From the IMG/VR virus record IMGVR_UViG_3300046787_000200, positions 124,001-188,000 of that record: 64,000 nucleotides of DNA, one strand, 5' to 3'. Below the pieces are notes generated by a model. It was given only the letters and a program-made list of their open reading frames with translations. It was not told the origin of the DNA and ran no database searches. Positions 1 through 64,000 of this stretch are shown here, piece after piece. The translations under genes were made by a program, and so were the position numbers. Position 1 is the stretch's first letter; each line of letters begins with the position of its first letter.

Positions 1-4
1 GGTC

Positions 5-193
5 GTGAAACTTACCCCCAAACACGGCTACGGGCCAAACTGCTATACTGTGGCTACAACTTCAGAATGGTATGACATTGTTATTTGGATGTTGGAAAAT
101 GAAGTGGATCACTGGCATGTGTCTACTGGTCCCGAAGGCTATGGATTTCAAGTAAAATCAAAGGTTGAATGGTTTTTGTTGAGGTGGAGTTAA
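5..193 (+). CDS. LRW-family small protein 1 (unknown function)
   Basis: GTG start; ends VEWFLLRWS; W-M-x-E helix; preceding bases (t)gg-tcg-tga look like the W-S-stop end of an upstream member. Confidence 0.8.
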   Translation: MKLTPKHGYGPNCYTVATTSEWYDIVIWMLENEVDHWHVSTGPEGYGFQVKSKVEWFLLRWS

Positions 194-429
194 TGGATTT
201 AGATACGGTAAAACGAATAGCATATAAGTGGTCCACTGAAAATAGTAATCTCAAACCAATGATTGGTGACGCAAGAGTTATTACCGGTGATTATATAGTT
301 GACTCAAGGATATATCATTTTGAAAAAGCTAGTGGTATAGAATTAGATGTTTCCGGACTTAATCTCATAACAGGATATAAAATAGTTGATGAAGAAAAGT
401 TTGCTTGGTGTGTATTGAGGTATAGTTGA
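193..429 (+). CDS. LRW-family small protein 2 (TGYK-x-x-DE subfamily)
   Basis: Start moved to ATG193 (TAATG overlap, GAGGTGG upstream); ends FAWCVLRYS. Confidence 0.8.
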   Translation: MDLDTVKRIAYKWSTENSNLKPMIGDARVITGDYIVDSRIYHFEKASGIELDVSGLNLITGYKIVDEEKFAWCVLRYS

Positions 430-746
430 TGCGTAAATTCATACATCGTATCTGGTGGAAACTTATGCCTGGCACAATCATTAAAGTGAAATGGCCTAAA
501 GGTAAGATTACAGTAGATCATAATGATTCGAGATGGTGTGATCTTGGTGGTGCAGTATGGATAGAGTTTGAAAGCGCGGATCCAAACGATCACTATCGTC
601 CATGGATGGAAGCAAATGTAGGTCGTCAGAATTGGGATTGGAGTTGGGATATGCGAGACAATGATGTTGCTGAAAATGTATTGTCTATCAAGTTTCGTAA
701 AGGTAAAGAACAATATGCTTCAATGGTGGCACTAAAATGGATGTAA
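429..746 (+). CDS. LRW-family small protein 3
   Basis: ATG429 (TGATG overlap); PWMEANVG...W...FRKGKEQYASMVALKWM. Confidence 0.8.
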   Translation: MRKFIHRIWWKLMPGTIIKVKWPKGKITVDHNDSRWCDLGGAVWIEFESADPNDHYRPWMEANVGRQNWDWSWDMRDNDVAENVLSIKFRKGKEQYASMVALKWM

Positions 747-928
747 AAGTGTTTAGTTTACCCGGTGGAATAGACGGCTGGGATCAAGTTGTAGAACGGA
801 TTACTTGGTGTAGAGAACAGTTTGGTGAACGAACATTTGCAGGTCCTTGGGAATATAATGCAGTTAGTCATATGATTATTGTGCGTGAAGAAAAGAATAT
901 TATGTTGTATATGTTGAGGTGGTTATGA
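737..928 (+). CDS. LRW-family small protein 4
   Basis: WCREQFG...W...NIMLYMLRWL; GGTGG upstream of ATG737. Confidence 0.8.
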   Translation: MDVKVFSLPGGIDGWDQVVERITWCREQFGERTFAGPWEYNAVSHMIIVREEKNIMLYMLRWL

Positions 929-1137
929 AAGAGTTTCCATACACTGTAACTACTAAGAAACTCAAGCACGAGGCCGAACAATGGTGCACCAAGAATATTG
1001 GGGAACGATGGTTTGCTGTGGGGAGAAAGACAGGCAATTGGACATGCTTTTGGGCAGGAAGAGATGATCCTAAAAGTTATCGCTGGCACTTTAAAAATGA
1101 AAAAGATGCTGTTATGTTTTCGTTGAGGTGGTTATGA
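925..1137 (+). CDS. LRW-family small protein 5
   Basis: ATG925 (ATGA overlap); WCTKNIG...RW...DAVMFSLRWL. Confidence 0.85.
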   Translation: MKEFPYTVTTKKLKHEAEQWCTKNIGERWFAVGRKTGNWTCFWAGRDDPKSYRWHFKNEKDAVMFSLRWL

Positions 1138-1340
1138 TAAAGAAACAATATCATAGGCATCCAACGTCAGTAGGTTATTTCAGTAACTTTATCAGAATGA
1201 ATGACCCCGAAGGTGTCATTGAAGATGAACTGAAGAAATACAATGCCTCAGTTGGTAAAAGCAAGAATAAAAACTATAAACTGAATGTTAAGTGGCACGA
1301 TGAAAAATTATATATGTTGTTTGTATTGAGGTATCAATGA
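1134..1340 (+). CDS. LRW-family small protein 6
   Basis: ATG1134 (ATGA overlap); ends EKLYMLFVLRYQ. Confidence 0.8.
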   Translation: MIKKQYHRHPTSVGYFSNFIRMNDPEGVIEDELKKYNASVGKSKNKNYKLNVKWHDEKLYMLFVLRYQ

Positions 1341-1546
1341 GAGAACTAAAGAAAGAACTGTGGCCCCACAAGGTAGAGCTTGATTTGGATCAAAGTCAGC
1401 AAAAGATTGTGGAAATAGAAACTTGGCTGGGCGAACATTATGGTATTTATAAAGGTCGCTGGAATCAGGTCAACCATTATGACCATACTACATTTTATTT
1501 CCGTTCAGGCAGTGATGCTACTATGTTTAGTTTGAGGTGGCAATGA
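1337..1546 (+). CDS. LRW-family small protein 7
   Basis: ATGA overlap; IETWLGEHYG...RW...DATMFSLRWQ. Confidence 0.85.
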   Translation: MRELKKELWPHKVELDLDQSQQKIVEIETWLGEHYGIYKGRWNQVNHYDHTTFYFRSGSDATMFSLRWQ

Positions 1547-1794
1547 CTATTACTAGTTCAATGTTACAACATCTTAATGTTAAGGTACCAAAGTTATACA
1601 AAGTTGTATATGCTAAAACAATAGACGGCGTTCAAGCACAATGGCAAGTAAGTTATAAAGATTATATTGTAAATGAATGGCTTAAGGAAAACTGCGAATA
1701 TCCTTACTATCATAGTCCCGGATATCTTACAGAAAAGTTTATTGAGTTTACAGATGAAAAAGAAGCGTTGTGGTTTAGTTTGAGGTTTGAATGA
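1543..1794 (+). CDS. LRW-family small protein 8
   Basis: ATG1543 (ATGA overlap); EWLKEN...EKEALWFSLRFE. Confidence 0.85.
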   Translation: MTITSSMLQHLNVKVPKLYKVVYAKTIDGVQAQWQVSYKDYIVNEWLKENCEYPYYHSPGYLTEKFIEFTDEKEALWFSLRFE

Positions 1795-2045
1795 TAGTAA
1801 GTGAAGGTAAAATATTCGGTGAAAGATACTATACAGTTGATCCTGAGTTGGTTGACTTCAATGACTTTGATCCAAACTTTTTTCATCAATCCTGGCACGA
1901 TATAGAAATATGGTGTATCAAAACATTTGGATGCACCCCTGCAAATGGTGTTTGGGAACCTCACGGTAGATGGTATATGAACAATAGTAAGTTTTGGTTC
2001 AAAGATAAAAAAGATTTAGAATGGTTCTTACTAAAATGGGAATGA
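1791..2045 (+). CDS. LRW-family small protein 9
   Basis: ATGA overlap; WCIKTFG...RW...FWFKDKKDLEWFLLKWE. Confidence 0.85.
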   Translation: MIVSEGKIFGERYYTVDPELVDFNDFDPNFFHQSWHDIEIWCIKTFGCTPANGVWEPHGRWYMNNSKFWFKDKKDLEWFLLKWE

Positions 2046-2278
2046 AGATACATCACTATAAGCGTTTTGCCAATAACACATATTATTTTGTCGCGGCTTT
2101 TCCTGCACCAGATATAAATCTAACATATGAGATTAGAAAATGGTGTTATGAAGCGTACGGGTTACCGAATTATAAACCCGATACTGTTGAAACTCGTTGG
2201 GAAGATGATGTAAAATATGGTGAGATTACATTTGAAAGAGAAAGTGATTTAACTTTGTTTTTATTGAGGTGGGAATGA
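2042..2278 (+). CDS. LRW-family small protein 10
   Basis: ATG2042 (ATGA overlap); WCYEAYG...RW...ESDLTLFLLRWE. Confidence 0.85.
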   Translation: MKIHHYKRFANNTYYFVAAFPAPDINLTYEIRKWCYEAYGLPNYKPDTVETRWEDDVKYGEITFERESDLTLFLLRWE

Positions 2279-2478
2279 GTTTTATTGAAGAAGGAATGCG
2301 TGAATATTCATTCTATGGTGCAGGACAAGGTAGTGATAAGTTTTATGAAATGACTACTTGGTGTAGTGAAAACTTATATCACGGTGGTTATTATGAACCT
2401 AACTGGTGGTATGAATACCCATTCATATTCTTTAGTGATGAAAAAGAGTATATGTTATTTTTATTGAGGTGGCAATGA
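2275..2478 (+). CDS. LRW-family small protein 11
   Basis: ATG2275 (ATGA overlap); WCSEN...EKEYMLFLLRWQ. Confidence 0.85.
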   Translation: MSFIEEGMREYSFYGAGQGSDKFYEMTTWCSENLYHGGYYEPNWWYEYPFIFFSDEKEYMLFLLRWQ

Positions 2479-2738
2479 GAGACAATATCCACGAATTTAT
2501 TGACTCTTGGAAAGTATACGACAGACAGCACAAGTGTGATGTTGACTGGAACAGTCGTTTTAAATGTGGCGGCTATTATTCTGCTAAAGTCAGTAGATCC
2601 AGTATAACAGACGAATGGAATCAAATGCACAAATGGTGCGAGGAGTATATCGGCAAGCAAAGATATGCATGGACAGGTTCTACTTTTTGGTTTGAGACTA
2701 AAGAGGATACAGCATTTTTTATATTGAGATGGCTATGA
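2475..2738 (+). CDS. LRW-family small protein 12
   Basis: ATG2475 (ATGA overlap); WCEEYIG...FWFETKEDTAFFILRWL. Confidence 0.85.
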   Translation: MRDNIHEFIDSWKVYDRQHKCDVDWNSRFKCGGYYSAKVSRSSITDEWNQMHKWCEEYIGKQRYAWTGSTFWFETKEDTAFFILRWL

Positions 2739-2947
2739 GTAAAATAGATTATTGTAATATACCAGTAGTCTATACGAAAGTATCTACTGAACATCATTAT
2801 AATATGCGTCAATGGTTAGTTGATAACATAGACCCGGCTTGTTATGATGCTGAGGATTTCAGCCCAGTTAATGAAGATTACAGTAAAAGAACTATTTGGT
2901 TTGCTAATCATAAAGATGCAGTGTGGTTTAGATTAATATGGGAGTGA
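2735..2947 (+). CDS. LRW-family small protein 13
   Basis: ATG2735 (ATGA overlap); WLVDNI...DAVWFRLIWE. Confidence 0.8.
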   Translation: MSKIDYCNIPVVYTKVSTEHHYNMRQWLVDNIDPACYDAEDFSPVNEDYSKRTIWFANHKDAVWFRLIWE

Positions 2948-3168
2948 CCATAAAAGTATACCAGCCATATGCACCTGTGTTACAATGGCTACAAGACAAT
3001 GTAGGAACTATGCTACATTATAAGCCTATCATCTTTTGGCACGGCGAAGGTTGGCATTTAACAGTAGGACATGAAGTTGCAAACAGAGGACAAATGGGTA
3101 GACCTTATTGTACAGTAGAGTTTGATGATGAAGAAAAGGCAACTTGGTTTGGATTAGTATGGGGTTAA
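2944..3168 (+). CDS. LRW-family small protein 14
   Basis: GTG2944 (GTGA overlap) or ATG2938; WLQDNVG...EEKATWFGLVWG. Confidence 0.8.
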   Translation: MTIKVYQPYAPVLQWLQDNVGTMLHYKPIIFWHGEGWHLTVGHEVANRGQMGRPYCTVEFDDEEKATWFGLVWG

Positions 3169-3416
3169 AAGAAGATATATTAGATAAGATGAGTAAGCAG
3201 ATTTCTAATCATGTTGATTGGGAAATATTAGCCGATGTGAAAATAAGCGGCGGCTGGACCTGTGTTAAGTTAGATAGATATCTTAGTAATGAACACGCAG
3301 TTGATATTAAAATTTGGATCGAAGAAAACTGCACCGGTAAGTATGACTACTCGAATACAAAGTTTTTATTTGAAAAGAAGCAAGATGCTGAGTGGTTCAT
3401 ATTAAGATGGCAGTAA
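3159..3416 (+). CDS. LRW-family small protein 15
   Basis: ATG3159; WIEENC...FEKKQDAEWFILRWQ. Confidence 0.8.
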   Translation: MGLKEDILDKMSKQISNHVDWEILADVKISGGWTCVKLDRYLSNEHAVDIKIWIEENCTGKYDYSNTKFLFEKKQDAEWFILRWQ

Positions 3417-3646
3417 TGTATGAACATTATGATGAAGCTGGGTGGGAACATACACAACCGGGTTGGTATGAATGTAAAGTTAGAGCAGAACACATAGACA
3501 AATATGATGAAATGACCAAATGGTTAGAAAGTAATATTGGCAAATACAAAAGACATTGTAGATGGTGTGTAACTGATACTAATGTAGTTAGTTTTAAGTT
3601 TAGATATGAACGAGATTATATATTATTCACATTGAGGTGGAGTTAA
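3416..3646 (+). CDS. LRW-family small protein 16
   Basis: ATG3416 (TAATG overlap); WLESNIG...RW...ERDYILFTLRWS. Confidence 0.85.
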   Translation: MYEHYDEAGWEHTQPGWYECKVRAEHIDKYDEMTKWLESNIGKYKRHCRWCVTDTNVVSFKFRYERDYILFTLRWS

Positions 3647-3934
3647 ATGGAATTCTTTTTTACTGAAGCTGGCAACAATAGACCGTTCTTTATTTACAGA
3701 CTTAAAGTAGATGAAATAACCACTGAGATGCACGAGTGGTGTCTTGACTATCCTAGTAAAGGACCGTTCAGTCGTTGGCATATTGACCGTAAGATGATAA
3801 CAGATTCTAAAACAAACACAGTAACAAAGTTTGATATAGTTATTCAGTTTGAACTTAAGGATGCTTATCTTGCGTTTATGTATGCATTTGCAGGTCATAT
3901 TTTAAAAGACTTAACCTGGAAAGAATATAGATGA
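3647..3934 (+). CDS. Degenerate LRW-family protein with C-terminal extension
   Basis: EMHEWC...SRW...FELKDAYLAFMYAF, then about 14 extra residues; GAGGTGG upstream. Confidence 0.7.
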   Translation: MEFFFTEAGNNRPFFIYRLKVDEITTEMHEWCLDYPSKGPFSRWHIDRKMITDSKTNTVTKFDIVIQFELKDAYLAFMYAFAGHILKDLTWKEYR

Positions 3935-4215
3935 AAATACTACTGAATAGAAGTATTGGTGATAACATTAGACTAAACAGATATAAAAGAAATATGGAAT
4001 ACTCTATTATTAAAGACGGTTGTGATACTTATCCGTGGATGGAAACATTTGTTATCTGGCCACGCAGAAGTGTAAGTGGAGCACCATTATTCTTTACTAA
4101 AGCATATAAGCGTCAAGTATGGGTAGTATGGGGTAGCGGTTTTCACATGGAACCGATAGTTCAATACGCTACAGCATTTGATTTATTAACATATGACGAC
4201 AATAAAACCGTTTAA
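3931..4215 (+). CDS. Hypothetical protein
   Basis: ATGA overlap; no family motif seen. Confidence 0.6.
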   Translation: MKILLNRSIGDNIRLNRYKRNMEYSIIKDGCDTYPWMETFVIWPRRSVSGAPLFFTKAYKRQVWVVWGSGFHMEPIVQYATAFDLLTYDDNKTV

Positions 4216-4471
4216 AGATTATGATGACGATGATCCTAATATAGAACAGCGGAAAAAACGCTGGGACTATTGGGCGGCATTAAAACAGATTCGTAAAGAA
4301 TATATGACTGATATGAAGTCACTTGATGGACAGTTTGATGCATTTGACTTTGAAGATTACATTGAAGAAAACTATGGAATTAAGATGAACATAGTAGATG
4401 GAAACATTACTGATGGATACAAAGTAATGGATGAAAAGAAGTATCTAATATTTTTATTAAAATTCCAATGA
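4193..4471 (+). CDS. LRW-family small protein 17 (same subfamily as 193-429)
   Basis: DGYKVMDEKKYLIFLLKFQ aligns with TGYKIVDEEKFAWCVLRYS. Confidence 0.8.
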   Translation: MTTIKPFKDYDDDDPNIEQRKKRWDYWAALKQIRKEYMTDMKSLDGQFDAFDFEDYIEENYGIKMNIVDGNITDGYKVMDEKKYLIFLLKFQ

Positions 4472-4818
4472 ACAACTCACCTTTTGAAATATACAAAACA
4501 GAAAGAAATCGCTGGGTAACACACTGGCCTACATTTAAAAACATCAGAGATACAGAGACCGGTATAAAACTATTAGATATACTATTTGGTCAAATAAAAT
4601 GTGAGGAAGTGGGATTAGCACTACTTGTGCGTAATGGTGAAATAGATACACTGTGGATTAGTTATAGTGCTTGGGCAACTGATGTTAATAACTATTTCTC
4701 CGAATACTTACAAGATATGTATGAGATTCGTGGTGTAGTATTTCATAAACAACACGAAGCAGAACAACTACAAGATATATTAGAGAAGAAATATATTTGG
4801 AAAGTATTACAAGCATGA
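4468..4818 (+). CDS. Hypothetical protein, possibly a degenerate LRW member
   Basis: ATGA overlap; ends EKKYIWKVLQA. Confidence 0.65.
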   Translation: MNNSPFEIYKTERNRWVTHWPTFKNIRDTETGIKLLDILFGQIKCEEVGLALLVRNGEIDTLWISYSAWATDVNNYFSEYLQDMYEIRGVVFHKQHEAEQLQDILEKKYIWKVLQA

Positions 4819-5075
4819 CATTCTTCCCTAAGCCGGAGATTATAGAAATCGAACCAATCTACATTCGTAAATTCAAAAAGACCGTTTCAGTTGACAATAT
4901 ATGGATAGATAGTGTATTCTATGAGATTACAAAGTTTCCTATGGGTAGACAAAATACTATAGATTGGTTAACTGAACGTTATGGATATATGAAGTATTCC
5001 AATACATGGTGGTATACACATAATGGAATCTGTATGAACGATAAAATTTACACACATTATAAATTAATGGAATAA
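4815..5075 (+). CDS. Degenerate LRW-family protein
   Basis: ATG4815 (ATGA overlap); IDWLTERYG...WW...DKIYTHYKLME. Confidence 0.7.
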   Translation: MTFFPKPEIIEIEPIYIRKFKKTVSVDNIWIDSVFYEITKFPMGRQNTIDWLTERYGYMKYSNTWWYTHNGICMNDKIYTHYKLME

Positions 5076-5077
5076 TT

Positions 5078-5641
5078 ATGGCAAATGACATTATGATAGA
5101 CATTGAGAGTTTAGATACAACACCTAACTGTGTTATCTTAACTATTGGCGCGGTGCGCTTTGACCCTAAAGGTAGCGGAGTTGTTGAACGATTAGAACTA
5201 CGACCTACAGTAGAAGATCAAACAGAGATTTACGGGAGAAGTATCAATGAAGATACATTGCGTTGGTGGAGTGAACAGAGCCCTGAAGCACTTGAAGAAG
5301 CAATGGGAGACAATGGACGAGTCCCGTTTAAAGAGTGTATGGAGACCCTTTATAAGTTTTGTTGGAACCGTCGTGCTGTTTGGAGTAATGGTGCACCTTT
5401 TGACTTAGTTGTGATGGAGAATGCGTGGCGACAAGTTAGCGATAAGCCTAATCCTATTCCCTGGCCTTTCTGGTCTATGCGTGATACACGAACATTGTGG
5501 GAAATAACAGGTGTCAGTCTTAAAGACGGTGGACATACTACAAGTCACAAAGCAGTTGAAGATGCCGAAAGACAAGCTATTGTTGTACAAAAAGCGTATA
5601 CTAAACTTATCAAAGCAGAATTGGTAGCACCCCCAAAATGA
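5078..5641 (+). CDS. DEDD-family 3'-5' exonuclease (Rv2179c/RNase AS-like)
   Basis: MIDIESL (ExoI), WSNGAPFD (ExoII), RDTRT, H-KAVEDA (ExoIII). Confidence 0.85.
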   Translation: MANDIMIDIESLDTTPNCVILTIGAVRFDPKGSGVVERLELRPTVEDQTEIYGRSINEDTLRWWSEQSPEALEEAMGDNGRVPFKECMETLYKFCWNRRAVWSNGAPFDLVVMENAWRQVSDKPNPIPWPFWSMRDTRTLWEITGVSLKDGGHTTSHKAVEDAERQAIVVQKAYTKLIKAELVAPPK

Positions 5642-6219
5642 GAATTGATTCAGACGTAGATATTGACTTCGGTGATAGAGATAAGTTATTACAGCTTATC
5701 AAGCATACACCAGCGGCAATGCGTAATGCTAATCCTATACGTAAACATAATACAGGTGTTTACGTCACAGATATACCATATGATCCAGTAAATGATATGG
5801 CTGCAATTGATTATGTTGAAGCAGAGAAGCGTGGTTATTTTAAGTTAGATTTGTTGAATGTTCATGTTTATAGTCAAGTACGTGATGAGATGCATTTAGT
5901 TGAGTTGATGCGTGAACCTAACTGGGATAACTTAAAGAATAAAGACTTTGTAGAGAAACTGATCCACTTGGGAAATCATTATTATTCATTGGAAAAGATG
6001 CCTGAGCGTGTGAATAGTATTCCAAGATTAGCAATGTTTCTAGCTGTAATTAGACCTGCTAAAAAGCATTTGATAGGAAAGACTTGGAAGGAAGTAAGTG
6101 AAACTATTTGGGATAAAGGGTCAGATGGTTATAGCTTTAAAAAGAGTCACGCTATTGCGTATGCACAATTAGTCGTTGTACATATGAATCTACTTACACA
6201 ATCCTCTTTACTAAAGTAA
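5638..6219 (+). CDS. dnaE: Miniature DNA polymerase III alpha-like protein, catalytic (C-terminal) half
   Basis: SDVDIDF, HNTGVYV, FKLDLLN, LAVIRPA and GYSFKKSHAIAYA match the DnaE motifs PDFDVDF, HAGGVVI, KFDFLG, ALFRPG and GYGFNKSHSAAYA in order. Confidence 0.8.
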   Translation: MRIDSDVDIDFGDRDKLLQLIKHTPAAMRNANPIRKHNTGVYVTDIPYDPVNDMAAIDYVEAEKRGYFKLDLLNVHVYSQVRDEMHLVELMREPNWDNLKNKDFVEKLIHLGNHYYSLEKMPERVNSIPRLAMFLAVIRPAKKHLIGKTWKEVSETIWDKGSDGYSFKKSHAIAYAQLVVVHMNLLTQSSLLK

Positions 6220-6574
6220 TACTACGGCGTTTACTTCTACGTTTATTGAGTTCGCTTATACTACAAGTAGGACCGTGAATTATAGTAAGACTTTTGTTAT
6301 TGAAGGTTCTTAGATAGGGTTTGAAAATACTCCATTCTTCCTTCAAAAACAGATTTATGGGTATAAGTCGATTGCTTTCCCACCACCAAATATCACCTAA
6401 TTCTAAGAATTTTTCTTTTATTACAGTGTCTGCTATTGCACCGTAATCATATATTGTAGTAACAATATCATCCCTGTTTTGTACTATACCTACGTAGTCC
6501 TGGTTGGCATGCGAACATATTGTTATGAACGGGTGATTTAGAGTTAATTTGTTGAAAAATTCGTTTTGAATCAT
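6194..6574 (-). CDS. Hypothetical protein
   Basis: 126 aa ORF; TAAATA box 6 nt before ATG; convergent overlap with the dnaE half. Confidence 0.7.
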   Translation of the reverse strand: MIQNEFFNKLTLNHPFITICSHANQDYVGIVQNRDDIVTTIYDYGAIADTVIKEKFLELGDIWWWESNRLIPINLFLKEEWSIFKPYLRTFNNKSLTIIHGPTCSISELNKRRSKRRSITLVKRIV

Positions 6575-6642
6575 TGTTAATATTTACTATCCGAAATATT
6601 TATCATCGGGCGATATGGCAATATATTTTGATAAATATCAGT

Positions 6643-7410
6643 ATGTACTCAACTCAAGTTTTCGTCTATACACAAAGACAAATCGTTATACTTTTATCAG
6701 GATTTTCCCCAAGGAGCTATATGCCTCAGTATGCCAAACCACTTACACTTAATAAAGGTGTAGATAATCAGATTCAATTTCAGTTCCTAAACCAAGAACA
6801 AAAACCGGTTGATATTACCGGTAAATCAATTACCTGCAGAATTATTAACTATCAAGGTAACGTGGTCCTACTACAAAAAGCATTAACATTACAATTACCA
6901 GCTACAGGTATTGCCGCATTGATTTTGAATTCTGCTGATTTAGCTAGCATTGATGCACAGAAGTGTTATTATTCACTAGAGATACCAGTTGGCGAATTTG
7001 ACTATCCTGTGTTTGTGGATCAAAATGCAGGTGCTCGCGGTGATATGAATATTGTTAATAGTATATTACCAAGCTTTGTTCCTTCAATGCCAGTAAGTAT
7101 TCCGACTGGACAAGACTTCCCGAATCTTCATCCTAATAGCAATAGCGAAAGTAATATAACATATTATTCTAGTGTGATTGATACTAATGATAGTCCGATA
7201 TTAACATTACAAGCACAGTATACTGATTATTATGGTAATATTGTAGTAGAAGGTTCTACAATTGTAGATGGTGATTGGTATCCTATATTAACTGATACCT
7301 ATAGTAATGTTTCAGATACAAAAGGTTACGTAGTTCAGGGTTATCACCCATATGTCAGAATGCAATTCGAAAGCAACACTGGTGCGGTGACCAATATATT
7401 ATCAAGGTAA
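6643..7410 (+). CDS. Putative virion protein (beta-rich, BppU-N/Ig-like N-terminus)
   Basis: Start moved to ATG6643, 5 nt after ATAAATA; KGVDNQIQFQFLNQEQKPVDITG pattern. Confidence 0.6.
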   Translation: MYSTQVFVYTQRQIVILLSGFSPRSYMPQYAKPLTLNKGVDNQIQFQFLNQEQKPVDITGKSITCRIINYQGNVVLLQKALTLQLPATGIAALILNSADLASIDAQKCYYSLEIPVGEFDYPVFVDQNAGARGDMNIVNSILPSFVPSMPVSIPTGQDFPNLHPNSNSESNITYYSSVIDTNDSPILTLQAQYTDYYGNIVVEGSTIVDGDWYPILTDTYSNVSDTKGYVVQGYHPYVRMQFESNTGAVTNILSR

Positions 7411-7423
7411 TCAACCTAAACTA

Positions 7424-7452
7424 TTGTTTTCACAATACATATATGTTACAAT
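7424..7452 (+). promoter_or_regulatory. Sigma70-type promoter for primase (leaderless geometry)
   Basis: TTGTTT-17nt-TACAAT with TG before the -10; ATG 6 nt downstream. Confidence 0.6.
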
Positions 7453-7458
7453 ACATAG

Positions 7459-8439
7459 ATGTTTGATATCCTATCAATAATTCCCGGTAAAAAGAAATTA
7501 ACACACGGTGGATGGCATAGTTTTAATGCTATCTGCTGTAGCCATCGCGGGCATAAAACTGACAAACGTAGTCGAGGTGGTATTAAGTTTGACGGGCAAA
7601 ATAATTGGTCATATCATTGCTTTAATTGCGGTTTTAAATGTGGGTTTATGTTGGGTAAAAGTATTACTCAAAATACAAAAAGTTTATTGCAATGGTCGGG
7701 TATTGATCCTACACAAATAAGTAAATGGAGTTTAGAAAGTTTACAGCATAAAGATTTACTAGACTTTACTAATCTTAAAAAACAAAAATCAAAAATAAAA
7801 TTTAAAGAACATACATTGCCTGAAGGTGAGTTAATAGATGTAAATAATCCATTACACAAAGTATACACAGATTATCTGTCTGCTAGGTCGATAAATTATA
7901 ATGACTACCCGTTCTTAGTTACACCTAACGATACTGGCAGACAGTCAAATAGAATCATTATCCCCTACACTTATAACAATAAGATTGTTGGGCATACGAG
8001 CAGATTCTTAGATAATAAAATCCCTAAATATATTAACGAGCAACAACCAGGCTATGTATTTGGTTATGACTTTCAGAAACCCGATTGGGAAGTATGTTTG
8101 TTAGTTGAAGGTATCTTTGATGCATTAAGTTTAAATGCTTGTGCATTAACACATAATACAATCAACGATGATCAAGCACAAATACTAGCACAATTGAATA
8201 AACGTATTATCTTTATTCCAGATAGAGATAAGACAGGTTTAGAAACTTGTGATAGAGCATTAGAACTAGGTTATAGTGTAAGTATTCCTGATTGGGAAGA
8301 TGAAATCAAAGATGTAAATGACGCGGTAGTTAAGTATGGTAAGTTGCCTACATTGCTCAGTATATTGAGTAGTGCGACAACTAGTAAAATCAAAATAGAA
8401 CTACAGAGGAAGAAAATTGAAAAAAGATTACGAAAATAA
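7459..8439 (+). CDS. DNA primase (Zn-finger + TOPRIM)
   Basis: CCSH...YHCFNCG zinc ribbon; RIIIPY; LVEGIFDAL and DRD TOPRIM motifs. Confidence 0.88.
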   Translation: MFDILSIIPGKKKLTHGGWHSFNAICCSHRGHKTDKRSRGGIKFDGQNNWSYHCFNCGFKCGFMLGKSITQNTKSLLQWSGIDPTQISKWSLESLQHKDLLDFTNLKKQKSKIKFKEHTLPEGELIDVNNPLHKVYTDYLSARSINYNDYPFLVTPNDTGRQSNRIIIPYTYNNKIVGHTSRFLDNKIPKYINEQQPGYVFGYDFQKPDWEVCLLVEGIFDALSLNACALTHNTINDDQAQILAQLNKRIIFIPDRDKTGLETCDRALELGYSVSIPDWEDEIKDVNDAVVKYGKLPTLLSILSSATTSKIKIELQRKKIEKRLRK

Positions 8440-9859
8440 AAAAGATTATAGCGTTGATGTGCAAAAGATATTTTTGCGTATGATGATTACTGAAGCCGAA
8501 CTCTATACTAGGGTTATGAATATTCTCAATAGTGAGAATTTCGATAGAACACTAAGACCAGTTGCAGATTTATATAAAGAGCATACGAACAAATATAATG
8601 TATTGCCAGATCCAGTGCAAATCAAAGCAATTACTGGACAAGATATTGAACCAGTTCCTAACTTAAATCCTAGTCACTTTGATTGGTTCTTAGATGAGTT
8701 TGAATCATTTACTAAACGACAAGAATTAGAACGTGCTATCCTCAAAGCGGCTGATCTATTAGAGAAGGGCGATTTTAGTCCAGTTGAAAAACTAATCAAA
8801 GACGCAGTGCAAATTAGTTTGCAGAAAGACATGGGAACTGATTACTTTGCAGATCCTGCATCACGTATTAACAAATACTTTAATAGTGGTGGACAAGTTT
8901 CAACAGGCTGGCCGCAAATGGATCGTATCTTATATGGTGGTTTCAGTCGAGGTGAATTGAACATCTTTGCAGGTGGTTCTGGTTCAGGTAAGTCTCTTGT
9001 TATGATGAATATCGCATTGAACTGGTTGCAAGCAGGTATGAGTGGTGTTTATATCACACTTGAATTGAGCGAAGAACTAACTAGCTTGAGAACAGATGCT
9101 ATGTTGACTATGATGGGCACGAAAGCTATTCGTAAAGACATTGATAATACCAGTTTGAAAGTTAAGATGGTTGGTAAAAAGTCTGGTCAATATCGGGTTA
9201 AAGCATTACCTGCACAAAGTAATGTAAATGATATTCGTGCTTACTTAAAAGAAGTACAGATTCAAACAGGTATTAAGATTGACTTTGTGATGGTTGACTA
9301 CTTAGACTTGGTTATGCCTGTCTCTGTTAAAGTTAATCCTAACGATCAGTTCATCAAAGACAAGTATGTTGCAGAAGAATTGCGTAACTTAGCTAAAGAG
9401 ATGGGTATCTTGTTAGTCACAGCTTCACAGTTAAATCGTAGTGCTGTTGATGAAATTGAGTTTGACCATAGTCACATTGCTGGTGGTATCTCAAAGATTA
9501 ACACAGCAGATAACGTGTTCGGTATCTTTACAAGTCGTAGTATGCGTGAACGTGGTAAGTATCAGATTCAATGTATGAAGTCACGTAGTTCAACAGGTGT
9601 AGGTCAAAAAATTGACTTAGACTATGATATGGAAACTATGCGCATTAGTGATAGTGATCCTGACAATGAGAATAGCTATACTCCTAAACCTAGTGCTAAT
9701 CAAATTATGAGTCAATTAAAGCCACAATCTACATTAGCGTCAACAGAACCTATTATTGATCAAACTACAGGGGAGATATTAGAGCCTGAAAATAAGAAAA
9801 TCGTAGCAGATGTTCAGGGTTCTAAACTAAAGGCAATGCTAAAGGGTTTAAAGAAATAA
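8417..9859 (+). CDS. dnaB: Replicative DnaB/gp41-like helicase
   Basis: TTG start with GAGGA SD; Walker A GGSGSGKS, Walker B MVDYLDL, TASQLNR, KSR. Confidence 0.92.
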   Translation: MKKDYENKKDYSVDVQKIFLRMMITEAELYTRVMNILNSENFDRTLRPVADLYKEHTNKYNVLPDPVQIKAITGQDIEPVPNLNPSHFDWFLDEFESFTKRQELERAILKAADLLEKGDFSPVEKLIKDAVQISLQKDMGTDYFADPASRINKYFNSGGQVSTGWPQMDRILYGGFSRGELNIFAGGSGSGKSLVMMNIALNWLQAGMSGVYITLELSEELTSLRTDAMLTMMGTKAIRKDIDNTSLKVKMVGKKSGQYRVKALPAQSNVNDIRAYLKEVQIQTGIKIDFVMVDYLDLVMPVSVKVNPNDQFIKDKYVAEELRNLAKEMGILLVTASQLNRSAVDEIEFDHSHIAGGISKINTADNVFGIFTSRSMRERGKYQIQCMKSRSSTGVGQKIDLDYDMETMRISDSDPDNENSYTPKPSANQIMSQLKPQSTLASTEPIIDQTTGEILEPENKKIVADVQGSKLKAMLKGLKK

Positions 9860-9895
9860 AACCTAAAAGTAGATAAATACTATTAGGAAACTAAT

Positions 9896-10144
9896 ATGCA
9901 AAAACAAACTCGCAGTCTCTTAGAAGAACTAGAAGCAATTGGTAACAATAGGGACACGACCCACATTATTGAGAGTCGTGGCCACAATATTATTACTAGT
10001 GCTATCAATCTCATAGAGATGATTAACCGTAATTATAGTCCAGAGCAAGCCGCCATTTTAGAGCGTAAATTGTTAGGAGCTATTAAGAGCAAGGACCAAG
10101 CAAAGTTTTCCAAATCATTAAGGAAAAACCGTGAAGCTGAATGA
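9896..10144 (+). CDS. Hypothetical late protein
   Basis: ATAAATA at 9873-9879, AGGA SD. Confidence 0.7.
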   Translation: MQKQTRSLLEELEAIGNNRDTTHIIESRGHNIITSAINLIEMINRNYSPEQAAILERKLLGAIKSKDQAKFSKSLRKNREAE

Positions 10145-11981
10145 ATTTAAAGAATCAAAACTAAATGAAATAGACTTAAGCTCATTTTTAGGAGATTATG
10201 GATCTGCCGCTGTAAGATCAGGGGTAGGATCAATGATGGGGAAAAATGTATTAAGTACTGCAGATCAGATGGCCAAAGATGAATTCGTTAAGACCTTCAC
10301 TAGTCGTGCTAATAGTGGATTGCAAAGTGCGATTAACAGCGGGTTAGTTGATGTTAATGCCGCAGGTAAAGGTGCGGCAACTACTGCACAATCTACTACT
10401 CAACCACAAGCACAACAAGGTGCTCAAACTACTCCAGCAAATGCAATTGCACAGAAGCGTATTGATGCACAGAAACTAGCACAGCAACGTGCTGATGCTG
10501 AAGGTAAGCCGATCAGTACCGCACCAAATCGGGCTGCTCCTAATCCAGCACAGATAAGACAACAAAAACAACAAGCCGCGGCACAATCTGCACAGCAACA
10601 AATGGCTCCAGTTAGCAAACTACCTGCTAATCAATTCGCAAAGAGTGCGGCTAATGTAAGACAAGCTCAACAGGGTCAGGCTGCTACAGCCGCTCAAGGA
10701 CAAATGACTCCTAAAGTTGCAGGACCTACTCCTAAGACACCTGAACAGATTAGACAAGCTAAACAACTGGCTGCTACTCAAGCCGCACAAGGTCAAATGA
10801 ACCCTGCAAGTAAATTACCTGCAGACCAGTTTAATAAGAGTGCTGATAATGTAAGACAACAACAGCAAGCCACTGCAACTCAAACTGCACAAGGTCAAAT
10901 GGCTGCACCTAAGCAAGTTGATCCTAGATTTCCTAATGTTAAGTATGACGGAGTTACAGGTGAACCTACCCCTGAATGGCAGAAAGAGTTAGACAAGCAA
11001 GAGGCAGCCCGTGAAGTAGAGTATCAAGCAAATCTCCAAAAATCAAAAGCCGCTGCCGCTGAACGAGATGCACAGAATGCTGAGTTAGTCCGACAAGGTC
11101 TAAGGCAAAATCCGTCTAACGTTACGAATAACGTTACACAAACAACTACTGCACCTGACAATGTAAAAATAACAAACGGTGATCCTGCAGAAATACAAGC
11201 AAAAATGCAAGCAAAGATTGATGCAATGAAGGAAAAGAATCCTAAACTTGCGGCTGCAATGCAAGCAGAGATAGATAGTCAGTTCAAGCAAGATAAGCCA
11301 GACAATACTATTCAGATGCCTAATCGTAGTGGAAAGCCTAGAAATTCTGGCAAAAAAGCATTTAATCAGATGGCACAAGATTTAGGTAAGGTTGCTGAAA
11401 GTCGCTTTGCTAAACTAAACTATATCTTTGAAAGTATTTTAGCTGAACAAGATCCTGCACAAGGTGCGACTAAACAAACTATCAGTCAATATATCACTAA
11501 CTTCTTCAAACAGTTTATGAAGAATGTAGATATTAGTGATCCTACTGTAATGACTAATGTAGCATCATTGGCTAAAGAGTTAGAGCAAAACTATGCAAAA
11601 GATAAAGGTAAAACAACATTACCTAAGTTAGCTAACTTAGCATATTCTGTCAGTCATGCACAACAGTTGAAAGATCCAGAACAGGCTCAAACTACAAAGT
11701 CTGCACAACCGACACCAGCAACAACTGCACCGCAAAGTTCTACACCTCAAACAACGCAGGCGTCAACTCAGCAAGCTAATATGACTGTTGCACAAATCAA
11801 AAAATTAATGCAAGGTATGAATACTAAGCAGAAACAATCTATATTGACAGCATTACAATCAGAATTAAGTAAAGATACTCCTCCTAATGTTTCTGTAGGC
11901 CGACAAAAAAATAATAAAAAAGCAATGGACCCTTCAGATGCAAGATTATTAGCTGTAGCAAAACAACAAGGTAAGATTTAA
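10131..11981 (+). CDS. Q/A/T-rich putative internal head protein
   Basis: GTG start, MKLNEFKESKLNE N-terminus, low complexity, about 54 aa internal duplication. Confidence 0.6.
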   Translation: MKLNEFKESKLNEIDLSSFLGDYGSAAVRSGVGSMMGKNVLSTADQMAKDEFVKTFTSRANSGLQSAINSGLVDVNAAGKGAATTAQSTTQPQAQQGAQTTPANAIAQKRIDAQKLAQQRADAEGKPISTAPNRAAPNPAQIRQQKQQAAAQSAQQQMAPVSKLPANQFAKSAANVRQAQQGQAATAAQGQMTPKVAGPTPKTPEQIRQAKQLAATQAAQGQMNPASKLPADQFNKSADNVRQQQQATATQTAQGQMAAPKQVDPRFPNVKYDGVTGEPTPEWQKELDKQEAAREVEYQANLQKSKAAAAERDAQNAELVRQGLRQNPSNVTNNVTQTTTAPDNVKITNGDPAEIQAKMQAKIDAMKEKNPKLAAAMQAEIDSQFKQDKPDNTIQMPNRSGKPRNSGKKAFNQMAQDLGKVAESRFAKLNYIFESILAEQDPAQGATKQTISQYITNFFKQFMKNVDISDPTVMTNVASLAKELEQNYAKDKGKTTLPKLANLAYSVSHAQQLKDPEQAQTTKSAQPTPATTAPQSSTPQTTQASTQQANMTVAQIKKLMQGMNTKQKQSILTALQSELSKDTPPNVSVGRQKNNKKAMDPSDARLLAVAKQQGKI

Positions 11982-13133
11982 ATGAACTTAACAGAAACAT
12001 TAGCTTATCTTAGAAACAAAGTAGATGCTATATCTAATGTAATCACAGAAGATAAAGGTCACTTAGATCATCCGGAAGATTTAATATTCTTACGAGGTGT
12101 TCAAGGTGCTAATCAAGCTGTTCAAGCAATGGCTGATACTGTGGCTAAACCCGAAAAGGTAACAATCAAATGGGATGGATATCCTGCATTGATATTTGGT
12201 CGTAACAGCAATGGCAAGTTCAGTATATTAGACAAACATATGTTCAATAAGAAAGATGGCAGTGGTCGTCAAGTATTCAGTCCAGAACAGTTTGCTCAAT
12301 ATGACCAAGCACGTGGAGTAAATCGCACAGACTTACATCAGTTAATTGCACAAATATGGCCTGGATTAGAAAAATCTGATAGAAGTAAGGGTTATTATTG
12401 GGGTGATTTGTTATTTAGTAAACCATTAGTAGAACAGAACGGGCTATACACATTCAAAGCAAACCCTAAGGGTATTACATATACTGTAGATACAAACAGT
12501 GATTTGGGTAAATTCTTGGATGGTAAAAATTCAGGTATTGTAGTACATGGTTACATTCCCCCGGACGCATTAACAACTGACCAATCAACTCCTTTAGATG
12601 GCACTATTGGCAATCTTAAGAATAATAGCGATGTAGCTATATTACCTGCTAAAATGCCAATCACTCCTAATCTAAAGTTAAATGCCACATTACTTAAGAG
12701 AGCGCAATCAGCTATACAAAAGTATGGACAAGCAGTAGAACAGTTAATGACTACAGCACCTCAAGCCAGAAATACATTCAATCAATTGTTCACTACGTAT
12801 ATTAATAAGCGTATTGTAGCAGGAGACCTGAATGATTTGTATGCAGGATTTATTGAGTATGTTAATTCTAGACCAATGACTGATAAGATGCGTGAGAAGA
12901 TTAATCAACACTTAGCAGCCAACAAAGCCGGCGTAGTGGGAGCATTTACTATCTGGGTAGCTGTCTACAATCTCAAAATGAACATTGTGGACCAGCTGAA
13001 TAAAGCCGCAAAAACTGCCCCTGTCAAGGGTTATTTAGATGATGGCACACAAACACAAGAGGGTTTTGTGAGTCACGGGCTTAAATTTGTAGATAGAATG
13101 GGTTTCAGCCGTCAGAATTTGGCTGGAAGATAA
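11982..13133 (+). CDS. DUF6267-like protein with ligase-type KxDG motif
   Basis: HLDHPED...TIKWDGYPALIFGR...DKHMFNK; family assignment from memory of the motifs. Confidence 0.6.
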   Translation: MNLTETLAYLRNKVDAISNVITEDKGHLDHPEDLIFLRGVQGANQAVQAMADTVAKPEKVTIKWDGYPALIFGRNSNGKFSILDKHMFNKKDGSGRQVFSPEQFAQYDQARGVNRTDLHQLIAQIWPGLEKSDRSKGYYWGDLLFSKPLVEQNGLYTFKANPKGITYTVDTNSDLGKFLDGKNSGIVVHGYIPPDALTTDQSTPLDGTIGNLKNNSDVAILPAKMPITPNLKLNATLLKRAQSAIQKYGQAVEQLMTTAPQARNTFNQLFTTYINKRIVAGDLNDLYAGFIEYVNSRPMTDKMREKINQHLAANKAGVVGAFTIWVAVYNLKMNIVDQLNKAAKTAPVKGYLDDGTQTQEGFVSHGLKFVDRMGFSRQNLAGR

Positions 13134-13215
13134 GCCCAAAACCGACATTTTTTTATGCCAGGCATAAATATATACATGAATCTATAGGATTCAAAAATTT
13201 TAAAGGAAAATTATC

Positions 13216-13638
13216 ATGGCAGGATTTACAAGAACACACGGTGATGCACAACCGGTATTTGCAATTGACGTACAAAATGGTCCAGTAGCACCATCAACAG
13301 CGGCTGACGGCACGACTACAAACTTTATCGGTCCAGCAATGGACTTCTTCGGTTTTGACCTAGGTGCTGCTCCTACAACACAATTGGGTGTTGACGAGAT
13401 GGTTGCACAAGTATTAGTGTCTATCGAACAATTAGCTACAGTTATGATTTACTCTGTATCAGCTACAGCAAACGTTACAAACATGTCTGTTGCAGTTTAT
13501 CCAGTTGGCGCATACTCTGCGGCTGACCTACAAACACAAATTCGTGCTTTAGGTACAGTTAACGGTTATGACCTATCTGGTGCTACAGTAACAAACGTTG
13601 GTTTCCGTTTAGCTTCTACAGCTACAAGCGCAAGCTAA
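13216..13638 (+). CDS. Small, probably abundant virion structural protein
   Basis: Own late box (13164-13170), AAAGGA SD, own terminator, Ala/Thr/Val-rich. Confidence 0.65.
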   Translation: MAGFTRTHGDAQPVFAIDVQNGPVAPSTAADGTTTNFIGPAMDFFGFDLGAAPTTQLGVDEMVAQVLVSIEQLATVMIYSVSATANVTNMSVAVYPVGAYSAADLQTQIRALGTVNGYDLSGATVTNVGFRLASTATSAS

Positions 13639-13658
13639 TCAGAAGTTTAACTTCAAAG

Positions 13659-13688
13659 AAATCCGAGATTTATTCTCGGATTTTTTTT
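13659..13688 (+). terminator. Intrinsic terminator
   Basis: AAATCCGAGA-tttat-TCTCGGATTT followed by a T run. Confidence 0.85.
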
Positions 13689-13704
13689 GCCTCTAAATAC
13701 ATAT

Positions 13705-14163
13705 ATGAGTTTTAAACTAAATTGTTACACGTTATTTGATATTACACAAACCGGTGTAATTAATAGAAATCGTCCTGAATCAGAAGACGACCTTGAGATT
13801 TGGCTACACAACAGAAATACACAATGCAATTTTGATACAATAGTTCAAGCAATATCATTACGTGGTCAGCCTGAAGATATTACTGTACCGATTAAATCGA
13901 TGATAAAATTTGAAGATAATGAAGATTTTGGATTCTTATTAGAAAATGAAGAACTTACACCATGTTGGACTTTTAGTTTCACTATACAACATGCTAGTGT
14001 TTTTAATGATGGTATTACTGAATTAGGTTCACTATATAATGATTGCAATGGTGTTCCTATGATTAAAACTAATACAGCATGGGATAAGTTACCTGCATTT
14101 TTAGACTCATCTATTGAGTTACGAAATATCTATTTTAAGGTGGTTCCCAATGAAGAAAATTGA
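13705..14163 (+). CDS. Hypothetical late protein
   Basis: Start moved to ATG13705, 5 nt after TAAATA. Confidence 0.7.
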   Translation: MSFKLNCYTLFDITQTGVINRNRPESEDDLEIWLHNRNTQCNFDTIVQAISLRGQPEDITVPIKSMIKFEDNEDFGFLLENEELTPCWTFSFTIQHASVFNDGITELGSLYNDCNGVPMIKTNTAWDKLPAFLDSSIELRNIYFKVVPNEEN

Positions 14164-14641
14164 TATTAGAAAAGTAGAAAAACGATTAGATAATATTATA
14201 GCAACTAGCGAATTTAGTAAGCTACAAGATATTGTAATTTTCCAAGATACAGATGGATCGTATAACTTGTTTAATAAATATAGAATTAAGAAAATAAGTT
14301 CAGCAAATGTAGAAGTATCACTAATTAAAGGTGATAGTATTAACTCTTTTTTAAATGTCAAAAATGCAGTATGCTGGTGTGTATTGGATAAATTAGGTAA
14401 ATATAGTTTAGCTAATCGTGTAATTGACTTAGATATGATTTTAAGTAGTGTAGATGTTCATATTGCAATACATTCAAATTTATTTAAAAAAGCAAAGAAA
14501 ACAGAAGATAAATTGATATATCTAGCAAAATTAAACCAAGACAAGTTGCAAAAGAAAGCAATGAGTGAGGAGTTGAATGAATACATAGAGAATTCCTACA
14601 GTTGGCAGCAAAGAAGATTTACACTAAAATCCGAACATTAA
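14150..14641 (+). CDS. Hypothetical protein
   Basis: ATG14150 preceded by TAAGGTGG SD. Confidence 0.65.
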   Translation: MKKIDIRKVEKRLDNIIATSEFSKLQDIVIFQDTDGSYNLFNKYRIKKISSANVEVSLIKGDSINSFLNVKNAVCWCVLDKLGKYSLANRVIDLDMILSSVDVHIAIHSNLFKKAKKTEDKLIYLAKLNQDKLQKKAMSEELNEYIENSYSWQQRRFTLKSEH

Positions 14642-14683
14642 ATAAAAAAAGATAAATACATTATATTAGCTTGGAATACAACT

Positions 14684-15391
14684 ATGAAATTAACCGATTT
14701 TGACAAAAACCCAATAGAGAACGCAACTAGAGCGTTAAAAGAACATTATGACGTTCCGTTTAATGTTCAAAGAATGTCTTATGCACAAGCACGAGATATG
14801 CTTTATAAAGTTCGCGGACTTATGAACGAAACAAAGAAATCTACGGGTTTCTATGAAAGCCAACAGAATTCTGCATACTTAAAACTTGTGTTTATGGAAC
14901 AAGCATTAAGCAAGCATTTTGCTGAAATTAGCTTACGTAAACCACGTATCGTTGTAGAGAACGAAGAAGTAGAAAAGTCACAAGTAGTTTTGGCTGCACA
15001 AGATATGGTCGACCAAGTTCAGAAAATGGTTGAAGAAGTATCTGATATGTTAGTAAAAGAATTACCTGCATTGACTGATAGTGTTCAATCTGAGATTGGT
15101 GTTAATGAAAGCTCTACTTTCAACCAACAAGTATCTGAAGCACTAACTTCATTACAAGCCGCACTAACACAAAGTCAAGCTACGTTGAAGGCTGCATTGA
15201 ATAGCATTACCGGTCAAGGTGGTGCTGAAGCATTTGATGCAGGTGGTGATATGGCTGGTGACATGGGTGCTCCTGCTCCAGGTGAAGAGGAAGTTGGATT
15301 AGATATTGATGCAACTGCTGAACTACCTGCTCCGGATATGGAAGAGCCTGAAGCAGAACCAATCGGTGGTGTTGGTCGTCCAAAGAGATAA
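14684..15391 (+). CDS. Putative head/scaffold-associated coiled-coil protein
   Basis: Late box at 14652; helical core, acidic P/G-rich tail, ends GRPKR. Confidence 0.55.
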   Translation: MKLTDFDKNPIENATRALKEHYDVPFNVQRMSYAQARDMLYKVRGLMNETKKSTGFYESQQNSAYLKLVFMEQALSKHFAEISLRKPRIVVENEEVEKSQVVLAAQDMVDQVQKMVEEVSDMLVKELPALTDSVQSEIGVNESSTFNQQVSEALTSLQAALTQSQATLKAALNSITGQGGAEAFDAGGDMAGDMGAPAPGEEEVGLDIDATAELPAPDMEEPEAEPIGGVGRPKR

Positions 15392-15393
15392 TC

Positions 15394-15714
15394 ATGCGCT
15401 TGTATGAATTCACCAACAGCCCGTTATCAGTTAGGCTGGTCGCTAGTACCAGCCAACTAAAGAGCGAGATTGATTCTGGTAAATTACATAGCGATTGGAC
15501 AGTTCCTGAATTATTGCAATATTATAGAGATAATGATATTATCATTGATAAATCAGATTTATATAATATGATACAACAACAACCATTGAATAAATTTATT
15601 GATAACATTCAAGGTGACAAAATTATTTTTAAAGGTCAAACTCCCGAACAAGAAGCTGGACCTGACGAGAATCAAAAAATTGTCCAACAAATGGCACAAA
15701 ATGCAATGAAATGA
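15394..15714 (+). CDS. Hypothetical protein (MRLYEF N-terminus)
   Basis: 106 aa ORF in the late operon. Confidence 0.65.
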   Translation: MRLYEFTNSPLSVRLVASTSQLKSEIDSGKLHSDWTVPELLQYYRDNDIIIDKSDLYNMIQQQPLNKFIDNIQGDKIIFKGQTPEQEAGPDENQKIVQQMAQNAMK

Positions 15715-16031
15715 TAAGCTTAACAGACAAAGCATCAAACAAGATTCAACAAACAATACAAAAACGAGGCAAAGGCCTAGGCATTCGCATAGGTGTTAAA
15801 ACTACAGGATGCTCAGGTCTTGCCTATGTACTTGAATATGTTGATAACCCACAAGAACATGATATCAAAGTAGATTGCAATGGATGCAATTTATTCATTG
15901 ATCCAAAAAGCTGTGCATATGTTCAAGGCATGACTATTGATTATGTTCGTAACGGACTGAATGAAGGATTTGAATTCAGTAACCCAAATGAACGTGATAG
16001 ATGTGGGTGCGGTGAAAGTTTTAGAATCTAA
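15711..16031 (+). CDS. iscA: A-type Fe-S cluster carrier IscA/HesB
   Basis: KTTGCSGLAY and C-terminal RCGCGESF with the three conserved Cys. Confidence 0.95.
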   Translation: MISLTDKASNKIQQTIQKRGKGLGIRIGVKTTGCSGLAYVLEYVDNPQEHDIKVDCNGCNLFIDPKSCAYVQGMTIDYVRNGLNEGFEFSNPNERDRCGCGESFRI

Positions 16032-16930
16032 TGTACATCGCCACTGTAACATGTAATAGAGATTTTCAACAAATGCTTTTACAAGTTGAAAGCATTAGTA
16101 AATTCGTAGAACCATGTACTCATGTAATTGTAGTAAATGAAGATAAACCTGATTTAGACTTTTGGTATAGATGGCTAAAACCATATTATACTAATCATAA
16201 GTTAAACATCGTTCCGAGAATTAAATATGAACATCCCATATCACTTCCTAAATCAAAGGGGAAGTTTGCACAAGCTGATGCAACAAGTATCGGATGGCGA
16301 ACGCAACAATTGCAAAAAATGTTGCTAGCATATGAATTCCAAGACGATTATCTATTATTAGATTCAAAGAATTTTTTTACTAGAAAAACTAATATTAATG
16401 AATGGTGTAATATAATAGGTAGTGGTGCTTTTGTAGAATCAACCGATACAAATCATTTTACATCCTCAGCTAAAATATACAGTGAATTGTTAAATGAACC
16501 GTTAGAATTTTATTTGAAACCACAGACTCCTTTTAAAATTAGTAGATACCCTTTAATTACAAAATGTGAACTTAGTAAACTAGGTCATTTACTTTTTTAC
16601 CCTGAATCTCAAGGGCATCCTGCATCAGAGGGAATTTTCTACTCATGTATTGCAAAAGATGAAATGCTACAATTTCGTAGTTCTTATAATCCAGACAATA
16701 GGAATTATTCTACAATGTGGGCTAGAAATAAAGCAGACATTCCTAGAATGATATTTGATATTACGTTATCTGATAAAATAAAAGTTTCTGCTGTACATAG
16801 AGAATTGTTATCTAAAATTGATGCAACCGAATTAGAAATTTTGAATTTTTGGATAACAAGTGACAGCCCAGACTTTGGATTAGGATTAAAAAATAAAATT
16901 TATCCTATGCCTAGAGATAGTTATGTCTAA
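16031..16930 (+). CDS. DUF6492-like putative GT-A glycosyltransferase
   Basis: GWRTQQLQKML...DYLLLDSKNFF pattern. Confidence 0.5.
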   Translation: MYIATVTCNRDFQQMLLQVESISKFVEPCTHVIVVNEDKPDLDFWYRWLKPYYTNHKLNIVPRIKYEHPISLPKSKGKFAQADATSIGWRTQQLQKMLLAYEFQDDYLLLDSKNFFTRKTNINEWCNIIGSGAFVESTDTNHFTSSAKIYSELLNEPLEFYLKPQTPFKISRYPLITKCELSKLGHLLFYPESQGHPASEGIFYSCIAKDEMLQFRSSYNPDNRNYSTMWARNKADIPRMIFDITLSDKIKVSAVHRELLSKIDATELEILNFWITSDSPDFGLGLKNKIYPMPRDSYV

Positions 16931-17732
16931 AACCGTATATGTAATAGGGGATAGCTTCTCGGCTGGGGCTGAATTAGAAGATTTAACTTTTAAATCATTT
17001 CATAAATTTAATCCTAAGAATAATGATGAATACAATAAATGGTTAACTAGTAAAGAATATCAACTTGAACTAGAGTCTAGGAAAGATTATGACAAATACG
17101 AATCCGAATTGCAAAGAGCATGGCCTGCAAAACTAGCATCATTGACTAATATTAATGTTATTAATCATTCATTTGGAGGATCAGGCCCTGCAATGTGGAG
17201 AGCTAAAGTCTTTTTAGATTTTTTAAATTTTAAAAGAGATGGTATTAAAATAGATACTGCAATAATACAAATTTCAGAATACAATAGAGATTGTATATTT
17301 GATACGATGCTAAATGGAGCACGAACAACATATAATAATATAGGAATAAATCGTTTTCGTAATGGAACAGATAACGAAAAACAATACTTAAAGTATAGAT
17401 TAAAATTAGAATCAGAATATGGATATTTTTTTAGATTTTTACTAGATTTAGCATCAATTAAATTAAGCTTATTAAATTTTGGAATAACACACATTGAAAT
17501 AATTTCATACAATTCATCTACTTTTAATAATTGGAGTAAATTAGAATTTATAAATTACCCTGACATTAAATCTCTATTAGATTATTTAGGATTTGATTTA
17601 GATATACCTATTACTGCTATATGGGAAAATAGTATACCGGGTCGCTTCCCGCCCATACTACCCAATTCTCATTATCCGGAATATATGCACGATGACTTTG
17701 CGAAACGTATGAAGTTGAAACTAAATTTATAA
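16923..17732 (+). CDS. SGNH/GDSL hydrolase-like protein
   Basis: VIGDSFSAG (block I), AWPAKLA, NHSFGGSG (block II), terminal SHY. Confidence 0.6.
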   Translation: MSKTVYVIGDSFSAGAELEDLTFKSFHKFNPKNNDEYNKWLTSKEYQLELESRKDYDKYESELQRAWPAKLASLTNINVINHSFGGSGPAMWRAKVFLDFLNFKRDGIKIDTAIIQISEYNRDCIFDTMLNGARTTYNNIGINRFRNGTDNEKQYLKYRLKLESEYGYFFRFLLDLASIKLSLLNFGITHIEIISYNSSTFNNWSKLEFINYPDIKSLLDYLGFDLDIPITAIWENSIPGRFPPILPNSHYPEYMHDDFAKRMKLKLNL

Positions 17733-17745
17733 GTGTCCTTTACTC

Positions 17746-17773
17746 TTTACAATTTTATTAAACAGTATATAAT
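17746..17773 (+). promoter_or_regulatory. Sigma70-type promoter (leaderless geometry)
   Basis: TTTACA-16nt-TATAAT; ATG 6 nt downstream. Confidence 0.65.
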
Positions 17774-17779
17774 ATAGCA

Positions 17780-18466
17780 ATGTATATACCAAACAAATAT
17801 AATTATGTCCCTATGAGCCGTGTAGAGATAGACGGCAAACGCAGATACGCAACACCCGACGGTGAAAAGCTCCCCTCAGTAACAACAATCTTAGACTTTA
17901 CTAAAAGTGAAGAATCTAAGCAAGCATTACAAAATTGGCGTAATCGTGTAGGACATCAGAAAGCAAAAGAGATTACCACTGAAGCCGCAGGTCGTGGAAC
18001 ACGAATGCACAAGTGGATTGAAGATTACATTAAGACAGGAGTAATCAATGAGCCCGGAAGCAATCCGTATAGCATCCAAAGCCATAAAATGGCCAAGACT
18101 ATTATCAGTGAAGGTCTTGTTAACTGTAATGAATACTGGGGTACAGAAGTTCCTCTCTATTATCCGAAGATTTATGCAGGGACGACAGACTTAGTAGGTT
18201 TACATGATGGTGATGAAGCTATCATGGATCATAAGCAAACAAACAAGCCTAAAAAGCGTGAGTGGATTGAAGATTACTTTGTGCAGTTAGCCGCTTATGC
18301 TAATGCTCATAACGAAGTGCATGGTACGAAGATACGTAAGGGCGTAATTTTTATGTGTTCTGCTGATAATATCTATCAGGAATTCATCTTAGAAGGACCT
18401 GAGTTCGTAAAATATACAGATATCTGGTTCAAACGAGTAGAACAATACTACATGCAGTTCTTATAA
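17780..18466 (+). CDS. PD-(D/E)XK exonuclease (MGME1/Cas4-like phage family)
   Basis: LPSVTTIL, RGTRMH, EVPLY, AGTTDLV, IMDHKQ, QLAAYA. Confidence 0.88.
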   Translation: MYIPNKYNYVPMSRVEIDGKRRYATPDGEKLPSVTTILDFTKSEESKQALQNWRNRVGHQKAKEITTEAAGRGTRMHKWIEDYIKTGVINEPGSNPYSIQSHKMAKTIISEGLVNCNEYWGTEVPLYYPKIYAGTTDLVGLHDGDEAIMDHKQTNKPKKREWIEDYFVQLAAYANAHNEVHGTKIRKGVIFMCSADNIYQEFILEGPEFVKYTDIWFKRVEQYYMQFL

Positions 18467-18509
18467 TGGTTTAAGATAAATAAGTGTATATCTTAAAGAT
18501 TTTACACTT

Positions 18510-21071
18510 ATGGCCATTATACAAATTTCGAAAATTCAACAACGCTCAGGTAACTTAGTTGACTTGCCACAGCTTGATGAAGCGCAGTTCGGTTGGGCGA
18601 ATGACGCTAGACGACTTTTTATCGGTACTTCTACTCCCAATCCAATTGAAAATGTTGAAGTATTAACTTCTTATTCAAACATTAGTTTCAGCCAGATTGA
18701 CGGTTCTTACGGAAATCTTAACATTAATATTGCAAATGCCAACGTTGCAGCCAATTCAATTGGTGAAGTACTAGCATTTGATGGTAATAATTGGATCAAT
18801 GCAGGCGCAAATGCAGGAGGCCTGATTAACTTAGGTGACGTAGCTAATGTTAAAATTAATGACGGCGCAGTTGGTTATGTATTAACTACTGACGGTTATG
18901 GTAATCTTTCTTGGACTAGCAAAACAACTGCAATTGCAAACATTATAGACATATCAACTGATAGTCCAGCAGTAATGACATTTGATCCAAATGTTGTTAG
19001 TTATACCAATGGAACTGCAGTTACTATTTTAGGAGTTGAAGGTAATGCTAATAGTGAAATTAATGGTGAAACATTATACTTAAAAGTATCTAATACTTTT
19101 AATACTACCGGTGAAGTAACTCTATACACTGACGATGCATTATCTAACGCATTTAGCGGAGCCAATTTAACTTATACAAATTCTCCAAATGCTACAGCAA
19201 CAAGTGCGTTCGGTATCAATGTTAGTTCTCCCGCATCTGGGGTAGAAGGTTCAATTCAATACAATGTCAGCGGAGTATTGACCGGGTCGGCATCATTAAA
19301 ATTTGCAAATAGTAATGTTGAGATATCTAGCAGTAATGTAGTAGTTACAGGTGGCAATGTATCTGCTAATATTATATCAGGTAATTTACTAACCGGAACA
19401 TTAACAACAGCCGCACAACCTAACATAACAAGCACTGGCACATTAGCTGGATTAGTAGTAGCTGGGCACATAACACCAAGCGCAAATATAACATATAACT
19501 TGGGTAACAACACTAATAGATTTAATGATTTATATTTGGCTAATAGCACTATCTATATAGGTGCACAGACAATTAGTGCTAACTCAACAAATGTAATTGT
19601 ATCAGGCGTTCTAACTGCTAACTTATCCGGCAATGCAACTACAGCAGGTACAGTAACAACAGCCGCACAACCTAACATCACTAGTGTTGGTTCATTAACA
19701 TCACTAAGTGTAGTTGGTAATATAACTACTGGTAATTTAGATGGTGCTAACTCTATTACAGCTAACTATTTTATTGGTAGTGGAAATAATCTAAGTAATA
19801 TTCAGGGTGCAAATATAACAGGTGCAGTAAGTTATGCAACTACTGCTAATAGTGTAGCAGCCGCAAATGTAAGTGGTTTGGGTAACATTGCAACTATTAA
19901 TTTAGATGGTAGTGCAAGTAATATATTATATGGCAATGGCGTATTCGCAGCCGTAGGAGCTACATATAGTAATAGTGATGTAGCAACATTTTTAGCTAGT
20001 TACGGTAGTAATACAATTACAACTACTGGTAACGTAAGTGTTGGTAATATTATAGGTAACGGACAAGCATTGAGTAGTATTGCAGGTGCTAACGTAACAG
20101 GTACTGTTGCAAATGCTACATACGCAACAAGTGCAGGAACTGCAACGTCTGCTACCTCTGCTACTAGCGCATCTAGTGCGACTACTGCAGGCACCGTAAC
20201 AACAGCCGCACAACCAAATATTACAAGTACAGGTACACTTTCAAGTATTTCTGTTTCTGGTAATGCTAATATTGGTAATATAGGCACTGCAGGATTAATT
20301 ACTGCTACTGGTAACTTAAATGCAGGTAATATTATTACCGGTGGAGTTGTTTCTGCAACAGGTAATATTACTGCTGGTCTATTTGTAGGTGATGGTGGTG
20401 GATTAAGTAATATCAATATAGCAGCCGGGTCATCTATCTTAAACGGTAATAGCAATGTATCAGTTAGTGCAAATAGTAATGTAACAATTAGTGTAAGCGG
20501 AACAAGTAATGTTGCTGTTATAACAAACACTGGTATTAACGTTACCGGAACACTAAGTGCTAGTGGTAACATCACTACCGGTAATTTATCAGTTACTACT
20601 GGAACAGTTACATTAGGAGCACTAACAACCGGCGCAAATACTACTGCAGGAACTATTACTGGTAATTGGACATTGACGAGTGGGTCAAAGCTTGAAGCAT
20701 CATACGCTGACTTAGCAGAATATTATGAAGCAGATCAAGCGTATGATCCGGGTACTGTTTTAGCGTTCGGTGGAGAAAAGGAAGTCACCATCGCTGAAGA
20801 CGGCACCACAAGAGTTGCAGGTGTAGTTTCAACTAATCCTGCATATGCAATGAATGCAAATTGTCAAGGTATTGCTATAGCAATTGCATTACAAGGACGT
20901 GTACCTACTAAGGTTCGTGGTAACATACGCAAAGGCGATATGATGGTGTCCGGTGGTAATGGATTCGCTAGACCAAGCTCATCACCGCAGATGGGAACAG
21001 TTATCGGTAAAGCATTAGAAAACTTTGACGGAATCGAAGGCGTAATTGAAATCGCAGTCGGTAGATTATAA
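18510..21071 (+). CDS. Tail fibre/appendage protein with C-terminal peptidase G2-type autocleaving chaperone
   Basis: TTAAQPNITSxG repeats; YADLAEYY...GVVSTNPAY...IALQGRVP...IGKALE domain. Confidence 0.8.
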   Translation: MAIIQISKIQQRSGNLVDLPQLDEAQFGWANDARRLFIGTSTPNPIENVEVLTSYSNISFSQIDGSYGNLNINIANANVAANSIGEVLAFDGNNWINAGANAGGLINLGDVANVKINDGAVGYVLTTDGYGNLSWTSKTTAIANIIDISTDSPAVMTFDPNVVSYTNGTAVTILGVEGNANSEINGETLYLKVSNTFNTTGEVTLYTDDALSNAFSGANLTYTNSPNATATSAFGINVSSPASGVEGSIQYNVSGVLTGSASLKFANSNVEISSSNVVVTGGNVSANIISGNLLTGTLTTAAQPNITSTGTLAGLVVAGHITPSANITYNLGNNTNRFNDLYLANSTIYIGAQTISANSTNVIVSGVLTANLSGNATTAGTVTTAAQPNITSVGSLTSLSVVGNITTGNLDGANSITANYFIGSGNNLSNIQGANITGAVSYATTANSVAAANVSGLGNIATINLDGSASNILYGNGVFAAVGATYSNSDVATFLASYGSNTITTTGNVSVGNIIGNGQALSSIAGANVTGTVANATYATSAGTATSATSATSASSATTAGTVTTAAQPNITSTGTLSSISVSGNANIGNIGTAGLITATGNLNAGNIITGGVVSATGNITAGLFVGDGGGLSNINIAAGSSILNGNSNVSVSANSNVTISVSGTSNVAVITNTGINVTGTLSASGNITTGNLSVTTGTVTLGALTTGANTTAGTITGNWTLTSGSKLEASYADLAEYYEADQAYDPGTVLAFGGEKEVTIAEDGTTRVAGVVSTNPAYAMNANCQGIAIAIALQGRVPTKVRGNIRKGDMMVSGGNGFARPSSSPQMGTVIGKALENFDGIEGVIEIAVGRL

Positions 21072-21084
21072 TTAGGAAAAACAA

Positions 21085-21372
21085 ATGGCAGCAACAATAT
21101 ATACCGCAAATAGTACGAGCCAACTATCAAGCGCAAGTAATACTGATAAAGTAAGAATATCAACTTCTACATCAGCTATTGCTATAGCGATAGGTGATGC
21201 TAATACTACTGCAAATTTAACAGCATGTGAAATCGTCCCTGCAAATACAGTATTAAATAGCGTTATTGTAGGTCAAGGGAATTATATCGCTTACATCAAT
21301 GTAGCTGGTTCCGCCGGCGCATTTAGTATTACTGAATTAGGTGCAAATCACCCTGATACCGGTACTGAATAA
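21085..21372 (+). CDS. Small putative virion protein
   Basis: AGGA SD; beta-rich, 95 aa. Confidence 0.65.
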   Translation: MAATIYTANSTSQLSSASNTDKVRISTSTSAIAIAIGDANTTANLTACEIVPANTVLNSVIVGQGNYIAYINVAGSAGAFSITELGANHPDTGTE

Positions 21373-21475
21373 TACCCAAAATTGATAAATACTTAATACA
21401 TTCTCATTCGGAGAATTTATGCAGTAACCCACTGCGTAGCGGCTAGAACCCGCTAATTTTATAAAGGAAAAACAA

Positions 21476-22735
21476 ATGGGACGTCCTCTAAAAATAGCAA
21501 AGGCCCAAGCGGTCTTAACAGTAACTAACACTACTGCAACAACTAACGTTGTAACAGTATCTGAAGATTTATCAACTCTTGGCGTTATTGCCGGCATGCC
21601 ATTCGTACCAAGCGTAACGACAGGTACAAACTTGGTAGCAGGTACAACATATTGGATCTTAGCAGTTTTAAGTACTACAACTTTCACTGTTTCTGCAACT
21701 GATTTAAGTGCTAATACAACACGTACTGCAGTAACATTGACGACAGGTACAACTGCTTCTGCATTGACTGTTGGGTTTGTTGATGCATATTTCAACAACC
21801 CAGAAGGTGGTACTGGTTTCCCAACAACTAACGCTAATACATATGGTGTAGTTGGTGGTAATACAGCAATCTATGGTTCACAAGTTCTACCTCGTGTTGC
21901 TATCGGTGTTAATGGTACAGGTACATTGTATTCTGCTACTGATACTGAATTTGTAACAGGCATTGGTACTGATTTAGCAAACACATTGAGCGTAGGTTCA
22001 GTAATTCAAATCGCTAGTGCAAACGTTAATGGTACAACAACTGATTATACTACTCTAGGTTTTGCTAACACAGTTCCTGGATTAACAACAGTTGCTGTTG
22101 CTAACACACAAAATACAGGTAACATCATTGGTACTTCAGGTAATGCTGAAACATTGATTGCTAACGGTACAGTAAGATTTACTGCTAACTTAGGCGGTCT
22201 AGTTGCTGGTACAGTTTATTTCGTTAAGGCTATCGCAAATGCATCTGCATTCACTGTTTCTACAACATTGGGCGGTGCTGAAGTTGATTTGTCAAGTGCT
22301 ACTGGTACTCCAGACGCACAACAAGATGTAGTTGAATTGACAGCAAATGCGGCAGTGGCTGCATCAGGTTCTTCATTCATCTATGCAGATAATGAAGCAG
22401 GTTTCATCTTACGTCAAAAAGGTAAGCAGAAGTATCTAGTTCAAGGTGGTACAAGTGGTTTGATCGCACAATGCTATACTGCTAACTTGGCTAATACTGC
22501 ATTGACACCAAACACTATGAATATTGTTTCAACTGATGCGGCAACTGATGACACTTATGTTCAGTCATTAAGTGATTACGGTTCATTGACATTCAGTGCT
22601 ACTTCTGGTCCAGTTGCTACAGGTAACATTGTTCTTGCTAACGCTACTCCAGTTGTTGCTTCGTTCAACACTGCATATGCGGCAAATACATATGGTGGAC
22701 AGCCTTACCCAATCGTAACTATTGCTAACGCTTAA
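21476..22735 (+). CDS. Virion structural protein (T/A/G-rich, two copies of a shared beta-module)
   Basis: Late box at 21385, AAAGGA SD; GGLVAGTVYFVK...FTVSTTLGG module. Confidence 0.7.
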   Translation: MGRPLKIAKAQAVLTVTNTTATTNVVTVSEDLSTLGVIAGMPFVPSVTTGTNLVAGTTYWILAVLSTTTFTVSATDLSANTTRTAVTLTTGTTASALTVGFVDAYFNNPEGGTGFPTTNANTYGVVGGNTAIYGSQVLPRVAIGVNGTGTLYSATDTEFVTGIGTDLANTLSVGSVIQIASANVNGTTTDYTTLGFANTVPGLTTVAVANTQNTGNIIGTSGNAETLIANGTVRFTANLGGLVAGTVYFVKAIANASAFTVSTTLGGAEVDLSSATGTPDAQQDVVELTANAAVAASGSSFIYADNEAGFILRQKGKQKYLVQGGTSGLIAQCYTANLANTALTPNTMNIVSTDAATDDTYVQSLSDYGSLTFSATSGPVATGNIVLANATPVVASFNTAYAANTYGGQPYPIVTIANA

Positions 22736-22737
22736 TC

Positions 22738-23058
22738 ATGGTAACATCATCCAGAGCAATTAAGATGCCAACAAAAAAGACTGAAACAGATGTAGCGGTT
22801 CTTCAAGTGCAAGTGCAAAACATAACCGATGATATCAGCGAAATCAAATCTGATATCAAGGATGTTAATCTTAGTATACAAAAGAACAATGAGGATACTC
22901 ACAAGCTTCTGAAAGAAATGAAGGAAGCTAGTGCAGTTGCTCATAAATCAATGTCTGATAAAGTAGGCGCATTAGAAAAATGGCGATGGATGATGATGGG
23001 AGCCGGCGTAGTTATCGGATCGTTAGGGTTCGACACAATAGCAAAATTGCTAAAATAA
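22738..23058 (+). CDS. Coiled-coil protein with C-terminal membrane anchor (XhlA/holin-like)
   Basis: Heptad core, then EKWRWMMMGAGVVIGSLGF hydrophobic segment. Confidence 0.5.
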   Translation: MVTSSRAIKMPTKKTETDVAVLQVQVQNITDDISEIKSDIKDVNLSIQKNNEDTHKLLKEMKEASAVAHKSMSDKVGALEKWRWMMMGAGVVIGSLGFDTIAKLLK

Positions 23059-23084
23059 AAAAAGAGACTTAGGTCTCTTTTTTT
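23057..23084. terminator. Bidirectional intrinsic terminator between convergent genes
   Basis: A-run-GAGAC-ttag-GTCTC-T-run. Confidence 0.85.
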
Positions 23085-23485
23085 GTAAGTGCGTTTAATT
23101 TCTTTTGAACAATATCAAAGTTAACTGTATTAAATAATCCCGGGTGTAATGGTTTAGGATATTGATTGTCACCTACCCATGCATATCCACAATGTTCTTT
23201 GTTTAGAATAGGTGTAAACTCTTCATCCACTGCACAAAAAAAGGTATGATATGTAAATGATTTGTTTACAAATTTTTGAATGGGTATTAGTTTAGCATGA
23301 TCCGGGAAATAAGTAATTTCTTCAATGCATTCACGTTGCAGACCTTCAAGTAACGTTTCATCATTCTCTATCTTGCCGCCCGGGATACCCCAATTTCCCG
23401 GATTTTTATTATCCGTTCTTAATAAGTATAAAAAACGTTGGGTGTTTTTTGCGTAAAAGAATGTGCCTGCTGATATATTTGTCAT
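23069..23485 (-). CDS. Nudix hydrolase
   Basis: Nudix box GGKIENDETLLEGLQRECIEEI; start at ATG23485 preferred because ATG23497 overlaps the -10 box. Confidence 0.88.
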   Translation of the reverse strand: MTNISAGTFFYAKNTQRFLYLLRTDNKNPGNWGIPGGKIENDETLLEGLQRECIEEITYFPDHAKLIPIQKFVNKSFTYHTFFCAVDEEFTPILNKEHCGYAWVGDNQYPKPLHPGLFNTVNFDIVQKKLNALTKKET

Positions 23486-23495
23486 ACTATAAGAC

Positions 23496-23524
23496 ATTAT
23501 ATCATATTAACAATTATATTACAA
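23496..23524 (-). promoter_or_regulatory. Sigma70-type promoter for Nudix gene
   Basis: Minus strand TTGTAA-17nt-TATAAT. Confidence 0.55.
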
Positions 23525-24890
23525 TACTGTAATCGCCCTGACCATACCAACCTTCATATGATTTCATCCAAACATTATCTGTGTAGGAAAACCTATATTG
23601 TAAATCGGTTGTAAGATTGGTTACATACTCAAGTGTTGTTGCAGATTGACTATCAAATGATACAAACCATTCACCTGACGTTGAATCATATTCAATGATA
23701 TCGTTTGCGTTAGCAACTAATGGTCCCCATGCAATTGTAGTATCACCTGGACTACCAATATCTTCTACAATAAGATATCTACGACCATTGATTGGCCCTG
23801 GTAATCCTGCGTTTGGTCCTGTGACTAATGGGTTAATCACGCTGTCTACAGGATCCAATGTGTTTTGCGGCAGGGTATCAGGGTCAATATCGTATATCAA
23901 TAGTCTATCGTCTAATGGGTCAAGAACAATAGTTCCAACAATATCAGTATTCATAAATGGATTCTGCAACCATATCTGACTGATGCCGGGGCGTAATGTA
24001 CCGTACACGTTCAATAAGCTACTCCAATACAAACTTGTATCTGGTGGAGGAGGATACTCTAAGCTTTCATTGTTAGGATAAAATGCTTCATCCGCAGGTA
24101 ACAACTGTAGTCTATTACCTATCAATAATAATTTGTATCCATATGGTGTGATCTTTTGACGAGTACCTAATAATAAGTCATCATCTTGTATATCTTCAAG
24201 TGCTTGACCTTTAAAGATACTTGCAATAACTTTCTCAATAACACCCATCTTTTTAAGTTTGGCAGCGTTACTTAACCAGATAGGCATATAGAACTTCCAA
24301 CTCAATACATCGATGGGATTACCTGTACCTTGAGGAATACTACGACTACTAAATGTTAGTCCATCTTGGTATACAACAGATAATGATGTCCAATCGATGA
24401 AGTTATCAGTAGATTGTATCTCTAATGAAGGGTTGAATAGTGTACCTAACTGTTCAATCAACTCTAATTTTTGTTGATAGTTAGTAGTCCAAAAGTCTAC
24501 ATTGATACGTAATGTATATGGAACAGGCATTAGTCTTTCAACAGTAAATGCTTGGCCTTGAACCTGCTCATAACTTTGTGTATCAGCATTATAGCTACGT
24601 TGACGAACTTGAATCTTATCGATGAACGTAGGATCTTGTGTTCTACGTTGGTCGTATTCTAAACCACTAATATAATATGTAATTAACGGAGCGCTTGGCA
24701 AGTTACTTGCACTATTATTTGCAATGATTGTAGAAGCTTGACGACTACTATCACCGTACATGATAGGAACACGAACAAGTATCTCATTACCTGCAGGGTC
24801 TTTACCTTTAGTAACTTGCCAGTTACTGAATATTTTTGCAAACTGTATTAAGAATCTGCGTATCTGATTGTCATAGAAAAATTGTGCCAT
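23514..24890 (-). CDS. Tail completion/sheath stabiliser (T4 gp15-like)
   Basis: FFYDNQIRRF, VRVPIMYG, GLEYD, MPVPYTL, LIEQLGTLFNP. Confidence 0.75.
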   Translation of the reverse strand: MAQFFYDNQIRRFLIQFAKIFSNWQVTKGKDPAGNEILVRVPIMYGDSSRQASTIIANNSASNLPSAPLITYYISGLEYDQRRTQDPTFIDKIQVRQRSYNADTQSYEQVQGQAFTVERLMPVPYTLRINVDFWTTNYQQKLELIEQLGTLFNPSLEIQSTDNFIDWTSLSVVYQDGLTFSSRSIPQGTGNPIDVLSWKFYMPIWLSNAAKLKKMGVIEKVIASIFKGQALEDIQDDDLLLGTRQKITPYGYKLLLIGNRLQLLPADEAFYPNNESLEYPPPPDTSLYWSSLLNVYGTLRPGISQIWLQNPFMNTDIVGTIVLDPLDDRLLIYDIDPDTLPQNTLDPVDSVINPLVTGPNAGLPGPINGRRYLIVEDIGSPGDTTIAWGPLVANANDIIEYDSTSGEWFVSFDSQSATTLEYVTNLTTDLQYRFSYTDNVWMKSYEGWYGQGDYSIVI

Positions 24891-24899
24891 TTATATTCT

Positions 24900-26594
24900 T
24901 TAAGGTTGCGGGGGTATTGGATCTGGTGCAATAGTAAGTATTGTAGATAGACCTTGCTTCTGTTTAGTAGTTGTTCCGTCAGTCAATACTGTTACATTAC
25001 TGTTATTTATGAAGCTAGATTGCTGTGACAAATCTCCTGAAGTGAATCCAGTCTGCGTCCTTACATTCTCAGAGATTCTTATCCATAGTCTACCATCCCA
25101 ACGATATAGTATTTGAGGTAAGTAATCAATACGTAAGAAGTAATCACCTACTTGTGGGTTTTGCGGGAACGCAATACCTGCACCAGTTGGGAAGCCGTTA
25201 GGAGCAGTACCGTCACCATCCAAGTAACCAGTTGTGTAACCAAATGTGCGTGGACTACTACGTGCAATGAATTGGAATCTAGGATCACAGTCTGCTCTAA
25301 AGTCCATTACAGGAGTTATCTCGTCAGTAAATCCTGGTAGTTCTGGATTCTGGTCAGCAGTAGAATAGGTATTATCTGCAGTACCATATGGACCTGTAAT
25401 TAAACCTAAACTATCAATGGTTAGCATTGTGTCACCTGATACAGGACCTGATCCACCTGAAGTTAATTGCGGTGCAACTGTTAATGCTTTTAATGATAAT
25501 GTTGCTTTTGGTTCAACTGCGCCACCGTCAACTGTCATATTAAACATAGTTTTTACGGATGAAGCAGGTATTCGTAATACAGGACTAGGGTTTTTATACA
25601 ATGAAGATTGCATAAGTTCAACAGTAGCAACCGGTGCACCTGTGTTACCTGTTACTATATTAGTAGGTGGTGCAGGTTGATTATACTTGCCTGACAACTC
25701 TGTATTAGTTTCAAACGTGCCATATGTAGGTACAACATATAGATTATTTCTATCATAACCTGCTTTAGGAACAAGTCGTGCTGCCTCTTCCAATGCCGCA
25801 TTATTAATTTCAATATTTCTGTTATATGTAGACAGAATATCTTTAAGATTTGATGCCGTATCTAACTCCCAATATGTTGTATTCGGTGGCATAGTGCCAG
25901 CTGGTACTTCAATTTTACTAATGTAATTCTTGTCACCAAATGTAATAACATACCCTGCTGGATATACTTTTGTACTATCCCATACTCCTAGATAATTATC
26001 TTGGTTAATAGGCTCTGATAATATCTGACTATATTCTTCACTATCAACTAATGGTTCGCATTTAATACGCCACATATGTGGATACCAAGTTTGACTGAAA
26101 CCCTCACTTGAAAAATTAGCATCAGTTATACTATAAAATCTTTTTAGTGCAACTGGAATAGTTTCTTTTAATGGATTATAATCTAATAAGTGAGGTAATT
26201 CTAATACATCACCGACCATTAACTTGCGACCAACAATATCAATCATGTCATTATAATGAACATTAATAAAGATAATATCGTTGTTTAAAAATAATCCAAA
26301 TTGACTCAAATCAAAATCTAAATTCTGAACATTATAATGACCACGTAATCTATATACATTTGGATCATATGTTCTATCTCTATTTTCTAGGAATAATAAG
26401 TCCTGAATATTTAATGGACTCATCGTATCATATTCAGGTTGTGTATAATCTATACTGGCACCTTGATTAGTTGGACCTAAATATTTGTGAATGTATAAAT
26501 CCGTGCCGCCAACACGCAATTGCTCTGATATTGTTCTATCAAAGAATCGATAATCATTCTGTTTATTTGGGCGGTATAAGGATAACTTTGGCAT
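24900..26594 (-). CDS. Neck/head-closure protein (T4 gp14-like) with insertions
   Basis: FDLSQFGLF, GRKLMVGDVLELP; adjacent to the gp15-like gene. Confidence 0.6.
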   Translation of the reverse strand: MPKLSLYRPNKQNDYRFFDRTISEQLRVGGTDLYIHKYLGPTNQGASIDYTQPEYDTMSPLNIQDLLFLENRDRTYDPNVYRLRGHYNVQNLDFDLSQFGLFLNNDIIFINVHYNDMIDIVGRKLMVGDVLELPHLLDYNPLKETIPVALKRFYSITDANFSSEGFSQTWYPHMWRIKCEPLVDSEEYSQILSEPINQDNYLGVWDSTKVYPAGYVITFGDKNYISKIEVPAGTMPPNTTYWELDTASNLKDILSTYNRNIEINNAALEEAARLVPKAGYDRNNLYVVPTYGTFETNTELSGKYNQPAPPTNIVTGNTGAPVATVELMQSSLYKNPSPVLRIPASSVKTMFNMTVDGGAVEPKATLSLKALTVAPQLTSGGSGPVSGDTMLTIDSLGLITGPYGTADNTYSTADQNPELPGFTDEITPVMDFRADCDPRFQFIARSSPRTFGYTTGYLDGDGTAPNGFPTGAGIAFPQNPQVGDYFLRIDYLPQILYRWDGRLWIRISENVRTQTGFTSGDLSQQSSFINNSNVTVLTDGTTTKQKQGLSTILTIAPDPIPPQP

Positions 26595-26634
26595 AATAGT
26601 ATTTATCGTTATGCCCTATGCTTAAAACCTACGG

Positions 26635-26663
26635 TTGACAATAAATATGGGCTGTGTTATAAT
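26635..26663 (+). promoter_or_regulatory. Consensus sigma70 early promoter
   Basis: TTGACA-17nt-TATAAT with TG extension; AAAGGAG SD before ATG26691. Confidence 0.9.
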
Positions 26664-26690
26664 ACTTAAATCATAGTAAAGGAGTGCCTA

Positions 26691-27848
26691 ATGGCAACAC
26701 GTAAACGTAATTCAGAGGACCATAGTCTAGTTAAAGCATTAAATCCACGGGATGCTGATGTTCAATATTACGGAGATGAACCTTTGTTCGTCTTACAACC
26801 AGATGAAGATAAGCGTAGATTAGCTCTAATGCGTAGTTTTACATGGTATAATCGTTTCTATGGCAAGAAAGATGCCAAAGAACTTATGTCCCAATTTCTG
26901 GATTTCAATAACAGAACCAGTGATGCAAAAATTATGCGTAAGATACATGAAAATGAATTCTTACTAACATTGTGCTGGTTGGCCCGTATGAAATTACGCG
27001 GTTTAGAATTAAGTGAACATGAAGAATTGACACTTGAAAAAGAGATCAGCCGACTGCTAAAGATTGTGCATAAGCCTGAGGAAATTAAAGTTGAAACTGA
27101 TGCCCCCGCAAGACCCAACATTCAGGATATTTTGCGTGATAAAGCAAAAGATGCCGCAGGGGAACTTGAAGGTATGTTTGATGAATTCATTCTGTACGGC
27201 AAAGCAAGCTCAAAAACAATGGACGTAGTTGCACGTTTCAATGTTATGCCACAACATATTGGGTTGATTGCTGATATTTGGAAGAAGAAACAGAATGAAT
27301 TTGATGAATTGCAAAAGGGCCTAGACAAGCAATTGACAGAAGGTTATAACCAACTGACAAAGATTCAAGTTCGTAATATTATTAAGTATATTGAAAATGT
27401 ACTAGCTGACTTGAATGCGTACATTTCAGTTAAGAAAGCAAGTAAAGCACCTCGTCAACGTAAAGCAGTACCTGTTGAAAAGATTGTAGCTAAACTTAAG
27501 TATCTTAAAACATTCAAAGATACTCCCAACAAGCTTGACTTGATATCTATCAGTCCTGTAAAATTGCATGGTGCAAGTGAAGCGTGGGTCTATGACACTG
27601 CAAAGCGTAAATTACATCACTATATTGCTGATGATTACTCAAAGGCATTTACGGTGAAAGGTAACACTATTCTTGGATTTGATACGAACAAGTCAGAGAT
27701 TAAGACACTACGTAAACCGGGTGAGCAAATCAAAGAAGTCATGGGTTCAAAGCCCGCGGCACGTAAATTCTTTGATGGAATTAAAGCAGTTGCAACTACT
27801 CCTAATGGTAGGTTCAACGAACACATGATTATTTTGAAAGCATTTTAA
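26691..27848 (+). CDS. Early hypothetical protein
   Basis: 385 aa basic ORF with strong promoter and SD. Confidence 0.75.
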   Translation: MATRKRNSEDHSLVKALNPRDADVQYYGDEPLFVLQPDEDKRRLALMRSFTWYNRFYGKKDAKELMSQFLDFNNRTSDAKIMRKIHENEFLLTLCWLARMKLRGLELSEHEELTLEKEISRLLKIVHKPEEIKVETDAPARPNIQDILRDKAKDAAGELEGMFDEFILYGKASSKTMDVVARFNVMPQHIGLIADIWKKKQNEFDELQKGLDKQLTEGYNQLTKIQVRNIIKYIENVLADLNAYISVKKASKAPRQRKAVPVEKIVAKLKYLKTFKDTPNKLDLISISPVKLHGASEAWVYDTAKRKLHHYIADDYSKAFTVKGNTILGFDTNKSEIKTLRKPGEQIKEVMGSKPAARKFFDGIKAVATTPNGRFNEHMIILKAF

Positions 27849-28267
27849 TGAGTAATATTGATTTAAACAAATACAAAGATTTTGTAGAAGCTGTAACCAG
27901 CAAAGCAAGTAATGACTTGACTACGTTTATGAACCGTTGTGATGAACTTGACGGTAACGATGGAGGACCTAGTATCAATGTTCCTTTGTTACTTACAGCT
28001 TGTCTTGGATTAGCGGCTGAAGGTGGTGAATTCATCGAAGTGCCCAAGAAAATCTTTTTTCAAGGTAAGCCACTAACTGATGCTCAAGTCTTTCACTTGA
28101 AGCGTGAACTTGGTGATGTTATGTGGTATTGGATCAATGCATGCCGAGCATTGAATCTTGACCCAAATGAAGTGATTGACGAGAACGTTCGCAAGTTAGA
28201 AAGTCGCTATCCCGGTGGAAGTTTTGACGCACATTATAGTGAGAATCGCAAAGAAGGCGATATCTAA
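27848..28267 (+). CDS. mazG: MazG-like NTP pyrophosphohydrolase
   Basis: LGLAAEGGEFIE...KK...ELGDVMWY...ENVRKLESRY. Confidence 0.88.
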   Translation: MSNIDLNKYKDFVEAVTSKASNDLTTFMNRCDELDGNDGGPSINVPLLLTACLGLAAEGGEFIEVPKKIFFQGKPLTDAQVFHLKRELGDVMWYWINACRALNLDPNEVIDENVRKLESRYPGGSFDAHYSENRKEGDI

Positions 28268-28274
28268 CGACCAA

Positions 28275-28307
28275 TAGTTTCCTGATAAATACAGTATCAG
28301 GAAACTA
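28275..28307 (+). promoter_or_regulatory. Late promoter embedded in an SD-sequestering hairpin
   Basis: Perfect 13-bp stem TAGTTTCCTGATA/TATCAGGAAACTA; GATAAATA at the apex, AGGA in the 3' arm. Confidence 0.8.
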
Positions 28308-28309
28308 AC

Positions 28310-29107
28310 ATGACTATATCCGCAACAGCAAACATTCTTTCTACCCCATCTGGATTAACACTAGATGAGTTGAAACAAGCATTATTTCAAAACCTTCGTT
28401 ATCGTTTAGGTGACGGAATCATTGACCTTGAATTAGATCCACAACACTTTGAAGCGGCTTACAACTATGCCATTAAAGTATATCGTCAACGTGCTCAAAA
28501 TGCTACGGCTGAATCATATACATTAATGACTATTGTAAAGAATGTTGATACATATACACTTCCGCAAGAGTTTATTAATGTTCGTTGTCTATATCGTAGA
28601 ACGATTGGATTAGAAACAGGCCCATCAAGCACTAGCTTTGATCCGTTCAGTTCAGCTATTCTAAACACTTATTTGCTAAACTACAACTATGCAGGTGGTA
28701 TGGCAACATATGACTTCTATGCAGGTTATGTTGAATTAGCCGCACGTATGTTCGGTGGCTATGTTATCTATACATTTGATCCAGTCACAAAAGTTATTCG
28801 TATCGTGCGTGACCCGAAGGGTTCAGGTGAACATGTTCTTATTTGGGCTGATGTACAAAGACCTGAAGAAGTGATATTACAAGACCCGGGTGCTGGTGTA
28901 TGGATCGGTGACTTTATATTAGCTAATCTTAAGTTAATCATTGGTGAAGCACGTGAGAAGTTTGGTTCTATCGCAGGACCAGGTGGCGGCACAACATTAA
29001 ACGGAACAGCCATGAAAGCTGAAGGTAAGGCTGCAATGGAACAATTAATTGACGAATTGAAACGATATGTAGATTACAGTCAACCACTAACTTGGGTGCA
29101 AGGTTAA
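28310..29107 (+). CDS. Neck protein (T4 gp13-like)
   Basis: LRYRLGDGIIDLELDPQHFEAAYNYAI; LIIGEAREKF...GGGTTLNG. Confidence 0.8.
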   Translation: MTISATANILSTPSGLTLDELKQALFQNLRYRLGDGIIDLELDPQHFEAAYNYAIKVYRQRAQNATAESYTLMTIVKNVDTYTLPQEFINVRCLYRRTIGLETGPSSTSFDPFSSAILNTYLLNYNYAGGMATYDFYAGYVELAARMFGGYVIYTFDPVTKVIRIVRDPKGSGEHVLIWADVQRPEEVILQDPGAGVWIGDFILANLKLIIGEAREKFGSIAGPGGGTTLNGTAMKAEGKAAMEQLIDELKRYVDYSQPLTWVQG

Positions 29108-29116
29108 AATAATCTC

Positions 29117-29145
29117 TTTACTTTACAAGACTCCTGTAGTATAAT
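29117..29145 (+). promoter_or_regulatory. Sigma70-type promoter inside a terminator-like hairpin
   Basis: TTTACT-17nt-TATAAT; stem ACTCCTGTAGTA/TACTACGGGAGT followed by T6. Confidence 0.65.
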
Positions 29146-29165
29146 AAGTACTACGGGAGTTTTTT

Positions 29166-29798
29166 ATGATTATTGGAGTAACAGGATTGATCGGTAGCGG
29201 CAAAGACACTATTGCTGACTATCTTTGTACATTTCACGGATTTAAAAGAATGAGTTTTGCATCCTCATTAAAAGATGCAGTAGCTAGTGTATTTGGTTGG
29301 AATAGAGAGTACCTTGAAGGTTCTACTAAAGCTAGCAGAGCATGGAGAGAACAGAAAGACGAGTGGTGGAGTAATCGTTTAGGTATGGAGATCACACCTA
29401 GATGGGTATTGCAATACTGGGGAACCGAAGTATGTCGTAATGGATTTCACAATGACATTTGGGTTGCTAGTGTCGAAAACAAACTACGTCAAACTGATGA
29501 AAACATTGTAATTACTGATTGTAGATTCGCTAATGAAATTAAATCTATCAAGGAAATAGGTGGAATTACTATGCGAGTTACTAGAGGTCAGCCACCAGAC
29601 TGGTACGATGCCGCAGTATCTTATAACAAAGGTGAGCATGGTAACATGAGTTGGTCTTTGAGTAAAGCTAAACTAGATAGAAATAGAGTTCATGCAAGTG
29701 AATATTCCAGCGTCGGTTTGGACTACGATCATTATATTGATAACAACGGCACGATTGATGATTTACACAAGCAAGTCAATTTAGTGATCAACTTCTAA
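29166..29798 (+). CDS. Deoxynucleoside monophosphate kinase (T4 gp1-like)
   Basis: GLIGSGKDT P-loop, SFASSLKD, TPRWVLQYWGTE, ITDCRF. Confidence 0.9.
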   Translation: MIIGVTGLIGSGKDTIADYLCTFHGFKRMSFASSLKDAVASVFGWNREYLEGSTKASRAWREQKDEWWSNRLGMEITPRWVLQYWGTEVCRNGFHNDIWVASVENKLRQTDENIVITDCRFANEIKSIKEIGGITMRVTRGQPPDWYDAAVSYNKGEHGNMSWSLSKAKLDRNRVHASEYSSVGLDYDHYIDNNGTIDDLHKQVNLVINF

Positions 29799-30128
29799 GT
29801 CACCTCTACGCCAGGTAACTTCTTTCTTCTTTACAATTTCAACACAATTAAGACATATACTACGTAGATTAATTAGATTGCAATTGTTTAGATTACCATC
29901 GATATGAAATACGGTAATCTGAGAAGGTAACACACTTTTGAAGCCACATAAGTCACATGTGGCTTTTTTCTTATAGCCTGCATTTTTCCATCTAGCACTT
30001 CTAGGCTTCAGTTTATTCTTCTTACGACCACACTCATCGCATATACTGCGATAATGAGTAACTCCTGCACGGATATAATTTACAGCACAGTGATTCTTTC
30101 CGCATGTTTTACATATAGGTCTTAACAT
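29781..30128 (-). CDS. Zn-finger/HNH-like protein, probably degenerate nuclease
   Basis: Four CxxC pairs; HIDGNLNN...NL...CLNC; start moved to ATG30128, 4 nt after TATAAATA. Confidence 0.7.
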   Translation of the reverse strand: MLRPICKTCGKNHCAVNYIRAGVTHYRSICDECGRKKNKLKPRSARWKNAGYKKKATCDLCGFKSVLPSQITVFHIDGNLNNCNLINLRSICLNCVEIVKKKEVTWRRGDLEVDH

Positions 30129-30244
30129 GCAGTATTTATAGCCTTCGAAGGCACGGTTATTGGCTCTTTTTATAAGTATTCGATAAATAATAATATGCAA
30201 TTTAGGTAGTAAACCTCATAATTTTACATAAAGGAAAAAATAAA

Positions 30245-33200
30245 ATGGCATTAACCTCACCAGGCGTAGAAGTAACGATTACAGATGAAAGTCAATACTT
30301 ACCAGCCCCAACAAATTCAGTCCCACTAGTTCTATTAGCAACTGCACAAAATAAAGCAAATGCTAGTGGTACAGGTGTAGCAGTGGCAACAACCGCAGCC
30401 AACGCTAATAAATTATATCAAGTAACAAGTCAACGTGATTTAGTAAATTTATATGGTACACCGTTCTTCTACACAACGACCAATGGTACGCCAATTCAAG
30501 GTTACGAATTAAATGAATACGGTTTATTAGCGGCTTATAGCTTGCTAGGTGTTACAAATCGTTGTTATGTATTACGTGCAGATATTGACCTAGCAAGTTT
30601 AGTAGGTCAAACAGGTCGTCCAACTGGTGCACCAACTGACGGTACATACTGGTTAGATAGTACTACTACAACTTGGGGTATCTACGAGTTCAATGCTACT
30701 ACTGGTCAATTCTCATTACAGAATCCTATCGTAATTACTGATGCAGCCGATATGTCAGCCGGATTCCCATTAGCAAGTATTGGTAGTATTGGTGATTATG
30801 CAGTTAACGCAATAGAAGTAACAACCGACGCTACAAATGCTGATAGAACATATTATTATAAGACAACTGACAATGCATGGGCTATCTTAGGTGGTTCAGC
30901 ATGGAAAGCAGATGTTCCTGCAGTAATTTCAAGCTTGTCTAATCCAGACGTTGCCGCTGGCACAATGATTATTAGCTTGTCAGGTTCTGTATCTGTAACA
31001 CTAACTATCGGTGGTAGTGATACAGTAGGTGACGTTGCAACTGCAATTAATGGTTTAGGTTGGGATTATCTAGCAGCCGAAGTTCGTAGTGGTAAATTAT
31101 GTTTATTCACACGCCAACGTTTAACTACAGGTAGTGCGAACGCTTATATTGGTTTGAGTGGTACATCATTGACTTCTATGGGTCTAACTGCAGGTGATTA
31201 TTATACACCAACTGTATCATATGGTACAAGTGCGCAGATGCCATTATGGACAGCAAGTCAAACAACTCCTCGTCCAACAGGATCTGTTTGGATTAAAGTC
31301 GGTGCTGCCGGTACTGGATTAGCTCCAGTAATGTCACAATATAGTACTGCTACAGCATCATGGATATCAAAATCAGTTGCATTAGCAACAAGTGATTGGG
31401 CAGTTACTTCAACATTAGATTCAACAGGCGGTCAAGCTATCCCTGCAGGATCAATATATGGACAATATTATTATAACGGTACTAGCACAACTGCTCCGGT
31501 ATACTTCTGGGAAAGACTAGCTACAGGTGCTACAGTAGTAACAGGTGATAATACAACACCAGATTTCGCATCAGGTCCATATTACATGAACGTATATGTG
31601 TCAGTTCCCGGTAGTTCATCACTAAGTTCTGCATATAATTTCACATTAGCAGGTAGTAGTAATGCTACTGATTTCGTTACCGCATGGTATGCGGCAGGTA
31701 TTCCTTACACGACCGCAGTTGTAACTACAGACGGTGCAATTCAAGTGACTCATACTGAGGGTGGCGAAATTATCATGGACGATACTGTAAATTCATCATT
31801 TGCAGGAACAGGTATTTCTAATGGTCTAATAGTTGAAGCAGGTTTTACATCTGGTACAACTACAGGTGCTAAGTACGGTCCTACTGTAAGTGCTACGTTT
31901 TCAGGTGTTGCGCAAGCAGGAACACAAACAGGAACATCAGGTTCAGGTGCTACATTTAATATAGAATCTATCTATAACATCTACATTCCTGTAGGTGACG
32001 GTGTTCAAGCCGGTGGTAGTGGTTATGCGGTAGGTGATACAATCACAATCGCAGGTACAGTGTTAGGTGGATCATCTCCTGCAAACGATTTAGAAGTTGT
32101 AGTAACTGCAGTATCTGCTGGTGCATTGTCAGCAGTAACATTTGTTTCAGGTGAACCTGAAGCACAGTATAGAACTCAATTAAGTAACTGGGTAGAATTC
32201 ACCTATACTGCTAATGAAGGTGCTCCTAGTGAAGCCCCTGCTAATAATACAAACTGGTTCTATAGTGTTGTTGACCAAGTTGATATTATGGTTCAAAAAG
32301 CTGGTGCCTGGATTGGTTATAAAAACACAGCATATGATTCAACAGGTGCTCCAGTTGCGGCTTCAGGCGCAGGCGCTACAGATCCAAATGGTCCTATAAT
32401 AAGTGCTACTGCACCTACAACTCAAAGTGACGGTACTGCATTGGTATACGGTGACTTGTGGATTGACACAAGCAACTTAGAAGTATATCCAGTAATCAGC
32501 CGTTGGGAAAGCGTTGATGGAGAAAATACATGGGTATTAATTAACAATGCAGACCAGGTAAGTAGCACTGGTGCATTATTTGCCGATGCTCGTTGGGCAA
32601 CAAGTGGTAACGTAAGTCCAGTTGATGATCCTATACCAACTATCGTTAGTTTGCTAACAAGCAACTACTTAGATTTAGATGCTCCTGATCCAAGTCTATA
32701 TCCACAAGGTATGTTGTTGTTTAACACACGCCGTAGTGGTTATAACGTTAAGCAATTCCGTGTTAATTATTTTAACAATACTAACTTCCCAGGTGAAACA
32801 CTGCCTGCACAAACTGATGCATGGGTGACAGTAAGTGGTAATTCTTCTAACGGTGCACCATATATGGGTCGTGCGGCACAACGTGCTATGGTTGTACAAG
32901 CATTGCGTTCAGCAATCGATACAAACACCGACATACGTGATGAAGATAATTACTTCAATTTAATGGCTACACCTAACTATCCAGAACTACAGCCTAACAT
33001 GGTTGTGTTGAATGCAGATCGTGGTGAGACAGGCTATATTATCGGTGATACTCCATTAGGATTAGCTGATAGTGCTACTGACATTCAAGCTTGGGCTAAC
33101 AACGATGCAGGTGCTACAAGCACAGGTGAAACTGGTTTAGTTACACGTAATACTTACTTGGGTCTATTCTATCCAAGCGGAATTACAAATGACTTGTCAG

Positions 33201-33805
33201 GCAATGAAGTTGTTGTTCCAGCATCACATATGATGTTACGCACATTCTTACGTAACGACACAGTGGCTTATCCTTGGTTAGCGGCAGCAGGTACTCGTCG
33301 TGGTAACATTGACAATGCATTGAACATTGGTTACTTAGATCGTCAGACTGGCGAATTCCAAGCAATTAAGACACGTTTAGGAATACGTGATGTATTGTAT
33401 ATTAATCAAATCAATCCATTAGTATTCTTTACTGGTGTTGGTTTGTTGAACTATGGTAACAAAAACAGTTTCAATTCACAAAGCGCATTAGATAGAACTA
33501 ACGTTGCACGTTTAGTTAACTATATCCGTCGTCAATTGACATTGGCAGCAAGACCGTTCGTATTTGAACCTAACGATGCATTAACACGTAATAGTATTGC
33601 AGGCGTAATTCAAACATTGATGGTTGACTTAGTTGCTAAACGTGGTCTCTATGATTATCTTGTAGTTTGTGATGAGTCAAACAACACACCGGCAAGAATT
33701 GATAGAAATGAATTGTGGGTAGACGTTGCAATTGAGCCTGTTAAGGCAGCTGAATTCATCTACATCCCGGTTCGTGTTTTAAACACAGGTGAATTATCAC
33801 AGTAA
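30245..33805 (+). CDS. Contractile tail sheath protein (T4 gp18-like)
   Basis: SPGVEV N-terminus; WLAAAGTRRG, DESNNTPARIDRNELWVDVAIEPVKAAEFI C-terminus. Confidence 0.95.
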   Translation: MALTSPGVEVTITDESQYLPAPTNSVPLVLLATAQNKANASGTGVAVATTAANANKLYQVTSQRDLVNLYGTPFFYTTTNGTPIQGYELNEYGLLAAYSLLGVTNRCYVLRADIDLASLVGQTGRPTGAPTDGTYWLDSTTTTWGIYEFNATTGQFSLQNPIVITDAADMSAGFPLASIGSIGDYAVNAIEVTTDATNADRTYYYKTTDNAWAILGGSAWKADVPAVISSLSNPDVAAGTMIISLSGSVSVTLTIGGSDTVGDVATAINGLGWDYLAAEVRSGKLCLFTRQRLTTGSANAYIGLSGTSLTSMGLTAGDYYTPTVSYGTSAQMPLWTASQTTPRPTGSVWIKVGAAGTGLAPVMSQYSTATASWISKSVALATSDWAVTSTLDSTGGQAIPAGSIYGQYYYNGTSTTAPVYFWERLATGATVVTGDNTTPDFASGPYYMNVYVSVPGSSSLSSAYNFTLAGSSNATDFVTAWYAAGIPYTTAVVTTDGAIQVTHTEGGEIIMDDTVNSSFAGTGISNGLIVEAGFTSGTTTGAKYGPTVSATFSGVAQAGTQTGTSGSGATFNIESIYNIYIPVGDGVQAGGSGYAVGDTITIAGTVLGGSSPANDLEVVVTAVSAGALSAVTFVSGEPEAQYRTQLSNWVEFTYTANEGAPSEAPANNTNWFYSVVDQVDIMVQKAGAWIGYKNTAYDSTGAPVAASGAGATDPNGPIISATAPTTQSDGTALVYGDLWIDTSNLEVYPVISRWESVDGENTWVLINNADQVSSTGALFADARWATSGNVSPVDDPIPTIVSLLTSNYLDLDAPDPSLYPQGMLLFNTRRSGYNVKQFRVNYFNNTNFPGETLPAQTDAWVTVSGNSSNGAPYMGRAAQRAMVVQALRSAIDTNTDIRDEDNYFNLMATPNYPELQPNMVVLNADRGETGYIIGDTPLGLADSATDIQAWANNDAGATSTGETGLVTRNTYLGLFYPSGITNDLSGNEVVVPASHMMLRTFLRNDTVAYPWLAAAGTRRGNIDNALNIGYLDRQTGEFQAIKTRLGIRDVLYINQINPLVFFTGVGLLNYGNKNSFNSQSALDRTNVARLVNYIRRQLTLAARPFVFEPNDALTRNSIAGVIQTLMVDLVAKRGLYDYLVVCDESNNTPARIDRNELWVDVAIEPVKAAEFIYIPVRVLNTGELSQ

Positions 33806-33813
33806 TTTAAATA

Positions 33814-33837
33814 TCCCCCTAGCAATAGGGGGAGTTT
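33814..33837 (+). terminator. Intrinsic terminator/stabilising hairpin after sheath gene
   Basis: TCCCCCTA-GCAA-TAGGGGGA, short T tract. Confidence 0.65.
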
Positions 33838-33871
33838 AAAAAGATAAATATATATAACAGGAGATTAAAAA

Positions 33872-34507
33872 ATGGCAATAGCCTCACAATCATTGTTCAA
33901 CATGACCGTAGCTAGCGATAACGCTGGTGGTAATCAAGGCTTATTAATGCCTAAATTACAATATCGTTTTAGAGTTAACTTTCTAAATTTCGGTACTGGC
34001 GCTACTGTTGAATTAACAAAACAAGTAATGGATATCAATCGTCCACAAATCAGCTTTGAAGAAATTACACTACCTATCTATAACTCAACATTATATTTGG
34101 CAGGTAAACACAGTTGGAATGAATTGACAGTTAACTTACGTGACGATGCTTCAGGTAGTGTTTCTAAATTAGTTGGTCAACAAGTTCAGAAACAATTAGA
34201 TATGGTTGAGCAAGCATCAGCCGCAACTGGTCAAGATTATAAGTTCCAAACAAACATTGAAATCTTAGATGGTGGTAATGGTACTGCTACTCCTATCGTA
34301 TTAGAAACATGGGAATGCTATGGTTGCTATCTAAAGACAGCTAACTATGGTTCATTAAACTATGGTTCAAATGAAGTTGCAACAATCGCATTGACTATAC
34401 GTTACGATAACGCAGTTCAATCTCCATTGACTTCTGGTGTTGGTACGAATATTGGTCGAATCTTAGGTGGTTCTATCGTTACTGGTATTGGCGCGGGTCA
34501 AGGTTAA
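33872..34507 (+). CDS. Tail tube protein (T4 gp19-like)
   Basis: Follows sheath; MPKLQYRFRV, LAGKHSW, LRDD, LTIRYD. Confidence 0.85.
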   Translation: MAIASQSLFNMTVASDNAGGNQGLLMPKLQYRFRVNFLNFGTGATVELTKQVMDINRPQISFEEITLPIYNSTLYLAGKHSWNELTVNLRDDASGSVSKLVGQQVQKQLDMVEQASAATGQDYKFQTNIEILDGGNGTATPIVLETWECYGCYLKTANYGSLNYGSNEVATIALTIRYDNAVQSPLTSGVGTNIGRILGGSIVTGIGAGQG

Positions 34508-34529
34508 TTAGTAAACTAGGCCTAACTCA

Positions 34530-35732
34530 ATGGCTGGATTTTTTCAGGACTTACTAACAGGCGCTGCCGAAGGTTTCTTCGGCAACGACTACCTGCGTGA
34601 TTATACTCATGCCGCAAAAACTTTCAGACCAAATGCATATCAATATGCACCTAAACTAAAGTTTTTATTCCATGTATATTTTGAAATCAATCCAGCTGTT
34701 TATTCAGTCGGTCTAGCTACTGGAACTAATTTTGGTCTAGCTGTTAAGACAGTAAAGTTACCATCATATAGTTTTGACACACATACGATGAATCAATACA
34801 ATCGTAAACGTATTGTTCAAACAAAAATTAAATATGATCCAATAGATATAGCTTTCCATGATGATAATGGAAATAGCATTCGTAATATGTGGTATAACTA
34901 TTACACATATTATTATAAAGATGCTACTAAGCCTATATCTGTTACTGCAGGACGTGTAGGTCCTCAATTGCCTACTAATGCTCCCTTGAATCTATCGGCT
35001 GACTACAATTCACGTAACGTATATAATAACTCAATTTACGGAGACGAAGATTGGGGATATATCGGTGACACCTCAGTTCCTTCACAAACTTTATTAAACT
35101 CATCAATTGGAAACAGCAAGATTCCATTCTTTAAGAACATAAAAGTATATGGGTTTAATCAACATAATTTTGTATTATATACATTAATAAATCCTATCAT
35201 TACTCGTTTTGCGCATGATACATACGACTACAGTGCAGGTAATGGTGTTATGACTAATACAATGACTATTGATTACGAGACTGTACAATATGCAGAAGGA
35301 GCAGTTGACGGAAATGCACCAAGTAATACTGTTCCTGGATTTGGTATGGATGAAAATTATGATAGAACATTAAGTCCTATTGCAAGACTAGGTTCTAATC
35401 AAACTATTTTAGGTCAAGGTGGTTTAGTAGATGCAGCCGGCGGATTTACTCAAGCATTATATGATGGTAATTTATTGGGTGCTATTCAAATTGCAGGAAC
35501 ATCATACAACACATTTAAAAATGCAAACTTAAAACAAGTGGCTAAATCAGATATCAATGGTATACTAACACAAGCTACTCAACAAGCACTACCTAGTAGC
35601 GTTAGGGGTAATACATATTATCCAGGATACGGTGTTACTCCAGCTGGTCAAGCAACGGCAGGTGCGCCAACAGCAGGTGTGTTATCTTCACCGGCTAAGA
35701 TTGGTACACAATCTGCAGGCACTCAAAATTAA
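34530..35732 (+). CDS. Tube-fold baseplate/tube initiator (gp48/gp54-like)
   Basis: VKLPSYSFDT...NQYNRKR...YDPIDIAFHDD...MTIDYE tube-like pattern. Confidence 0.65.
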   Translation: MAGFFQDLLTGAAEGFFGNDYLRDYTHAAKTFRPNAYQYAPKLKFLFHVYFEINPAVYSVGLATGTNFGLAVKTVKLPSYSFDTHTMNQYNRKRIVQTKIKYDPIDIAFHDDNGNSIRNMWYNYYTYYYKDATKPISVTAGRVGPQLPTNAPLNLSADYNSRNVYNNSIYGDEDWGYIGDTSVPSQTLLNSSIGNSKIPFFKNIKVYGFNQHNFVLYTLINPIITRFAHDTYDYSAGNGVMTNTMTIDYETVQYAEGAVDGNAPSNTVPGFGMDENYDRTLSPIARLGSNQTILGQGGLVDAAGGFTQALYDGNLLGAIQIAGTSYNTFKNANLKQVAKSDINGILTQATQQALPSSVRGNTYYPGYGVTPAGQATAGAPTAGVLSSPAKIGTQSAGTQN

Positions 35733-35761
35733 ATGTATAAATACTCTTAGGAGATTTATAC

Positions 35762-36124
35762 ATGGCTAGAATACTTGATTCCCGCTCACAACTAGATTCA
35801 ACAGTAAGAATATTTGATGACTTTTATGCATTTGACTTAGTAGTCAACGGTAATGAGTATGACATTGTTCACGGCTATTTTGTGTCAGTATGTGAAACTA
35901 GACAAATAGCAGATAATTTTACTGTGAATTTGTTTAGAATATCACAACAAACACAAATTCCTGTATTAGACTTACTAAACTATATTAGAGGTCTTAACAA
36001 TAAATTAGAAATGAATACTGTTATAACATACTATCTTAACAGTTTTAAAAGTAAAACATCATTATATGGTATAGGTAAAGTACCTCAACCAAATCAGAAT
36101 GTAGCTAGAAACATTGTATTATAA
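35762..36124 (+). CDS. Hypothetical late protein
   Basis: TATAAATA box and AGGAG SD. Confidence 0.7.
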   Translation: MARILDSRSQLDSTVRIFDDFYAFDLVVNGNEYDIVHGYFVSVCETRQIADNFTVNLFRISQQTQIPVLDLLNYIRGLNNKLEMNTVITYYLNSFKSKTSLYGIGKVPQPNQNVARNIVL

Positions 36125-36561
36125 TGGCTAAATTTGCACAGGGAGTATATACCCCAAAGAATCCTGCAAAATATGTAGGGAAACATGCACCTAGATATCG
36201 TAGTGGTTGGGAACTTACCTTTATGACTTTCTGTGATAGCAATAGTAGCGTATTGTATTGGGCTAGTGAATCATTTAGTGTTCCGTATCGTCATCCATTT
36301 ACAGGAAAACAAACAATTTATATACCTGATTTCTTTGTAGTTTATCAAAATAAGTATGGTAAACAGATAGCAGAAGTTGTAGAAATTAAACCAAAAAAAC
36401 AAAGTCTTATAGAAAGTAAAGTTGCTAGTGCTAAAGATAGAATGGTAGTAGCAATCAATCATGCTAAGTGGCAAGCCGCAATGGCTTTCTGCAAACAGCA
36501 AGGTTTTACGTTTCGTGTAATTACTGAAGATGACCTTTTTCATCAGGGTAAACGAAAGTAA
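36124..36561 (+). CDS. Head completion nuclease (T4 gp4-like, TnsA-like fold)
   Basis: PKNPAKY, YRSGWE, WASE, YIPDF, EIKP, AKWQAA, FRVITE. Confidence 0.88.
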   Translation: MAKFAQGVYTPKNPAKYVGKHAPRYRSGWELTFMTFCDSNSSVLYWASESFSVPYRHPFTGKQTIYIPDFFVVYQNKYGKQIAEVVEIKPKKQSLIESKVASAKDRMVVAINHAKWQAAMAFCKQQGFTFRVITEDDLFHQGKRK

Positions 36562-36573
36562 ATAAATACTTTT

Positions 36574-37056
36574 ATGACCAAAAAATTACAAGAACTTTTT
36601 GAACTTCCTGAAAATAATGATAGAGGACTTACGATTCCACTACCTGAAAATATAGAAGAAATCACAACCGATACGGCTGATGCATTAGATAAGATTGAAG
36701 CCGCATTACCACAAGTTAAAGGCTTGGAAGCAAGCGATACTGAGATGGATGAGTTAGCTATATTAGCAACTAATAGCTATAAAGATTTAATGGACTTGGG
36801 AATGCAAGTTGATAGTCGTTTTGCTAGTGAGATATTCAATAGTGCTAGTTCATTCTTAGGACACGCTATAACATCAAAGACAGCTAAAATTAATAAGAAG
36901 CTTAAGATGCTTGATTTACAGCTTAAAAAAGCAAGTTTAGATCAAAAGCTTGCAGGTAAAACCGAAGAAGCCGAAGCTACACCATTAGGCGAAGGTAAGA
37001 GTTTAGACCGTAATGAGTTGCTAAAGATGTTGGCTGCTAAAACAGACGAGAAATGA
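36574..37056 (+). CDS. Hypothetical helical late protein
   Basis: ATAAATA 5 nt before ATG. Confidence 0.7.
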   Translation: MTKKLQELFELPENNDRGLTIPLPENIEEITTDTADALDKIEAALPQVKGLEASDTEMDELAILATNSYKDLMDLGMQVDSRFASEIFNSASSFLGHAITSKTAKINKKLKMLDLQLKKASLDQKLAGKTEEAEATPLGEGKSLDRNELLKMLAAKTDEK

Positions 37057-37081
37057 TAAATACAGAATATAGGAATAAGAA

Positions 37082-37711
37082 ATGAAGAGCCTAAAACATT
37101 ACATTGTAGAAAGTGTTCACACTTACAACTACACTATTAAAATTGCAGGAAACGTTGACAAGAACTTTGTTGACTTGTTTAAGTATAACTTAAAGAAGTT
37201 TGACCCAGTTAAAATTGACGAACCTAAAAGCACACCAATACAAAAAGATCCATATGGATTTCCTAACCTACACAATCAACCTGTTACTATTATTAAAGCA
37301 CAGTTCCGCTATCCAGCGACTGAGCCAATGATTCAACAGATTGCACAATTGTTAGGTTATCAAGTTGATATGGTTCGTGTTATCAGTTCAGATTTTGACG
37401 ATAGTATTAATAGTGAAGCAGAAGGTTATGCTAATGAGATGGATCATAATCCATTGTTGTTACACCCTGAATTAGAAGAACAACCAGGTGCTAAAGAAGC
37501 TAGCAAAAACTACAGTGACAGCTACTTATCTAGTATCAAAGATCAGGCTAAGGATTCAAAGATTGATATTCCTTATGCAGGTCAACAAACTAAAGATGCG
37601 TTTGATCCATTCAAGCCATACTTGGATGACAAACAAATGGGTGATAAGAGCCCAATGAGTACAATCAAACGCCCACCAAAGCCAGCAACTGGCGCTAGCG
37701 TATCAAAATAA
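37082..37711 (+). CDS. Putative head-associated protein
   Basis: Late box and SD; MKSLKHYIVES N-terminus. Confidence 0.6.
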   Translation: MKSLKHYIVESVHTYNYTIKIAGNVDKNFVDLFKYNLKKFDPVKIDEPKSTPIQKDPYGFPNLHNQPVTIIKAQFRYPATEPMIQQIAQLLGYQVDMVRVISSDFDDSINSEAEGYANEMDHNPLLLHPELEEQPGAKEASKNYSDSYLSSIKDQAKDSKIDIPYAGQQTKDAFDPFKPYLDDKQMGDKSPMSTIKRPPKPATGASVSK

Positions 37712-37725
37712 AAGGAACATATAAC

Positions 37726-39984
37726 ATGGATTTCAAAAGTTTATTATCACAACTAGACCAGTTGAACGAAGCTACAACTAAAACTAAAACTGGTATCAAG
37801 CATACTGCTGAGCCAGGTGGTTACGGTCGTAAAGACGATGAAGATGACGAAGGCAATAAAGTTAAAGCCAAAGACACTGAGAAAAAAGGTCGTGGTCGTC
37901 CAAAGAAAGCTACACAATCTTCAGGTGAAGATAAGAAGTATGACTTCAGTGCGTTTGGTGTAAAAGCCGGCAAAGATGTTAAGTTACCTAAGTGGGACAA
38001 GAAGAAAACTAAGAAGCATAGCATCAAAGAATATCTTGACCAAATGGATAAAGCATTGAATGAAGATGGTTATACGACTACTCCAATGCCGGGCGCTGTA
38101 GCAGTTAAAGATGCCGCAGGTAAAGTTGTAGCAACTGCAAAAAGTCCTGCAGCCGCAGAGATGTTCAAAAAAGGTGAAGTCACTCTTGGTAATCCAGAAG
38201 AAATGCACGAAGAAGATATTGGTAAGCACAACAATGCTACTACCGGCTTTGACGCATTAGTTCGTAAGCTAACACCTAAGTATGGTAAAGCAGCCGCATT
38301 GCGTATTGCTGGTGCTCAACTAAAGAAAATCAAAGAAGCTGATCAGCCTCCACGTGATGCATTAGCAAGTCCATTGACATTAGAAGCTAAGAAAGCTAAG
38401 CCAGACTTCTTAGATATGGATAAAGACGGTAATAAAAAAGAAACTATGAAAAAAGCTGTTTCTGATAAAAAGAAAGTTAAAGAAGGTATGGATCAAAGAT
38501 TAAATGCCGCACGTTCAGAAGGTAAAGCACACGGACTACGTGGTCACGCACACTGCGGTAAGAACTATGAAGACATGGAAGAAGCCCGTTGCTACCATGA
38601 AGGCTACAAAGAAGGTCTAGATGAGTGCTATGGTCAAATGCCAATTCAAGGTTATGTTGGTGAAACAGAATCCGGTGCTGATGTAGTCAATACAATGGCA
38701 AGCTATGGTGCTGAAGAAGGTGAACTAGCCGAAGCAGATATCGAAGAAAGTCCATTCAGCTGGGCCGCAAAGAACACACCAAAAGGTGAAAAGTTCAAGC
38801 TTGGTGGTAAAGAGTTTGTAAAGAATGATGCATTTGCTTTTGAATCATTAGAAAAGCAACTAAATGCATTGTTAGAATCTAAAGAAGATGTTGCTGAAGG
38901 TATGACTGTATCTATCAGCAAAGGTCAACAAGGATCTCCTGATTCAGTAAGTATCAATGCACAAGATGCGGAAGCTGATGAATTGTTATCATTTGTTAAG
39001 CAAGCTGGTTTAGGTATCTTTGGTGGTGATGATGCTCAAGGTCAAGAACCAATGACAGTTGATCACGGTGGTGAGCCTGCTGAAATTGGTGCAGGTGGTG
39101 ATGCTATTGAAGTAGTCGGTGACCATGATGGCATGATGAGTTTGATGAAGAAACTATCAGGTATCGGTGGCGGAGAAGAATCACACAGCGAAGAAGAAAC
39201 ATGTGAAACATGTGGTGAATCAGCATGTGGTTGTGATGATAGTAAAGAAGTAGTTGATGAAGTAGAATCAGAAGACCAAATGACTTATCAAATGGCTGAA
39301 GATAATCCTCCTGACAGCGGTGAAGCAGAAGAAGCAACTGAGATTGCTGACACACAACAAGCCAATGCAGCCGCAGCCGCATACAACCCAAGCCAAGATA
39401 TTGACGAAGGTGGTGACGGTGGCGAAGCAAGTGACGTGGGTAACGTGGGTGTTGAAGCCGGCGATGCTGACGAAGAAATGCAAGCTTCTATGAATGAAGA
39501 AGATGCTGATGAGAAGCAAAAAGATGGTTTGGAAGAATCAAGTTTTGCTAATCTTTACAAGAAATTAGCAATGTTATCTGAAGAATCTACTGCAGAAAAA
39601 GATGACAAAGCAGAAAAAGCCGCTAAGAAAGTCGCTAAAGATATTGAATATGATGAAGATCATAAAGGTAAAGATGACGACCAAGCTGAAGAAGCCGGCA
39701 AGAAAGTAAAGAAAGATATCGAATACGATGACAAGAAAGATAAGAAAGAGAAGAAGTTAGACGAGTGGGCTAATGATGCTGGTAAAAAAGGCACTGACAC
39801 TACATTCGAAACTGATATTGATTTTATGATGAATGTTATCAGCGGTGGTTTGAACAAGCGTAAACAAACTGGTCAAACAACTATTCCTGTTATCGCTAAT
39901 CAAGTTAATCGCACAGTATCAAGCGGAACAACAGATATCAATGAATCTGTAAGTGATTGGAAAAAATTAGCAGGTCTTAAGTAA
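37726..39984 (+). CDS. Highly charged, acidic putative prohead core/scaffold protein
   Basis: D/E/K-rich, many L/V/I-x-E sites, ends WKKLAGLK. Confidence 0.6.
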   Translation: MDFKSLLSQLDQLNEATTKTKTGIKHTAEPGGYGRKDDEDDEGNKVKAKDTEKKGRGRPKKATQSSGEDKKYDFSAFGVKAGKDVKLPKWDKKKTKKHSIKEYLDQMDKALNEDGYTTTPMPGAVAVKDAAGKVVATAKSPAAAEMFKKGEVTLGNPEEMHEEDIGKHNNATTGFDALVRKLTPKYGKAAALRIAGAQLKKIKEADQPPRDALASPLTLEAKKAKPDFLDMDKDGNKKETMKKAVSDKKKVKEGMDQRLNAARSEGKAHGLRGHAHCGKNYEDMEEARCYHEGYKEGLDECYGQMPIQGYVGETESGADVVNTMASYGAEEGELAEADIEESPFSWAAKNTPKGEKFKLGGKEFVKNDAFAFESLEKQLNALLESKEDVAEGMTVSISKGQQGSPDSVSINAQDAEADELLSFVKQAGLGIFGGDDAQGQEPMTVDHGGEPAEIGAGGDAIEVVGDHDGMMSLMKKLSGIGGGEESHSEEETCETCGESACGCDDSKEVVDEVESEDQMTYQMAEDNPPDSGEAEEATEIADTQQANAAAAAYNPSQDIDEGGDGGEASDVGNVGVEAGDADEEMQASMNEEDADEKQKDGLEESSFANLYKKLAMLSEESTAEKDDKAEKAAKKVAKDIEYDEDHKGKDDDQAEEAGKKVKKDIEYDDKKDKKEKKLDEWANDAGKKGTDTTFETDIDFMMNVISGGLNKRKQTGQTTIPVIANQVNRTVSSGTTDINESVSDWKKLAGLK

Positions 39985-40000
39985 TTAGTTCTGCACAAAG

Positions 40001-40028
40001 ATACCCGGCAATAGTCGGGTATTTTTTT
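40001..40028 (+). terminator. Intrinsic terminator
   Basis: ATACCCGGC-aata-GTCGGGTAT followed by a T run. Confidence 0.85.
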
Positions 40029-40078
40029 GGGTGATCGTTTTATCAATAACGATAAATACTTAATAAGGTGATTTTAAA

Positions 40079-43000
40079 ATGGCGCAACAGAATATTGACT
40101 TTGGTACATTCCCCGATGATCCATCAGCAGATGCGATAAGAACGGCTTTTCAGAAAGTCCAACAAAACTTTGATGAAATTTTTGACTCAACAGCAAATGC
40201 GGCTGTATTGTCAGTTAATAGATCGCCTGGAGTGGGCATAACAGTTGATTCTCCTACAGGTAATGTTGTAGTAAGTGCCAATATTGCTTCAATATCAGTA
40301 AGTTCAGTTACTTTAAAAGTAGGAACAAGTCCTAGCCCCACAACTAATACAGCAACATATACAAGTTATAGTCAAACTTTATACGTTGAAATTCCTGACA
40401 ACTTAAACATTAGTAATATCACTGCAAATGGATTTATTTCTGCTACTGGAAATCTAACAGTAGCTAATGCTAATTTAGGTAATTTAGCAGTTGCTAACTT
40501 CTTTAGCGGTAACGCTAACGGATTGTTCGGTATCCCGGGAGCTAATGTTACCGGTACTGTTCCTACTGCCACAACTGCTGGTACAGTAACTACTAATGCA
40601 CAACCGAATATTACTAGTGTAGGTACATTGACTAGTTTACAAGTAGGTGGCAACATTACACCTACTGCTAATATCACCTACGATTTAGGTAATAACACAA
40701 ATCGTTTTAAAGACATTTATCTAGCAAATAGTACAATTTATTTAGGTAATGCTACATTACAAGCAAATGCTACTGCACTTGTGTTAACTAATCCATTAGG
40801 TGGACAATTAGTTGTATCTGGTAGTAGCACATCTTACAGTAATGCGATTGTTAACGGTACAAGTAATGTAGATGTTTTACTAAGTGGTAATGTCAATATT
40901 TCATCAGCCGGCAACGCTAACGTTTTAACAGTAACAGGCTCGGGCGCAAACATCACAGGTACTCTAAGTGCTAGTGGCAATGCTAATGTAGGCAATATCG
41001 GTGCAGGATTGTTTGTTGGTTCTGGTGCAAGTCTAACTAGTATCCCGGGTGCTAACGTAACTGGAACTGTTCCTACTGCAACTGTTGCCGGTACTGTAAC
41101 AACAGCCGCACAACCTAACATCACAAGTTTAGGCACAGTAACAAGCTTAAGTATTAGCGGTAATGCGAACATTGGAAACATCGGTACTGCTGGATTAATT
41201 ACAGCTACCGGTAACATCGACGGTGGTAATTTAAATACTGCAGGTGCATTAAGTGTTGTGGGTAATGCTAACATTGGTAATGTTGGAGCAGCCGCAGGTA
41301 TATTTACTACTATCGCAGGTAGCTTAACAACAGCCTCACAACCCAATGTTACTAGCTTAGGTACATTATCAACATTAAGTGTGTCTGGTAATGCTAATAT
41401 CGGAAACATCGGTACTGCTGGGCTAATAACTGCAACAGGTAACATCAGTGGTGGTAATGTTAACACTGCTGGACTAATAACTGCAACAGGTAATATAAGC
41501 GGTGGTAATGTTAATACACTTGGCGTTGTAAGTGCAAGTGGTAATGTTATTGGTGGAAATCTAACCACTGGTGGTTTAGTAAGTGCTATTGGTAATGTTA
41601 TAGGTGGTAATTTAGAGACCGGTGGCACATTAAGTGCAGTTGGAAATGCGAATGTAGGAAATATTGGCGCAACTAATGGTGTATTTACGTCAGTAGCAGG
41701 AACACTATCTACTGCGGCACAACCTAACATAACAAGCACTGGCACATTAGCAAGTTTAAGTGTAGCAGGAAGTGCAAATTTAGGCAACGTTTCTATATCA
41801 GGCAATTTGATTGCAGGTAATATTCAAGTTGACAGTATTGTAAATGGTAATAGTAATGTTGACATTACTAACCCTAATGGTAATGTAACGATTGGTGTTA
41901 ATAACGTATCCAATGTCGCAATATTTACTACCACTGGAGCTCACATCGAAGGTATTATTATTGCAGACAATGCTACCTTAGGTAATTCAGCTAATGCAAA
42001 CTACTTCATAGGTAATCTATATGGTACTGCAAATACAGCTACAACAGCAAATACAGTAACAACTAATGCACAACCTAACATCACAAGTTTAGGTACTCTT
42101 ACAACACTAAGTGTAGCAGGTAATAGTAATTTAGGCCCAGCTGGTAACGTATATATTAGCGGTGGTGTAGCCAATACATATCTAACAACTGATACTGGTG
42201 GTAATCTAAAATGGGAAGCAATTAATAATATACCACCGGGCGGTTCTAATACATCAATACAATTTAAAGATGGTGCCACGTTTGGTGGTGACTCAAATTT
42301 AACATTTGATAATGTAACACGTTTATTATCAGTTAATGGAAACATAACTGCAGGTAATATAGCTGGTAAATTAACAACAGCTTCACAAAATAATATTACA
42401 GAATTAGGAACACTAGATTATCTTATTGTAAGTACTACCGGATATATTGCAGCCGGCAGTGCAAATATTACTGCAGGAAATGTGTATGCTAATTCAGGTA
42501 CGATAGGTGCTAGTTTACTAACAGGGGCACTTACTACTGGTGCTCAACCAAATATTACAAGTACCGGTACATTAACAAGTTTAAGTATTAGTGGTAATGC
42601 AAATATTGGTAATATTGGTACTAGTGGATTAATCACTGCAACTGGTAATTTAACTGCAGGTAATATAACTACTGGTGGTTTGCTTACAGCTATTGGTAAT
42701 ATCATAGGTGGAAATATAAACACTAGTGGTACAGTTACTGCTAGTGTATTAGTAAGCAACGTGGCTACTGGTACTGCACCTCTTACAGTTACTTCAACTA
42801 CTCAGGTTGCAAACTTAAGTGTAGCAACTGCAGGTCTTGCTACATATGCTACAACCGCAAACAGTGTTGCAGGTGGTAATGTTTCAGGTGCAGTTGCATA
42901 TGCAACAACTGCAAATAGTGTAGCTGGTGGTAATGTTTCGGGTGCAGTTGGATTAGCAACTTACGCAACTACTGCAAACAGTGTCGCAGGTGGTAATGTA

Positions 43001-43444
43001 AGTGGTCAAGTTGCTAATGCGTTAGTAGCAGGTACAGTATATACAGGAGCACAATCTAATATTACAGCAGTAGGAACGTTAGCATCATTGAGTGTTAGCG
43101 GTAATGCAAATGTAGGTAACATTGGTGCTGCCTCAGGTATATACACAACACTAAGTGCTTCAGGTAATATCACAGGTGCAAACATTAACGGTACCTTCTA
43201 CGGAGCAGGCACAGGATTAACTAGTATCCCTGGAGCTAACGTAACAGGAACAGTTCCAAGTGCTACTACAGCAGGTACTGTAACAACGGCAGCACAGCCA
43301 AATGTTACAAGTGTAGGTACATTAACAGGATTAACATTAGCTAATGCCGCAGTAATATCTATGGGATCGAATACAAATGTAGGTACATTAACTGGTAACT
43401 TTACGTTAAGTACAGGATCAAGGTTATTAGCAACATACGCATAA
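40079..43444 (+). CDS. Long tail fibre/baseplate-anchored repeat protein
   Basis: N-terminal DAIRTAFQKVQQNFDE anchor; many TT(A/N)AQPN(I/V)TSxGT and GNxxGGN repeats. Confidence 0.8.
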   Translation: MAQQNIDFGTFPDDPSADAIRTAFQKVQQNFDEIFDSTANAAVLSVNRSPGVGITVDSPTGNVVVSANIASISVSSVTLKVGTSPSPTTNTATYTSYSQTLYVEIPDNLNISNITANGFISATGNLTVANANLGNLAVANFFSGNANGLFGIPGANVTGTVPTATTAGTVTTNAQPNITSVGTLTSLQVGGNITPTANITYDLGNNTNRFKDIYLANSTIYLGNATLQANATALVLTNPLGGQLVVSGSSTSYSNAIVNGTSNVDVLLSGNVNISSAGNANVLTVTGSGANITGTLSASGNANVGNIGAGLFVGSGASLTSIPGANVTGTVPTATVAGTVTTAAQPNITSLGTVTSLSISGNANIGNIGTAGLITATGNIDGGNLNTAGALSVVGNANIGNVGAAAGIFTTIAGSLTTASQPNVTSLGTLSTLSVSGNANIGNIGTAGLITATGNISGGNVNTAGLITATGNISGGNVNTLGVVSASGNVIGGNLTTGGLVSAIGNVIGGNLETGGTLSAVGNANVGNIGATNGVFTSVAGTLSTAAQPNITSTGTLASLSVAGSANLGNVSISGNLIAGNIQVDSIVNGNSNVDITNPNGNVTIGVNNVSNVAIFTTTGAHIEGIIIADNATLGNSANANYFIGNLYGTANTATTANTVTTNAQPNITSLGTLTTLSVAGNSNLGPAGNVYISGGVANTYLTTDTGGNLKWEAINNIPPGGSNTSIQFKDGATFGGDSNLTFDNVTRLLSVNGNITAGNIAGKLTTASQNNITELGTLDYLIVSTTGYIAAGSANITAGNVYANSGTIGASLLTGALTTGAQPNITSTGTLTSLSISGNANIGNIGTSGLITATGNLTAGNITTGGLLTAIGNIIGGNINTSGTVTASVLVSNVATGTAPLTVTSTTQVANLSVATAGLATYATTANSVAGGNVSGAVAYATTANSVAGGNVSGAVGLATYATTANSVAGGNVSGQVANALVAGTVYTGAQSNITAVGTLASLSVSGNANVGNIGAASGIYTTLSASGNITGANINGTFYGAGTGLTSIPGANVTGTVPSATTAGTVTTAAQPNVTSVGTLTGLTLANAAVISMGSNTNVGTLTGNFTLSTGSRLLATYA

Positions 43445-43453
43445 GGAAAATAA

Positions 43454-44077
43454 ATGGTAACGATAGAATTGTTGACAGCAATGTGCCCAAAAACAAAACG
43501 CTCTATATTAGAGGGTTATGTTGAGCCATTAAACACAGTAGCAGAATATTATGAGATGTTTGAGAATCCACGTAGGGTTGCAGGCTTCTTAGCACAGATA
43601 GCACACGAAAGTGGTGGATTCAATGCGGTCATTGAAAACTTAAACTACAGTGCTAAAGGTTTGATGGGCACATTTAAGAAGTATTTCCCTACAGAAGATT
43701 TAGCAAAGCAATACGAACGCAAGCCCGAAAAGATTGCTAATCGTGTTTATGCTAATCGCATGAAGAACGGTGATGAGGCAAGTGGTGATGGATTCAAGTT
43801 CAGAGGTCGTGGATTGATTCAATTGACTGGTCGTGATAACTATACTAAGTTCGCAGAAGCACTAGATATGGATATTGAAAGCACGATTGCATATTTAGAA
43901 ACACCAAATGGTGCTGTTGCATCTGCTGGTTGGTTCTGGGACAATAATAAACTAAATCAATATTGTGATAAAGATGACTTTGTTACATTAACAAAACGTA
44001 TCAATGGCGGCACAATTGGTTTAGAAGATAGAAAACATCACTATCATTTAGCATTACAACATTTAGGCGCACATTAA
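43454..44077 (+). CDS. Glycoside hydrolase family 19 endolysin
   Basis: FLAQIAHESGG, ENLNYS, FRGRGLIQLTGRDNY, KRINGG. Confidence 0.92.
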   Translation: MVTIELLTAMCPKTKRSILEGYVEPLNTVAEYYEMFENPRRVAGFLAQIAHESGGFNAVIENLNYSAKGLMGTFKKYFPTEDLAKQYERKPEKIANRVYANRMKNGDEASGDGFKFRGRGLIQLTGRDNYTKFAEALDMDIESTIAYLETPNGAVASAGWFWDNNKLNQYCDKDDFVTLTKRINGGTIGLEDRKHHYHLALQHLGAH

Positions 44078-44078
44078 T

Positions 44079-46556
44079 ATGGCACAACCAGTATGGAATA
44101 CAACTGCAGGATTAATAGGTAGTTATCCAGCATTGCTACCAATGTCATTTACGTTATCTGCATCTGCAGAATTACCTGCTACTACGATAACATATACTCT
44201 GTTAAGTGGTTCGTTGCCATCTGGATTAAGTATGACTAGTTCTGGTATAATTTCAGGAACACCTAATTTAGTTACTGATGATACTACTACAACTTTTGCG
44301 ATAAGAGCAACTGATAATTTATTAAATATACGTGACAGAACATTTTCTATTGGTGTGTCAGGTTCTGCTATACCGCAATTCACTACACCTAATGGTAATC
44401 TGTTAAGCACACAAGATAGCATATGGATTAGTTTACCTATAACTTATAGTAATCCCAGTACAAGTAATCCGGTAATTGTGCAAGTTAAAGAAGGAGCATT
44501 ACCACCTGGTCTAGAAATTGACCTATTGGGTAATATTCGTGGGTACGCAACACCACCTTTAGTTACATTGACAACTCCTGCATTAGTAACTACTGCATCC
44601 GGTACATCAAGCAGTGCTAATTTAATAACAGTTACGTCTACTGTAGGCTTTGCGATAGGAAGACCTGTTATATTCTCAGGAAGCACATTCGGTGGTATTA
44701 CCGCCGGGCAACAATACTACGTTAAGACTATACCATCAGCAACTACATTTACGATTAGTGCCACACAGAATGGTAGTGAATTATTACTAACAGATAATTC
44801 TGGGTCAATGACTGTAACGTTACCTGCAGTATCTACTGGTACACCTACGATAAGAACATATAATTTTACGCTTGAACTGTCTAGCCCATTAGGTGATGAT
44901 ATCGGTTACTATTCTATTACTGTTGTAAATCAAAATTTACCTACTAGTCAAGGCGGACCAGGTAAAACACCTAACACTCGAAATCCAGTAATACTTAATA
45001 CAAGACCATTAACTTATGATTTATCAAATAGTGATCCATATTATGGTTATTACATTTTGCCACCGGTAGCCCCTTCACAATCAGCATTTATGGGAAGCTT
45101 TCAAAGCGGGGAATATTTTGCATTTAAAATAATAGGAAAAGATTTTGATGGTAATTCTATATCGTATGCCTTTTCAGGATTACCTAGTGAGTTAACCGGA
45201 GATTCACAAACAGGTTGGATTACCGGAACTCCTGAATTAACTACTACTGGTATAAGTAGCTATAACTTCAGTGTTGGTGTTTACAAAACAGATAGCCCAA
45301 CATATACAAGTGATTTCTTTAACTTTGCTTATAACTTACAGAAAGATGTTACTGGAAATATCATATGGACTAGTGATAGTGATTTAGGACAAATTCTAAA
45401 TGGCACTATTAGTAATTTCTTTGTAAGAGCAACTAGTGATGTAGCGTTGAACTATAGAGTAACCAGTGGTAGTTTGCCTCCTAATTTGAGTTTAGCTAAT
45501 AACGGAGAAATCATCGGTAGAGTAGCAGATCAACCTACTGATGTTAATTTGCCTCAAGGTACAATAACTGATTTTACTTTTACAGTACAAGCATACTCCC
45601 CTTTATATCCAGTAGTAACTTCATCTAAAACATTTACATTAGCTGTAGTTCAGGAATTTGATCAACCTACTGACACATTGTACATTAAGGCTACTCCTTC
45701 TATTAATGATAGACAGATTATTAGTACATTATTAGATAACACTTCATTAATACCAACAGAATCATTATACAGAGCAGATGATCAATATTTCGGTAAAGCA
45801 TCAAGTATTATATACGAACATGCATATGGTATATGGGCTAGTGATATTGAAGAATATATTGCTGCCGTAACACGCAATCATTATTGGAGAAACATTACAT
45901 TAGGTGAATTAAAAACTGCAGTGGCTAAAAATGCCGCTGGAGAAATAATTTACGAAGTAGTATATAGTGAGGTGATTGATAACTTAGTCAACCCATCAGG
46001 TGTTAGTATATCTAGCTCAATCTATTGGCCAAGACCAATTGATTTAGGTTTAGGACCATGGTATACTAGTATCACTGACATATATACTAGTTACAATAAA
46101 GACTTATCACCTGGATTTTACACTAGTAGAACACCTGGATATGCCCAAGCATTATATCCAAATAGCTTATACAATATGCGCAATCGTGTTGCGCAGGTTG
46201 TTGGACAAGAATACGATAGTAAGTTACTTCCATTATGGATGACAAGTCAACAAAGTAATGGTAGTACTCTAGGTTATACTCAAGCTTGGGTAATATGCTA
46301 TACTAAACCGGGACTTGCAGATGCAATAAAGACTAATATTGAAGCAAATTGGCCTTACACATTAAATCAAATCAATGTTGAAATAGACAGATTTAGTGTA
46401 GATAAGAGCGTTACATATGATTACAACAATCGTACTGTTCCACCTAGTTGGTCTGAACTTCCAAGTGCAACACCTACACCTAATCCATTAGACAGTAAAG
46501 ATTTTTATGTTTTATTCCCTAGAAAAACAATTTTACCGAATGAAACACAATACTAA
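44079..46556 (+). CDS. Baseplate/virion protein with Ig-like repeats
   Basis: SGSLPSGL...GIISGTP and GSLPPNL...GEIIG Ig-like (He_PIG-type) repeats. Confidence 0.7.
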   Translation: MAQPVWNTTAGLIGSYPALLPMSFTLSASAELPATTITYTLLSGSLPSGLSMTSSGIISGTPNLVTDDTTTTFAIRATDNLLNIRDRTFSIGVSGSAIPQFTTPNGNLLSTQDSIWISLPITYSNPSTSNPVIVQVKEGALPPGLEIDLLGNIRGYATPPLVTLTTPALVTTASGTSSSANLITVTSTVGFAIGRPVIFSGSTFGGITAGQQYYVKTIPSATTFTISATQNGSELLLTDNSGSMTVTLPAVSTGTPTIRTYNFTLELSSPLGDDIGYYSITVVNQNLPTSQGGPGKTPNTRNPVILNTRPLTYDLSNSDPYYGYYILPPVAPSQSAFMGSFQSGEYFAFKIIGKDFDGNSISYAFSGLPSELTGDSQTGWITGTPELTTTGISSYNFSVGVYKTDSPTYTSDFFNFAYNLQKDVTGNIIWTSDSDLGQILNGTISNFFVRATSDVALNYRVTSGSLPPNLSLANNGEIIGRVADQPTDVNLPQGTITDFTFTVQAYSPLYPVVTSSKTFTLAVVQEFDQPTDTLYIKATPSINDRQIISTLLDNTSLIPTESLYRADDQYFGKASSIIYEHAYGIWASDIEEYIAAVTRNHYWRNITLGELKTAVAKNAAGEIIYEVVYSEVIDNLVNPSGVSISSSIYWPRPIDLGLGPWYTSITDIYTSYNKDLSPGFYTSRTPGYAQALYPNSLYNMRNRVAQVVGQEYDSKLLPLWMTSQQSNGSTLGYTQAWVICYTKPGLADAIKTNIEANWPYTLNQINVEIDRFSVDKSVTYDYNNRTVPPSWSELPSATPTPNPLDSKDFYVLFPRKTILPNETQY

Positions 46557-46576
46557 ATACTAGACGGAAAACGAAT

Positions 46577-47854
46577 ATGAGTCAAATAAACACAAACGGA
46601 ATAAATGTAAACTATCCTGTACCCGGAGTGAATAATAATTCACAGGGATTCAGAGATAATTTTGCGGCTATAAAAAATAACATTAATACAGCAAGTACAG
46701 AGATTACAGATTTACAAAACAATGTAGTAGTAAAGTCTGCATTAGCTAACACTATTGTTAATAATGACATGGCTAATACATTGATAAGCAATGCATTAAC
46801 ACGCAGTTTTAGAGCTAGCACCTATAATCTAGGTAATAACATTTCTAATTCACTTGTAATTAATGCAAGCTTAGGTGATGTTCAGTATGGAACTATTTCT
46901 GGTAATACTACTATTCAATTTGCAGGATGGGCACCAAGTGGAACACAAAGTAATGTTCAGCTACAATTAAACGTATCAAATAGTCAAGCAGTAATATCAT
47001 TACCTACTCAAGTATCAATTGCAGGTACATATGGTGTTAAGACAATTGAAAATTATAGTAATGTCGGGGGTGTACCTACATTAACAGTACCATATGGAGT
47101 TGATCAATTAGCATTTAGATTAAGCACATTGGATTGTGGCAATAACATTACGATTGAACCTTTTAATTTGCCTAGACAAACTATGCAAATACAACAACGC
47201 ACACCTAGTCCAACTGGCTTTCAAGGTGATGTAGCTGGTACCGTATGCGTTGGTCCAGCAGTTACACAATTAACAATTAGCAGTTCTAATTCTGCTGATT
47301 ACTTTACTACTTCAGATACTACGACAGGTTTATATACTGATTTACCAGTTATATTCACTGGGACTAGTATGGAAGCTAATATCACAGTAGGAACAACTTA
47401 CTATGTAAGAAACGTAGTTTCTAGTAATACGTTTACTGTATCGTCAACATTGGGCGGCGCAAATGTTAACTTGGCAGGTAACTCTAGCCCAACAGCAACA
47501 ATGTTGGCAAATCCTGCATCATATCTATATGTAGCAACTAATTCATATGATAGCACCAAATATCCGTTAACTGTAGCTAATACAACAGTTACTACTGATG
47601 TAATTACATTAGCAAGCACAAGTAGTTGTGTTCTAAATGCACCTGTTATTTTTGACGCTAATATTGGTGGATTGGTTGCTAATACAGTTTACTACATTAA
47701 AACTATTTCTAGCCCAAATATTACAGTTAGTCAGTCCAGAACTAATGGTATAGCTGATAGTACAGTTGTTTTAAGTACAGATACTAATTCGACTACTGCT
47801 AATGTCTATGTCGGTTCGGACATATGGAAAAGAATTAACCTAACATCTTGGTAA
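46577..47854 (+). CDS. Virion fibre/baseplate protein
   Basis: NNSQGFRDNF N-terminus; two shared beta-modules; WKRI C-terminus. Confidence 0.65.
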   Translation: MSQINTNGINVNYPVPGVNNNSQGFRDNFAAIKNNINTASTEITDLQNNVVVKSALANTIVNNDMANTLISNALTRSFRASTYNLGNNISNSLVINASLGDVQYGTISGNTTIQFAGWAPSGTQSNVQLQLNVSNSQAVISLPTQVSIAGTYGVKTIENYSNVGGVPTLTVPYGVDQLAFRLSTLDCGNNITIEPFNLPRQTMQIQQRTPSPTGFQGDVAGTVCVGPAVTQLTISSSNSADYFTTSDTTTGLYTDLPVIFTGTSMEANITVGTTYYVRNVVSSNTFTVSSTLGGANVNLAGNSSPTATMLANPASYLYVATNSYDSTKYPLTVANTTVTTDVITLASTSSCVLNAPVIFDANIGGLVANTVYYIKTISSPNITVSQSRTNGIADSTVVLSTDTNSTTANVYVGSDIWKRINLTSW

Positions 47855-47866
47855 TAAATACGAAGG

Positions 47867-48106
47867 ATGCAACATCCTTTTATAACCGATCTATCTGACA
47901 AGTCCCTAGAGGACTTGCAGACTAGTATTACCGAATTAACAAAGAAACTTAATTTTGCATACAGTATGCAGAACGGTCCTATGATCCATCAATTATTAAT
48001 GGTTTTAGAAAGTTATAAAACTGAACATAATAAGAAAATGGATGAAATAATGAAGAAGCAAAATATTCAAACAACTATCAGCGTTGAAAAAGAGGCAAAA
48101 AATTGA
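47867..48106 (+). CDS. Hypothetical protein
   Basis: 79 aa helical ORF after ATAAATA. Confidence 0.65.
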   Translation: MQHPFITDLSDKSLEDLQTSITELTKKLNFAYSMQNGPMIHQLLMVLESYKTEHNKKMDEIMKKQNIQTTISVEKEAKN

Positions 48107-48696
48107 CTTACCGAGTTAAAAGAGAATTTAATTTCGTAGCAGGTATGTGGTTAAATGATGAATATCAAATTGGAATGTATTCACTCACCGTATTCATTGA
48201 TATCTTAACTGATGAGCCATATGAACAATCAGTAGCACTTGAGCGTATGAAATATCTAATAGATGACTGTATTACTAATAGTGTTTTCTTAGAGGAATCT
48301 GCAAAGAAAACAATAGACGCATTTAATAACTTAGGTGTGAAAACTTGTGTTCTTCCAGTAGAGCCATATGATCAAGCTATAGGTATGGCATTGTTATTAA
48401 AGCTTAATGCTATTACTGAGAGCAAATTCAATATTACTAATATAACATTTAAATCACAATTAAGTGATGATGTGGAATATTTGCTAGATATAGAAGATGA
48501 TTTTGAACCATTCAATACTAAACATAGTTGGTGGAACGATACTGGACCAAACATAGCTGATAAGAAATCTAATAAAAAAGATAAAATTGTTAGGTTAAGA
48601 AAAGACAATGAATGGGTAGAGTTAGATTTGGGTTGGAAACATACGTGTAAACCCGAAGCAAGTGAAATTATTTTCACATTGGATACGGAGAAATAA
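48103..48696 (+). CDS. Hypothetical protein
   Basis: TTG start overlapping the upstream stop; GAGG SD. Confidence 0.65.
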   Translation: MTYRVKREFNFVAGMWLNDEYQIGMYSLTVFIDILTDEPYEQSVALERMKYLIDDCITNSVFLEESAKKTIDAFNNLGVKTCVLPVEPYDQAIGMALLLKLNAITESKFNITNITFKSQLSDDVEYLLDIEDDFEPFNTKHSWWNDTGPNIADKKSNKKDKIVRLRKDNEWVELDLGWKHTCKPEASEIIFTLDTEK

Positions 48697-48710
48697 GTAT
48701 CCAAAACTTA

Positions 48711-48739
48711 TTGTAATTAACATTACATTATGCTATACT
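48711..48739 (+). promoter_or_regulatory. Sigma70-type extended -10 promoter (leaderless geometry)
   Basis: TTGTAA-17nt-TATACT with TG; ATG 6 nt downstream. Confidence 0.65.
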
Positions 48740-48745
48740 ACGTAA

Positions 48746-49252
48746 ATGAAGTCTGATATTTACGGTCAACAAATTTTTAATGAAAATGAATTGTGCTTAT
48801 TGTATTTGCAAGATCCGTTGCGTACAATCAAACATGCCTTTGTAGATAAAGATATTAATTTTAATGATATCTTGCAATTAGAAAATACACCAAAATTAAT
48901 TAAGTATACTGATCCAAAGTTATCAGTCGAAGATTTTGACAATAATAATCAATCAAAATGGCACTTGCCTAGTGAATATTATAATATGGACATTGCCAAA
49001 TATGTATTGGACAAGTGTACCAGTGAAGCAGAACTGCAACGAGCCGGAGATGAGTTAATCAAGTTCCAAGAACGTGATATGTTCATCTTGCTAAAATATC
49101 TCAAGTACTTAGTAGATACCATGCGTAAGAACAATATAGTATGGGGAGTAGGCCGAGGTAGTAGTGTAGCAAGTTTTGTATTGTTTTTACTAGAAATTCA
49201 CCGTATAAATAGTTTGTACTATGACTTGTCTATTGACGAGTTTTTAAAATAA
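48746..49252 (+). CDS. dnaE: Miniature DNA polymerase III alpha-like protein, N-terminal half
   Basis: VGRGSSVASFVLFLLEIHRINSLYYDLSIDEFL matches DnaE [33 protein letters not shown]. Confidence 0.82.
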   Translation: MKSDIYGQQIFNENELCLLYLQDPLRTIKHAFVDKDINFNDILQLENTPKLIKYTDPKLSVEDFDNNNQSKWHLPSEYYNMDIAKYVLDKCTSEAELQRAGDELIKFQERDMFILLKYLKYLVDTMRKNNIVWGVGRGSSVASFVLFLLEIHRINSLYYDLSIDEFLK

Positions 49253-49262
49253 GGAAATCAAA

Positions 49263-49595
49263 ATGAAAAATTATAGAACAGCAATGGGAAAATCTGTTGA
49301 TATGTCTGCACTAGCCTCACGTAATGAGCACACCCGTGCTGTAGGCAATATGCGTGTAAATGCTAGAGGTGACAGTATTGATGCTAATGGCAGAATTATC
49401 AAACCGGTAACTGAAAAGGTTAATGAAGCGTATGGTAAAACAGTAGGCAACAAATCTGCACAAGTAAAACGTCAAGTTACTACTAAACCAAAAGTAGAAC
49501 TAGAATTAACCCAAGCTGAAAAAGAGTTAGAAGAATCATTTGAAGATGATATTGAAGTTGAAAAAATCAAAGCACAGGAAACTAAAAAGAAATGA
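49263..49595 (+). CDS. Hypothetical protein
   Basis: AAGGA SD; 110 aa. Confidence 0.7.
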   Translation: MKNYRTAMGKSVDMSALASRNEHTRAVGNMRVNARGDSIDANGRIIKPVTEKVNEAYGKTVGNKSAQVKRQVTTKPKVELELTQAEKELEESFEDDIEVEKIKAQETKKK

Positions 49596-49969
49596 GTGAA
49601 TACAGTAAACCAGCATTTAGCCCTACGAAAGTAGATAAACTTAAATTCTTTAAGGATCATATTATCGTAAGTGATATGAAATTTGATGAACGTATTAGTA
49701 AAGGTGGTATCGTTCTATTGGATGATGACAAAAAGAGTTCTGGTATTCGTCCACGTTGGGCAAAGATTTATGGTTTAGGTCCAGATGTAAGTGACCCCGA
49801 CCTACAGATTGGGAAATATATTCTCATCAGTCATGGACGTTGGACACGTGGTATTACAGTTGAAACACCAGAGGGTAAACAGACGTTGCGTAAAGTCGAT
49901 CCTAATGATATACTATTGATATCAGATGAGCCGATGGAAGATGAAACAATGAGTGATAAGGTTTATTAA
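49592..49969 (+). CDS. groES: GroES-like co-chaperonin
   Basis: DHIIV...ISKGGIVL mobile loop...GLGP...IGKYILI. Confidence 0.75.
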   Translation: MSEYSKPAFSPTKVDKLKFFKDHIIVSDMKFDERISKGGIVLLDDDKKSSGIRPRWAKIYGLGPDVSDPDLQIGKYILISHGRWTRGITVETPEGKQTLRKVDPNDILLISDEPMEDETMSDKVY

Positions 49970-49975
49970 TTTCAA

Positions 49976-50578
49976 ATGGCATTTGAAAATGTAGTGTTTA
50001 TCAATTATGTTCCGGGTAGCTATGGGACATTTCTATATCATTGTTTGTCACCTGAGATAAAATTAGATATTTTCACAGAGAATGGATCTGCACATACTGA
50101 TCTCGTTGATGCTTTCCCACAATTTCATAACTTTCATTCATTCAATGAATGGTTATCATTGACGGAAGAACAAAAAGCTAATACTATTAGTGATTTTGAA
50201 AAACTACATAGTAGTAGAGATCCTAAGAAATTAGATATACAACGTATAGCACACCCTAAATCTACTAAAATAATTAAACAATACTTTCCGAGTGCAAAGA
50301 TTATAAAAATTACAATAGACAACTATCGCATATACCACGTAGCTGAAAAATTTGTACATAAAGTAGAAAATATCCCAATTAGTGAGGCGATAGGATTTGT
50401 TTGTGATAATATAGACAATGAAGAAATCGAAGGGGTATATAATTTACCAGTACGATCATTTATGAATGGTACTTTTATAAATCATATAGCCTTCATACGA
50501 CATTGGATAGGTCTGCCTAAAGCAGATATTACCGAATTATATGAAAAATTTAAACAAGTGAATGGATTAAACAAATGA
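49976..50578 (+). CDS. Hypothetical AT-rich accessory protein (possible degenerate sulfotransferase/P-loop fold)
   Basis: INYVPGSYGTFL N-terminus; fold guess is weak. Confidence 0.5.
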   Translation: MAFENVVFINYVPGSYGTFLYHCLSPEIKLDIFTENGSAHTDLVDAFPQFHNFHSFNEWLSLTEEQKANTISDFEKLHSSRDPKKLDIQRIAHPKSTKIIKQYFPSAKIIKITIDNYRIYHVAEKFVHKVENIPISEAIGFVCDNIDNEEIEGVYNLPVRSFMNGTFINHIAFIRHWIGLPKADITELYEKFKQVNGLNK

Positions 50579-50892
50579 AATGGTTTTTTAAATGGCTAGC
50601 GTCAAAGATTGACGATACTAAGTATTCGGATCCTGATGAACCAATGCCTATGAATACTTTGAGTAGCGGTAGACCAAAGTCCCGTAGAATCGCAGTAAGA
50701 GAATCTGACGAATTAGGTTCAGAACCAATTACATTCAGGATGTTTAAAGCAAACGGCGGATGGGCAATTGAATTTAGACAATATGATAACAAAACTGATA
50801 GAATGGATACTTCATTGTATGTTGTTAACAATGAAGAAGAACTTGGCAAACACATTTCACAAATCATTACTATGGAAGCATTAAAGCGATGA
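50575..50892 (+). CDS. Hypothetical protein
   Basis: ATGA overlaps on both sides. Confidence 0.7.
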   Translation: MKWFFKWLASKIDDTKYSDPDEPMPMNTLSSGRPKSRRIAVRESDELGSEPITFRMFKANGGWAIEFRQYDNKTDRMDTSLYVVNNEEELGKHISQIITMEALKR

Positions 50893-51812
50893 AGAATAAA
50901 CTTTGGGTAGAGAAATATCGTCCGAACACAGTATCAGATTATGTGTTTGTTGATGAACGACAAAAGAAACAAGTAGAGGGTTGGGTTAATGATGGAATGA
51001 TTCCTCACTTATTGTTATCCGGTGACCCGGGTACAGGTAAAACAACACTAGCTAAAGTATTGATACATGAGCTTGGTGTAGAAGAATATGATGTATTAGA
51101 AATCAATGCTTCACGTGAGAACGGTATTGATAACATGCGTGAAAAGATTAATGGCTTTGTACAAACTATGCCGTTTGGTAAATTCAAAGTTGTTCTATTA
51201 GACGAAGCTGATTATTTAACACAAGCTTCTCAAGCGGCATTGCGTAACGATATGGAAGCATATGCTGATACTGTACGTTACATTCTTACTTGTAACTATC
51301 AACATAAAATTATTCCTGCATTAAAATCTCGTTGCCATGAGTTTCATATCGCAAAGACAGATCAAACAGAGTTCACAGCTAGAGCGGCGACAGTATTGGT
51401 TACTGAAGGGGTTGAGTTTGATTTGGATGATTTAGATAGTTATGTACGTGCTACTTATCCAGACTTGCGTAAATGTTTGAATCAACTACAAGTTAACAGT
51501 AGTGGTGGTAAATTAATGCAACCACAAGCACAGGGTAGTAGTGAACATGAGCTATTATTAGAAGCAACACAGTTGTTTAAGTCAGGTAAGATCATGGAAG
51601 CACGACAACAATTGATGCAATATATCGCTATGTATCCTACACGTATTGAAGATTGTTATCGTTGGATGTATGAGAACTTAGACTTGTGGGGTAATTCACA
51701 AGAAAAGAAAGATGCAAGTATCATTACTATTCGTAATGGTCTAGCAAATCTGCCACTAGTAGGTATTCCTGAGATTAGTTTGGCAGCAACATTAGTGGAG
51801 TTGACAGCATGA
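50889..51812 (+). CDS. Clamp loader AAA+ subunit (RFC small/T4 gp44-like)
   Basis: LWVEKYRP, GDPGTGKT, INAS, LLDEAD, SRC. Confidence 0.93.
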   Translation: MKNKLWVEKYRPNTVSDYVFVDERQKKQVEGWVNDGMIPHLLLSGDPGTGKTTLAKVLIHELGVEEYDVLEINASRENGIDNMREKINGFVQTMPFGKFKVVLLDEADYLTQASQAALRNDMEAYADTVRYILTCNYQHKIIPALKSRCHEFHIAKTDQTEFTARAATVLVTEGVEFDLDDLDSYVRATYPDLRKCLNQLQVNSSGGKLMQPQAQGSSEHELLLEATQLFKSGKIMEARQQLMQYIAMYPTRIEDCYRWMYENLDLWGNSQEKKDASIITIRNGLANLPLVGIPEISLAATLVELTA

Positions 51813-52078
51813 GATATTTGTTAATTACGTTTATGAGAAAGCCCGGCGGGCAGATTGATGAGTTAGTAACAGTAAGCAAAAAAGTTAAACCTGCTGATTT
51901 ACAAACTTGTAATGTTATCATTGATTATGCAAAGAAAAAAGTAGATAAATGTGTAATTGAGGGTAAGCGTGTTGATACTGATTTTGAAAAGATGAATGAA
52001 TACTATAAGAAAGTGTACACTAATCTGATTGAACAGTTAGAACGTGAAGCACATATTACTGCTGAAGCTACAAAGTAA
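51809..52078 (+). CDS. Hypothetical protein
   Basis: ATGA overlap with the clamp loader; GGAG SD. Confidence 0.7.
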   Translation: MRYLLITFMRKPGGQIDELVTVSKKVKPADLQTCNVIIDYAKKKVDKCVIEGKRVDTDFEKMNEYYKKVYTNLIEQLEREAHITAEATK

Positions 52079-52104
52079 AAACGGGGCAATTGCCCCGTTT
52101 TTTT
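52077..52104. terminator. Bidirectional intrinsic terminator
   Basis: AAAAACGGGGC-aatt-GCCCCGTTTTT between convergent genes. Confidence 0.88.
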
Positions 52105-52885
52105 ATGCATACATTTTTAAAATGTGTTCAATAATTTTGTGACGTTGTATATCACGCATATCGAATTTGCACGACGCCATGCCCGGAATCACCCCCTTTC
52201 CACCATCTAGCCTACTTAGTAAGTCTAGGAGCCCATTCTCAGGCGTGCGTCTATCTGTTTGTTCTACATCACCAGTGATGACAATCTTACTACCGATTCC
52301 GATACGTGTCATAATCATTTTTAACTGGCTTGGAGTTGCATTTTGAGCCTCATCAAGTACGACCCAACTGTTCTTAAAGTTGCGACCTCTACAGAAAGCT
52401 AATGGAGCTATTTCCACTATCTGTTCTTCTAGCATATCTGCAATTTCTTTAGTTGAATAATACTCTCGTAATACATCTAATAATGGTCTAGTCCAAGGTT
52501 CCATCTTTTGATTGATATCGCCCGGTAAGAAACCATGCTTTTCATCATCGACACCGACCGCAGGTCTAGTTAAAATGATTCTGTCACACTCGCCATTGCG
52601 CATCGCTTTGATAGCGGCTTGCATAGCTAGATACGTTTTCCCGGTTCCTGCAGGTCCCGAAACCACGACTATATCTGTCTTATCATCAAGTAATGCTAAT
52701 ATGTATTTTTCTTGGTTAATGGATTTTGGGATGAGTTCTACGGGTTTGCGTACTCTTGGCTTCTGAGTTGCTTGTGTGAAATCGATAGTCTTTGATTCAT
52801 TTGAATAGAATGTTTTACCTTCTTTTTTACTGTGTGAAAAACGTGTGTCTGTAGTTCGTAATGCGCTGGTTTTTCTTTTGCTCAA
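52103..52885 (-). CDS. phoH: PhoH-like ATPase
   Basis: GPAGTGKT, LTRPAV, GFLPGD, RGRNF, LDEAQN, MTRIG, GDVEQTD, RH; TTG start with AAAGGAGA SD. Confidence 0.95.
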   Translation of the reverse strand: MSKRKTSALRTTDTRFSHSKKEGKTFYSNESKTIDFTQATQKPRVRKPVELIPKSINQEKYILALLDDKTDIVVVSGPAGTGKTYLAMQAAIKAMRNGECDRIILTRPAVGVDDEKHGFLPGDINQKMEPWTRPLLDVLREYYSTKEIADMLEEQIVEIAPLAFCRGRNFKNSWVVLDEAQNATPSQLKMIMTRIGIGSKIVITGDVEQTDRRTPENGLLDLLSRLDGGKGVIPGMASCKFDMRDIQRHKIIEHILKMYA

Positions 52886-53055
52886 GTTAATTCTCCTTTG
52901 TAGAGCGGTGAGTTCTCATAACACTCAAGTTTATTTAAGGTCAATGATTAGGCACATAGTAGCATACTTTTAACACAAATATAAATGATAAATATTAGGC
53001 TAACCCCACTCTTTCTCAAATCTATATATAAAATCATAATAAGATAAATAGATAT

Positions 53056-53682
53056 ATGAGTACTATACCTGTCGCCGACGATTTTTTTGATGATGTTGAC
53101 TATGTTAGCATCGTTAGCACCATTAAAGGGATATACACCAGTAATGGTTCTATGTCCGTATTATTAGATTTTGAACGTGTATTAGACGAAGCAGACCTAT
53201 ATGCATTTAGAAACTGGGAACTAGGAGAATTAGTTCAGGGACCAGTAATCAAAAGATATAGTGTAGGCTGTATGTTCATGTGGCCATACAAGCTTATGCC
53301 CGATCCAAGTGGAGCTAAACGTTTAGCTAAAATAGGATGTAAAATACAGTGGAAAAAAACAAGTATTGAAGTACCTGTAGAAGTAGATGACTACGATGAT
53401 TATGTCCCTGGAACACGTTATCCAAAGATGCATAAGAAAGCAGTATGGTTAGTATATATTGAAATGCCAAAAGAAATCATGGACGATATCCGTGAAGGTA
53501 GTATCGATTTAGCCGGTCAGAATATTGACTTAAATGAGTTAGACAATTCATATGAGGACGATTTAGACGAAGAGGATCAAGACGGTACTGAAGACGGTGG
53601 TCAAACGCAACAGCAAGAACCAGGCATGGCAGGCAATTTACCAACTGATTCAACTATGCCTCCTCCGATGGGAGCAATGTAA
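53056..53682 (+). CDS. Hypothetical late protein with acidic tail
   Basis: ATAAATA 5 nt before ATG. Confidence 0.75.
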   Translation: MSTIPVADDFFDDVDYVSIVSTIKGIYTSNGSMSVLLDFERVLDEADLYAFRNWELGELVQGPVIKRYSVGCMFMWPYKLMPDPSGAKRLAKIGCKIQWKKTSIEVPVEVDDYDDYVPGTRYPKMHKKAVWLVYIEMPKEIMDDIREGSIDLAGQNIDLNELDNSYEDDLDEEDQDGTEDGGQTQQQEPGMAGNLPTDSTMPPPMGAM

Positions 53683-53683
53683 T

Positions 53684-54232
53684 ATGAGTATTATTCTTAA
53701 TGAAGGTTTAGATTACCATGATTTAGAAGGTCAATTAGTACCTACTGTATCTGTAGATGATTATGCCGCACATATGGGCAAAGATAGTGAAATTGTTACA
53801 CTAGCATTTACAATTAAAAATAAACAAGCCGGCGATGATTTATGTGATTGGTTTGAACGTGGGTATGATTTTGTATTAGACGCTCAAGTTAGTGAAGGTG
53901 AAATCACTTCCGGAAGATATTTAGTATTTGTAGAGATGAATCGCAGAAGCACAGTACCTGCACGTATCATTGAATTGTTAGAAGATTTAAAAACATTAAC
54001 AGACATGAAACTAAGTGATTGGACTGTTATTGTTGATGAAGAAGAATACGAACCTAGCGAGGAAGTATTAAAACAAGTTATTGTTATGTCTCCTCACAAT
54101 TATCGTGTAGAAGAAGAAAAAGAAGAAGAATTAAATGAAATGCGTGAGAATGCAGGTTTGGAAGTAAAATCTATATATTCTGACAAACAAGATGCAGAAC
54201 TCAAAGCATTTAAAGCAATAGCAGGATTATAA
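53684..54232 (+). CDS. Putative head-associated protein
   Basis: Start moved to ATG53684 (GGGAG SD); MSIILNE N-terminus; EMRENAGL and KAIAGL motifs. Confidence 0.65.
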   Translation: MSIILNEGLDYHDLEGQLVPTVSVDDYAAHMGKDSEIVTLAFTIKNKQAGDDLCDWFERGYDFVLDAQVSEGEITSGRYLVFVEMNRRSTVPARIIELLEDLKTLTDMKLSDWTVIVDEEEYEPSEEVLKQVIVMSPHNYRVEEEKEEELNEMRENAGLEVKSIYSDKQDAELKAFKAIAGL

Positions 54233-54234
54233 GC

Positions 54235-54840
54235 ATGGCAACTATTTTACCTAAGAAGGCTGGTTTTGAACAGCCCATGGCACTAGACGATGATCACCAC
54301 GAACTATTAGCTTCAGATCCATCAATACAACAATTTCCACAAGGTAGCAGTTATGGTTCAACCTCAACATTCAGCGGGTCTTCAACATTTGGCTCACCTT
54401 CAGCAGGAGGCTTCGGTGGCGGTTCGTTTGGTTCATCAGGATCATTCGCAAGTCCAAGCTTCAATCAGCAATCAACACCAAGCTTTGGAAGCACACAAAA
54501 CATTAATCAATCAAACAGCAACCAACCAGTACTCACAGGAGCCGCACCAACAAATGCCGCAAGTGGGGCAGATGTATTAGTAGCTAACGACAATACAGAT
54601 TGGATCAACAAAAAATGGCGTCCAGTTATGGGTTGGATATATATGCTAACTTGTACTATGGACTTTGTTGTATTCCCTGTATTATGGAGCTTACTACAAG
54701 CTATGAGTAAAGGCAGTGTAACAATGCAATGGCAACCATTGACATTACAAGGTGCTGGTCTTTACCACATCGCTATGGGTGCAGTTCTTGGTATTGCGGC
54801 TTATGGTCGTACAAAAGAAAAGATTGAGGGTAAATCATAA
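54235..54840 (+). CDS. Holin (GTA 3TM-like) with low-complexity N-terminus
   Basis: KWRPVMGW...hydrophobic helices...LGIAAYGRTKEK. Confidence 0.7.
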   Translation: MATILPKKAGFEQPMALDDDHHELLASDPSIQQFPQGSSYGSTSTFSGSSTFGSPSAGGFGGGSFGSSGSFASPSFNQQSTPSFGSTQNINQSNSNQPVLTGAAPTNAASGADVLVANDNTDWINKKWRPVMGWIYMLTCTMDFVVFPVLWSLLQAMSKGSVTMQWQPLTLQGAGLYHIAMGAVLGIAAYGRTKEKIEGKS

Positions 54841-54841
54841 T

Positions 54842-54869
54842 TTGACAATTAGCACAAAGGTGTTATAAT
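54842..54869 (+). promoter_or_regulatory. Sigma70 promoter for dnaJ (leaderless geometry)
   Basis: TTGACA-16nt-TATAAT with TG; ATG 6 nt downstream. Confidence 0.8.
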
Positions 54870-54875
54870 CATTTA

Positions 54876-55676
54876 ATGGACCATTATCAAACATTGGGTG
54901 TAGCTAAAAATGCTACTCCCGATGACATCAAAAAAGCATATCGCAAACTAGCAAGCAAACATCACCCAGATAAAGGTGGTGATACCGCTACATTTCAAAA
55001 GATCGAAGAAGCTTATCGCATTCTTAGTGATCCGAATCAACGACAGCAATATGATAACCCTATGCCACAAGGATTCCCCGGTGGTGCAGGACCTCATGGC
55101 TTCCATTTCAATATGAACGGAATGGATCTAAATGATATATTTGCACAAGTATTCAATCAACGAGGACAAACACACCAACGTCAACCACAAACGTTTAGAA
55201 CGCAGGTAGTAGTAACACTAGACCAAGCATATAACGGTGGCTCACAAAATCTAAAACTACAAACACATAATGGCACTCATGCTATTAATATTCAAATACC
55301 CAAAGGTGTTGCAGATGGCAACCAAATGCGTTTTGAAAATGTAATACCCGGTGCTGGATTGTTAGTTGAATTTCGTGTGCAAAATCATTTAAAATATGAA
55401 AGACGTGGCAATGATTTATATTGTAATTACCCAGTTTCTGTATTAGATTTAATTGTAGGTACTGAAATTGAATTCACAACACTTTCGGGTAAAACATTAA
55501 TGGTAAAAATACCACCCAGAACACAACCGCATATGCATCTGAAAATAGCAGGAGAAGGCATGCCAATATTAAATTCCTCACTATACGGAGACCAAATAAT
55601 ATTGATTAAACCCATAATACCTGATATAATTGACTCTGAAATAACTGATAGCATTATGCGTTCCAAATCTAAGTAA
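54876..55676 (+). CDS. dnaJ: Class B J-domain protein (DnaJ/CbpA-like, no Zn finger)
   Basis: YQTLGV...IKKAYRKLASKHHPDK (HPD), G/F region, C-terminal substrate domains. Confidence 0.93.
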   Translation: MDHYQTLGVAKNATPDDIKKAYRKLASKHHPDKGGDTATFQKIEEAYRILSDPNQRQQYDNPMPQGFPGGAGPHGFHFNMNGMDLNDIFAQVFNQRGQTHQRQPQTFRTQVVVTLDQAYNGGSQNLKLQTHNGTHAINIQIPKGVADGNQMRFENVIPGAGLLVEFRVQNHLKYERRGNDLYCNYPVSVLDLIVGTEIEFTTLSGKTLMVKIPPRTQPHMHLKIAGEGMPILNSSLYGDQIILIKPIIPDIIDSEITDSIMRSKSK

Positions 55677-55699
55677 ATAATTTTAAAGGAAATAACACT

Positions 55700-57976
55700 T
55701 TGACTAATTCACCCGAAATCGAAAATATCATTGAACAAGCAATTGCTTTTGCTAAAGAGCGAAAGCATGAATATTGCACCGTAGAACACTTGCTATTAGC
55801 ATTAGTTACTCACACCCCATTTAAGAAATGCTTAGATAGTTTTGGTGCTGATTCTGATATGCTTATCCAAGAAGTAGGAGCATATTTAGATGGACAACAT
55901 TCAATAGAACTTAAAGGCGTGACTAGTGAAGAAGTTCACCCACGCAAAACAAATAGCCTTGAACGATTAATGAATCGTTCAGTTACACAAGTATTGTTTA
56001 CTGGTCGTAGACAAGTTACTACAATTGACTTGTATCTAAGTATGGCAAGTGAGGGCAATAGTCATGCACATTACTTCTTGTTGAAATACGGTATCAATAA
56101 ACAAGAGTTCGTGGCTCATTGGCAGAAAACTTATAAAGGTGCTGAGTTCACTACAAAACTAAGTGATGGTCAAGCAGACGAAATCCTCGAAGAATATACG
56201 ACTAACTTAAGCGACCTAGCACGTAAAGGTAAGATTGAACCATTGATCGGTCGTAGTAAAGAACTTGATGAAATCGTTAATGTACTTGCTAAACGATTCA
56301 AAGCTAACGTGTTGATGGTAGGTGATCCTGGCGTAGGTAAAACGGCTATTGCTGAAGGTCTTGCTAATATGATTGCTATGGGTGATTGCCCAGAGTTTAT
56401 TCTTAACCACGAAGTATATTCACTTGAAGTAGGTGCATTGCTTGCTGGTAGTAAATATCGCGGTGACTTTGAAGAAAAAGTCAAACAAGTATTAGAAGCA
56501 CTTAATACTAAAAAGAAAGCTATTCTATTCATTGACGAAGCACATACTATGAGTGGCGCAGGCTCTGGCAATGCAGGAGGTCCTGACTTTGCAAACATGA
56601 TTAAGCCAGCAATTACTAAAGGTACATTGAAAGTTATTGCTTCAACTACTTGGGAAGAATACTACGAAAGTTTTGAGAAGGATCGTGCATTGATGCGTAG
56701 ATTCTATCGTGTATCTATTGATGAACCTACTAAAGATACGACTATTAGTATTCTTACTGGACTAAGCACACGATTGAACGACTTCCATGAAGTAGAGATT
56801 CTACCTGAAGCAGTTACTGCCGCAGTGGAAAGTGCTGGACGATATATTCATGACCGTAAGAATCCTGATAAGAGTATTGACTTGCTTGATGCGGCTTGTG
56901 CCCGTCAGAAAGTTGATGGTAATAAAGGTGCTCAGATTACTAAAGATATGATTTTTCAACAAGTTGAACGCTTTACAGGTGTCCCTGCTGATAAACTTAG
57001 CGGTGATAACATGGATCGTATTCAAACACTTGAAGTTAATGTCAAGGGTAAATTGTATGGTCAAGATGAAACAGTTGATAAAGTACTTGAACGTATCTAT
57101 GTCAGTTTTGCAGGTATCGGTAGTGAAAGTAAACCAACTGCAAGTTTCTTGTTCTTGGGCCCAACAGGTACAGGTAAAACAGAATTGGCTAAGTTGTTGA
57201 GTAAGAACCTTGACATGCCATTGCTCAAATATGATATGTCAGAGTATGGTGAGAAACACTCTGTATCAAGTTTGATCGGTCCGCCCCCTGGCTATGTTGG
57301 TTTCGGTGACAGTCAAGTAAGTGGTGGACGACTAATTAATGACTTGAGCAAGAACCCACATAGTATCTTGTTGTTTGACGAAGTTGAGAAAGCACACCCT
57401 GATATCTTTAACATTTTCTTACAGATGCTTGATGAAGGTCGTATCACTGGATCTAATGGTAAAGAAGTTAACTGTAAGAACTGTGTTATCATCTTAACAA
57501 GTAACTTGGGTAGTAGTGATAGTGAACGCAATAACATTGGCTTTGGCTCACAAGAGAAGACAGGTGAAGATGATAAAGCACTAAAAGAATTCTTCAAGCC
57601 TGAATTCAGGAATCGTTTAGATTTAGTATGTAAGTTTAATAAGCTTGATATGCTTGCGATTAAGAAGATTGTTGTTAAGTTTGCAGAACAGTTGAAAGAT
57701 ACATTGTTGGATAAACACAACATTACATTGAACTTGAGTGAACCAGTAGTTGAGTATTTGGCTGAACAGGGTTATGATAAGAAGATGGGTGCTCGACCAC
57801 TAGCTCGTAAGATTGATGAGTTGATTCGTGTTCCGTTATCTAAGAAGATTCTGTTTGAACGTATTAAGAACTCAATTATTACTGCGGTAATTAATGATGA
57901 AGGTTCTATTGAATACAATGTTGTGCAAAAATCAACAGCAAGAGTAGGTGAAGATGGCATTATTGAGATCAGTTAA
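55700..57976 (+). CDS. clpA: ClpA-type Hsp100 AAA+ unfoldase
   Basis: Single Clp-N domain (TVEHLLLAL), two NBDs (GDPGVGKT, GPTGTGKT), IGF loop, GARPL, no ClpB middle domain. Confidence 0.9.
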   Translation: MTNSPEIENIIEQAIAFAKERKHEYCTVEHLLLALVTHTPFKKCLDSFGADSDMLIQEVGAYLDGQHSIELKGVTSEEVHPRKTNSLERLMNRSVTQVLFTGRRQVTTIDLYLSMASEGNSHAHYFLLKYGINKQEFVAHWQKTYKGAEFTTKLSDGQADEILEEYTTNLSDLARKGKIEPLIGRSKELDEIVNVLAKRFKANVLMVGDPGVGKTAIAEGLANMIAMGDCPEFILNHEVYSLEVGALLAGSKYRGDFEEKVKQVLEALNTKKKAILFIDEAHTMSGAGSGNAGGPDFANMIKPAITKGTLKVIASTTWEEYYESFEKDRALMRRFYRVSIDEPTKDTTISILTGLSTRLNDFHEVEILPEAVTAAVESAGRYIHDRKNPDKSIDLLDAACARQKVDGNKGAQITKDMIFQQVERFTGVPADKLSGDNMDRIQTLEVNVKGKLYGQDETVDKVLERIYVSFAGIGSESKPTASFLFLGPTGTGKTELAKLLSKNLDMPLLKYDMSEYGEKHSVSSLIGPPPGYVGFGDSQVSGGRLINDLSKNPHSILLFDEVEKAHPDIFNIFLQMLDEGRITGSNGKEVNCKNCVIILTSNLGSSDSERNNIGFGSQEKTGEDDKALKEFFKPEFRNRLDLVCKFNKLDMLAIKKIVVKFAEQLKDTLLDKHNITLNLSEPVVEYLAEQGYDKKMGARPLARKIDELIRVPLSKKILFERIKNSIITAVINDEGSIEYNVVQKSTARVGEDGIIEIS

Positions 57977-58685
57977 AGATGTACCCGGTATTGATTATAA
58001 TGAATATAGGGATGAACTATATTATAACAAATATCAATACCGAGCAAGATTTGTATTAGAAGGCGTAAGATATACATGGTATACTAAAACTCCGGAAGAG
58101 TTGGAAAATCGCATTAATGCTAAAAAGCCGTCATATTACGGTATCAGAAAAGAAGATAGATCAATTGTTCTTTCTAACTTAGAAACTATTAAACAGTTTA
58201 TATCTTGGCGTAATCAACGTAAAATTGATAAGAATGCAAGTATTCGAGTTGAGTACAATACTGTAGCTGTATTCAGTAATGATTTATCATTATTGCAATC
58301 ATTAGAATCTTTAGGCAATGGATTAGAGGTTGACTATACACAAGTACAAACTAGTAGATTTGTAGGTGTTAAAACCTTTGTGAATGAACCTAAACACAAG
58401 TATAGAATATATCTAAAATCCAAAGTTGTTGAAGGTTCACTCATTATTGATTTATATGATTTAATACAAAAAACACCCGGATTGTATCCTTCTGAATCAC
58501 TAAAATATTGGTTGAAAGGTGCTAAAGATCCTAAACGTTTTAGCTACAGTTGGCGTTATCGGTATACAAATGCTACTCATTTCATTGATTATGACGATGA
58601 AAGCACATTAAGTTATCTTGCACTAATGCACGGTGATTATCTCGGAAAACGTTACAAGTTAGAAAAACGACCTGATCCTATCTAA
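57948..58685 (+). CDS. Hypothetical protein
   Basis: 245 aa ORF overlapping the clpA end; start at 57948 or 57954. Confidence 0.7.
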   Translation: MKMALLRSVKDVPGIDYNEYRDELYYNKYQYRARFVLEGVRYTWYTKTPEELENRINAKKPSYYGIRKEDRSIVLSNLETIKQFISWRNQRKIDKNASIRVEYNTVAVFSNDLSLLQSLESLGNGLEVDYTQVQTSRFVGVKTFVNEPKHKYRIYLKSKVVEGSLIIDLYDLIQKTPGLYPSESLKYWLKGAKDPKRFSYSWRYRYTNATHFIDYDDESTLSYLALMHGDYLGKRYKLEKRPDPI

Positions 58686-58720
58686 AATGATAAATACTCT
58701 AATAAAATGGAGTATTTACC

Positions 58721-58885
58721 ATGGCAAGGATTGTCGAAGACGTAATCGTCATCAAATTTAGTAAAATCGTAAAAGATAGCGAAGAAGGTTCTTCTGTCGC
58801 TACTTCCGACGTTCAGGCAGCATTAGAACAAGTTGCACAAGAATTAGTCGGTGATGCAGTAGTTGTTGAGGTTGTAAAAGCATGA
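58721..58885 (+). CDS. Small 54 aa late protein (absent from the ORF track)
   Basis: MARIVEDVIVIKFSKIVKD...VEVVKA; late box, GGAG SD, ATGA overlap with the next gene. Confidence 0.75.
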   Translation: MARIVEDVIVIKFSKIVKDSEEGSSVATSDVQAALEQVAQELVGDAVVVEVVKA

Positions 58886-59247
58886 GCCAAACCACGACAC
58901 TAATATTATTGCCACAAACAGCTTGGGCGTCAAACGTTGCAAATGGTAATTCTTATACGGTAACAGGTAATAGTCAACCAGCGGCATCATACGTTATTAC
59001 ACCCAAAGCATTACAAACAGTTAATGTTAATTTAAATAACGTACATGGTAATATTGTTATACAAGCAACACTAGCTACAAGTCCAGGTGAAGGTGATTGG
59101 TTCAAAGTATATGAACTAGTAGCTGATGCCAACGCAAATGCCAATGCATCTACTTACAATAATATTGAAGGTAGTTATGTGTATATGAGAGCGAAGGTTG
59201 AAGATTTCTCTCAAGGTACAGTCAATTTTGTAAAGCTAAGTTATTAA
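58882..59247 (+). CDS. Small beta-sandwich protein, paralogous to the C-terminus of 6643-7410
   Basis: GNIV...GDW...G-Y-Y-R pattern shared. Confidence 0.65.
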   Translation: MSQTTTLILLPQTAWASNVANGNSYTVTGNSQPAASYVITPKALQTVNVNLNNVHGNIVIQATLATSPGEGDWFKVYELVADANANANASTYNNIEGSYVYMRAKVEDFSQGTVNFVKLSY

Positions 59248-59248
59248 T

Positions 59249-61393
59249 ATGAGACAAATAGTCATTATGCCGGGAGGCTTTCATCCTTTTCACGCAGGTC
59301 ATGCATCATTGTATCAAAGTGCAGTAAAAGCATTTCCCAATGCAGAAGTATATGTCGCCGCTACTAATGACACAAAAACAAGACCGTTCCCCTTCGCTAT
59401 TAAAGAGAAATTAGCAAAGCTTGCAGGTGTTGCAGATAAACACTTTGTGCAAGTTAAGAGTCCTTTCCAGGCAAGAGAGATAACTGACAAATACAACCCT
59501 GAAGAAGATGTATTAATCTTTGTTCGTAGTGAGAAAGATAAGACTGAACAACCTAAACCAGGTGGCACTAAAAAAGATGGTAGTCCTGCTTACTTCCAAC
59601 CATATACAGGTAAGAATTTACAGCCATTCAGCAAACACGCATATATTGCATATCTACCTACAGTAGAGTTTGGTCCTGGCATTACAAGTGCAACAGAAAT
59701 ACGTAATGCATGGCCTAAGTTAGATGACCGTCGTAAGACAGCAATGGTTATGAGTTTATATCCAGTAACACAAAAGAATCCTAAACTTGCCGCTAACGTT
59801 GTAAAGATGTTAGATATGGGTATGGGTGAACAGCAAGGTCTGGCGGAAATGGATTCACAAGGTTATACAGGTAGCCGTGATAAGAAAAGTAATAGCAAGT
59901 ACGGTAGCCGCGATGACTATGAGTTAGGTAAAGGTAAAGAACATACCGGCAAGGCTATCACGGCCAATAATATGGTTAAAGCAGCCAAGAAAGTCTGGGA
60001 CTATGCTACTGAACCAGTAGATGCTCCTAACATAGAAACCTATAAGAAACATCGTGCTAAAAATATTGCTAACATTCGCAAGAACAAAGATCAAGGTGTG
60101 AAGGAAGGCTCACTAAACGAATTTGCTCCAGACGGATTCAACGGTGGCGATGACGATGAAGGGTTTAGTCCAGAGATTGCGAAGATGGCACAAGAAGATG
60201 GCTTTACTAAAGGTGCCGGCCTTGCTGATGGTGCTACATTAGAACGAGCAATGGCAATCAATCACTGGCACAGCACACACGGTGGTATGTATAAACAATA
60301 CTTTGCCAAAGGCTTTAAAGCAGGTCGTATGGATAAAATCCGTCACAATAATAAACAATACAATCTCAACTTGAAGTTGATGAAAGACGGTAGTATCCGT
60401 CACGGTGAGCAAGGTGTGGCGGAAGGCGAAGTTGTTCCCTTCAAGCAACCATCAAAAACATTAACTTGGGAACAAGTACCTAAAGATGTTTTATTGGTAG
60501 CTAATGATTGGTTCTGGGCAAGTGAAGATAATTCAGGACTTGACGCTACTATAGATCCTGAAGGTTATGGTAATGGTACTGCCAATGATGTAAAGTATTT
60601 GTCAGCTAAACTACAACAAAAAGGTTGGACAATCGATTTCAATGATGAATACGATCAACCAGGTGAGTTCAATCTAAGACTTACTAACAAACGTGGTCAA
60701 ACTGTATTGTTGCCCATTGAGGATGCACAAAACTTTACTGGTTGGGCAAAGGGAACAAGTTCGTATGATTTAGAAGAAGGTGCAAGCTTATCAGTAGAAC
60801 AACTTGCACATATCAGTGATAAAGCATTAGATGATGCTTATCATTATGGTCGTAGCACACCCGGCGCAAACTTTGGTTGGTTAGCAAACATTCAATCAGC
60901 AAAAGCCGCAAAACGTTTAATTGATGCCGGTGTAACTGATATTGAAGCTATTAGTGATGCTATTCACAAAGGTTGGAATGTCACAGCCGCCGCCGACTAT
61001 AAAGGTCAACTACAGTTAGATACACCTACTCCGGAAGATAAGAAATTAAAACGTGCTAAGTTAGCAATGCAATCTTACAGTCAACTTCCAGAAGAAGAAA
61101 AAGAGAAGGATCGTGTTGTGGCACGTGCTTTATTGCAAGCTATTAAAGGTACTTCTTTAAATGAAGGCCCTTTCGTCCAGCGAATCACTAATCCAAAGAA
61201 AGTTAGTATCTACCTAAGAATAGGTAAAGGGTCTAAACTTGTTGCTACTGATATACCTTATGAAATATTAGATAAGTATGTTGCCAAAGTTATCCAGAAA
61301 TACCCACAGTTTAAGCCAACTGATTTCTCGTTTGCGTCAACTGATAAAGTAGACGAAGCTGAAACTAATCAGGATTACTTAGAAGAAAATTAA
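59249..61393 (+). CDS. HxGH (cytidylyltransferase-like) nucleotidyltransferase with C-terminal cassette tail
   Basis: PGGFHPFHAGH, SATEIR; then modules separated by QGLAE, QGVKE, QGVAE, LEE, LNE. Confidence 0.8.
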   Translation: MRQIVIMPGGFHPFHAGHASLYQSAVKAFPNAEVYVAATNDTKTRPFPFAIKEKLAKLAGVADKHFVQVKSPFQAREITDKYNPEEDVLIFVRSEKDKTEQPKPGGTKKDGSPAYFQPYTGKNLQPFSKHAYIAYLPTVEFGPGITSATEIRNAWPKLDDRRKTAMVMSLYPVTQKNPKLAANVVKMLDMGMGEQQGLAEMDSQGYTGSRDKKSNSKYGSRDDYELGKGKEHTGKAITANNMVKAAKKVWDYATEPVDAPNIETYKKHRAKNIANIRKNKDQGVKEGSLNEFAPDGFNGGDDDEGFSPEIAKMAQEDGFTKGAGLADGATLERAMAINHWHSTHGGMYKQYFAKGFKAGRMDKIRHNNKQYNLNLKLMKDGSIRHGEQGVAEGEVVPFKQPSKTLTWEQVPKDVLLVANDWFWASEDNSGLDATIDPEGYGNGTANDVKYLSAKLQQKGWTIDFNDEYDQPGEFNLRLTNKRGQTVLLPIEDAQNFTGWAKGTSSYDLEEGASLSVEQLAHISDKALDDAYHYGRSTPGANFGWLANIQSAKAAKRLIDAGVTDIEAISDAIHKGWNVTAAADYKGQLQLDTPTPEDKKLKRAKLAMQSYSQLPEEEKEKDRVVARALLQAIKGTSLNEGPFVQRITNPKKVSIYLRIGKGSKLVATDIPYEILDKYVAKVIQKYPQFKPTDFSFASTDKVDEAETNQDYLEEN

Positions 61394-61449
61394 AAATATT
61401 TCGACCCCTCTTAACTAGTGTAAATATTTACATCATTTAAGAGGACCAA

Positions 61450-62355
61450 ATGGCAACTAAGAAAACAAAATCAGAAGCAAAAACAGTACCTGTAGAAAAG
61501 GTACAAGAAATCGCCGCTCAAGCAGCCGCAAATCCACCAGAAGCTACGGCTGCTGGTCAAGTACAAGTTAATGTAGATTTCTTACGCACAACACGTGTAC
61601 ACATAGCAATGCCATGTTATGGTGGTATGCTAACAGAATCAACATTTATGTCATTTATCAAGTGGGCTAACACTGCCCGTCAACTTGGTATTGATTGGAC
61701 ATTAGAAACAATGGTCAACGAATCATTGATTAGTCGTGCTCGTAACACACTAACTGCTAAGTTCCTAGATATGCCAGACGCAACACACTTATTCTTTGTT
61801 GACGCTGACATTGGTTGGGAGCCATGGCACTTGTTAGTATTATTGAACCGTGACGTTGATGTTGCGGCAGGTCTATATCCTATGAAGACAATGCCGATCA
61901 AATGGGTTGTTAACGGATTTGAAGGTGCAGAAGAAGGACCAGATGGTCTACAAGAAGTATCTAAAGCAGGTACAGGTTTCTTGTTAATGAAGAAACACGT
62001 ATTTGAAAAGATGAAGTCTCATCCTGCAGTTAAGCAGTATAAGAACGATATCGGTTTAGATCCAAAGTACGACCAACACTTGAAGACTTACTTTGATACA
62101 GCAGTTCGTCAGAATCGTTACTACAGTGAAGACTGGACATTCTGTGAAAACTGGCGTGATATGGGTGGTAAGATTTGGGTTGACAAACGTGTATTGTTAC
62201 GTCACTCAGGCTCTTATGTATTCTGTATGGAAAATCAACAACACTTGATGAATACAATTGGACCTATGTATGTTCAGGAACAGCAACAAAAAGCGGCTGC
62301 AGAACAGCAAGTTGTCCCGGATGCATCAGGCAACGTAACACTAAAAATCTCTTAA
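61450..62355 (+). CDS. GT-A fold glycosyltransferase
   Basis: IAMPCY, LISRARN, LFFVDADI (DxD), GTGFLLM, SEDWTFC, H. Confidence 0.82.
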   Translation: MATKKTKSEAKTVPVEKVQEIAAQAAANPPEATAAGQVQVNVDFLRTTRVHIAMPCYGGMLTESTFMSFIKWANTARQLGIDWTLETMVNESLISRARNTLTAKFLDMPDATHLFFVDADIGWEPWHLLVLLNRDVDVAAGLYPMKTMPIKWVVNGFEGAEEGPDGLQEVSKAGTGFLLMKKHVFEKMKSHPAVKQYKNDIGLDPKYDQHLKTYFDTAVRQNRYYSEDWTFCENWRDMGGKIWVDKRVLLRHSGSYVFCMENQQHLMNTIGPMYVQEQQQKAAAEQQVVPDASGNVTLKIS

Positions 62356-62361
62356 ATGAGT

Positions 62362-62380
62362 AGCCCCGAAAGGGGCTTTT
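62362..62380 (+). terminator. Intrinsic terminator
   Basis: AGCCCC-GAAA-GGGGCT followed by TTT. Confidence 0.8.
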
Positions 62381-62410
62381 TCATATCTACTGAATAAAGC
62401 TAAATACTAG

Positions 62411-64000
62411 ATGGACTTAAAAGAATTAGACTCGTTTAAAATGTCGGATGCGATAACATTCCACGATAAACTTAATCCAAAGTTATTTCGTGGCACTCAC
62501 CTACAATCTGATGTATCAGATCAATTAAAAGTTATAGCACAAGATTTCTTAGAAGAATTAGGAATTAAAGGTTTAGATGTTAAAGACATAACTATATCCG
62601 GATCTAATGCGGCATATAGTTATACACCTAACAGCGATTTAGACTTACACATATTAGTTGATTTAAGTCAGTATCCAGACGATGAGATATACCAAGAGTT
62701 ATTTCACGCTAAAAAGACAATATACAATGATTCACACAATATCAAAGTTCACGGAATTCCAGTAGAATTATATGTGCAAGATAGCAACGAACCTGTAATA
62801 AGTTTAGGTGAGTATAGTATATTAAAAGACAAGTGGCTTAGAATTCCTACTAAACGTAGAAGTAATTTAGACCAAACTGCTACTAAACAGAAATACGAAA
62901 AGTTATTGAAGCTAGCAGAATATGCGTTAAAGTCAAAGAAATTAAGTAAAGTAAAACAAATATTACAAACTATCAAACGTTATCGTCAAGCTGGACTAGA
63001 TAAAGGTGGAGAGTTTGGTCCTGAGAATCTAGCATTCAAGGCATTACGTAGTCAAGGTATTATTACTAAATTGTATGATTTGCGTGACAAATTACATAGT
63101 CAACATTTGAGTATTGAGAGTATGTATTCTAATGATGTTGATGAAGATTATCATCCAAATGGTAAGCCACCTGGACCTGAGTTTAAACCCACAATGCCAG
63201 CCGGCACTGTTAGAGTAGATGTATCAGATGTATATGATTGGTATAAGTTAGGTCAAAACATCAGTGACCTTGGTAGAGCAGATCCTAATATGTTTGGTAA
63301 AGGACCTCCTAGCACTATTATGTCATTTGGGGACGAAGATACTGAACACAAATATATCAATGACTTAGAGAAGACTGGATTAACTACAACTGACATTGAC
63401 CCAGTTGATCCTAAGCAACCTAAAGGTATGAAGCGTCAGAAGACTGACCCTACTTACAATGTGTCGGAACAAGAAACAATGCAATATGCTGCCGAAAAGA
63501 TACCGGCAACTAATCCATATGGTGGTCTTAAAGATAGACAGTATCGTGGTAGTATATCAGAAATAAGAAAAAATCCAGAACAAAATCTTAAGTCAGAATC
63601 TGGTATGAAAGAATTAGCAAGTATTGCTAAGACTATTAGTGATCCAGAAAACTGGGCTATCAGTATGACCAGTGAACCCAAGTTAGGTATCAACCCACAA
63701 GTAGGTATTAGCGAAGACACCCCTAAAGGCATTTACTTCTATCCATTGAACTATGCATTAGGTAAGACACGCTATGGAAAATTGCCTTGGGGAAATGACT
63801 ATCCCTATATTCAGTTGTTTCAATATGATCGTTCACGTGAAATGACTAAACAAACAAAAGTTGACCCTGCTAAATTAAAACAAGCATTGCTTCAATATTG
63901 TCCTGAAGAAGTAATACAGCAAGCAATTGACGATCCAGAATACGACGGAACACCATACTGGTTCATTTACGATTGTTTAAGCAGACTAGGACAAAACGAC
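62411..64000 (+). CDS. Pol-beta-superfamily nucleotidyltransferase with C-terminal cassettes (3' partial, absent from the ORF track)
   Basis: My translation: MDLKEL...ISGSNAAYSYTPNSDLDLHI...VELYVQD; frame open to the window end. Confidence 0.8.
   Translation, partial: MDLKELDSFKMSDAITFHDKLNPKLFRGTHLQSDVSDQLKVIAQDFLEELGIKGLDVKDITISGSNAAYSYTPNSDLDLHILVDLSQYPDDEIYQELFHAKKTIYNDSHNIKVHGIPVELYVQDSNEPVISLGEYSILKDKWLRIPTKRRSNLDQTATKQKYEKLLKLAEYALKSKKLSKVKQILQTIKRYRQAGLDKGGEFGPENLAFKALRSQGIITKLYDLRDKLHSQHLSIESMYSNDVDEDYHPNGKPPGPEFKPTMPAGTVRVDVSDVYDWYKLGQNISDLGRADPNMFGKGPPSTIMSFGDEDTEHKYINDLEKTGLTTTDIDPVDPKQPKGMKRQKTDPTYNVSEQETMQYAAEKIPATNPYGGLKDRQYRGSISEIRKNPEQNLKSESGMKELASIAKTISDPENWAISMTSEPKLGINPQVGISEDTPKGIYFYPLNYALGKTRYGKLPWGNDYPYIQLFQYDRSREMTKQTKVDPAKLKQALLQYCPEEVIQQAIDDPEYDGTPYWFIYDCLSRLGQND

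What the first reader, a model, noticed from the sequence alone, without database searches (positions are those of the whole stretch)
5..5075. Tandem array of about 20 highly diverged paralogous microproteins (LRW family)
Seen: 17 ORFs of about 60-105 aa end in L-x-(W/Y/F) followed by exactly one residue and the stop. Most share an internal W(C/L/M)xE/D/K-x-x-G helix, a later W, and F-x-F-x-x-E/K-x-D-A-x-x-F before the end. Two or three more are degenerate. N-termini and loops are unalignable by eye. Sixteen are consecutive, most are joined by ATGA/TAATG/TGATG-type overlaps, and the first 8 nt of the window look like the end of another member. Inference: a constant scaffold with hypervariable surfaces, expressed as one coupled operon, suggests a diversified library. 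Candidates are anti-defence or host-takeover factors, or interchangeable adaptors docking on one partner through the conserved C-terminal helix. I cannot assign the family to any named domain.
Basis: partly seen in the sequence, partly recalled or inferred. Interest (0 to 1): 0.88.

Follow-up and report, generated by a model that had tools for sequence, protein, structure and literature searches.

The report
Tandem small-gene family in jumbo phage
A 352-kb uncultured phage carries about 20 neighbouring copies of a previously unnamed small protein family whose conserved tail also encodes the ribosome-binding site and start of the next gene; the family is very common in uncultured phages, varies greatly in copy number between close relatives, and has no known function.

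Summary
Window 5-4471 holds 17 plus-strand genes of 62-105 aa ending L-x-(W/Y/F)-x-stop (18 of 29 segments here against 3 of 563 elsewhere, p about 5e-24). Three more members lie just upstream in the source contig, a 352-kb jumbo myovirus. Fourteen members pass leave-one-out HMM tests. g02, g03, g06, g19 are divergent, g17 is doubtful, and g18, g20, g21 are unrelated.

The fold is a confident beta-alpha-beta-beta-alpha module (pLDDT 88). It has no match in Pfam, PHROGs, NCBIfam, PDB sequences or PDB folds, and no match in isolated phages. The family is nevertheless very large, with 1,691 clusters at 50% identity.

Arg is AGG in 10 of 12 motif positions against 2.8% genome-wide. Family-wide, AGG is used in 73 of 101 members with a junction start and 0 of 20 without.

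Paralogues are old (40% identity or less). Orthologues are under purifying selection (dN/dS 0.10-0.36). Relatives with 88-98% identical flanking exonuclease hold 1-19 members, gained or lost as whole genes.

Best reading: a translationally coupled set of specialised small binding proteins in a hyperplastic region, probably for host interaction or counter-defence. That function is inferred, not shown. There is no evidence of active hypervariation.

The parts
1..8 (+). Last codons and TGA stop of upstream family member u3 (142 aa, L001 4503-4931, ends MLRWS). Its stop overlaps the GTG start of g01 (GTGA).
5..193 (+). g01, family member, 62 aa, ends LLRWS
   Evidence: leave-one-out HMM E=3e-7. 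No orthologue in 79 related loci.
193..429 (+). g02, divergent member (g02/g19 subtype), 78 aa, ends VLRYS. Only the C-terminal third aligns.
   Evidence: leave-one-out E=2.7. hhalign 82% over 20 columns.
429..746 (+). g03, member with a long N-terminal extension, 105 aa, ends ALKWM
   Evidence: leave-one-out E=0.7, but hhalign 95% over the whole domain. Its AAA TGG creates the ATG start of g04.
737..928 (+). g04, family member, 63 aa, ends MLRWL
   Evidence: leave-one-out E=3e-5. A 95% identical relative, P0004, exists elsewhere.
925..1137 (+). g05, family member, 70 aa. This is the modelled member.
   Evidence: leave-one-out E=1.6e-9. AF2 pLDDT 88, beta-alpha-beta-beta-alpha.
1134..1340 (+). 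g06, divergent member, 68 aa, ends VLRYQ. It lacks the W-x-x-E-N-x-G helix motif.
   Evidence: leave-one-out E=0.004. hhalign 90%, C-terminal 21 columns.
1337..1546 (+). g07, family member, 69 aa
   Evidence: leave-one-out E=1.7e-11
1543..1794 (+). g08, family member, 83 aa, ends SLRFE
   Evidence: leave-one-out E=5e-7
1791..2045 (+). g09, family member, 84 aa, ends LLKWE. Orthologues occur in 27 related loci.
2042..2278 (+). g10, family member, 78 aa
   Evidence: leave-one-out E=5e-10
2275..2478 (+). g11, family member, 67 aa, pI 4.3, 30% aromatic residues
   Evidence: leave-one-out E=1.1e-11
2475..2738 (+). g12, family member, 87 aa
   Evidence: leave-one-out E=1.9e-6
2735..2947 (+). g13, family member, 70 aa (alternative start at 2729), ends RLIWE
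   Evidence: leave-one-out E=1.9e-7
2944..3168 (+). g14, family member, 74 aa (alternative start at 2938), ends GLVWG
   Evidence: leave-one-out E=2e-4. hhalign 98%.
3159..3416 (+). g15, family member, 85 aa, with an N-terminal helix extension (SKQISNHVDWEILADV type). Orthologues occur in 29 loci.
3416..3646 (+). g16, family member, 76 aa (alternative start at 3407). It is the most widely conserved member, with orthologues in 56 loci.
   Evidence: leave-one-out E=6.5e-10. dN/dS 0.10-0.13.
3647..3934 (+). g17, 95 aa, possible degenerate member that lacks the L-R-W end
   Evidence: leave-one-out E=0.018. hhalign 47%.
3931..4215 (+). g18, 94 aa, unrelated small gene in the same operon
   Evidence: hhalign 1.6%. 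Orthologues at 58-76% identity in about 6 loci.
4193..4471 (+). g19, divergent member, 92 aa, ends LLKFQ. It has an acidic DYDDDDP N-terminus and a long helix. Orthologues occur in 51 loci.
   Evidence: leave-one-out E=0.0013. AF2 pLDDT 71 with a shared alpha-beta-beta-alpha core.
4468..4818 (+). g20, 116 aa, unrelated conserved small gene (58 loci)
   Evidence: hhalign 5%
4815..5075 (+). g21, 86 aa, small gene with membership not shown
   Evidence: hhalign 32%. Leave-one-out E=0.24.
5078..5641 (+). Rv2179c-like 3'-5' exonuclease. It is the conserved right-hand anchor of the variable region.
   Evidence: Pfam PF16473 E=5.5e-33. 88-100% identical in 80 loci.

Best explanation
**What it is (shown).** Window 1-5075 is the larger part of a hyperplastic accessory region in the replication module of a 352-kb uncultured jumbo myovirus.
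- The region lies between a conserved 240-aa gene and an Rv2179c-like exonuclease.
- It holds about 20 members of one old, unnamed family of 60-140-aa proteins.
- The members share an aromatic-core beta-alpha-beta-beta-alpha fold and have no catalytic-looking conserved residues.

**How it is expressed (sequence shown, mechanism inferred).** The genes form one polycistron with no internal terminators, downstream of a conserved sigma70-type promoter. They are translated by coupling.
- The last five codons of each gene (typically TTG AGG TGG nnA TGA) carry the SD GAGG(TG) 5 nt before the next gene's ATG, which overlaps the stop.
- Where Arg or Lys is encoded nnA, the pair nnA TGG itself makes the next start codon.
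- Each cassette therefore brings the initiation site for its downstream neighbour.

**How it evolves (pattern shown, mechanism inferred).** Whole cassettes are gained and lost while gene order stays collinear. The only DNA homology between cassettes is the roughly 50-nt 3' boundary. I infer that this boundary is the recombination substrate and keeps any new junction translatable.

**What it does (inferred).** Each paralogue is a specialised small binding protein with its own constrained surface. Together they form a strain-variable set that acts on host or competing-element proteins (host takeover or counter-defence).
For: - **Family and fold:**
- **Family size, and confined to uncultured phages:** 1,691 representatives at E<=1e-3. 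All sources call them hypothetical. Viruses make up 99-100% of the nearest Atlas clusters. BFVD hits are only uncharacterised proteins of uncultured Caudovirales.
- **Dual coding:**
  - Arg is AGG in 10 of 12 motif positions, against 13 of 468 in long genes and 2 of 49 elsewhere in the array genes (Fisher p=4e-13).
  - Across 190 non-redundant members, AGG is used in 73 of 101 with a junction start and 0 of 20 without (p=5e-10).
  - 180 of 190 members supply a start for a following ORF of at least 40 aa.
  - The same junction occurs in an unrelated phage type.
  - Other genes of this genome use AGGA/GGAG-type SDs.
  - Background on SD-assisted termination-reinitiation at ATGA/TGATG: PMC6728339.
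- **Transcription:** there are no terminators in the array. A 12/12 extended sigma70 promoter lies 1.8 kb upstream and is conserved in 41 of 43 loci.
- **Turnover:** the interval is 659-6280 bp and holds 1-19 members at 88-98% exonuclease identity. Gene order is collinear and differences are whole-gene presence or absence.
- **Boundary repeat:** 11+6 copies of a roughly 50-nt 3' end at 60-85% identity are the only repeats.
- **Selection and specialisation:** dN/dS is 0.10-0.36. Paralogues are 40% identical or less, with closer relatives elsewhere. Paralogue-specific regions are conserved among orthologues.
- **Binder-like character:** mostly acidic (pI 4.3-6.4), W at 4-9% against 0.95% background, and no conserved catalytic-type residues.
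Against: - There is no direct evidence for any target or phenotype. No member is homologous to a known anti-defence, takeover or regulatory protein.
- The host is unknown and no isolate carries the family.
- Expression timing is not established, because perfect sigma70 promoters also precede other, possibly late, genes in the window.
- Translational coupling and boundary-mediated recombination are inferred from sequence only. Breakpoints cannot be resolved at the divergence of the available relatives.
- A few members are basic (pI above 9), so a nucleic-acid partner is not excluded.
- Some distant members carry a capsid-protein-like N-terminal peptide, which points to a different (virion) location for at least a subset.
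Confidence: 0.45

Rival explanations
1. Members are virion-packaged proteins. They would be targeted to the capsid, and perhaps ejected with the DNA, rather than being cytoplasmic early proteins.
For: - 3 of 139 distant representatives match the N-terminal 7-49 positions of Pfam Gp23, and 2 match PHROG 'major head protein'.
- The motif LIA..L.GVQPM..P.G.iF is visible in P0091, P0076 and P0113.
- The ESM Atlas lists a 113-member cluster with 13% Gp23.
- These proteins are not mis-called capsid genes, because they sit in runs of small genes.
Against: - The matches are below Pfam's gathering score (20.8 and 20.3 against 24.4 bits).
- They concern only a few long members. No window member has this peptide, and no large window ORF carries the motif.
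- The array lies in the replication module, far from the structural genes.
Confidence: 0.12
2. Members are small nucleic-acid-binding accessory factors of replication, recombination or translation (a ferredoxin-like or RRM-like module). That would explain their position between helicase, exonuclease, polymerase fragment, primase and DnaB.
For: - The genomic position.
- The weak top fold hits are RRM, PII and EF-G domain-type beta-alpha-beta-beta-alpha(-beta) modules.
- Four members have pI above 9.
Against: - The fold hits are not significant (E>0.5, TM<0.5).
- Most members are acidic.
- In other phage types the arrays sit among unrelated genes such as NAD synthase, SOD, eIF-1a and phosphatase.
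- A core replication role is hard to square with copy numbers of 1 to 19 between close relatives.
Confidence: 0.15
3. This is an actively diversifying 'library': hypervariable surfaces generated by targeted mutagenesis or strong positive selection.
For: A conserved scaffold with very divergent N-termini and loops, and a large family.
Against: - Orthologue dN/dS is 0.10-0.36.
- Variable regions are conserved among orthologues.
- There are no template/variable repeat pairs and no near-identical copies.
- Paralogues are 40% identical or less, and each has closer relatives in other genomes.
Confidence: 0.03
4. The cassettes are mainly selfish or nearly neutral passengers. Because each carries the translation signals for its neighbour, insertions and deletions are harmless and copies accumulate with little benefit to the phage.
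For: - The self-contained junction design.
- Extreme copy-number variation, down to a 3-gene minimal version.
- Several members have no orthologue in 79 related loci.
Against: - Purifying selection acts on every orthologue pair that could be measured.
- Paralogue-specific surfaces are conserved.
- Some members (g16, g19) are kept in more than 50 loci.
- Family-wide retention in several phage lineages.
Confidence: 0.1
5. The shared C-terminus is only a nucleotide-level artefact of SD plus ATGA junctions, and the ORFs are not a true protein family.
For: The L-R-W codons coincide with GAGGTG and the stop-start overlap.
Against: - Similarity spans about 55 residues, with leave-one-out E down to 1e-11.
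- The common fold is predicted with confidence.
- L-R-W is kept in 19 of 34 members that lack a junction start, and there it uses non-SD codons.
- The aromatic position varies W/Y/F independently of the SD.
Confidence: 0.01

Closest known systems
Hyperplastic regions (HPRs) of T4-type phages with PeSL mobile regulatory cassettes (Arbiol et al. 2010, PMC2839356; Comeau et al. 2014, PMC4122927)
   Same: - A block of small, mostly function-unknown, non-essential-looking genes wedged between conserved core genes.
- Whole-gene indels distinguish close relatives.
- A short conserved sequence recurs at gene boundaries and is a plausible recombination substrate.
   Different: - PeSLs are intergenic promoter plus stem-loop terminator units flanking unrelated ORFans.
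- Here there is no intergenic space, no excess of promoters and no terminators.
- The repeated boundary is the coding 3' end of homologous genes, and it carries translation signals (SD/ATG) rather than transcription signals.
Lineage-specific expansions of small domains in jumbo phages, for example about 35 zinc-ribbon copies in Bacillus phage G (Iyer et al. [quoted passage not shown]
   Same: Many copies of one small domain in one jumbo phage genome, with function unknown or only guessed.
   Different: - The copies here are not highly similar (40% identity or less).
- They are not lineage-specific. The family has 1,691 clusters at 50% identity and occurs across several phage types.
- There is no metal-binding Cys/His pattern.
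- Copy number ranges from 1 to 19 among near relatives.
Translational coupling by termination-reinitiation at ATGA/TGATG overlaps with an intragenic SD (Huber et al. 2019, PMC6728339)
   Same: Stop-start overlaps of 4 or 1 nt, with an SD inside the 3' end of the upstream gene.
   Different: Here the SD, spacer, start and stop are fixed inside a conserved protein motif of a whole gene family. The coupling signal is therefore inherited with the domain, and the codon choice (AGG against AGA/CGA) tracks the type of start used. Coupling itself was not tested.
Anti-defence or accessory gene islands of phages (anti-CRISPR loci, T4 internal proteins, T7/T5 early genes). This comparison is from general knowledge, not tested here.
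   Same: Small, often acidic proteins with strain-variable content, placed in operons of small genes.
   Different: Those islands usually contain unrelated proteins rather than one paralogous family. No sequence or fold similarity to any known member was found.

Membership tests
T4-type hyperplastic region with PeSL cassettes | Variable gene content confined between conserved core genes in close relatives | tested here: met
   The interval between the 240-aa anchor and the exonuclease is 659-6280 bp and holds 1-19 members. Gene order is collinear.
T4-type hyperplastic region with PeSL cassettes | Intergenic promoter-early plus stem-loop terminator motifs flanking the variable genes | tested here: not met
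   Genes overlap by 1-4 nt. Promoter-like sites number 53 against 56 expected, terminator-like sites 5 against 4.9 expected, and none lies between array genes.
Jumbo-phage lineage-specific expansion by recent duplication | Many copies of one domain in one genome | tested here: met
   About 20 members (17 in the window plus 3 upstream).
Jumbo-phage lineage-specific expansion by recent duplication | Copies highly similar to each other and closest to each other | tested here: not met
   The best paralogue is 40% identical or less. Most members have relatives elsewhere at 50-95% identity. No long DNA repeats.
Termination-reinitiation coupled operon | Stop-start overlaps (ATGA, TGATG, TAATG) between co-directional genes | tested here: met
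   Most junctions in the window. 145 of 190 non-redundant members family-wide.
Termination-reinitiation coupled operon | SD motif in the 3' end of the upstream gene at functional spacing | tested here: met
   GAGG(TG) lies 5 nt before the ATG. AGG is selected at 10 of 12 positions against 2.8% background. 73 of 101 against 0 of 20.
Termination-reinitiation coupled operon | Translation of the downstream gene depends on translation of the upstream gene | not testable with these tools
   This needs reporter assays.
Diversity-generating retroelement target | Template/variable repeat pair and a nearby reverse transcriptase | tested here: not met
   No such repeats in 1-5100. No RT among the annotated window ORFs. 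The rest of the 352-kb genome was not examined.
Pfam PF07068 Gp23 (T4-type major capsid protein) | Match above the gathering score over the capsid fold | tested here: not met
   No window member matches. A few distant members match only profile positions 7-49, at 20-21 bits against the 24.4 cut-off.
Ferredoxin-like / RRM / ACT-type beta-alpha-beta-beta-alpha-beta domains | Significant structural superposition on a solved member | tested here: inconclusive
   The topology resembles the fold minus its last strand, but the best Foldseek result is E 0.5 with TM below 0.5. The Atlas structural neighbours (EFG_C) have TM 0.55 to a proxy model.
Any curated protein family (Pfam, PHROGs, NCBIfam) or solved structure | Sequence match at curated or significant threshold | tested here: not met

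The most novel reading that the evidence does not exclude
The family is a 'plug-and-play' gene cassette system. It is a very abundant, unannotated phage protein module whose C-terminal helix codons double as the ribosome-binding site and start of whatever follows. Cassettes can therefore be inserted, deleted or swapped at their conserved 3' boundaries without ever breaking expression. This would let large uncultured phages carry combinatorial, strain-specific sets of specialised binders, most plausibly inhibitors of host defence or host-takeover factors. Some relatives would be redirected into the capsid by a capsid-protein-like N-terminal peptide.
Probability: 0.25. Interest if true: 0.78.

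Novelty: new variant of a known kind. Interest (0 to 1): 0.6.

Why it matters
- **An unnamed, abundant family.** It defines a very large protein family (at least 1,691 clusters at 50% identity, up to about 20 copies per genome). The family is absent from Pfam, PHROGs, NCBIfam and the PDB, and has no significant structural neighbour, so it is a sizeable piece of viral dark matter that can now be named and modelled.
- **A clean dual-coding example.** The Arg codon of a conserved protein motif switches between AGG (which makes an SD) and nnA (which makes an ATG), depending on how the next gene starts. This is directly testable.
- **A possible mechanism for accessory-region plasticity.** It suggests how accessory gene sets stay expressible while they are reshuffled, complementing the PeSL model of T4-type phages.
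- **Candidates for function screens.** If members prove to be counter-defence or takeover factors, the family would provide hundreds of diverse small inhibitors.

Tried and rejected
**Searches that found nothing**
- Megablast of 8 kb against 50,697 phage records gave no match.
- tblastn of three members against the same collection at E<=1 gave no match, so no isolated phage could be used.
- Pfam, PHROGs and NCBIfam on the members, and on 139 distant representatives, gave nothing beyond the marginal Gp23 N-terminal hits.
- PDB sequence profiles A1 and A2 gave nothing.
- Foldseek of both models against PDB was not significant. BFVD returned only uncharacterised relatives.
- ESM Atlas returned only unnamed viral clusters.
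- Literature searches for a prior description found none.

**Technical dead ends**
I used the exonuclease as the anchor instead.
- The DNA junction probe in 596 Gb of bacterial and archaeal genomes gave 120 single hits in unrelated taxa. None contains a family member. These are chance matches, so no host or prophage clue came from them.

**Readings considered and rejected**
- DGR or recent duplication.
- A minus-strand gene explaining the region. Minus-strand ORFs are 132 aa or shorter and discontinuous.
- The 'VQPM' in g09 orthologues as a capsid motif. There it is part of the domain's first strand.

**My own errors**
- My first coupling classifier missed the TAATG/TGATG junctions. It was corrected.

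Full report
**1. What is there**

The plus strand of window 1-5075 is packed with 21 small ORFs, followed by a 187-aa exonuclease gene. The minus strand has only short, discontinuous ORFs, and GC skew is strongly positive.

The ORF listing reports many '-10' overlaps. These arise only because it takes the first in-frame GTG, which lies inside the L-R-W codons. Using the ATG starts, the junctions are ATGA, TAATG, TGATG or GTGA.

Seventeen ORFs (g01-g16 and g19) end L-x-(W/Y/F)-x-stop. The motif is present in 18 of 29 plus-strand segments of the array, against 3 of 563 elsewhere in the window (p=4.5e-24).

The 17-member alignment and a 139-member alignment of distant relatives give the same consensus: W-C-x-E-N-x-G, then R-W, then F-x-F-x-x-E-x-D-A-x-x-F-x-L-R-W.

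**2. Membership**

| Group | Members | Evidence |
|---|---|---|
| Supported by leave-one-out HMMs | g01, g04, g05, g07-g16 (E 1e-4 to 1e-11); g06 (0.004) and g19 (0.001) more weakly | |
| Divergent, profile-profile against the distant-relative alignment | g14 98%, g03 95%, g06 90%, g02 82% (C-terminal part only), g19 64% | |
| Doubtful | g17 47%, g21 32% | |
| Unrelated | g20 5%, g18 2% | |

The positive control g16 scored 99.7%. No other copy exists in the remaining 59 kb.

**3. Source and true extent**

The neighbouring exonuclease retrieved the source contig, IMGVR_UViG_3300046787_000200 (352,012 bp), and 79 related contigs. The tail sheath is about 44-47% identical to those of the PA5oct, Atu_ph07 and Phosso jumbo myoviruses.

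In the source contig three more members precede the window.

The gene order around the array is:
- a UvsW-like helicase and three conserved unknown genes;
- the array;
- the exonuclease, a DnaE-like fragment, primase and DnaB.

So the array sits inside the replication module.

**4. Fold and database status**

AlphaFold2 on the paralogue alignment gives a confident model of g05 (pLDDT 88, pTM 0.74) with strand-helix-strand-strand-helix topology.

The divergent g19, modelled from 31 orthologues plus its paralogue g02, keeps the helix-strand-strand-helix core behind a long N-terminal helix (pLDDT 71).

Nothing known matches:
- Foldseek finds nothing significant in the PDB. The best E is 0.5, among RRM- and PII-like noise.
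- In BFVD it finds only uncharacterised proteins of uncultured Caudovirales.
- Pfam, PHROGs, NCBIfam and PDB sequence profiles give nothing.
- Three tblastn searches of 50,697 phage records found no homologue.

Yet an exhaustive profile search finds 1,691 representatives of 50%-identity clusters at E<=1e-3, nearly all 50-140 aa. All sources call them hypothetical, and the nearest Atlas clusters are 99-100% viral.

**5. The dual-coded junction (the main new point)**

Most junctions read TTG AGG TGG nnA TGA. In these 15 nt, the codons for L-R-W contain GAGGTG, the last codon's A begins the next ATG, and that ATG overlaps the TGA stop. This explains why exactly one residue follows the aromatic.

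- **Codon usage in the window.** AGG is 2.8% of Arg codons in 36 long genes and 2 of 49 elsewhere in the array genes. At the motif position it is 10 of 12 (p=4e-13). TTG is likewise enriched for the Leu (11 of 17 against 22%).
- **Family-wide.** Across 190 non-redundant members from all fetched loci, 145 have stop-start overlaps.
- **AGG tracks the start type.** Among members with Arg, AGG is used in 73 of 101 that have a start codon at the junction and in 0 of 20 that do not (p=5e-10).
- **The alternative start.** In the members without a junction start the codon is AGA, CGA or AAA, so nnA TGG itself forms an ATG. In 29 of 39 such cases this ATG opens the next ORF.
- **Overall.** 180 of 190 members supply the next gene's start.
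- **The protein constraint is separate.** L-R-W is retained without SD codons, and the aromatic varies W/Y/F, so the protein-level constraint is real and distinct from the SD constraint.
- **SD use elsewhere in the genome.** Other genes in this genome use GGAG/AGGA-type SDs.
- **Other phage types.** An unrelated phage type (L081-84) uses the same junction.
- **Background.** SD-assisted termination-reinitiation at such overlaps is established in bacteria (PMC6728339). Its operation here is inferred.

**6. Evolution**

- **Old paralogues.** Paralogues in the array are 40% identical or less, and most have 50-95% identical relatives elsewhere. The array is therefore not a recent amplification.
- **Purifying selection.** Orthologue pairs give dN/dS of 0.10-0.36, against 0.02-0.05 for the exonuclease.
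- **Specialised surfaces.** Regions that vary across the family are conserved among orthologues of one paralogue. For g19 the N-terminal region scores 0.76 against 0.91 for the core; for g14 the loops score 0.81 against 0.82.
- **Copy-number variation.** Among phages whose exonuclease is 88-98% identical, the interval between the two anchors is 659-6280 bp with 1-19 members.
- **Collinear backbone.** Maps show u1-u2-[variable]-g15-g16-(g18)-g19-g20 with whole-gene presence or absence. Some loci also have insertions of larger unrelated genes.
- **A wider hot spot.** A more distant relative (L209) has PhyH and DnaJ-like genes at the same place.
- **Widely kept and window-only members.** g16, g19 and g20 are kept in more than 50 loci. 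g01, g04, g08, g11 and g12 have no orthologue in this set.
- **Boundary repeat.** The only DNA repeats are the roughly 50-nt 3' ends of the genes (11+6 copies at 60-85% identity). There are no DGR-like pairs.

I infer that these boundaries are where cassettes recombine. This is by analogy with PeSL-mediated shuffling in T4-type hyperplastic regions (PMC2839356, PMC4122927), although here the element is coding and carries translational signals.

**7. Expression**

Promoter-like and terminator-like sites are at chance level, and none separates array genes. A perfect extended sigma70 promoter lies 1.8 kb upstream. A sigma70-like site at that position is conserved in 41 of 43 loci.

This fits one polycistron read by host RNA polymerase. 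It does not fix the timing, because equally perfect promoters occur at 26635 and 54842.

**8. Function**

The conserved positions are aromatic or hydrophobic core residues or helix caps. No catalytic-type pattern exists. Members are aromatic-rich (W 4-9% against 0.95%) and mostly acidic, with four basic exceptions.

Taken together, the following point to specialised binding modules used in host interaction, takeover or counter-defence:
- small size and accessory status;
- strain-level turnover;
- purifying selection;
- paralogue-specific conserved surfaces.

This is an inference with no direct support (about 0.45 including the mechanistic parts).

The rivals are virion-targeted proteins, nucleic-acid-binding replication accessories, selfish passengers, an actively diversifying library, and a pure SD artefact. 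The first rests on a capsid-protein-like N-terminal peptide in a few distant members. The last two are effectively refuted.

**9. Comparison and novelty**

Two related kinds are already known: variable accessory regions in large phages, and copy-number expansions of small domains in jumbo phages (PMC7824862; PMC13282480). This case differs in four ways:
- the family is unnamed and its fold unmatched;
- it is ancient and widespread rather than lineage-specific;
- its copies are highly diverged;
- its conserved C-terminus doubles as the initiation site of the next gene.

I rate it a new variant of a known kind, with interest 0.6.

Noticed in passing
Distant relatives P0091, P0076, P0113, P0126, P0092 (not in the window): Some long family members carry an N-terminal peptide resembling the N-arm of T4-type major capsid proteins (LIA..L.GVQPM..P.G.iF). 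It matches Pfam Gp23 positions 7-49 at 20-21 bits, below the 24.4 cut-off. This could be a capsid-targeting or capsid-mimicking peptide.
   Followed up: partly
window 3159-3413 (g15); orthologues of g09/g15 in L006, L014, L016, L067, L070; P0048, P0085, P0106: A second, recurrent N-terminal extension (EEI..Q.adQmAKDID..vL.SALGW) precedes the domain in two subfamilies. Its role is unknown.
   Followed up: partly
P0005, P0012, P0020, P0027, P0001: Single ORFs containing two family domains in tandem. This looks like a cassette pair fused by loss of the stop between them.
   Followed up: no
window 5638-6219: A 193-aa ORF matches PHROG 11778 'DNA polymerase' (E 2e-60) and has a DnaE-like C-terminal motif. 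It appears to be a stand-alone fragment of a polymerase, overlapping the exonuclease stop by 4 nt.
   Followed up: no
window 4193-4471 (g19): A nearly invariant acidic run DYDDDDP and a conserved helix (RW.YW.ALK..R.EYM) at the N-terminus across 31 orthologues. This is the most constrained member of the locus.
   Followed up: partly
L006 3810-6016; L049 5719-6921: Large unrelated genes (330+406 aa; 401 aa) are inserted inside the array in some relatives. They were not annotated and could be mobile elements or other accessory genes.
   Followed up: no
L209 10802-11939: In a more distant relative the same hot spot holds PhyH-like (dioxygenase) and DnaJ CXXCXGXG-like genes next to a few family members.
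   Followed up: no
window 26635-26663 and 54842-54869 (+); L001 2281-2309: Perfect 12/12 sigma70 promoters with an extended -10 TG. This suggests the phage relies on host RNA polymerase for several transcription units.
   Followed up: partly
L001 4469-4497 (just left of the window): An 11/12 sigma70-like site inside the 3' end of member u2, directly before the only intergenic gap of the array (upstream of u3). It could be an internal promoter.
   Followed up: no
window 30245-33805: The tail sheath protein is 1,186 aa. Relatives align to only about 60% of it, so it carries a large extra region.
   Followed up: no
window 55700-57976: A 758-aa protein matches PHROG 4871 'ATP-dependent protease' over its full length (E 1.5e-231), so this is a phage-encoded Lon/AAA+-type protease.
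   Followed up: no
window 6194-6574 (-): The only clear minus-strand gene near the array (126 aa, PHROG 11637, unknown function). A minus-strand sigma70-like site (11/12) lies at about 5084.
   Followed up: no
L081-L086: Other large uncultured phages that carry the family also encode eIF-1a-like (PF01176), SOD, NAD synthase, WYL_2 and phosphatase genes. Their runs of small overlapping genes extend over more than 10 kb.
   Followed up: partly

What the first reader, a model, noticed from the sequence alone, without database searches (positions are those of the whole stretch)
178..3649. The LRW motif is dual-coded: its codons form the Shine-Dalgarno of the next gene
Seen: 10 members encode L-R-x as TTG AGG T.. 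(seven as TTGAGGTGG), creating GAGGT 4-8 nt before the next start (e.g. 181-187 before ATG193, 916-922 before ATG925, 1534-1540 before ATG1543, 2266-2272 before ATG2275). AGG and TTG are visibly minority codons elsewhere in this AT-rich window. Junctions are near-identical in DNA: TTTTTATTGAGGTGG(G/C)AATGAG near 2258 and 2458, and GTTGAGGTGGTTATGA near 913 and 1122. Established: GAGGT pairs with the 16S anti-SD. Inference: each gene carries the RBS for whatever follows, making it a self-contained plug-in unit. The shared junction could also provide microhomology for array expansion and shuffling.
Basis: partly seen in the sequence, partly recalled or inferred. Interest (0 to 1): 0.78.

Follow-up and report, generated by a model that had tools for sequence, protein, structure and literature searches.

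The report
Protein tail codons double as ribosome-binding site
In a freshwater giant-phage genome, about 20 small related genes sit head to tail, and the codons for their conserved last residues (Leu-Arg-Trp) are chosen so that they also form the ribosome-binding site, or the start codon, of the next gene; the principle is known, but this is an unusually clean and widespread example.

Summary
Window 1-4500 is part of a tandem array of about 20 small paralogous genes in a 352-kb, 36.6% GC freshwater jumbo phage. All seven TTGAGGTGG copies in the 64-kb window lie at gene ends in this array.

- **Own genome:** AGG is 3.9% of Arg codons, but 12 of 14 at the motif.
- **Relatives:** in 64 related viral contigs (227 unique L-R-aromatic tails), AGG is 61% against a 7-9% background. 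CGT+CGC is 1% against about 40%.
- **Two junction types:** in one, TTG-AGG-TGG makes a strong Shine-Dalgarno (SD) site (median -7.2 kcal/mol) for a start overlapping the stop (ATGA or TAATG).
- **Gene gain and loss:** between relatives and in four independent metagenomes, breakpoints fall on the junction with 8-33 nt of microhomology. One natural variant lacks exactly gene 2275-2478. Family junctions are not hit more often than other gene ends.

The protein family is large (3,268 clusters at 50% identity), exclusively viral and of unknown function. SD sites inside an upstream gene's 3' end, and shuffling through short conserved motifs (PeSLs), are both known. I rate this a new variant of a known kind.

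The parts
1..4471 (+). The in-window part of a tandem array of about 20 small (60-105 aa) co-oriented paralogous genes with no intergenic space. It begins 848 nt upstream of the window.
   Evidence: ORF list and profile search. The only DNA-level repeat is the last ~50 nt of each gene (family D1). There is no excess of promoter-like or terminator-like sites.
5..193 (+). Family gene ending EWFLLRWS. Its GTG start overlaps the previous gene's stop (GTGA).
179..187 (+). Type A junction: TTG AGG TGG is the SD for ATG 193 (TAATG overlap).
   Evidence: duplex energy -7.8 kcal/mol
415..423 (+). Type A junction: TTG AGG TAT is the SD for ATG 429.
   Evidence: -6.9 kcal/mol
732..740 (+). Type B junction: CTA AAA TGG contains ATG 737, the start of the next gene (10-nt overlap).
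914..922 (+). Type A junction: TTG AGG TGG is the SD for ATG 925 (ATGA overlap).
   Evidence: -7.2 kcal/mol
1123..1131 (+). Type A junction: SD for ATG 1134 (ATGA).
1326..1334 (+). Type A junction: TTG AGG TAT is the SD for ATG 1337 (ATGA).
1532..1540 (+). Type A junction: SD for ATG 1543 (ATGA).
1780..1788 (+). Type A junction: TTG AGG TTT is the SD for ATG 1791 (ATGA).
   Evidence: -6.3 kcal/mol
2031..2039 (+). Type B junction: CTA AAA TGG contains ATG 2036. An in-frame ATG at 2042 is also possible.
   Evidence: It is one end of the natural 693-nt deletion 2035->2729, seen in three runs.
2258..2272 (+). Type A junction with a 15-nt string (TTTTTATTGAGGTGG) repeated at 2458-2472; SD for ATG 2275.
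   Evidence: It is the left crossover site of the natural one-gene deletion.
2275..2478 (+). Family gene (67 aa) that is exactly absent from a natural variant.
   Evidence: joint 2257->2458 skips 200 nt, with 15 nt fitting either side, in a 1547-nt contig
2458..2472 (+). Type A junction: second copy of the 15-nt string; SD for ATG 2475.
2724..2732 (+). Type B junction: TTG AGA TGG contains ATG 2729. An in-frame ATG at 2735 is also possible.
2933..2941 (+). Type B junction: TTA ATA TGG contains ATG 2938.
3154..3162 (+). Type B junction: TTA GTA TGG contains ATG 3159. The next protein's conserved MGLKED N-terminus starts here.
3402..3410 (+). Type B junction: TTA AGA TGG contains ATG 3407. ATG 3416 is also possible.
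3632..3640 (+). Type A junction: TTG AGG TGG is the SD for ATG 3647.
   Evidence: -7.8 kcal/mol
5078..9859 (+). Conserved downstream flank of the array: Rv2179c-like 3'-5' exonuclease, an unnamed gene, a Toprim primase-like gene and a DnaB-like helicase.
   Evidence: The same flanking gene clusters bound the array in the related loci.

Best explanation
The region is a hypervariable array of small paralogous genes in an uncultured freshwater jumbo phage. It is probably read as one polycistronic mRNA with translational coupling.

Each protein ends with a conserved F-x-L-[R/K]-W, then one residue, then the stop. Protein-level selection keeps these residues. Synonymous codon choice is set by the initiation signals of the next cistron.
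- **State A:** TTG-AGG-TGG spells GAGGTG, which pairs with the CACCUC near the 16S rRNA 3' end. It sits 3-6 nt before a start that overlaps the stop (NNATGA, or TRATG).
- **State B:** the basic-residue codon ends in A, so NNA-TGG contains the ATG of the next gene 10 nt before the end of the stop. No SD is present. Initiation there presumably relies on ribosomes terminating nearby.

Because every unit ends in the same short string, crossovers inside it remove or add whole genes and automatically restore a working junction.

**Shown here:** the codon bias, its link to start position, the duplex energies, and the breakpoint positions with their microhomology.
**Inferred:** that the SD is used, that translation is coupled, and that the motif causes the recombination rather than merely marking it.
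For: **Own genome.** AGG is 3.9% of Arg codons in long ORFs but 12 of 14 at the motif. Canonical SD words (AGGA, GGAG, GAGG) are enriched 5-9 nt before starts, so the host uses a standard anti-SD.

**Relatives.** 64 viral contigs hold 315 unique family members, all co-oriented.
- At 227 L-R-aromatic tails AGG is 139 (61%), against 8.7% in long ORFs and 7.1% in the bodies of the same genes.
- TTG is 136, against 22-24% background.
- CGT+CGC is 3, against about 40% background.

**Link to the next start.** With an ATG at -4 or -1 and no in-motif ATG, the codon is AGG in 64 of 83, 24 of 28 and 28 of 28 junctions. With GTG/TTG at -4 it is AGG in 10 of 10. Otherwise the codon ends in A and makes the ATG.

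**Depth of the pattern.** The AGG type is the majority state in about 16 separate orthologous clusters that are less than 45% identical to each other. The two states switch within at least 10 clusters.

**SD strength.** The median duplex energy is -7.2 kcal/mol for type A (96% at or below -6). It is -2.2 for type B and -1.5 for random positions.

**More distant homologues.** Contigs of 31-48% GC show the same junctions. Where the tail is one residue longer (LRWSS), the SD shifts to TGG-AGT, giving GGAG.

**Last residue.** Ser is TCA in 27 of 27 ATGA junctions and AGT in 24 of 26 TTGATG junctions.

**Breakpoints.**
- Of 13 indel events at family junctions, 10 have 8-33 nt of microhomology, and 8 of these contain the GAGG core (7 the full TTGAGGTGG).
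- 31 non-family events have 8 nt or less (Mann-Whitney p = 1e-5).
- Contigs from four independent freshwater or estuary runs show whole-gene deletions joined in the motif: 2257->2458, 2035->2729 (in three runs), 421->1337 and 924->1337.
Against: - There is no expression, ribosome-profiling or reporter data. The host is unknown, so its anti-SD sequence is assumed.
- Paralogues and orthologues are not independent samples, so nominal p-values overstate the case. The per-cluster count is the safer statistic.
- AGG and the ATGA overlap could be co-inherited as one recombining block.
- Type B junctions manage without any SD, so the SD is not indispensable for the family.
- Family junctions are not over-represented among indel events: 13 of 44, against 31% of gene ends.
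- Non-family events also lie within about 25 nt of stops: 27 of 31, against a 7.6% random expectation. Location at gene boundaries therefore needs no special motif.
Confidence: 0.8

Rival explanations
1. The shared TTGAGGTGG is only a relic of common descent or gene conversion among paralogues. It has no role in translation.
For: Paralogues share a ~50-nt 3' segment at 60-70% DNA identity, and one pair reaches 85% over 46 nt across the junction. Recombination does occur in the motif, which could homogenise it.
Against: Elsewhere in the same genes, synonymous sites follow background codon usage: AGG is 7.1% in gene bodies, and the proteins are only 18-38% identical. The codon state tracks the position of the next start. 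CGT and CGC are almost absent in both states. The state has switched repeatedly within orthologous clusters while staying in one of the two workable forms.
Confidence: 0.07
2. The motif is a DNA-level site, such as a Chi-like recombination hotspot, a nuclease or recombinase target, or an attC-like site. Its match to an SD is incidental.
For: Indel breakpoints fall in the motif with microhomology. GGTGG also occurs in E. coli Chi (own knowledge).
Against: The 9-mer occurs only at family gene ends. All 7 window copies are in the array, so it is not a genome-wide over-represented word. There are no local inverted repeats or stem-loops at the junctions. No recombinase was found in the Pfam-scanned flank. 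Family junctions show no excess of indel events. This reading also fails to explain the fixed spacing to the start, or the A-ending alternative that makes an ATG.
Confidence: 0.05
3. The SD-like sequence just before the stop acts on the elongating ribosome, by pausing it or stimulating frameshifting as in prfB. This would yield fused proteins or regulated termination instead of reinitiation.
For: The SD lies 1 nt before the last sense codon. Short SD-to-P-site spacing is known to promote +1 frameshifting (Devaraj and Fredrick 2010, cited in PMC8410138).
Against: The next gene lies in the -1 (+2) frame, not +1. The last sense codon varies (any NNA), so there is no slippery site. Each downstream ORF has its own ATG exactly at the overlap.
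Confidence: 0.03
4. On the shuffling sub-claim only: breakpoints lie at junctions because only indels that keep genes intact survive. The microhomology is a passive by-product of every gene ending in the same conserved codons.
For: 27 of 31 non-family events also lie within -25 to +8 nt of a stop, with little or no microhomology. Family junctions are not hit more often than their share of gene ends.
Against: Family events are precise and overlap by up to 33 nt, whereas many non-family events are imprecise replacements. The same joint, 2035->2729, recurs in three independent runs.
Confidence: 0.4

Closest known systems
[quoted passage not shown] 2019, PMC6728339; review PMC12548453)
   Same: Overlaps of 4 nt and 1 nt. 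A strong SD lies in the last codons of the upstream gene. The genes are co-oriented and tightly packed.
   Different: Here the SD is carried by a conserved protein motif shared by a whole paralogous family. A second state places the start codon itself inside the motif, with a 10-nt overlap and no SD. Coupling has not been tested here.
Codon-usage and stop-codon constraints at gene 3' ends caused by the downstream RBS and start (Eyre-Walker 1996, as cited in PMC8410138; Palleja et al. 2009, PMC2784483)
   Same: Synonymous codon choice in the last codons is shifted towards SD-forming codons, and TGA is favoured as the stop. The same trend holds genome-wide here: in non-family genes AGG is 15% of Arg in the last 8 codons against 3.8% in gene bodies.
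   Different: The effect is extreme here (61-86% AGG at one fixed residue) and is conserved across thousands of diverged homologues. Elsewhere it is only a weak statistical trend.
PeSL cassettes (early promoter plus stem-loop) that mediate modular shuffling in hyperplastic regions of T4-type phages (Arbiol et al. 2010, PMC2839356; Comeau et al. 2014, PMC4122927)
   Same: A short conserved expression signal is repeated between small non-essential ORFs in a hypervariable region of a large myovirus. Indel breakpoints between relatives coincide with it.
   Different: The repeat here is a translation signal embedded in coding sequence (9-33 nt), not an intergenic promoter-terminator module. There is no excess of promoter-like or terminator-like sites and no intergenic space. 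Mini-circles were not looked for.
Integron gene-cassette arrays (own knowledge)
   Same: Arrays of promoterless small ORFs whose number and order vary between relatives. Each unit ends in a conserved recombination-associated sequence.
   Different: There are no attC-like inverted repeats, and no integrase in the flank that was scanned. The units are paralogues of one family, and the events look like homology- or microhomology-based crossovers.

Membership tests
Translationally coupled overlapping gene pairs with an intragenic SD | The stop of the upstream gene overlaps the start of the downstream gene by 4 nt (ATGA) or 1 nt (TRATG). | tested here: met
   12 window-region junctions and most AGG-type junctions in the 64 loci.
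Translationally coupled overlapping gene pairs with an intragenic SD | An SD complementary to the 16S 3' end lies in the last codons of the upstream gene at a workable spacing. | tested here: met
   GAGGTG with a median duplex energy of -7.2 kcal/mol, and 3-6 nt between its end and the start. The host 16S sequence is assumed to be canonical, based.
Translationally coupled overlapping gene pairs with an intragenic SD | Downstream translation depends on translation of the upstream cistron. | not testable with these tools
   This needs reporter constructs or ribosome profiling. The host is uncultured.
PeSL-type mobile regulatory cassettes | A sigma-70-like early promoter plus a stem-loop terminator between ORFs. 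| tested here: not met
   30 promoter-like sites against 27.8 expected, and 4 terminator-like sites against 2.5; no local inverted repeats at the junctions. The genes overlap, so there is no spacer.
PeSL-type mobile regulatory cassettes | Located in a hyperplastic region of small variable ORFs between conserved core blocks. | tested here: met
   the array lies between conserved flanking gene clusters. Its size ranges from 1-2 to more than 20 members, and gene order is shuffled.
PeSL-type mobile regulatory cassettes | Indel breakpoints between relatives coincide with the repeated motif. | tested here: met
PeSL-type mobile regulatory cassettes | Excised circular DNAs formed by recombination between neighbouring motifs. 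| not tested
One 'goes back' joint (1766->1337) is compatible with this but not informative.
Integron cassette array | attC sites (imperfect inverted repeats) at cassette ends and an adjacent integrase. | tested here: not met
   One search found no junction inverted repeats. One search found no integrase in the downstream flank. The upstream flank was not scanned with Pfam.
Named protein family for the array proteins | A significant match to a curated profile or a solved fold. | tested here: not met
   No significant hits in Pfam, PHROGs, NCBIfam or PADLOC, in PDB sequences, or in PDB folds, where the best E-value was 2.0. AlphaFold DB hits were unnamed small proteins only.

The most novel reading that the evidence does not exclude
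The conserved C-terminal codons are a coding-embedded cassette boundary. One 9-15 nt string would serve at once as protein tail, as ribosome-binding site (or start codon) for whatever gene comes next, and as the crossover point for short-homology recombination. Any family member could then be inserted, lost or reordered and still leave a working junction. This would be the translational counterpart of PeSLs or attC sites, and it would help explain how the family diversified into thousands of lineages in uncultured phages.
Probability: 0.3. Interest if true: 0.7.

Novelty: new variant of a known kind. Interest (0 to 1): 0.5.

Why it matters
It is a clear natural example of one short sequence under three overlapping constraints: protein tail, initiation signal, and recombination junction. 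It also has a built-in natural control, because there are two alternative junction states.

- **Practical use.** The next gene's start can be called from the codon state alone (AGG gives -4 or -1; an A-ending codon gives the in-motif ATG). This would improve annotation of small-ORF arrays in phage metagenomes.
- **A model system.** It could serve to study termination-reinitiation with and without an SD.
- **Gene flux.** It gives a concrete mechanism to test for gene gain and loss in phage hypervariable regions that lack PeSL-type promoters.
- **A family to characterise.** It flags a very large uncharacterised family of small viral proteins (3,268 clusters at 50% identity).

Tried and rejected
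**Searches that found nothing**
- Megablast of window 1-6000 against GenBank phages gave no match.
- tblastn of a widespread family member against the same collection gave no match, so no cultured phage there carries the family.
- A scan of prokaryote genomes found no relative, so there is no prophage or host clue.
- Pfam, PHROGs, NCBIfam and PADLOC gave no significant family.
- PDB by sequence gave nothing.

**Structure and function**
- The AlphaFold model is a beta-alpha-beta-beta-alpha fold with mean pLDDT 82.
- It has no significant PDB match and only unnamed AlphaFold DB neighbours.
- The protein atlas returned viral hypothetical proteins.
- The proteins' function stays unknown.

- The search for related loci with the whole-family alignment failed because it was too diverse. 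A subfamily alignment worked.
- Two literature calls failed on term syntax.

**Spurious hits in the representative search**
- An 890-aa hit with 13 stretches (P0121) is a low-complexity repeat.
- A 1146-aa helicase (P0209) matches only the N-terminal helix part of the profile.

**Ideas considered and rejected**
- Chi-like or nuclease site.
- prfB-like frameshift.
- attC-like site.
The reasons are given under the rival explanations.

**Not done**
- mRNA-structure masking of the junction SDs.
- RNA-level evidence. Reads were laid on DNA contigs, and the one metatranscriptome listed held almost none of the sequence.

Full report
**What is there.** The window is bases 124,001-188,000 of a single 352,012-bp contig with 36.6% GC. 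The contig carries a 1,187-aa tail sheath, 44-47% identical to those of jumbo myoviruses such as PA5oct and Atu_ph07. Public runs that hold the sequence are freshwater, estuary and drinking-water metagenomes. It is therefore an uncultured freshwater jumbo phage.

From 848 nt before the window start to about window 4471, the + strand carries roughly 20 consecutive small genes of 60-105 aa with no intergenic space. Fourteen of them align as one family with the consensus W-x-x-E-N-x-G ... W ... F-x-F-x-x-E-K-D-A-x-x-F-x-L-R-W-x-stop. A profile search finds about 20 members in the genome. A few are isolated copies at genome positions 91.7, 259.3 and 263.8 kb. The array shows no excess of promoter-like or terminator-like sites. 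The only DNA repeat is the last ~50 nt of each gene. Immediately downstream lie an Rv2179c-like exonuclease, a Toprim primase-like gene and a DnaB-like helicase.

**Checking the observation.** TTGAGGT occurs 10 times on the + strand between 179 and 3638. TTGAGGTGG occurs 7 times, all in the array, against 0.32 expected by chance. Each copy encodes L-R-[W/Y/F] followed by one residue and the stop. The next start lies at -4 (ATGA), at -1 (TAATG) or directly after the stop. In 181 long ORFs of the genome AGG is 3.9% of Arg codons and TTG 22% of Leu codons. At the 14 L-R-aromatic tails in the genome, 12 use AGG and 13 use TTG.

**Is the host SD-dependent, and is this general in the genome?** AGGA, AAGGA, GGAG and GAGG are enriched 5-9 nt before the starts of long genes. 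In non-family genes AGG is 15% of Arg codons in the last eight codons, against 3.8% in gene bodies. Of 108 non-family junctions with an ATG at -4 or -1, 21% have a strong SD inside the upstream gene. Using the end of a gene as the RBS of the next one is therefore ordinary in this phage. That matches the literature (PMC6728339; PMC2784483; Eyre-Walker 1996 as cited in PMC8410138). The family is an extreme and regular case of it.

**Diverse homologues.** A profile search of 5.8 billion proteins returned 181 metagenomic homologues, all ending F-x-L-[R/K]-W-x. An exhaustive search of 1.84 billion cluster representatives gave 3,268 hits at E <= 0.001, nearly all small proteins whose C-terminus coincides with the end of the profile.

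Using one subfamily as an anchor, I fetched 64 viral contigs. They hold 315 unique family members, all co-oriented. The codon counts at the 227 L-R-aromatic tails are as follows.

| Codon(s) at the motif | Count of 227 | Background |
|---|---|---|
| AGG | 139 (61%) | 8.7% in long ORFs; 7.1% in bodies of the same genes |
| TTG | 136 | 22-24% |
| CGT + CGC | 3 | about 40% |

Seven further loci from more distant homologues (31-48% GC) show the same junctions. Where the tail is one residue longer (LRWSS), the SD moves to TGG-AGT, which gives GGAG.

**Two junction states.** Sorting junctions by where an ORF-opening ATG lies gives a sharp split.
- **Type A.** With a start at -4 or -1 and no earlier ATG, the Arg codon is AGG in 64 of 83, 24 of 28 and 28 of 28 junctions. 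It is AGG in 10 of 10 junctions with GTG or TTG at -4.
- **Type B.** In the remaining large class the codon before TGG ends in A (AGA, CGA, AAA; rarely ACA, ATA, GTA, TTA). NNA-TGG then contains an ATG 10 nt before the end of the stop. In 56 junctions this is the only candidate start. All three start positions lie in the same frame.

Further points:
- The predicted duplex with the anti-SD has a median of -7.2 kcal/mol for type A (96% at or below -6). It is -2.2 for type B and -1.5 for random positions.
- Among AGG-type motifs the Leu codon ends in G in about 90% of cases. Among A-ending motifs it does so in about 27%, which is background.
- The last residue follows the same logic. Ser is TCA in 27 of 27 ATGA junctions and AGT (making GGAG) in 24 of 26 TTGATG junctions.
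- AGG is the majority state in about 16 separate orthologous clusters. The two states interchange within at least 10 clusters. The pattern is therefore maintained, not merely inherited.
- L, R/K and W persist under different codons, so the residues themselves are under protein-level selection. Only the codon choice is set by the junction.
- Six window junctions are type B: 737, 2036, 2729, 2938, 3159 and 3407.

**Breakpoints.** In the 64 loci the array sits between the same conserved flanking genes. It varies from one or two members to more than 20, and gene order is shuffled. I examined collinear pairs of loci at 80% DNA identity or more and found 44 distinct indel events.

| Measure | Family junctions (13 events) | Other gene ends (31 events) |
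|---|---|---|
| Microhomology | 10 events with 8-33 nt; 8 contain the GAGG core, 7 the full TTGAGGTGG | 8 nt or less, often imprecise |
| Within -25..+8 nt of a stop (random 7.6%) | 13 of 13 | 27 of 31 |

The difference in microhomology length is significant (Mann-Whitney p = 1e-5). At family junctions the microhomology typically ends at the last base of the TGG codon.

Laying contigs from four independent runs on window 1-5000 gave natural variants joined in the motif:
- 2257->2458 removes exactly gene 2275-2478, with 15 nt fitting either side, in a 1,547-nt contig;
- 2035->2729 removes three genes and is seen in three runs;
- 421->1337 and 924->1337 remove four and two genes.

A 15-nt repeat is too short to mislead a k=31 assembler (own knowledge), so I take these joints as real.

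Two caveats limit the conclusion. Family junctions make up 31% of gene ends and 30% of events, so they are not hit more often. Non-family events also sit at gene boundaries. Selection for intact genes therefore explains where the events lie. The motif explains only how precise they are.

**The proteins.** No curated family matches them. The AlphaFold model is a beta-alpha-beta-beta-alpha fold with mean pLDDT 82. It has no significant PDB match and only unnamed neighbours in AlphaFold DB. No homologue was found in prokaryote genomes or in GenBank phages. Function is unknown. Their position next to replication genes, their variability and their small size suggest dispensable accessory proteins. 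That is inference only.

**Mechanism proposed.** The array is one polycistronic message.
- **At type A junctions**, the ribosome finishing gene n has its anti-SD paired with GAGGTG a few bases behind the stop. After termination the small subunit is held there and starts gene n+1 at the overlapping ATG. De novo initiation on the same strong SD is also possible.
- **At type B junctions**, there is no SD. The ATG 10 nt upstream of the stop is presumably reached by terminating ribosomes.
- **Recombination** within the shared 9-33 nt removes, adds or reorders whole units and restores a working junction every time.

The sequence statistics and the breakpoints are shown here. Use of the SD, coupling, and causation of the recombination are inferred.

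**Comparison with known systems, and verdict.** The RBS-in-upstream-gene principle, the ATGA/TGATG overlaps and the codon bias at gene ends are all established. Shuffling of small ORFs through short repeated expression signals is established for PeSLs in T4-type phages (PMC2839356, PMC4122927).

This case differs in three ways. The signal is translational and embedded in a conserved protein tail. It comes in two interchangeable forms. It is shared by a very large uncharacterised viral family. It fails the defining PeSL and integron features: no promoter or terminator, and no attC or integrase. It meets the sequence-level features of coupled overlapping pairs.

I rate it a new variant of a known kind, with interest about 0.5. 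It is solid and tidy, useful for annotation and as a model system, but not a new principle.

Noticed in passing
window 732-740, 2031-2039, 2724-2732, 2933-2941, 3154-3162, 3402-3410; also 98 junctions in L001-L064: A second junction state. The codon before the conserved Trp ends in A, so NNA-TGG contains the ATG of the next gene (10-nt overlap). There is no SD upstream (median duplex energy -2.2 kcal/mol).
   Followed up: yes
own genome (outside the window), + strand gene ends at 241,760, 243,030 and 243,903: A second small paralogous set ends in (H/V)FGVE(E/L)-stop. The Gly-Val codons GGA-GTx spell GGAG 7-8 nt before an ATGA overlap. This is another conserved protein tail doubling as an SD in the same genome.
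   Followed up: partly
own genome 123,152-124,000 (just upstream of the window); 91,717-91,965; 259,308-259,538; 263,833-264,033: The array starts before the window. Isolated family copies lie elsewhere, and the one at 259.5 kb has the same TTGAGGTGG-CTATGA junction.
   Followed up: partly
window 1299-1344 and 2437-2482: A 46-nt stretch is 85% identical across two non-adjacent junctions. It runs into the first codons of the next genes (both start ATGAGAGA), which suggests a past exchange or conversion spanning the junction.
   Followed up: no
P0209 (1146 aa): A helicase-like protein has six tandem repeats that match only the N-terminal helix part of the family profile (…E-x-W-C-x-x-N-F…P-x-W-E-R-R-L-P…). 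It may be a distant relative of the domain, or a chance match.
   Followed up: no
L009 around 6490-6510: A tandem duplication of the 9-mer GGCTATAAT sits exactly at a family junction (…AGGTGG-CTATAATGG-CTATAATG…). This looks like slippage at the junction.
   Followed up: no
window 4193-4215: Genes 3931-4215 and 4193-4471 overlap by 23 nt. This is unlike the 1, 4 or 10-nt overlaps in the rest of the array, and the start of the second gene is uncertain.
   Followed up: no
L066 1-2841 (- strand): In one distant contig the array abuts a large Eco57I/ResIII-type restriction-modification-like gene on the opposite strand.
   Followed up: no
window 1-5000: Besides the junction-to-junction deletions, some contigs show short internal 'skips' (1376->1495, 3190->3375, 4359->4430, 4601->4702) with unknown sequence between the ends. 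These are probably divergent replaced segments, not deletions. One 'goes back' joint (1766->1337) hints at a reordered or duplicated variant.
   Followed up: no

Follow-up and report, generated by a model that had tools for sequence, protein, structure and literature searches.

The locus considered here raises the question of whether two short genes, lying 43.1 kb apart on the + strand of one phage genome, encode the two parts of a single DNA polymerase core of the C-family (Pol III alpha type), and whether such a divided core would be a working enzyme. The window, that is, the whole 64-kb stretch of DNA that was analysed, belongs to a contig of 352,012 bp, and the gene for the C-terminal piece lies upstream of that for the N-terminal one. 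A first-pass annotation had described the two open reading frames, and their lengths, coordinates and termini were confirmed exactly:

48746..49252, + strand: N-half of the split mini Pol III alpha, 168 aa; N-terminal palm helices and dNTP-binding GRGS element
5638..6219, + strand: C-half of the split mini Pol III alpha, 193 aa; metal-binding palm beta-sheet and finger stub

The N-half ends in ...VGRGSSVASFVLFLLEIHRINSLYYDLSIDEFLK-stop, the terminal EFLK corresponding to residues ~390-393 of the E. coli protein, and the C-half begins with MRIDSDVDIDF. On the evidence discussed below, it is held with good confidence that the two products come together, without a covalent bond, as the subunits of one minimal C-family polymerase core.

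The N-half matches Pfam PF07733 (E 1.6e-8; 35 bits, above the gathering threshold of 23.9) and is a member of PHROG 11127 (E 2.8e-38), annotated as 'DNA polymerase', as is PHROG 11778, to which the C-half belongs (E 2.2e-60). The C-half alone gave no match in Pfam, nor in a single-sequence search of the PDB, and its match to the PDB needed a family profile instead of the single sequence. With family profiles, the N-half was aligned, ungapped, with residues 319-392 of E. coli Pol III alpha (2HNH; E 3e-7), and the C-half with the collinear blocks 399-417, 539-641 and 739-769 of the same structure (E 2e-5). In the alignment to 2HNH, L167/K168 of the N-half correspond to L392/N393, and, since D6/D8/D10 of the C-half correspond to D401/D403/D405, its M1 is placed at ~396. 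The two proteins thus abut in DnaE numbering, one reaching ~393 and the other starting from ~396 with ~2 residues unaccounted for, which bears out the earlier claim that they join at a point where E. coli DnaE is contiguous. No DnaE counterpart of the first ~50 residues of the N-half was detected with the Pfam and NCBIfam models, and the best score obtained here against the NCBIfam full-length DnaE/PolC equivalogs (TIGR00594) was 35 bits, below their cut-offs of 434-1806 bits. Homologues of the halves are found in PA5oct, Atu_ph07, PBECO4/121Q, RaK2, GAP32 and CBB, the identity of the window halves to those of cultured relatives being at most 47% and 43%; a megablast search of the window against GenBank phages gave no nucleotide match.

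The catalytic and finger motifs are distributed over the two proteins as follows:

49145..49165, + strand: GVGRGSS, N-half residues 134-140, equivalent to E. coli G-P-G-R362-G-S364; invariant in 59 N-halves
5653..5667, + strand: D6-V-D8-I-D10, C-half, corresponding to E. coli D401-F-D403-V-D405, with D6 and D8 as catalytic carboxylates
5842..5850, + strand: K69-L-D71, C-half, corresponding to E. coli K553-F-D555, with D71 as the third of the catalytic carboxylates
6052..6057, + strand: R139-P140, C-half, counterpart of the E. coli FRP(G) finger motif around residue 640; invariant (n=76)
6136..6150, + strand: F167-K-K-S-H171, C-half, counterpart of the finger motif F-N-K-S-H (~756-760) in E. 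coli

Conservation was evaluated on 76 diverse C-halves (31-58% identity) and 59 N-halves. D6, D8, K69 and D71 are present in all 76 C-halves and D10 in 75 of them, so that the DVD and KLD motifs singled out in the first-pass annotation do contain the right residues, and their conservation extends to the homologues. K168 and H171 are kept in at least 90% of the C-halves, and the FKKSH region corresponds to positions 772-809 of the full-length polymerase profile of PHROG 405. The GRGS (GS) element, which in the C-family is found about 35-40 residues N-terminal of DxD, is here part of an N-half region aligned with E. coli residues 348-392 and is, therefore, carried by the other polypeptide than DxD. 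Like Pol III alpha and PolC (2HNH; T. aquaticus 2HPI/4IQJ; M. tuberculosis DnaE1 7PU7; PolC 3F2B), the pair exhibits a Pol-beta-like palm and the equivalents of GRGS, D401/D403/D555, K553, FRP and FNKSH, in the same order. The three carboxylates, the GRGS element, the PF07733 score above threshold and the similarity in fold (the latter via a fused homologue, P0175, see below) place the pair among C-family polymerase cores.

The pair differs from full-length DnaE and PolC in size (361 versus about 1160 aa, so that ~31% remains, the third that had been estimated at first) and in being made of two chains. No PHP, HhH, OB or finger domain was found in either half with Pfam at E <= 1. In the alignment with 2HNH the thumb (E. 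coli ~418-538) is shrunk to ~34 aa and the finger segment 642-738 to ~10 aa of the C-half, which has nothing past ~780; the beta-clamp motif and the tau-binding tail are also missing. The initial description of shortened intervals, without PHP, HhH, OB or clamp-binding regions, was therefore accurate. Taken by themselves, the survival of about 31% of DnaE in two pieces of permuted order (the C-half upstream) and the NCBIfam DnaE scores far under the cut-offs would also suit decaying, functionless remnants of a captured bacterial dnaE, broken and scattered by rearrangement.

The distribution of the halves and the selection acting on them argue against decay. With the natural fused homologue as the probe, matches were found at two distant places in 90 of 96 GenBank jumbo phage records; the other six showed a single place, and for three of these (Alishewanella, Stenotrophomonas) a query with the window N-half detected a weak N-half in the phage or in a close relative. 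Both halves are present, 42-47 kb apart, on seven IMG/VR contigs, the window's own among them, and among relatives the distance between them ranges between 4 kb and more than 180 kb. The metagenomic N-half relatives that were scored number at least 7,969, with lengths of 149-184 aa, nearly all 168-170 aa, among the 120 matches listed, and the C-half family comprises 414 cluster representatives; both pieces are found in alpha- and gammaproteobacterial phages as well as in uncultured lineages. Relatives of the locus are also covered by contigs from RNA libraries, for which carry-over of DNA is a possible source. Frameshifts or stops common in relatives were not seen, and purifying selection is strong on both halves, the median dN/dS being 0.077 for the C-half and 0.094 for the N-half, values that are approximate because dS is saturated in many pairs. 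Thus, both co-occurrence and dN/dS, which the first-pass annotation had named as checks on its proposal, speak for a maintained pair. With invariant catalytic residues in the 76 C-halves and 59 N-halves, and with start and stop positions that are fixed, the probability that the two genes are relics is regarded as negligible.

The position of the break is, judging from the aligned sequences, fixed across the family: 54 of 58 N-halves stop one residue past EFL, and the C-halves start 1-11 residues before the first Asp, with one at 17. A rival reading is that the active enzyme is a single chain generated by a split intein, RNA trans-splicing or DNA rearrangement. A precedent exists in cyanobacteria (Npu/Ssp), in which a C-family polymerase is also obtained from two distant genes, DnaE-n and DnaE-c; that DnaE is full-length, split at another site and rejoined by a split intein. 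The existence of natural single-chain versions of the phage protein goes in the same direction. However, no Hint or intein domain was found in the halves with Pfam, as the initial statement that intein ends are missing had anticipated, and there is no room for one because the flanking genes abut or overlap both ends of the junction and the termini are DnaE-homologous to within ~2 residues. Indeed, the ATG of the next gene is found 10 nt 3' of the N-half stop, the ATG of the C-half overlaps the stop of the upstream gene (ATGA), and the ~2 residues unaccounted for leave no space for intein pieces of ~100 aa and ~35 aa. Joining by recombination was likewise rejected: no repeats of at least 9 nt are common to the two junctions, and the spacing among relatives is widely variable. 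A covalently joined product is, therefore, highly improbable. In contrast to cyanobacterial DnaE, the phage pair is devoid of an intein, is broken at ~393/396 in the catalytic core, and most likely yields products that stay separate.

The non-covalent assembly of the two halves favoured here has then to be considered in the context of the genes that surround them:

5078..5641, + strand: DEDDh 3'-5' exonuclease, Rv2179c-like, 187 aa (PF16473, E 5.5e-33; PHROG 255)
6194..6574, - strand: convergent 'WWW' protein, 126 aa (PHROG 11637, function unassigned), sharing 26 nt with the 3' end of the C-half
7459-8439, + strand: DnaG-like primase, as context (PHROG 47/PHROG 19 matches for the primase-helicase pair)
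8417-9859, + strand: DnaB-like helicase, as context (same pair of matches)
50889..51812, + strand: clamp-loader large subunit, as context (PHROG 168, E 4e-74), 1.6 kb downstream of the N-half

In every relative examined the primase and helicase genes keep their synteny with the C-half, and PA5oct-like phages share, in synteny, the block formed by the N-half, PHROG 14844, a GroES-like protein and the clamp loader. The contig also encodes, some 15 kb outside the window, a separate family B polymerase (902 aa; PF03104 and PF00136), which the first-pass annotation had proposed to look for. The stop of the exonuclease gene overlaps the start of the C-half by 4 bp, and in most of the close relatives from IMG/VR the exonuclease, with a dN/dS of 0.07, occupies the position directly upstream of the C-half. 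It was rejected as a universal partner, being missing from one IMG/VR subclade and absent upstream of the C-half in five GenBank relatives (PAC2, Phosso, Atu_ph07, PBECO4 and SCTP-2). Because the linkage is confined to one lineage, the exonuclease cannot belong to the machine in general; it is a lineage-specific candidate proofreading partner of the mini polymerase. The WWW reading frame, a nearly universal neighbour of the C-half, is found beside it in the same five phages; when the WWW protein alone was used to recruit 80 diverse IMG/VR loci, 77 of them had a C-half lying convergently downstream. The protein has a dN/dS of 0.036 and is modelled by AF2 with a pLDDT of 87. It was also considered as the missing thumb or DNA-binding part, a proposal that was rejected, Foldseek having returned just weak Hfq-like matches (E 0.08) and unnamed viral homologues; an Atlas search with this protein gave no match.

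The location of the halves in different modules, with relative positions that differ in some clades, is what would be expected if they worked separately, the N-half serving the clamp-loader/chaperonin module as an NTP-binding accessory and the C-half serving the primase-helicase as a metal-binding one, with no common active site. In one split relative (L252) a distance of 4 kb separates the N-half from the primase, and no C-half is found within 12.5 kb of the N-half. However, each half is part of one Pol-beta-type active site and their co-occurrence is essentially complete. Furthermore, three natural single-chain proteins of 375-376 aa (P0175, P0271 and P0272), in which the halves are joined by a ~10-aa linker, were found in metagenomes. 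The Pfam and NCBIfam DnaE models cross the fused junction uninterrupted, PF07733 scoring 59.6 bits on the fused homologue, and the fused gene is located at the C-half locus with the convergent WWW reading frame downstream. In the tree, split forms surround the fused clade at five successive levels of nesting, from which it follows that the halves were re-joined secondarily. A fusion by read-through of adjacent genes was considered and is unsupported, L252 being the nearest split relative. The natural fusions support, as Rosetta-stone evidence, the view that the two halves make one enzyme.

The AF2 model of fused P0175 is compact and confident (pLDDT 92.2, pTM 0.89), with residues 181-190, the linker, as the sole weak block. 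In the input alignment the first ~20 residues of the C-half rows were misplaced, so that the DxD region of the model rested on only three sequences, which counts against it. All 16 matches retrieved from the PDB by Foldseek at E <= 1e-3 were Pol III alpha, DnaE1 or PolC (best match, 4IQJ, E 5e-9, TMq about 0.5), the similarity being that of the fused homologue model rather than of the window proteins. With a confident single-domain model for a secondary natural fusion, independent action of the two halves appears very unlikely. Thus, co-occurrence, invariant Asp residues, selection, natural fusions and the fold of the fused homologue converge in support of the minimal two-subunit C-family polymerase that had been proposed at the outset; the repurposing for priming, repair or untemplated synthesis that was suggested along with it is speculative.

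For this two-subunit core the following picture can be drawn. From the N-half would come the N-terminal palm helices, together with the GRGS loop by which Pol III alpha holds an incoming dNTP at its triphosphate. The C-half would contribute the beta-sheet with the carboxylates D6, D8 and D71, binding two Mg2+, along with K69 and a reduced finger stub (RP, FKKSH). Since the break separates the GS element from the DxD strand and thereby cuts through the Pol-beta-like nucleotidyltransferase core, neither protein is expected to be active alone, and the window proteins would need to form a heterodimer. From the loss of PHP, thumb, most of the fingers, HhH, clamp-binding and OB parts, the assembled enzyme would most likely be a short-patch, poorly processive DNA polymerase. 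It may operate beside the T4-type replisome of the phage (family B polymerase, primase, DnaB-like helicase and clamp loader) in tasks such as primer extension, gap filling or recombination/repair synthesis, and in the freshwater lineage the translationally coupled DEDDh exonuclease may proofread it. A more specific version of this scheme takes the mini Pol III to be a second replisomal DNA polymerase in a mixed family B and family C replisome, engaged in primer extension or in lagging-strand or recombination gap filling, with an active site split over two expression modules serving as an assembly gate; it is put forward tentatively, with more doubt than conviction. An analogy may be drawn with the DnaE of Bacillus subtilis, a second C-family polymerase that extends primers before the hand-off to PolC, which would fit the conserved place of the C-half beside primase and helicase. 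That DnaE is full-length, single-chain and clamp-binding, and the main replicase of the phage is of family B instead.

Templated polymerization is not guaranteed because the thumb and the finger segment are missing, the latter carrying, in full-length Pol III alpha, further contacts with the dNTP and the template. The pair could, therefore, be a nucleotidyltransferase rather than a DNA-templated polymerase, making untemplated tails, primers or a nucleotide signal, the grip on the primer-template having been lost with the thumb and most of the fingers. The deletion of the thumb and of about 100 aa of the fingers, the absence of HhH, OB and clamp-binding parts, and the presence of a complete family B replicase are in line with such a role, and a Pol-beta-like fold is common to many non-polymerase transferases, as is generally known (PMC11646218). 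On the other hand, the finger-specific motifs of the C-family (RP and FxKSH) are kept and nearly invariant, the genes are found within the primase-helicase and clamp-loader modules, and the sole structural neighbours, as judged from the fused homologue model, are replicative C-family polymerases. Furthermore, Pol X of ASFV, a drastically reduced Pol-beta-fold enzyme of palm and fingers, is still a templated polymerase, which fills short gaps during repair alongside a family B replicase (PMC11646218). The latter is a functional analogy only, Pol X being a family X (not C) single chain of 174 aa, with homology limited to the shared fold. On balance, a non-polymerase transferase is considered unlikely, and DNA-templated synthesis by the assembled pair remains the preferred reading.

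A split minimal Pol III alpha was predicted computationally in group 2.2 jumbo phages by Iyer, Anantharaman, Krishnan, Burroughs & Aravind in section 3.4.1 of their 2021 article (Viruses 13:63; PMC7824862). According to that section, its units are standalone proteins, an N-terminal one that binds NTP and a C-terminal one that binds Mg2+ and the template, encoded by distant genes and without other Pol III domains, in phages that also carry a classic family B polymerase, a T4-type/RFC-like clamp loader and a DnaB-like helicase (PMC7824862). As far as the text of that section describes it, the window pair is the same thing, two proteins of a jumbo myovirus (a tail sheath is also encoded in the window), and a split mini Pol III is not a discovery as a kind because it has been published there as a computational prediction (PMC7824862). 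With respect to the published group, the window phage is an uncultured 352-kb freshwater member in whose lineage a DEDDh exonuclease is coupled to the C-half. A search by terms of the running text of Iyer et al. 2021 found no single-chain versions or re-fusion, no coupled DEDDh exonuclease or convergent WWW reading frame, and no fixed break point or selection measures (PMC7824862). A bolder variant of the mixed-replisome reading takes up the idea, put forward in the same text, that the minimal form mirrors the ancestral C-family polymerase (PMC7824862). In the tree, the single-chain forms are secondary, which is as compatible with such an ancestral form as with reduction of a bacterial DnaE. 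Experimental work on the split mini polymerase was not found in literature searches.

If the halves reconstitute an active enzyme, it would be, with 361 aa and without PHP, thumb, clamp and OB parts, the smallest known C-family polymerase. Its catalytic centre, divided over two chains, would then inform on the minimal requirements and on the origin of C-family polymerases. The natural re-fused variants offer a ready single-chain construct for biochemical and structural work, and culturable relatives (PA5oct, 121Q/PBECO4 and RaK2) make genetics feasible. Should the reading hold, a very abundant group of jumbo phages, as gauged by those 7,969 or more metagenomic N-half relatives, would mix bacterial-type and archaeo-eukaryotic-type polymerases in one replication system.

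The first-pass annotation had proposed that two distant open reading frames join as a heterodimeric minimal C-family polymerase or nucleotidyltransferase. Both were recovered with exactly the proposed termini, and are listed here with the two neighbours of the C-half (window coordinates):

48746-49252, + strand: N-half, 168 aa, C-terminal stretch GVGRGSS...YYDLSIDEFLK-stop
5638-6219, + strand: C-half, 193 aa, N-terminus MRIDSDVDIDF
5078-5641, + strand: Rv2179c-like DEDDh 3'-5' exonuclease (PF16473, 5.5e-33), motifs intact
6194-6574, - strand: convergent 'WWW' ORF, 126 aa, PHROG 11637 (function unknown), overlapping the 3' end of the C-half by 26 nt

PF07733, the NTPase domain of Pol III alpha, matches the N-half at E 1.6e-8, above its Pfam threshold, and the halves belong to PHROG families both annotated 'DNA polymerase' (N-half, PHROG 11127, 2.8e-38; C-half, PHROG 11778, 2.2e-60); scores against the NCBIfam DnaE models are far under their cut-offs. 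Residues 319-392 of E. coli Pol III alpha (PDB 2HNH) are matched gap-free by a profile of 59 N-halves (E 3e-7), and residues 399-417, 539-641 and 739-769 are matched collinearly by a profile of 76 C-halves (E 2e-5). Thus, the N-half ends at approximately N393 and the C-half starts at approximately R396 of the E. coli enzyme, in agreement with the contiguity initially claimed, and the join is seamless, with a gap of about 2 residues at most in E. coli numbering. The same alignments equate D6/D8/D10 of the C-half with D401/D403/D405 and K69/D71 with K553/D555, which places D6, D8 and D71 at the catalytic aspartates, as had been anticipated; the counterpart of R139-P140 is the FRP motif at about 640, and that of FKKSH (167-171) is FNKSH at about 756-760.

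With respect to E. coli Pol III alpha, the split pair is missing the entire PHP domain and all that lies beyond approximately residue 780, and the shortening between motifs foreseen at first pass is borne out, with residues 418-538, which include the thumb, shrunk to about 34 residues and residues 642-738 to about 10. No PHP, HhH, OB or finger domain was found in either half by Pfam at E <= 1, the first three having been reported as lacking from the start. Up to about residue 50 (48746-48900), the N-half has no detected DnaE counterpart; conserved features of this stretch are D4, the pattern G-x-x-x-F and the motif LLY, and its equivalent in the fused model described below is a confidently folded small beta-hairpin plus helix.

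GVGRGSS, W72, P75, R99, E103 and F166 are invariant across the 59 N-halves, as are D6, D8, K69, D71, R139 and P140 across the 76 C-halves, which are only 31-58% identical to that of the window. The break point is also fixed, the N-half ending one residue past EFL in 54 of 58 cases and the C-half starting 1-11 residues ahead of the first catalytic Asp (17 in one case). Median dN/dS values against close IMG/VR relatives are 0.077 for the C-half and 0.094 for the N-half, to be taken as rough since dS is often saturated; both halves are clearly under purifying selection. This selection, along with the conservation, excludes that the halves are decaying remnants. Their joining by an intein or by recombination is likewise excluded: intein ends were already noted as absent at first pass, there is no Hint domain and no coding room, the next gene beginning 10 nt past the N-half stop, and no repeats of 9 nt or more are common to the junctions.

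With the C-half as query, 414 relatives were retrieved from 1.8 billion cluster representatives, nearly all of ~190-200 aa, and one of 375 aa (P0175), in which residues 1-180 correspond to an N-half (40% identity across the aligned part) and are followed by a 10-residue linker, DNKEGIYNIA, and then by DFDID. Other metagenome assemblies supplied two further fused proteins of 376 aa, P0271 and P0272 (81% and 78% identical). PF07733 and the NCBIfam DnaE models cross the junction of the fused protein without interruption, and the convergent partner ORF comes after the fused gene (L006:1066-2193), which locates that gene at the site of the C-half. The three fused sequences form a single clade (SH-aLRT 100) in the maximum-likelihood N-half tree, several levels deep among split forms, so that the split is older and the fusion a secondary re-joining. 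Among longer proteins, the fused enzyme has its nearest relatives in P0284 and P0285 (540-551 aa, PHP plus PF07733; E 6e-6 and 9e-4), which are possibly intermediates between full-length DnaE and the mini-form, or truncated gene calls.

The AlphaFold2 model of P0175 has a mean pLDDT of 92.2 and a pTM of 0.89, the sole weak block being residues 181-190, namely the linker at the break. Predicted strands 192-196 and 256-260 bear DFDID and KIDLL; the DxD strand is supported by three sequences, since in the alignment used the separate C-half rows were wrongly placed over their first ~20 residues. All 16 Foldseek matches in the PDB with E <= 1e-3 are C-family polymerases, among them T. aquaticus Pol III alpha (4IQJ, E 5e-9; 2HPI, 3E0D), M. 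tuberculosis DnaE1 (7PU7, 5LEW), the E. coli enzyme (2HNH, 5FKW) and PolC (3F2B). That the halves have independent functions is unlikely, given that there is one active site, of which each half bears a part only, and that re-fusion has occurred in nature. The loss of the thumb and of much of the fingers would suit a non-templated transferase, which is possible, but polymerase-specific finger motifs are kept and replicative polymerases are the sole structural neighbours.

The C-half matched 96 GenBank phage records and the N-half 103, the genus counts being equal. The fused homologue as a probe hit 186 places in 96 records, none covering at least 80% of the query; thus, both parts are present, far apart, in 90 of the 96, and no fused form exists among the 50,697 phage records. 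Six records showed one place only; querying with the window N-half revealed a weak N-half for three of these (two Alishewanella, one Stenotrophomonas), either in the phage itself or in its close relative. Co-occurrence is essentially complete. The halves are 4 kb apart in RsoM2USA, then 11, 31 and 43 kb, and up to >180 kb in Atu_ph07 and Phosso, and 42-47 kb apart on seven IMG/VR contigs, including that of the window. On L252 (6001-6540 and 10357-12540), from the split clade nearest to the fused forms, the N-half lies ~4 kb upstream of primase/helicase, the place of the C-half in other clades, and neither a C-half nor a WWW ORF was found within 12.5 kb; the two genes have relocated independently in evolution. 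Weak matches limited to the GRGS region (H215-H220, E ~5e-4) in Bacteroides phages DAC16, DAC20, DAC22 and SJC03 (~170-180 kb) and in a 2.6-kb Listeria phage record may reflect another reduced or full-length DnaE-like gene.

The IMG/VR record IMGVR_UViG_3300046787_000200 (JGI Ga0485269_000009, 352,012 bp, freshwater metagenome) is a T4-like jumbo myovirus genome, and no nucleotide match to the window was found among GenBank phages. The window encodes tail sheath and tube, a DnaG-like primase, a DnaB-like helicase, a clamp loader, MazG, ClpA/B-like, DnaJ, PhoH and GroES-like proteins. A separate family B polymerase of 902 aa (PF03104 plus PF00136, with exonuclease domain) is present on the same contig ~15 kb past the window end (L170:18251-20870), with a ferritin-like gene, an amidoligase, a glycoside hydrolase 19 and an SNase-like gene as neighbours. 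PAC2/PA5oct, Phosso, Atu_ph07, PBECO4 and SCTP-2 have a syntenic block of C-half, convergent 126-aa ORF, structural protein, primase and helicase, and the window and PA5oct-like phages share synteny of the N-half, PHROG 14844, the GroES-like gene and the clamp loader. In the PA5oct-like Pseudomonas phage PAC2 (PP408249.1, L168:26927-32153) the T4-type, gp43-like PolB is annotated as pieces of 803 and 379 aa with a Hef-like homing endonuclease gene between them and a PCNA-like clamp adjoining, so that PAC2 has two different split polymerases.

The exonuclease stop overlaps the C-half start (ATGA), an arrangement kept in most close IMG/VR relatives, absent from one subclade and absent upstream of the C-half in five GenBank relatives; this linkage is specific to the freshwater lineage of the window. 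The exonuclease is often more conserved than the C-half of the same locus (up to 98% versus 85% identity). Upstream of it, ~15 small ORFs of 70-116 aa (1128-5075, + strand), back-to-back and frequently with overlaps of a few bases, resemble a block of early genes; the two nearest the exonuclease (4468-5075) gave no Pfam or PHROG match. The WWW protein has an invariant WWW(E)SNR..P motif, a basic tail and a dN/dS of 0.036, and its AlphaFold2 model (pLDDT 87) gives weak matches to Hfq/Sm-like folds (E 0.08). When 80 diverse IMG/VR loci were recruited by this protein alone, the C-half lay convergently downstream in 77; it may be a polymerase partner, or this may be mere conserved synteny.

Homology, conservation, co-occurrence, natural fusion and the fused-homologue model support the heterodimer initially proposed. 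The best explanation is that the two chains together would form a minimal C-family polymerase acting alongside the PolB replisome, probably in short-patch synthesis; we consider it likely, a confidence deriving mainly from the putative two-subunit enzyme, which is very likely. Considered by itself, a role in replication or repair through DNA-templated synthesis is a somewhat favoured assignment. The text of Iyer et al. (2021, PMC7824862) describes a split minimal Pol III alpha in group 2.2 jumbo phages, alongside a family B polymerase, and proposes synthesis of one strand, or repair, as its role; Weinheimer & Aylward (2022) observed that PF07733 marks one cluster of marine jumbo phages. A term search of the running text of the former found no secondary natural fusion, confident single-domain model, fixed break point, purifying selection, one-lineage exonuclease coupling or near-universal convergent partner ORF. 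No experimental study of a split minimal Pol III was found in the literature. The pair is a correct rediscovery of a kind already described computationally, to which the window contributes a new uncultured freshwater member.
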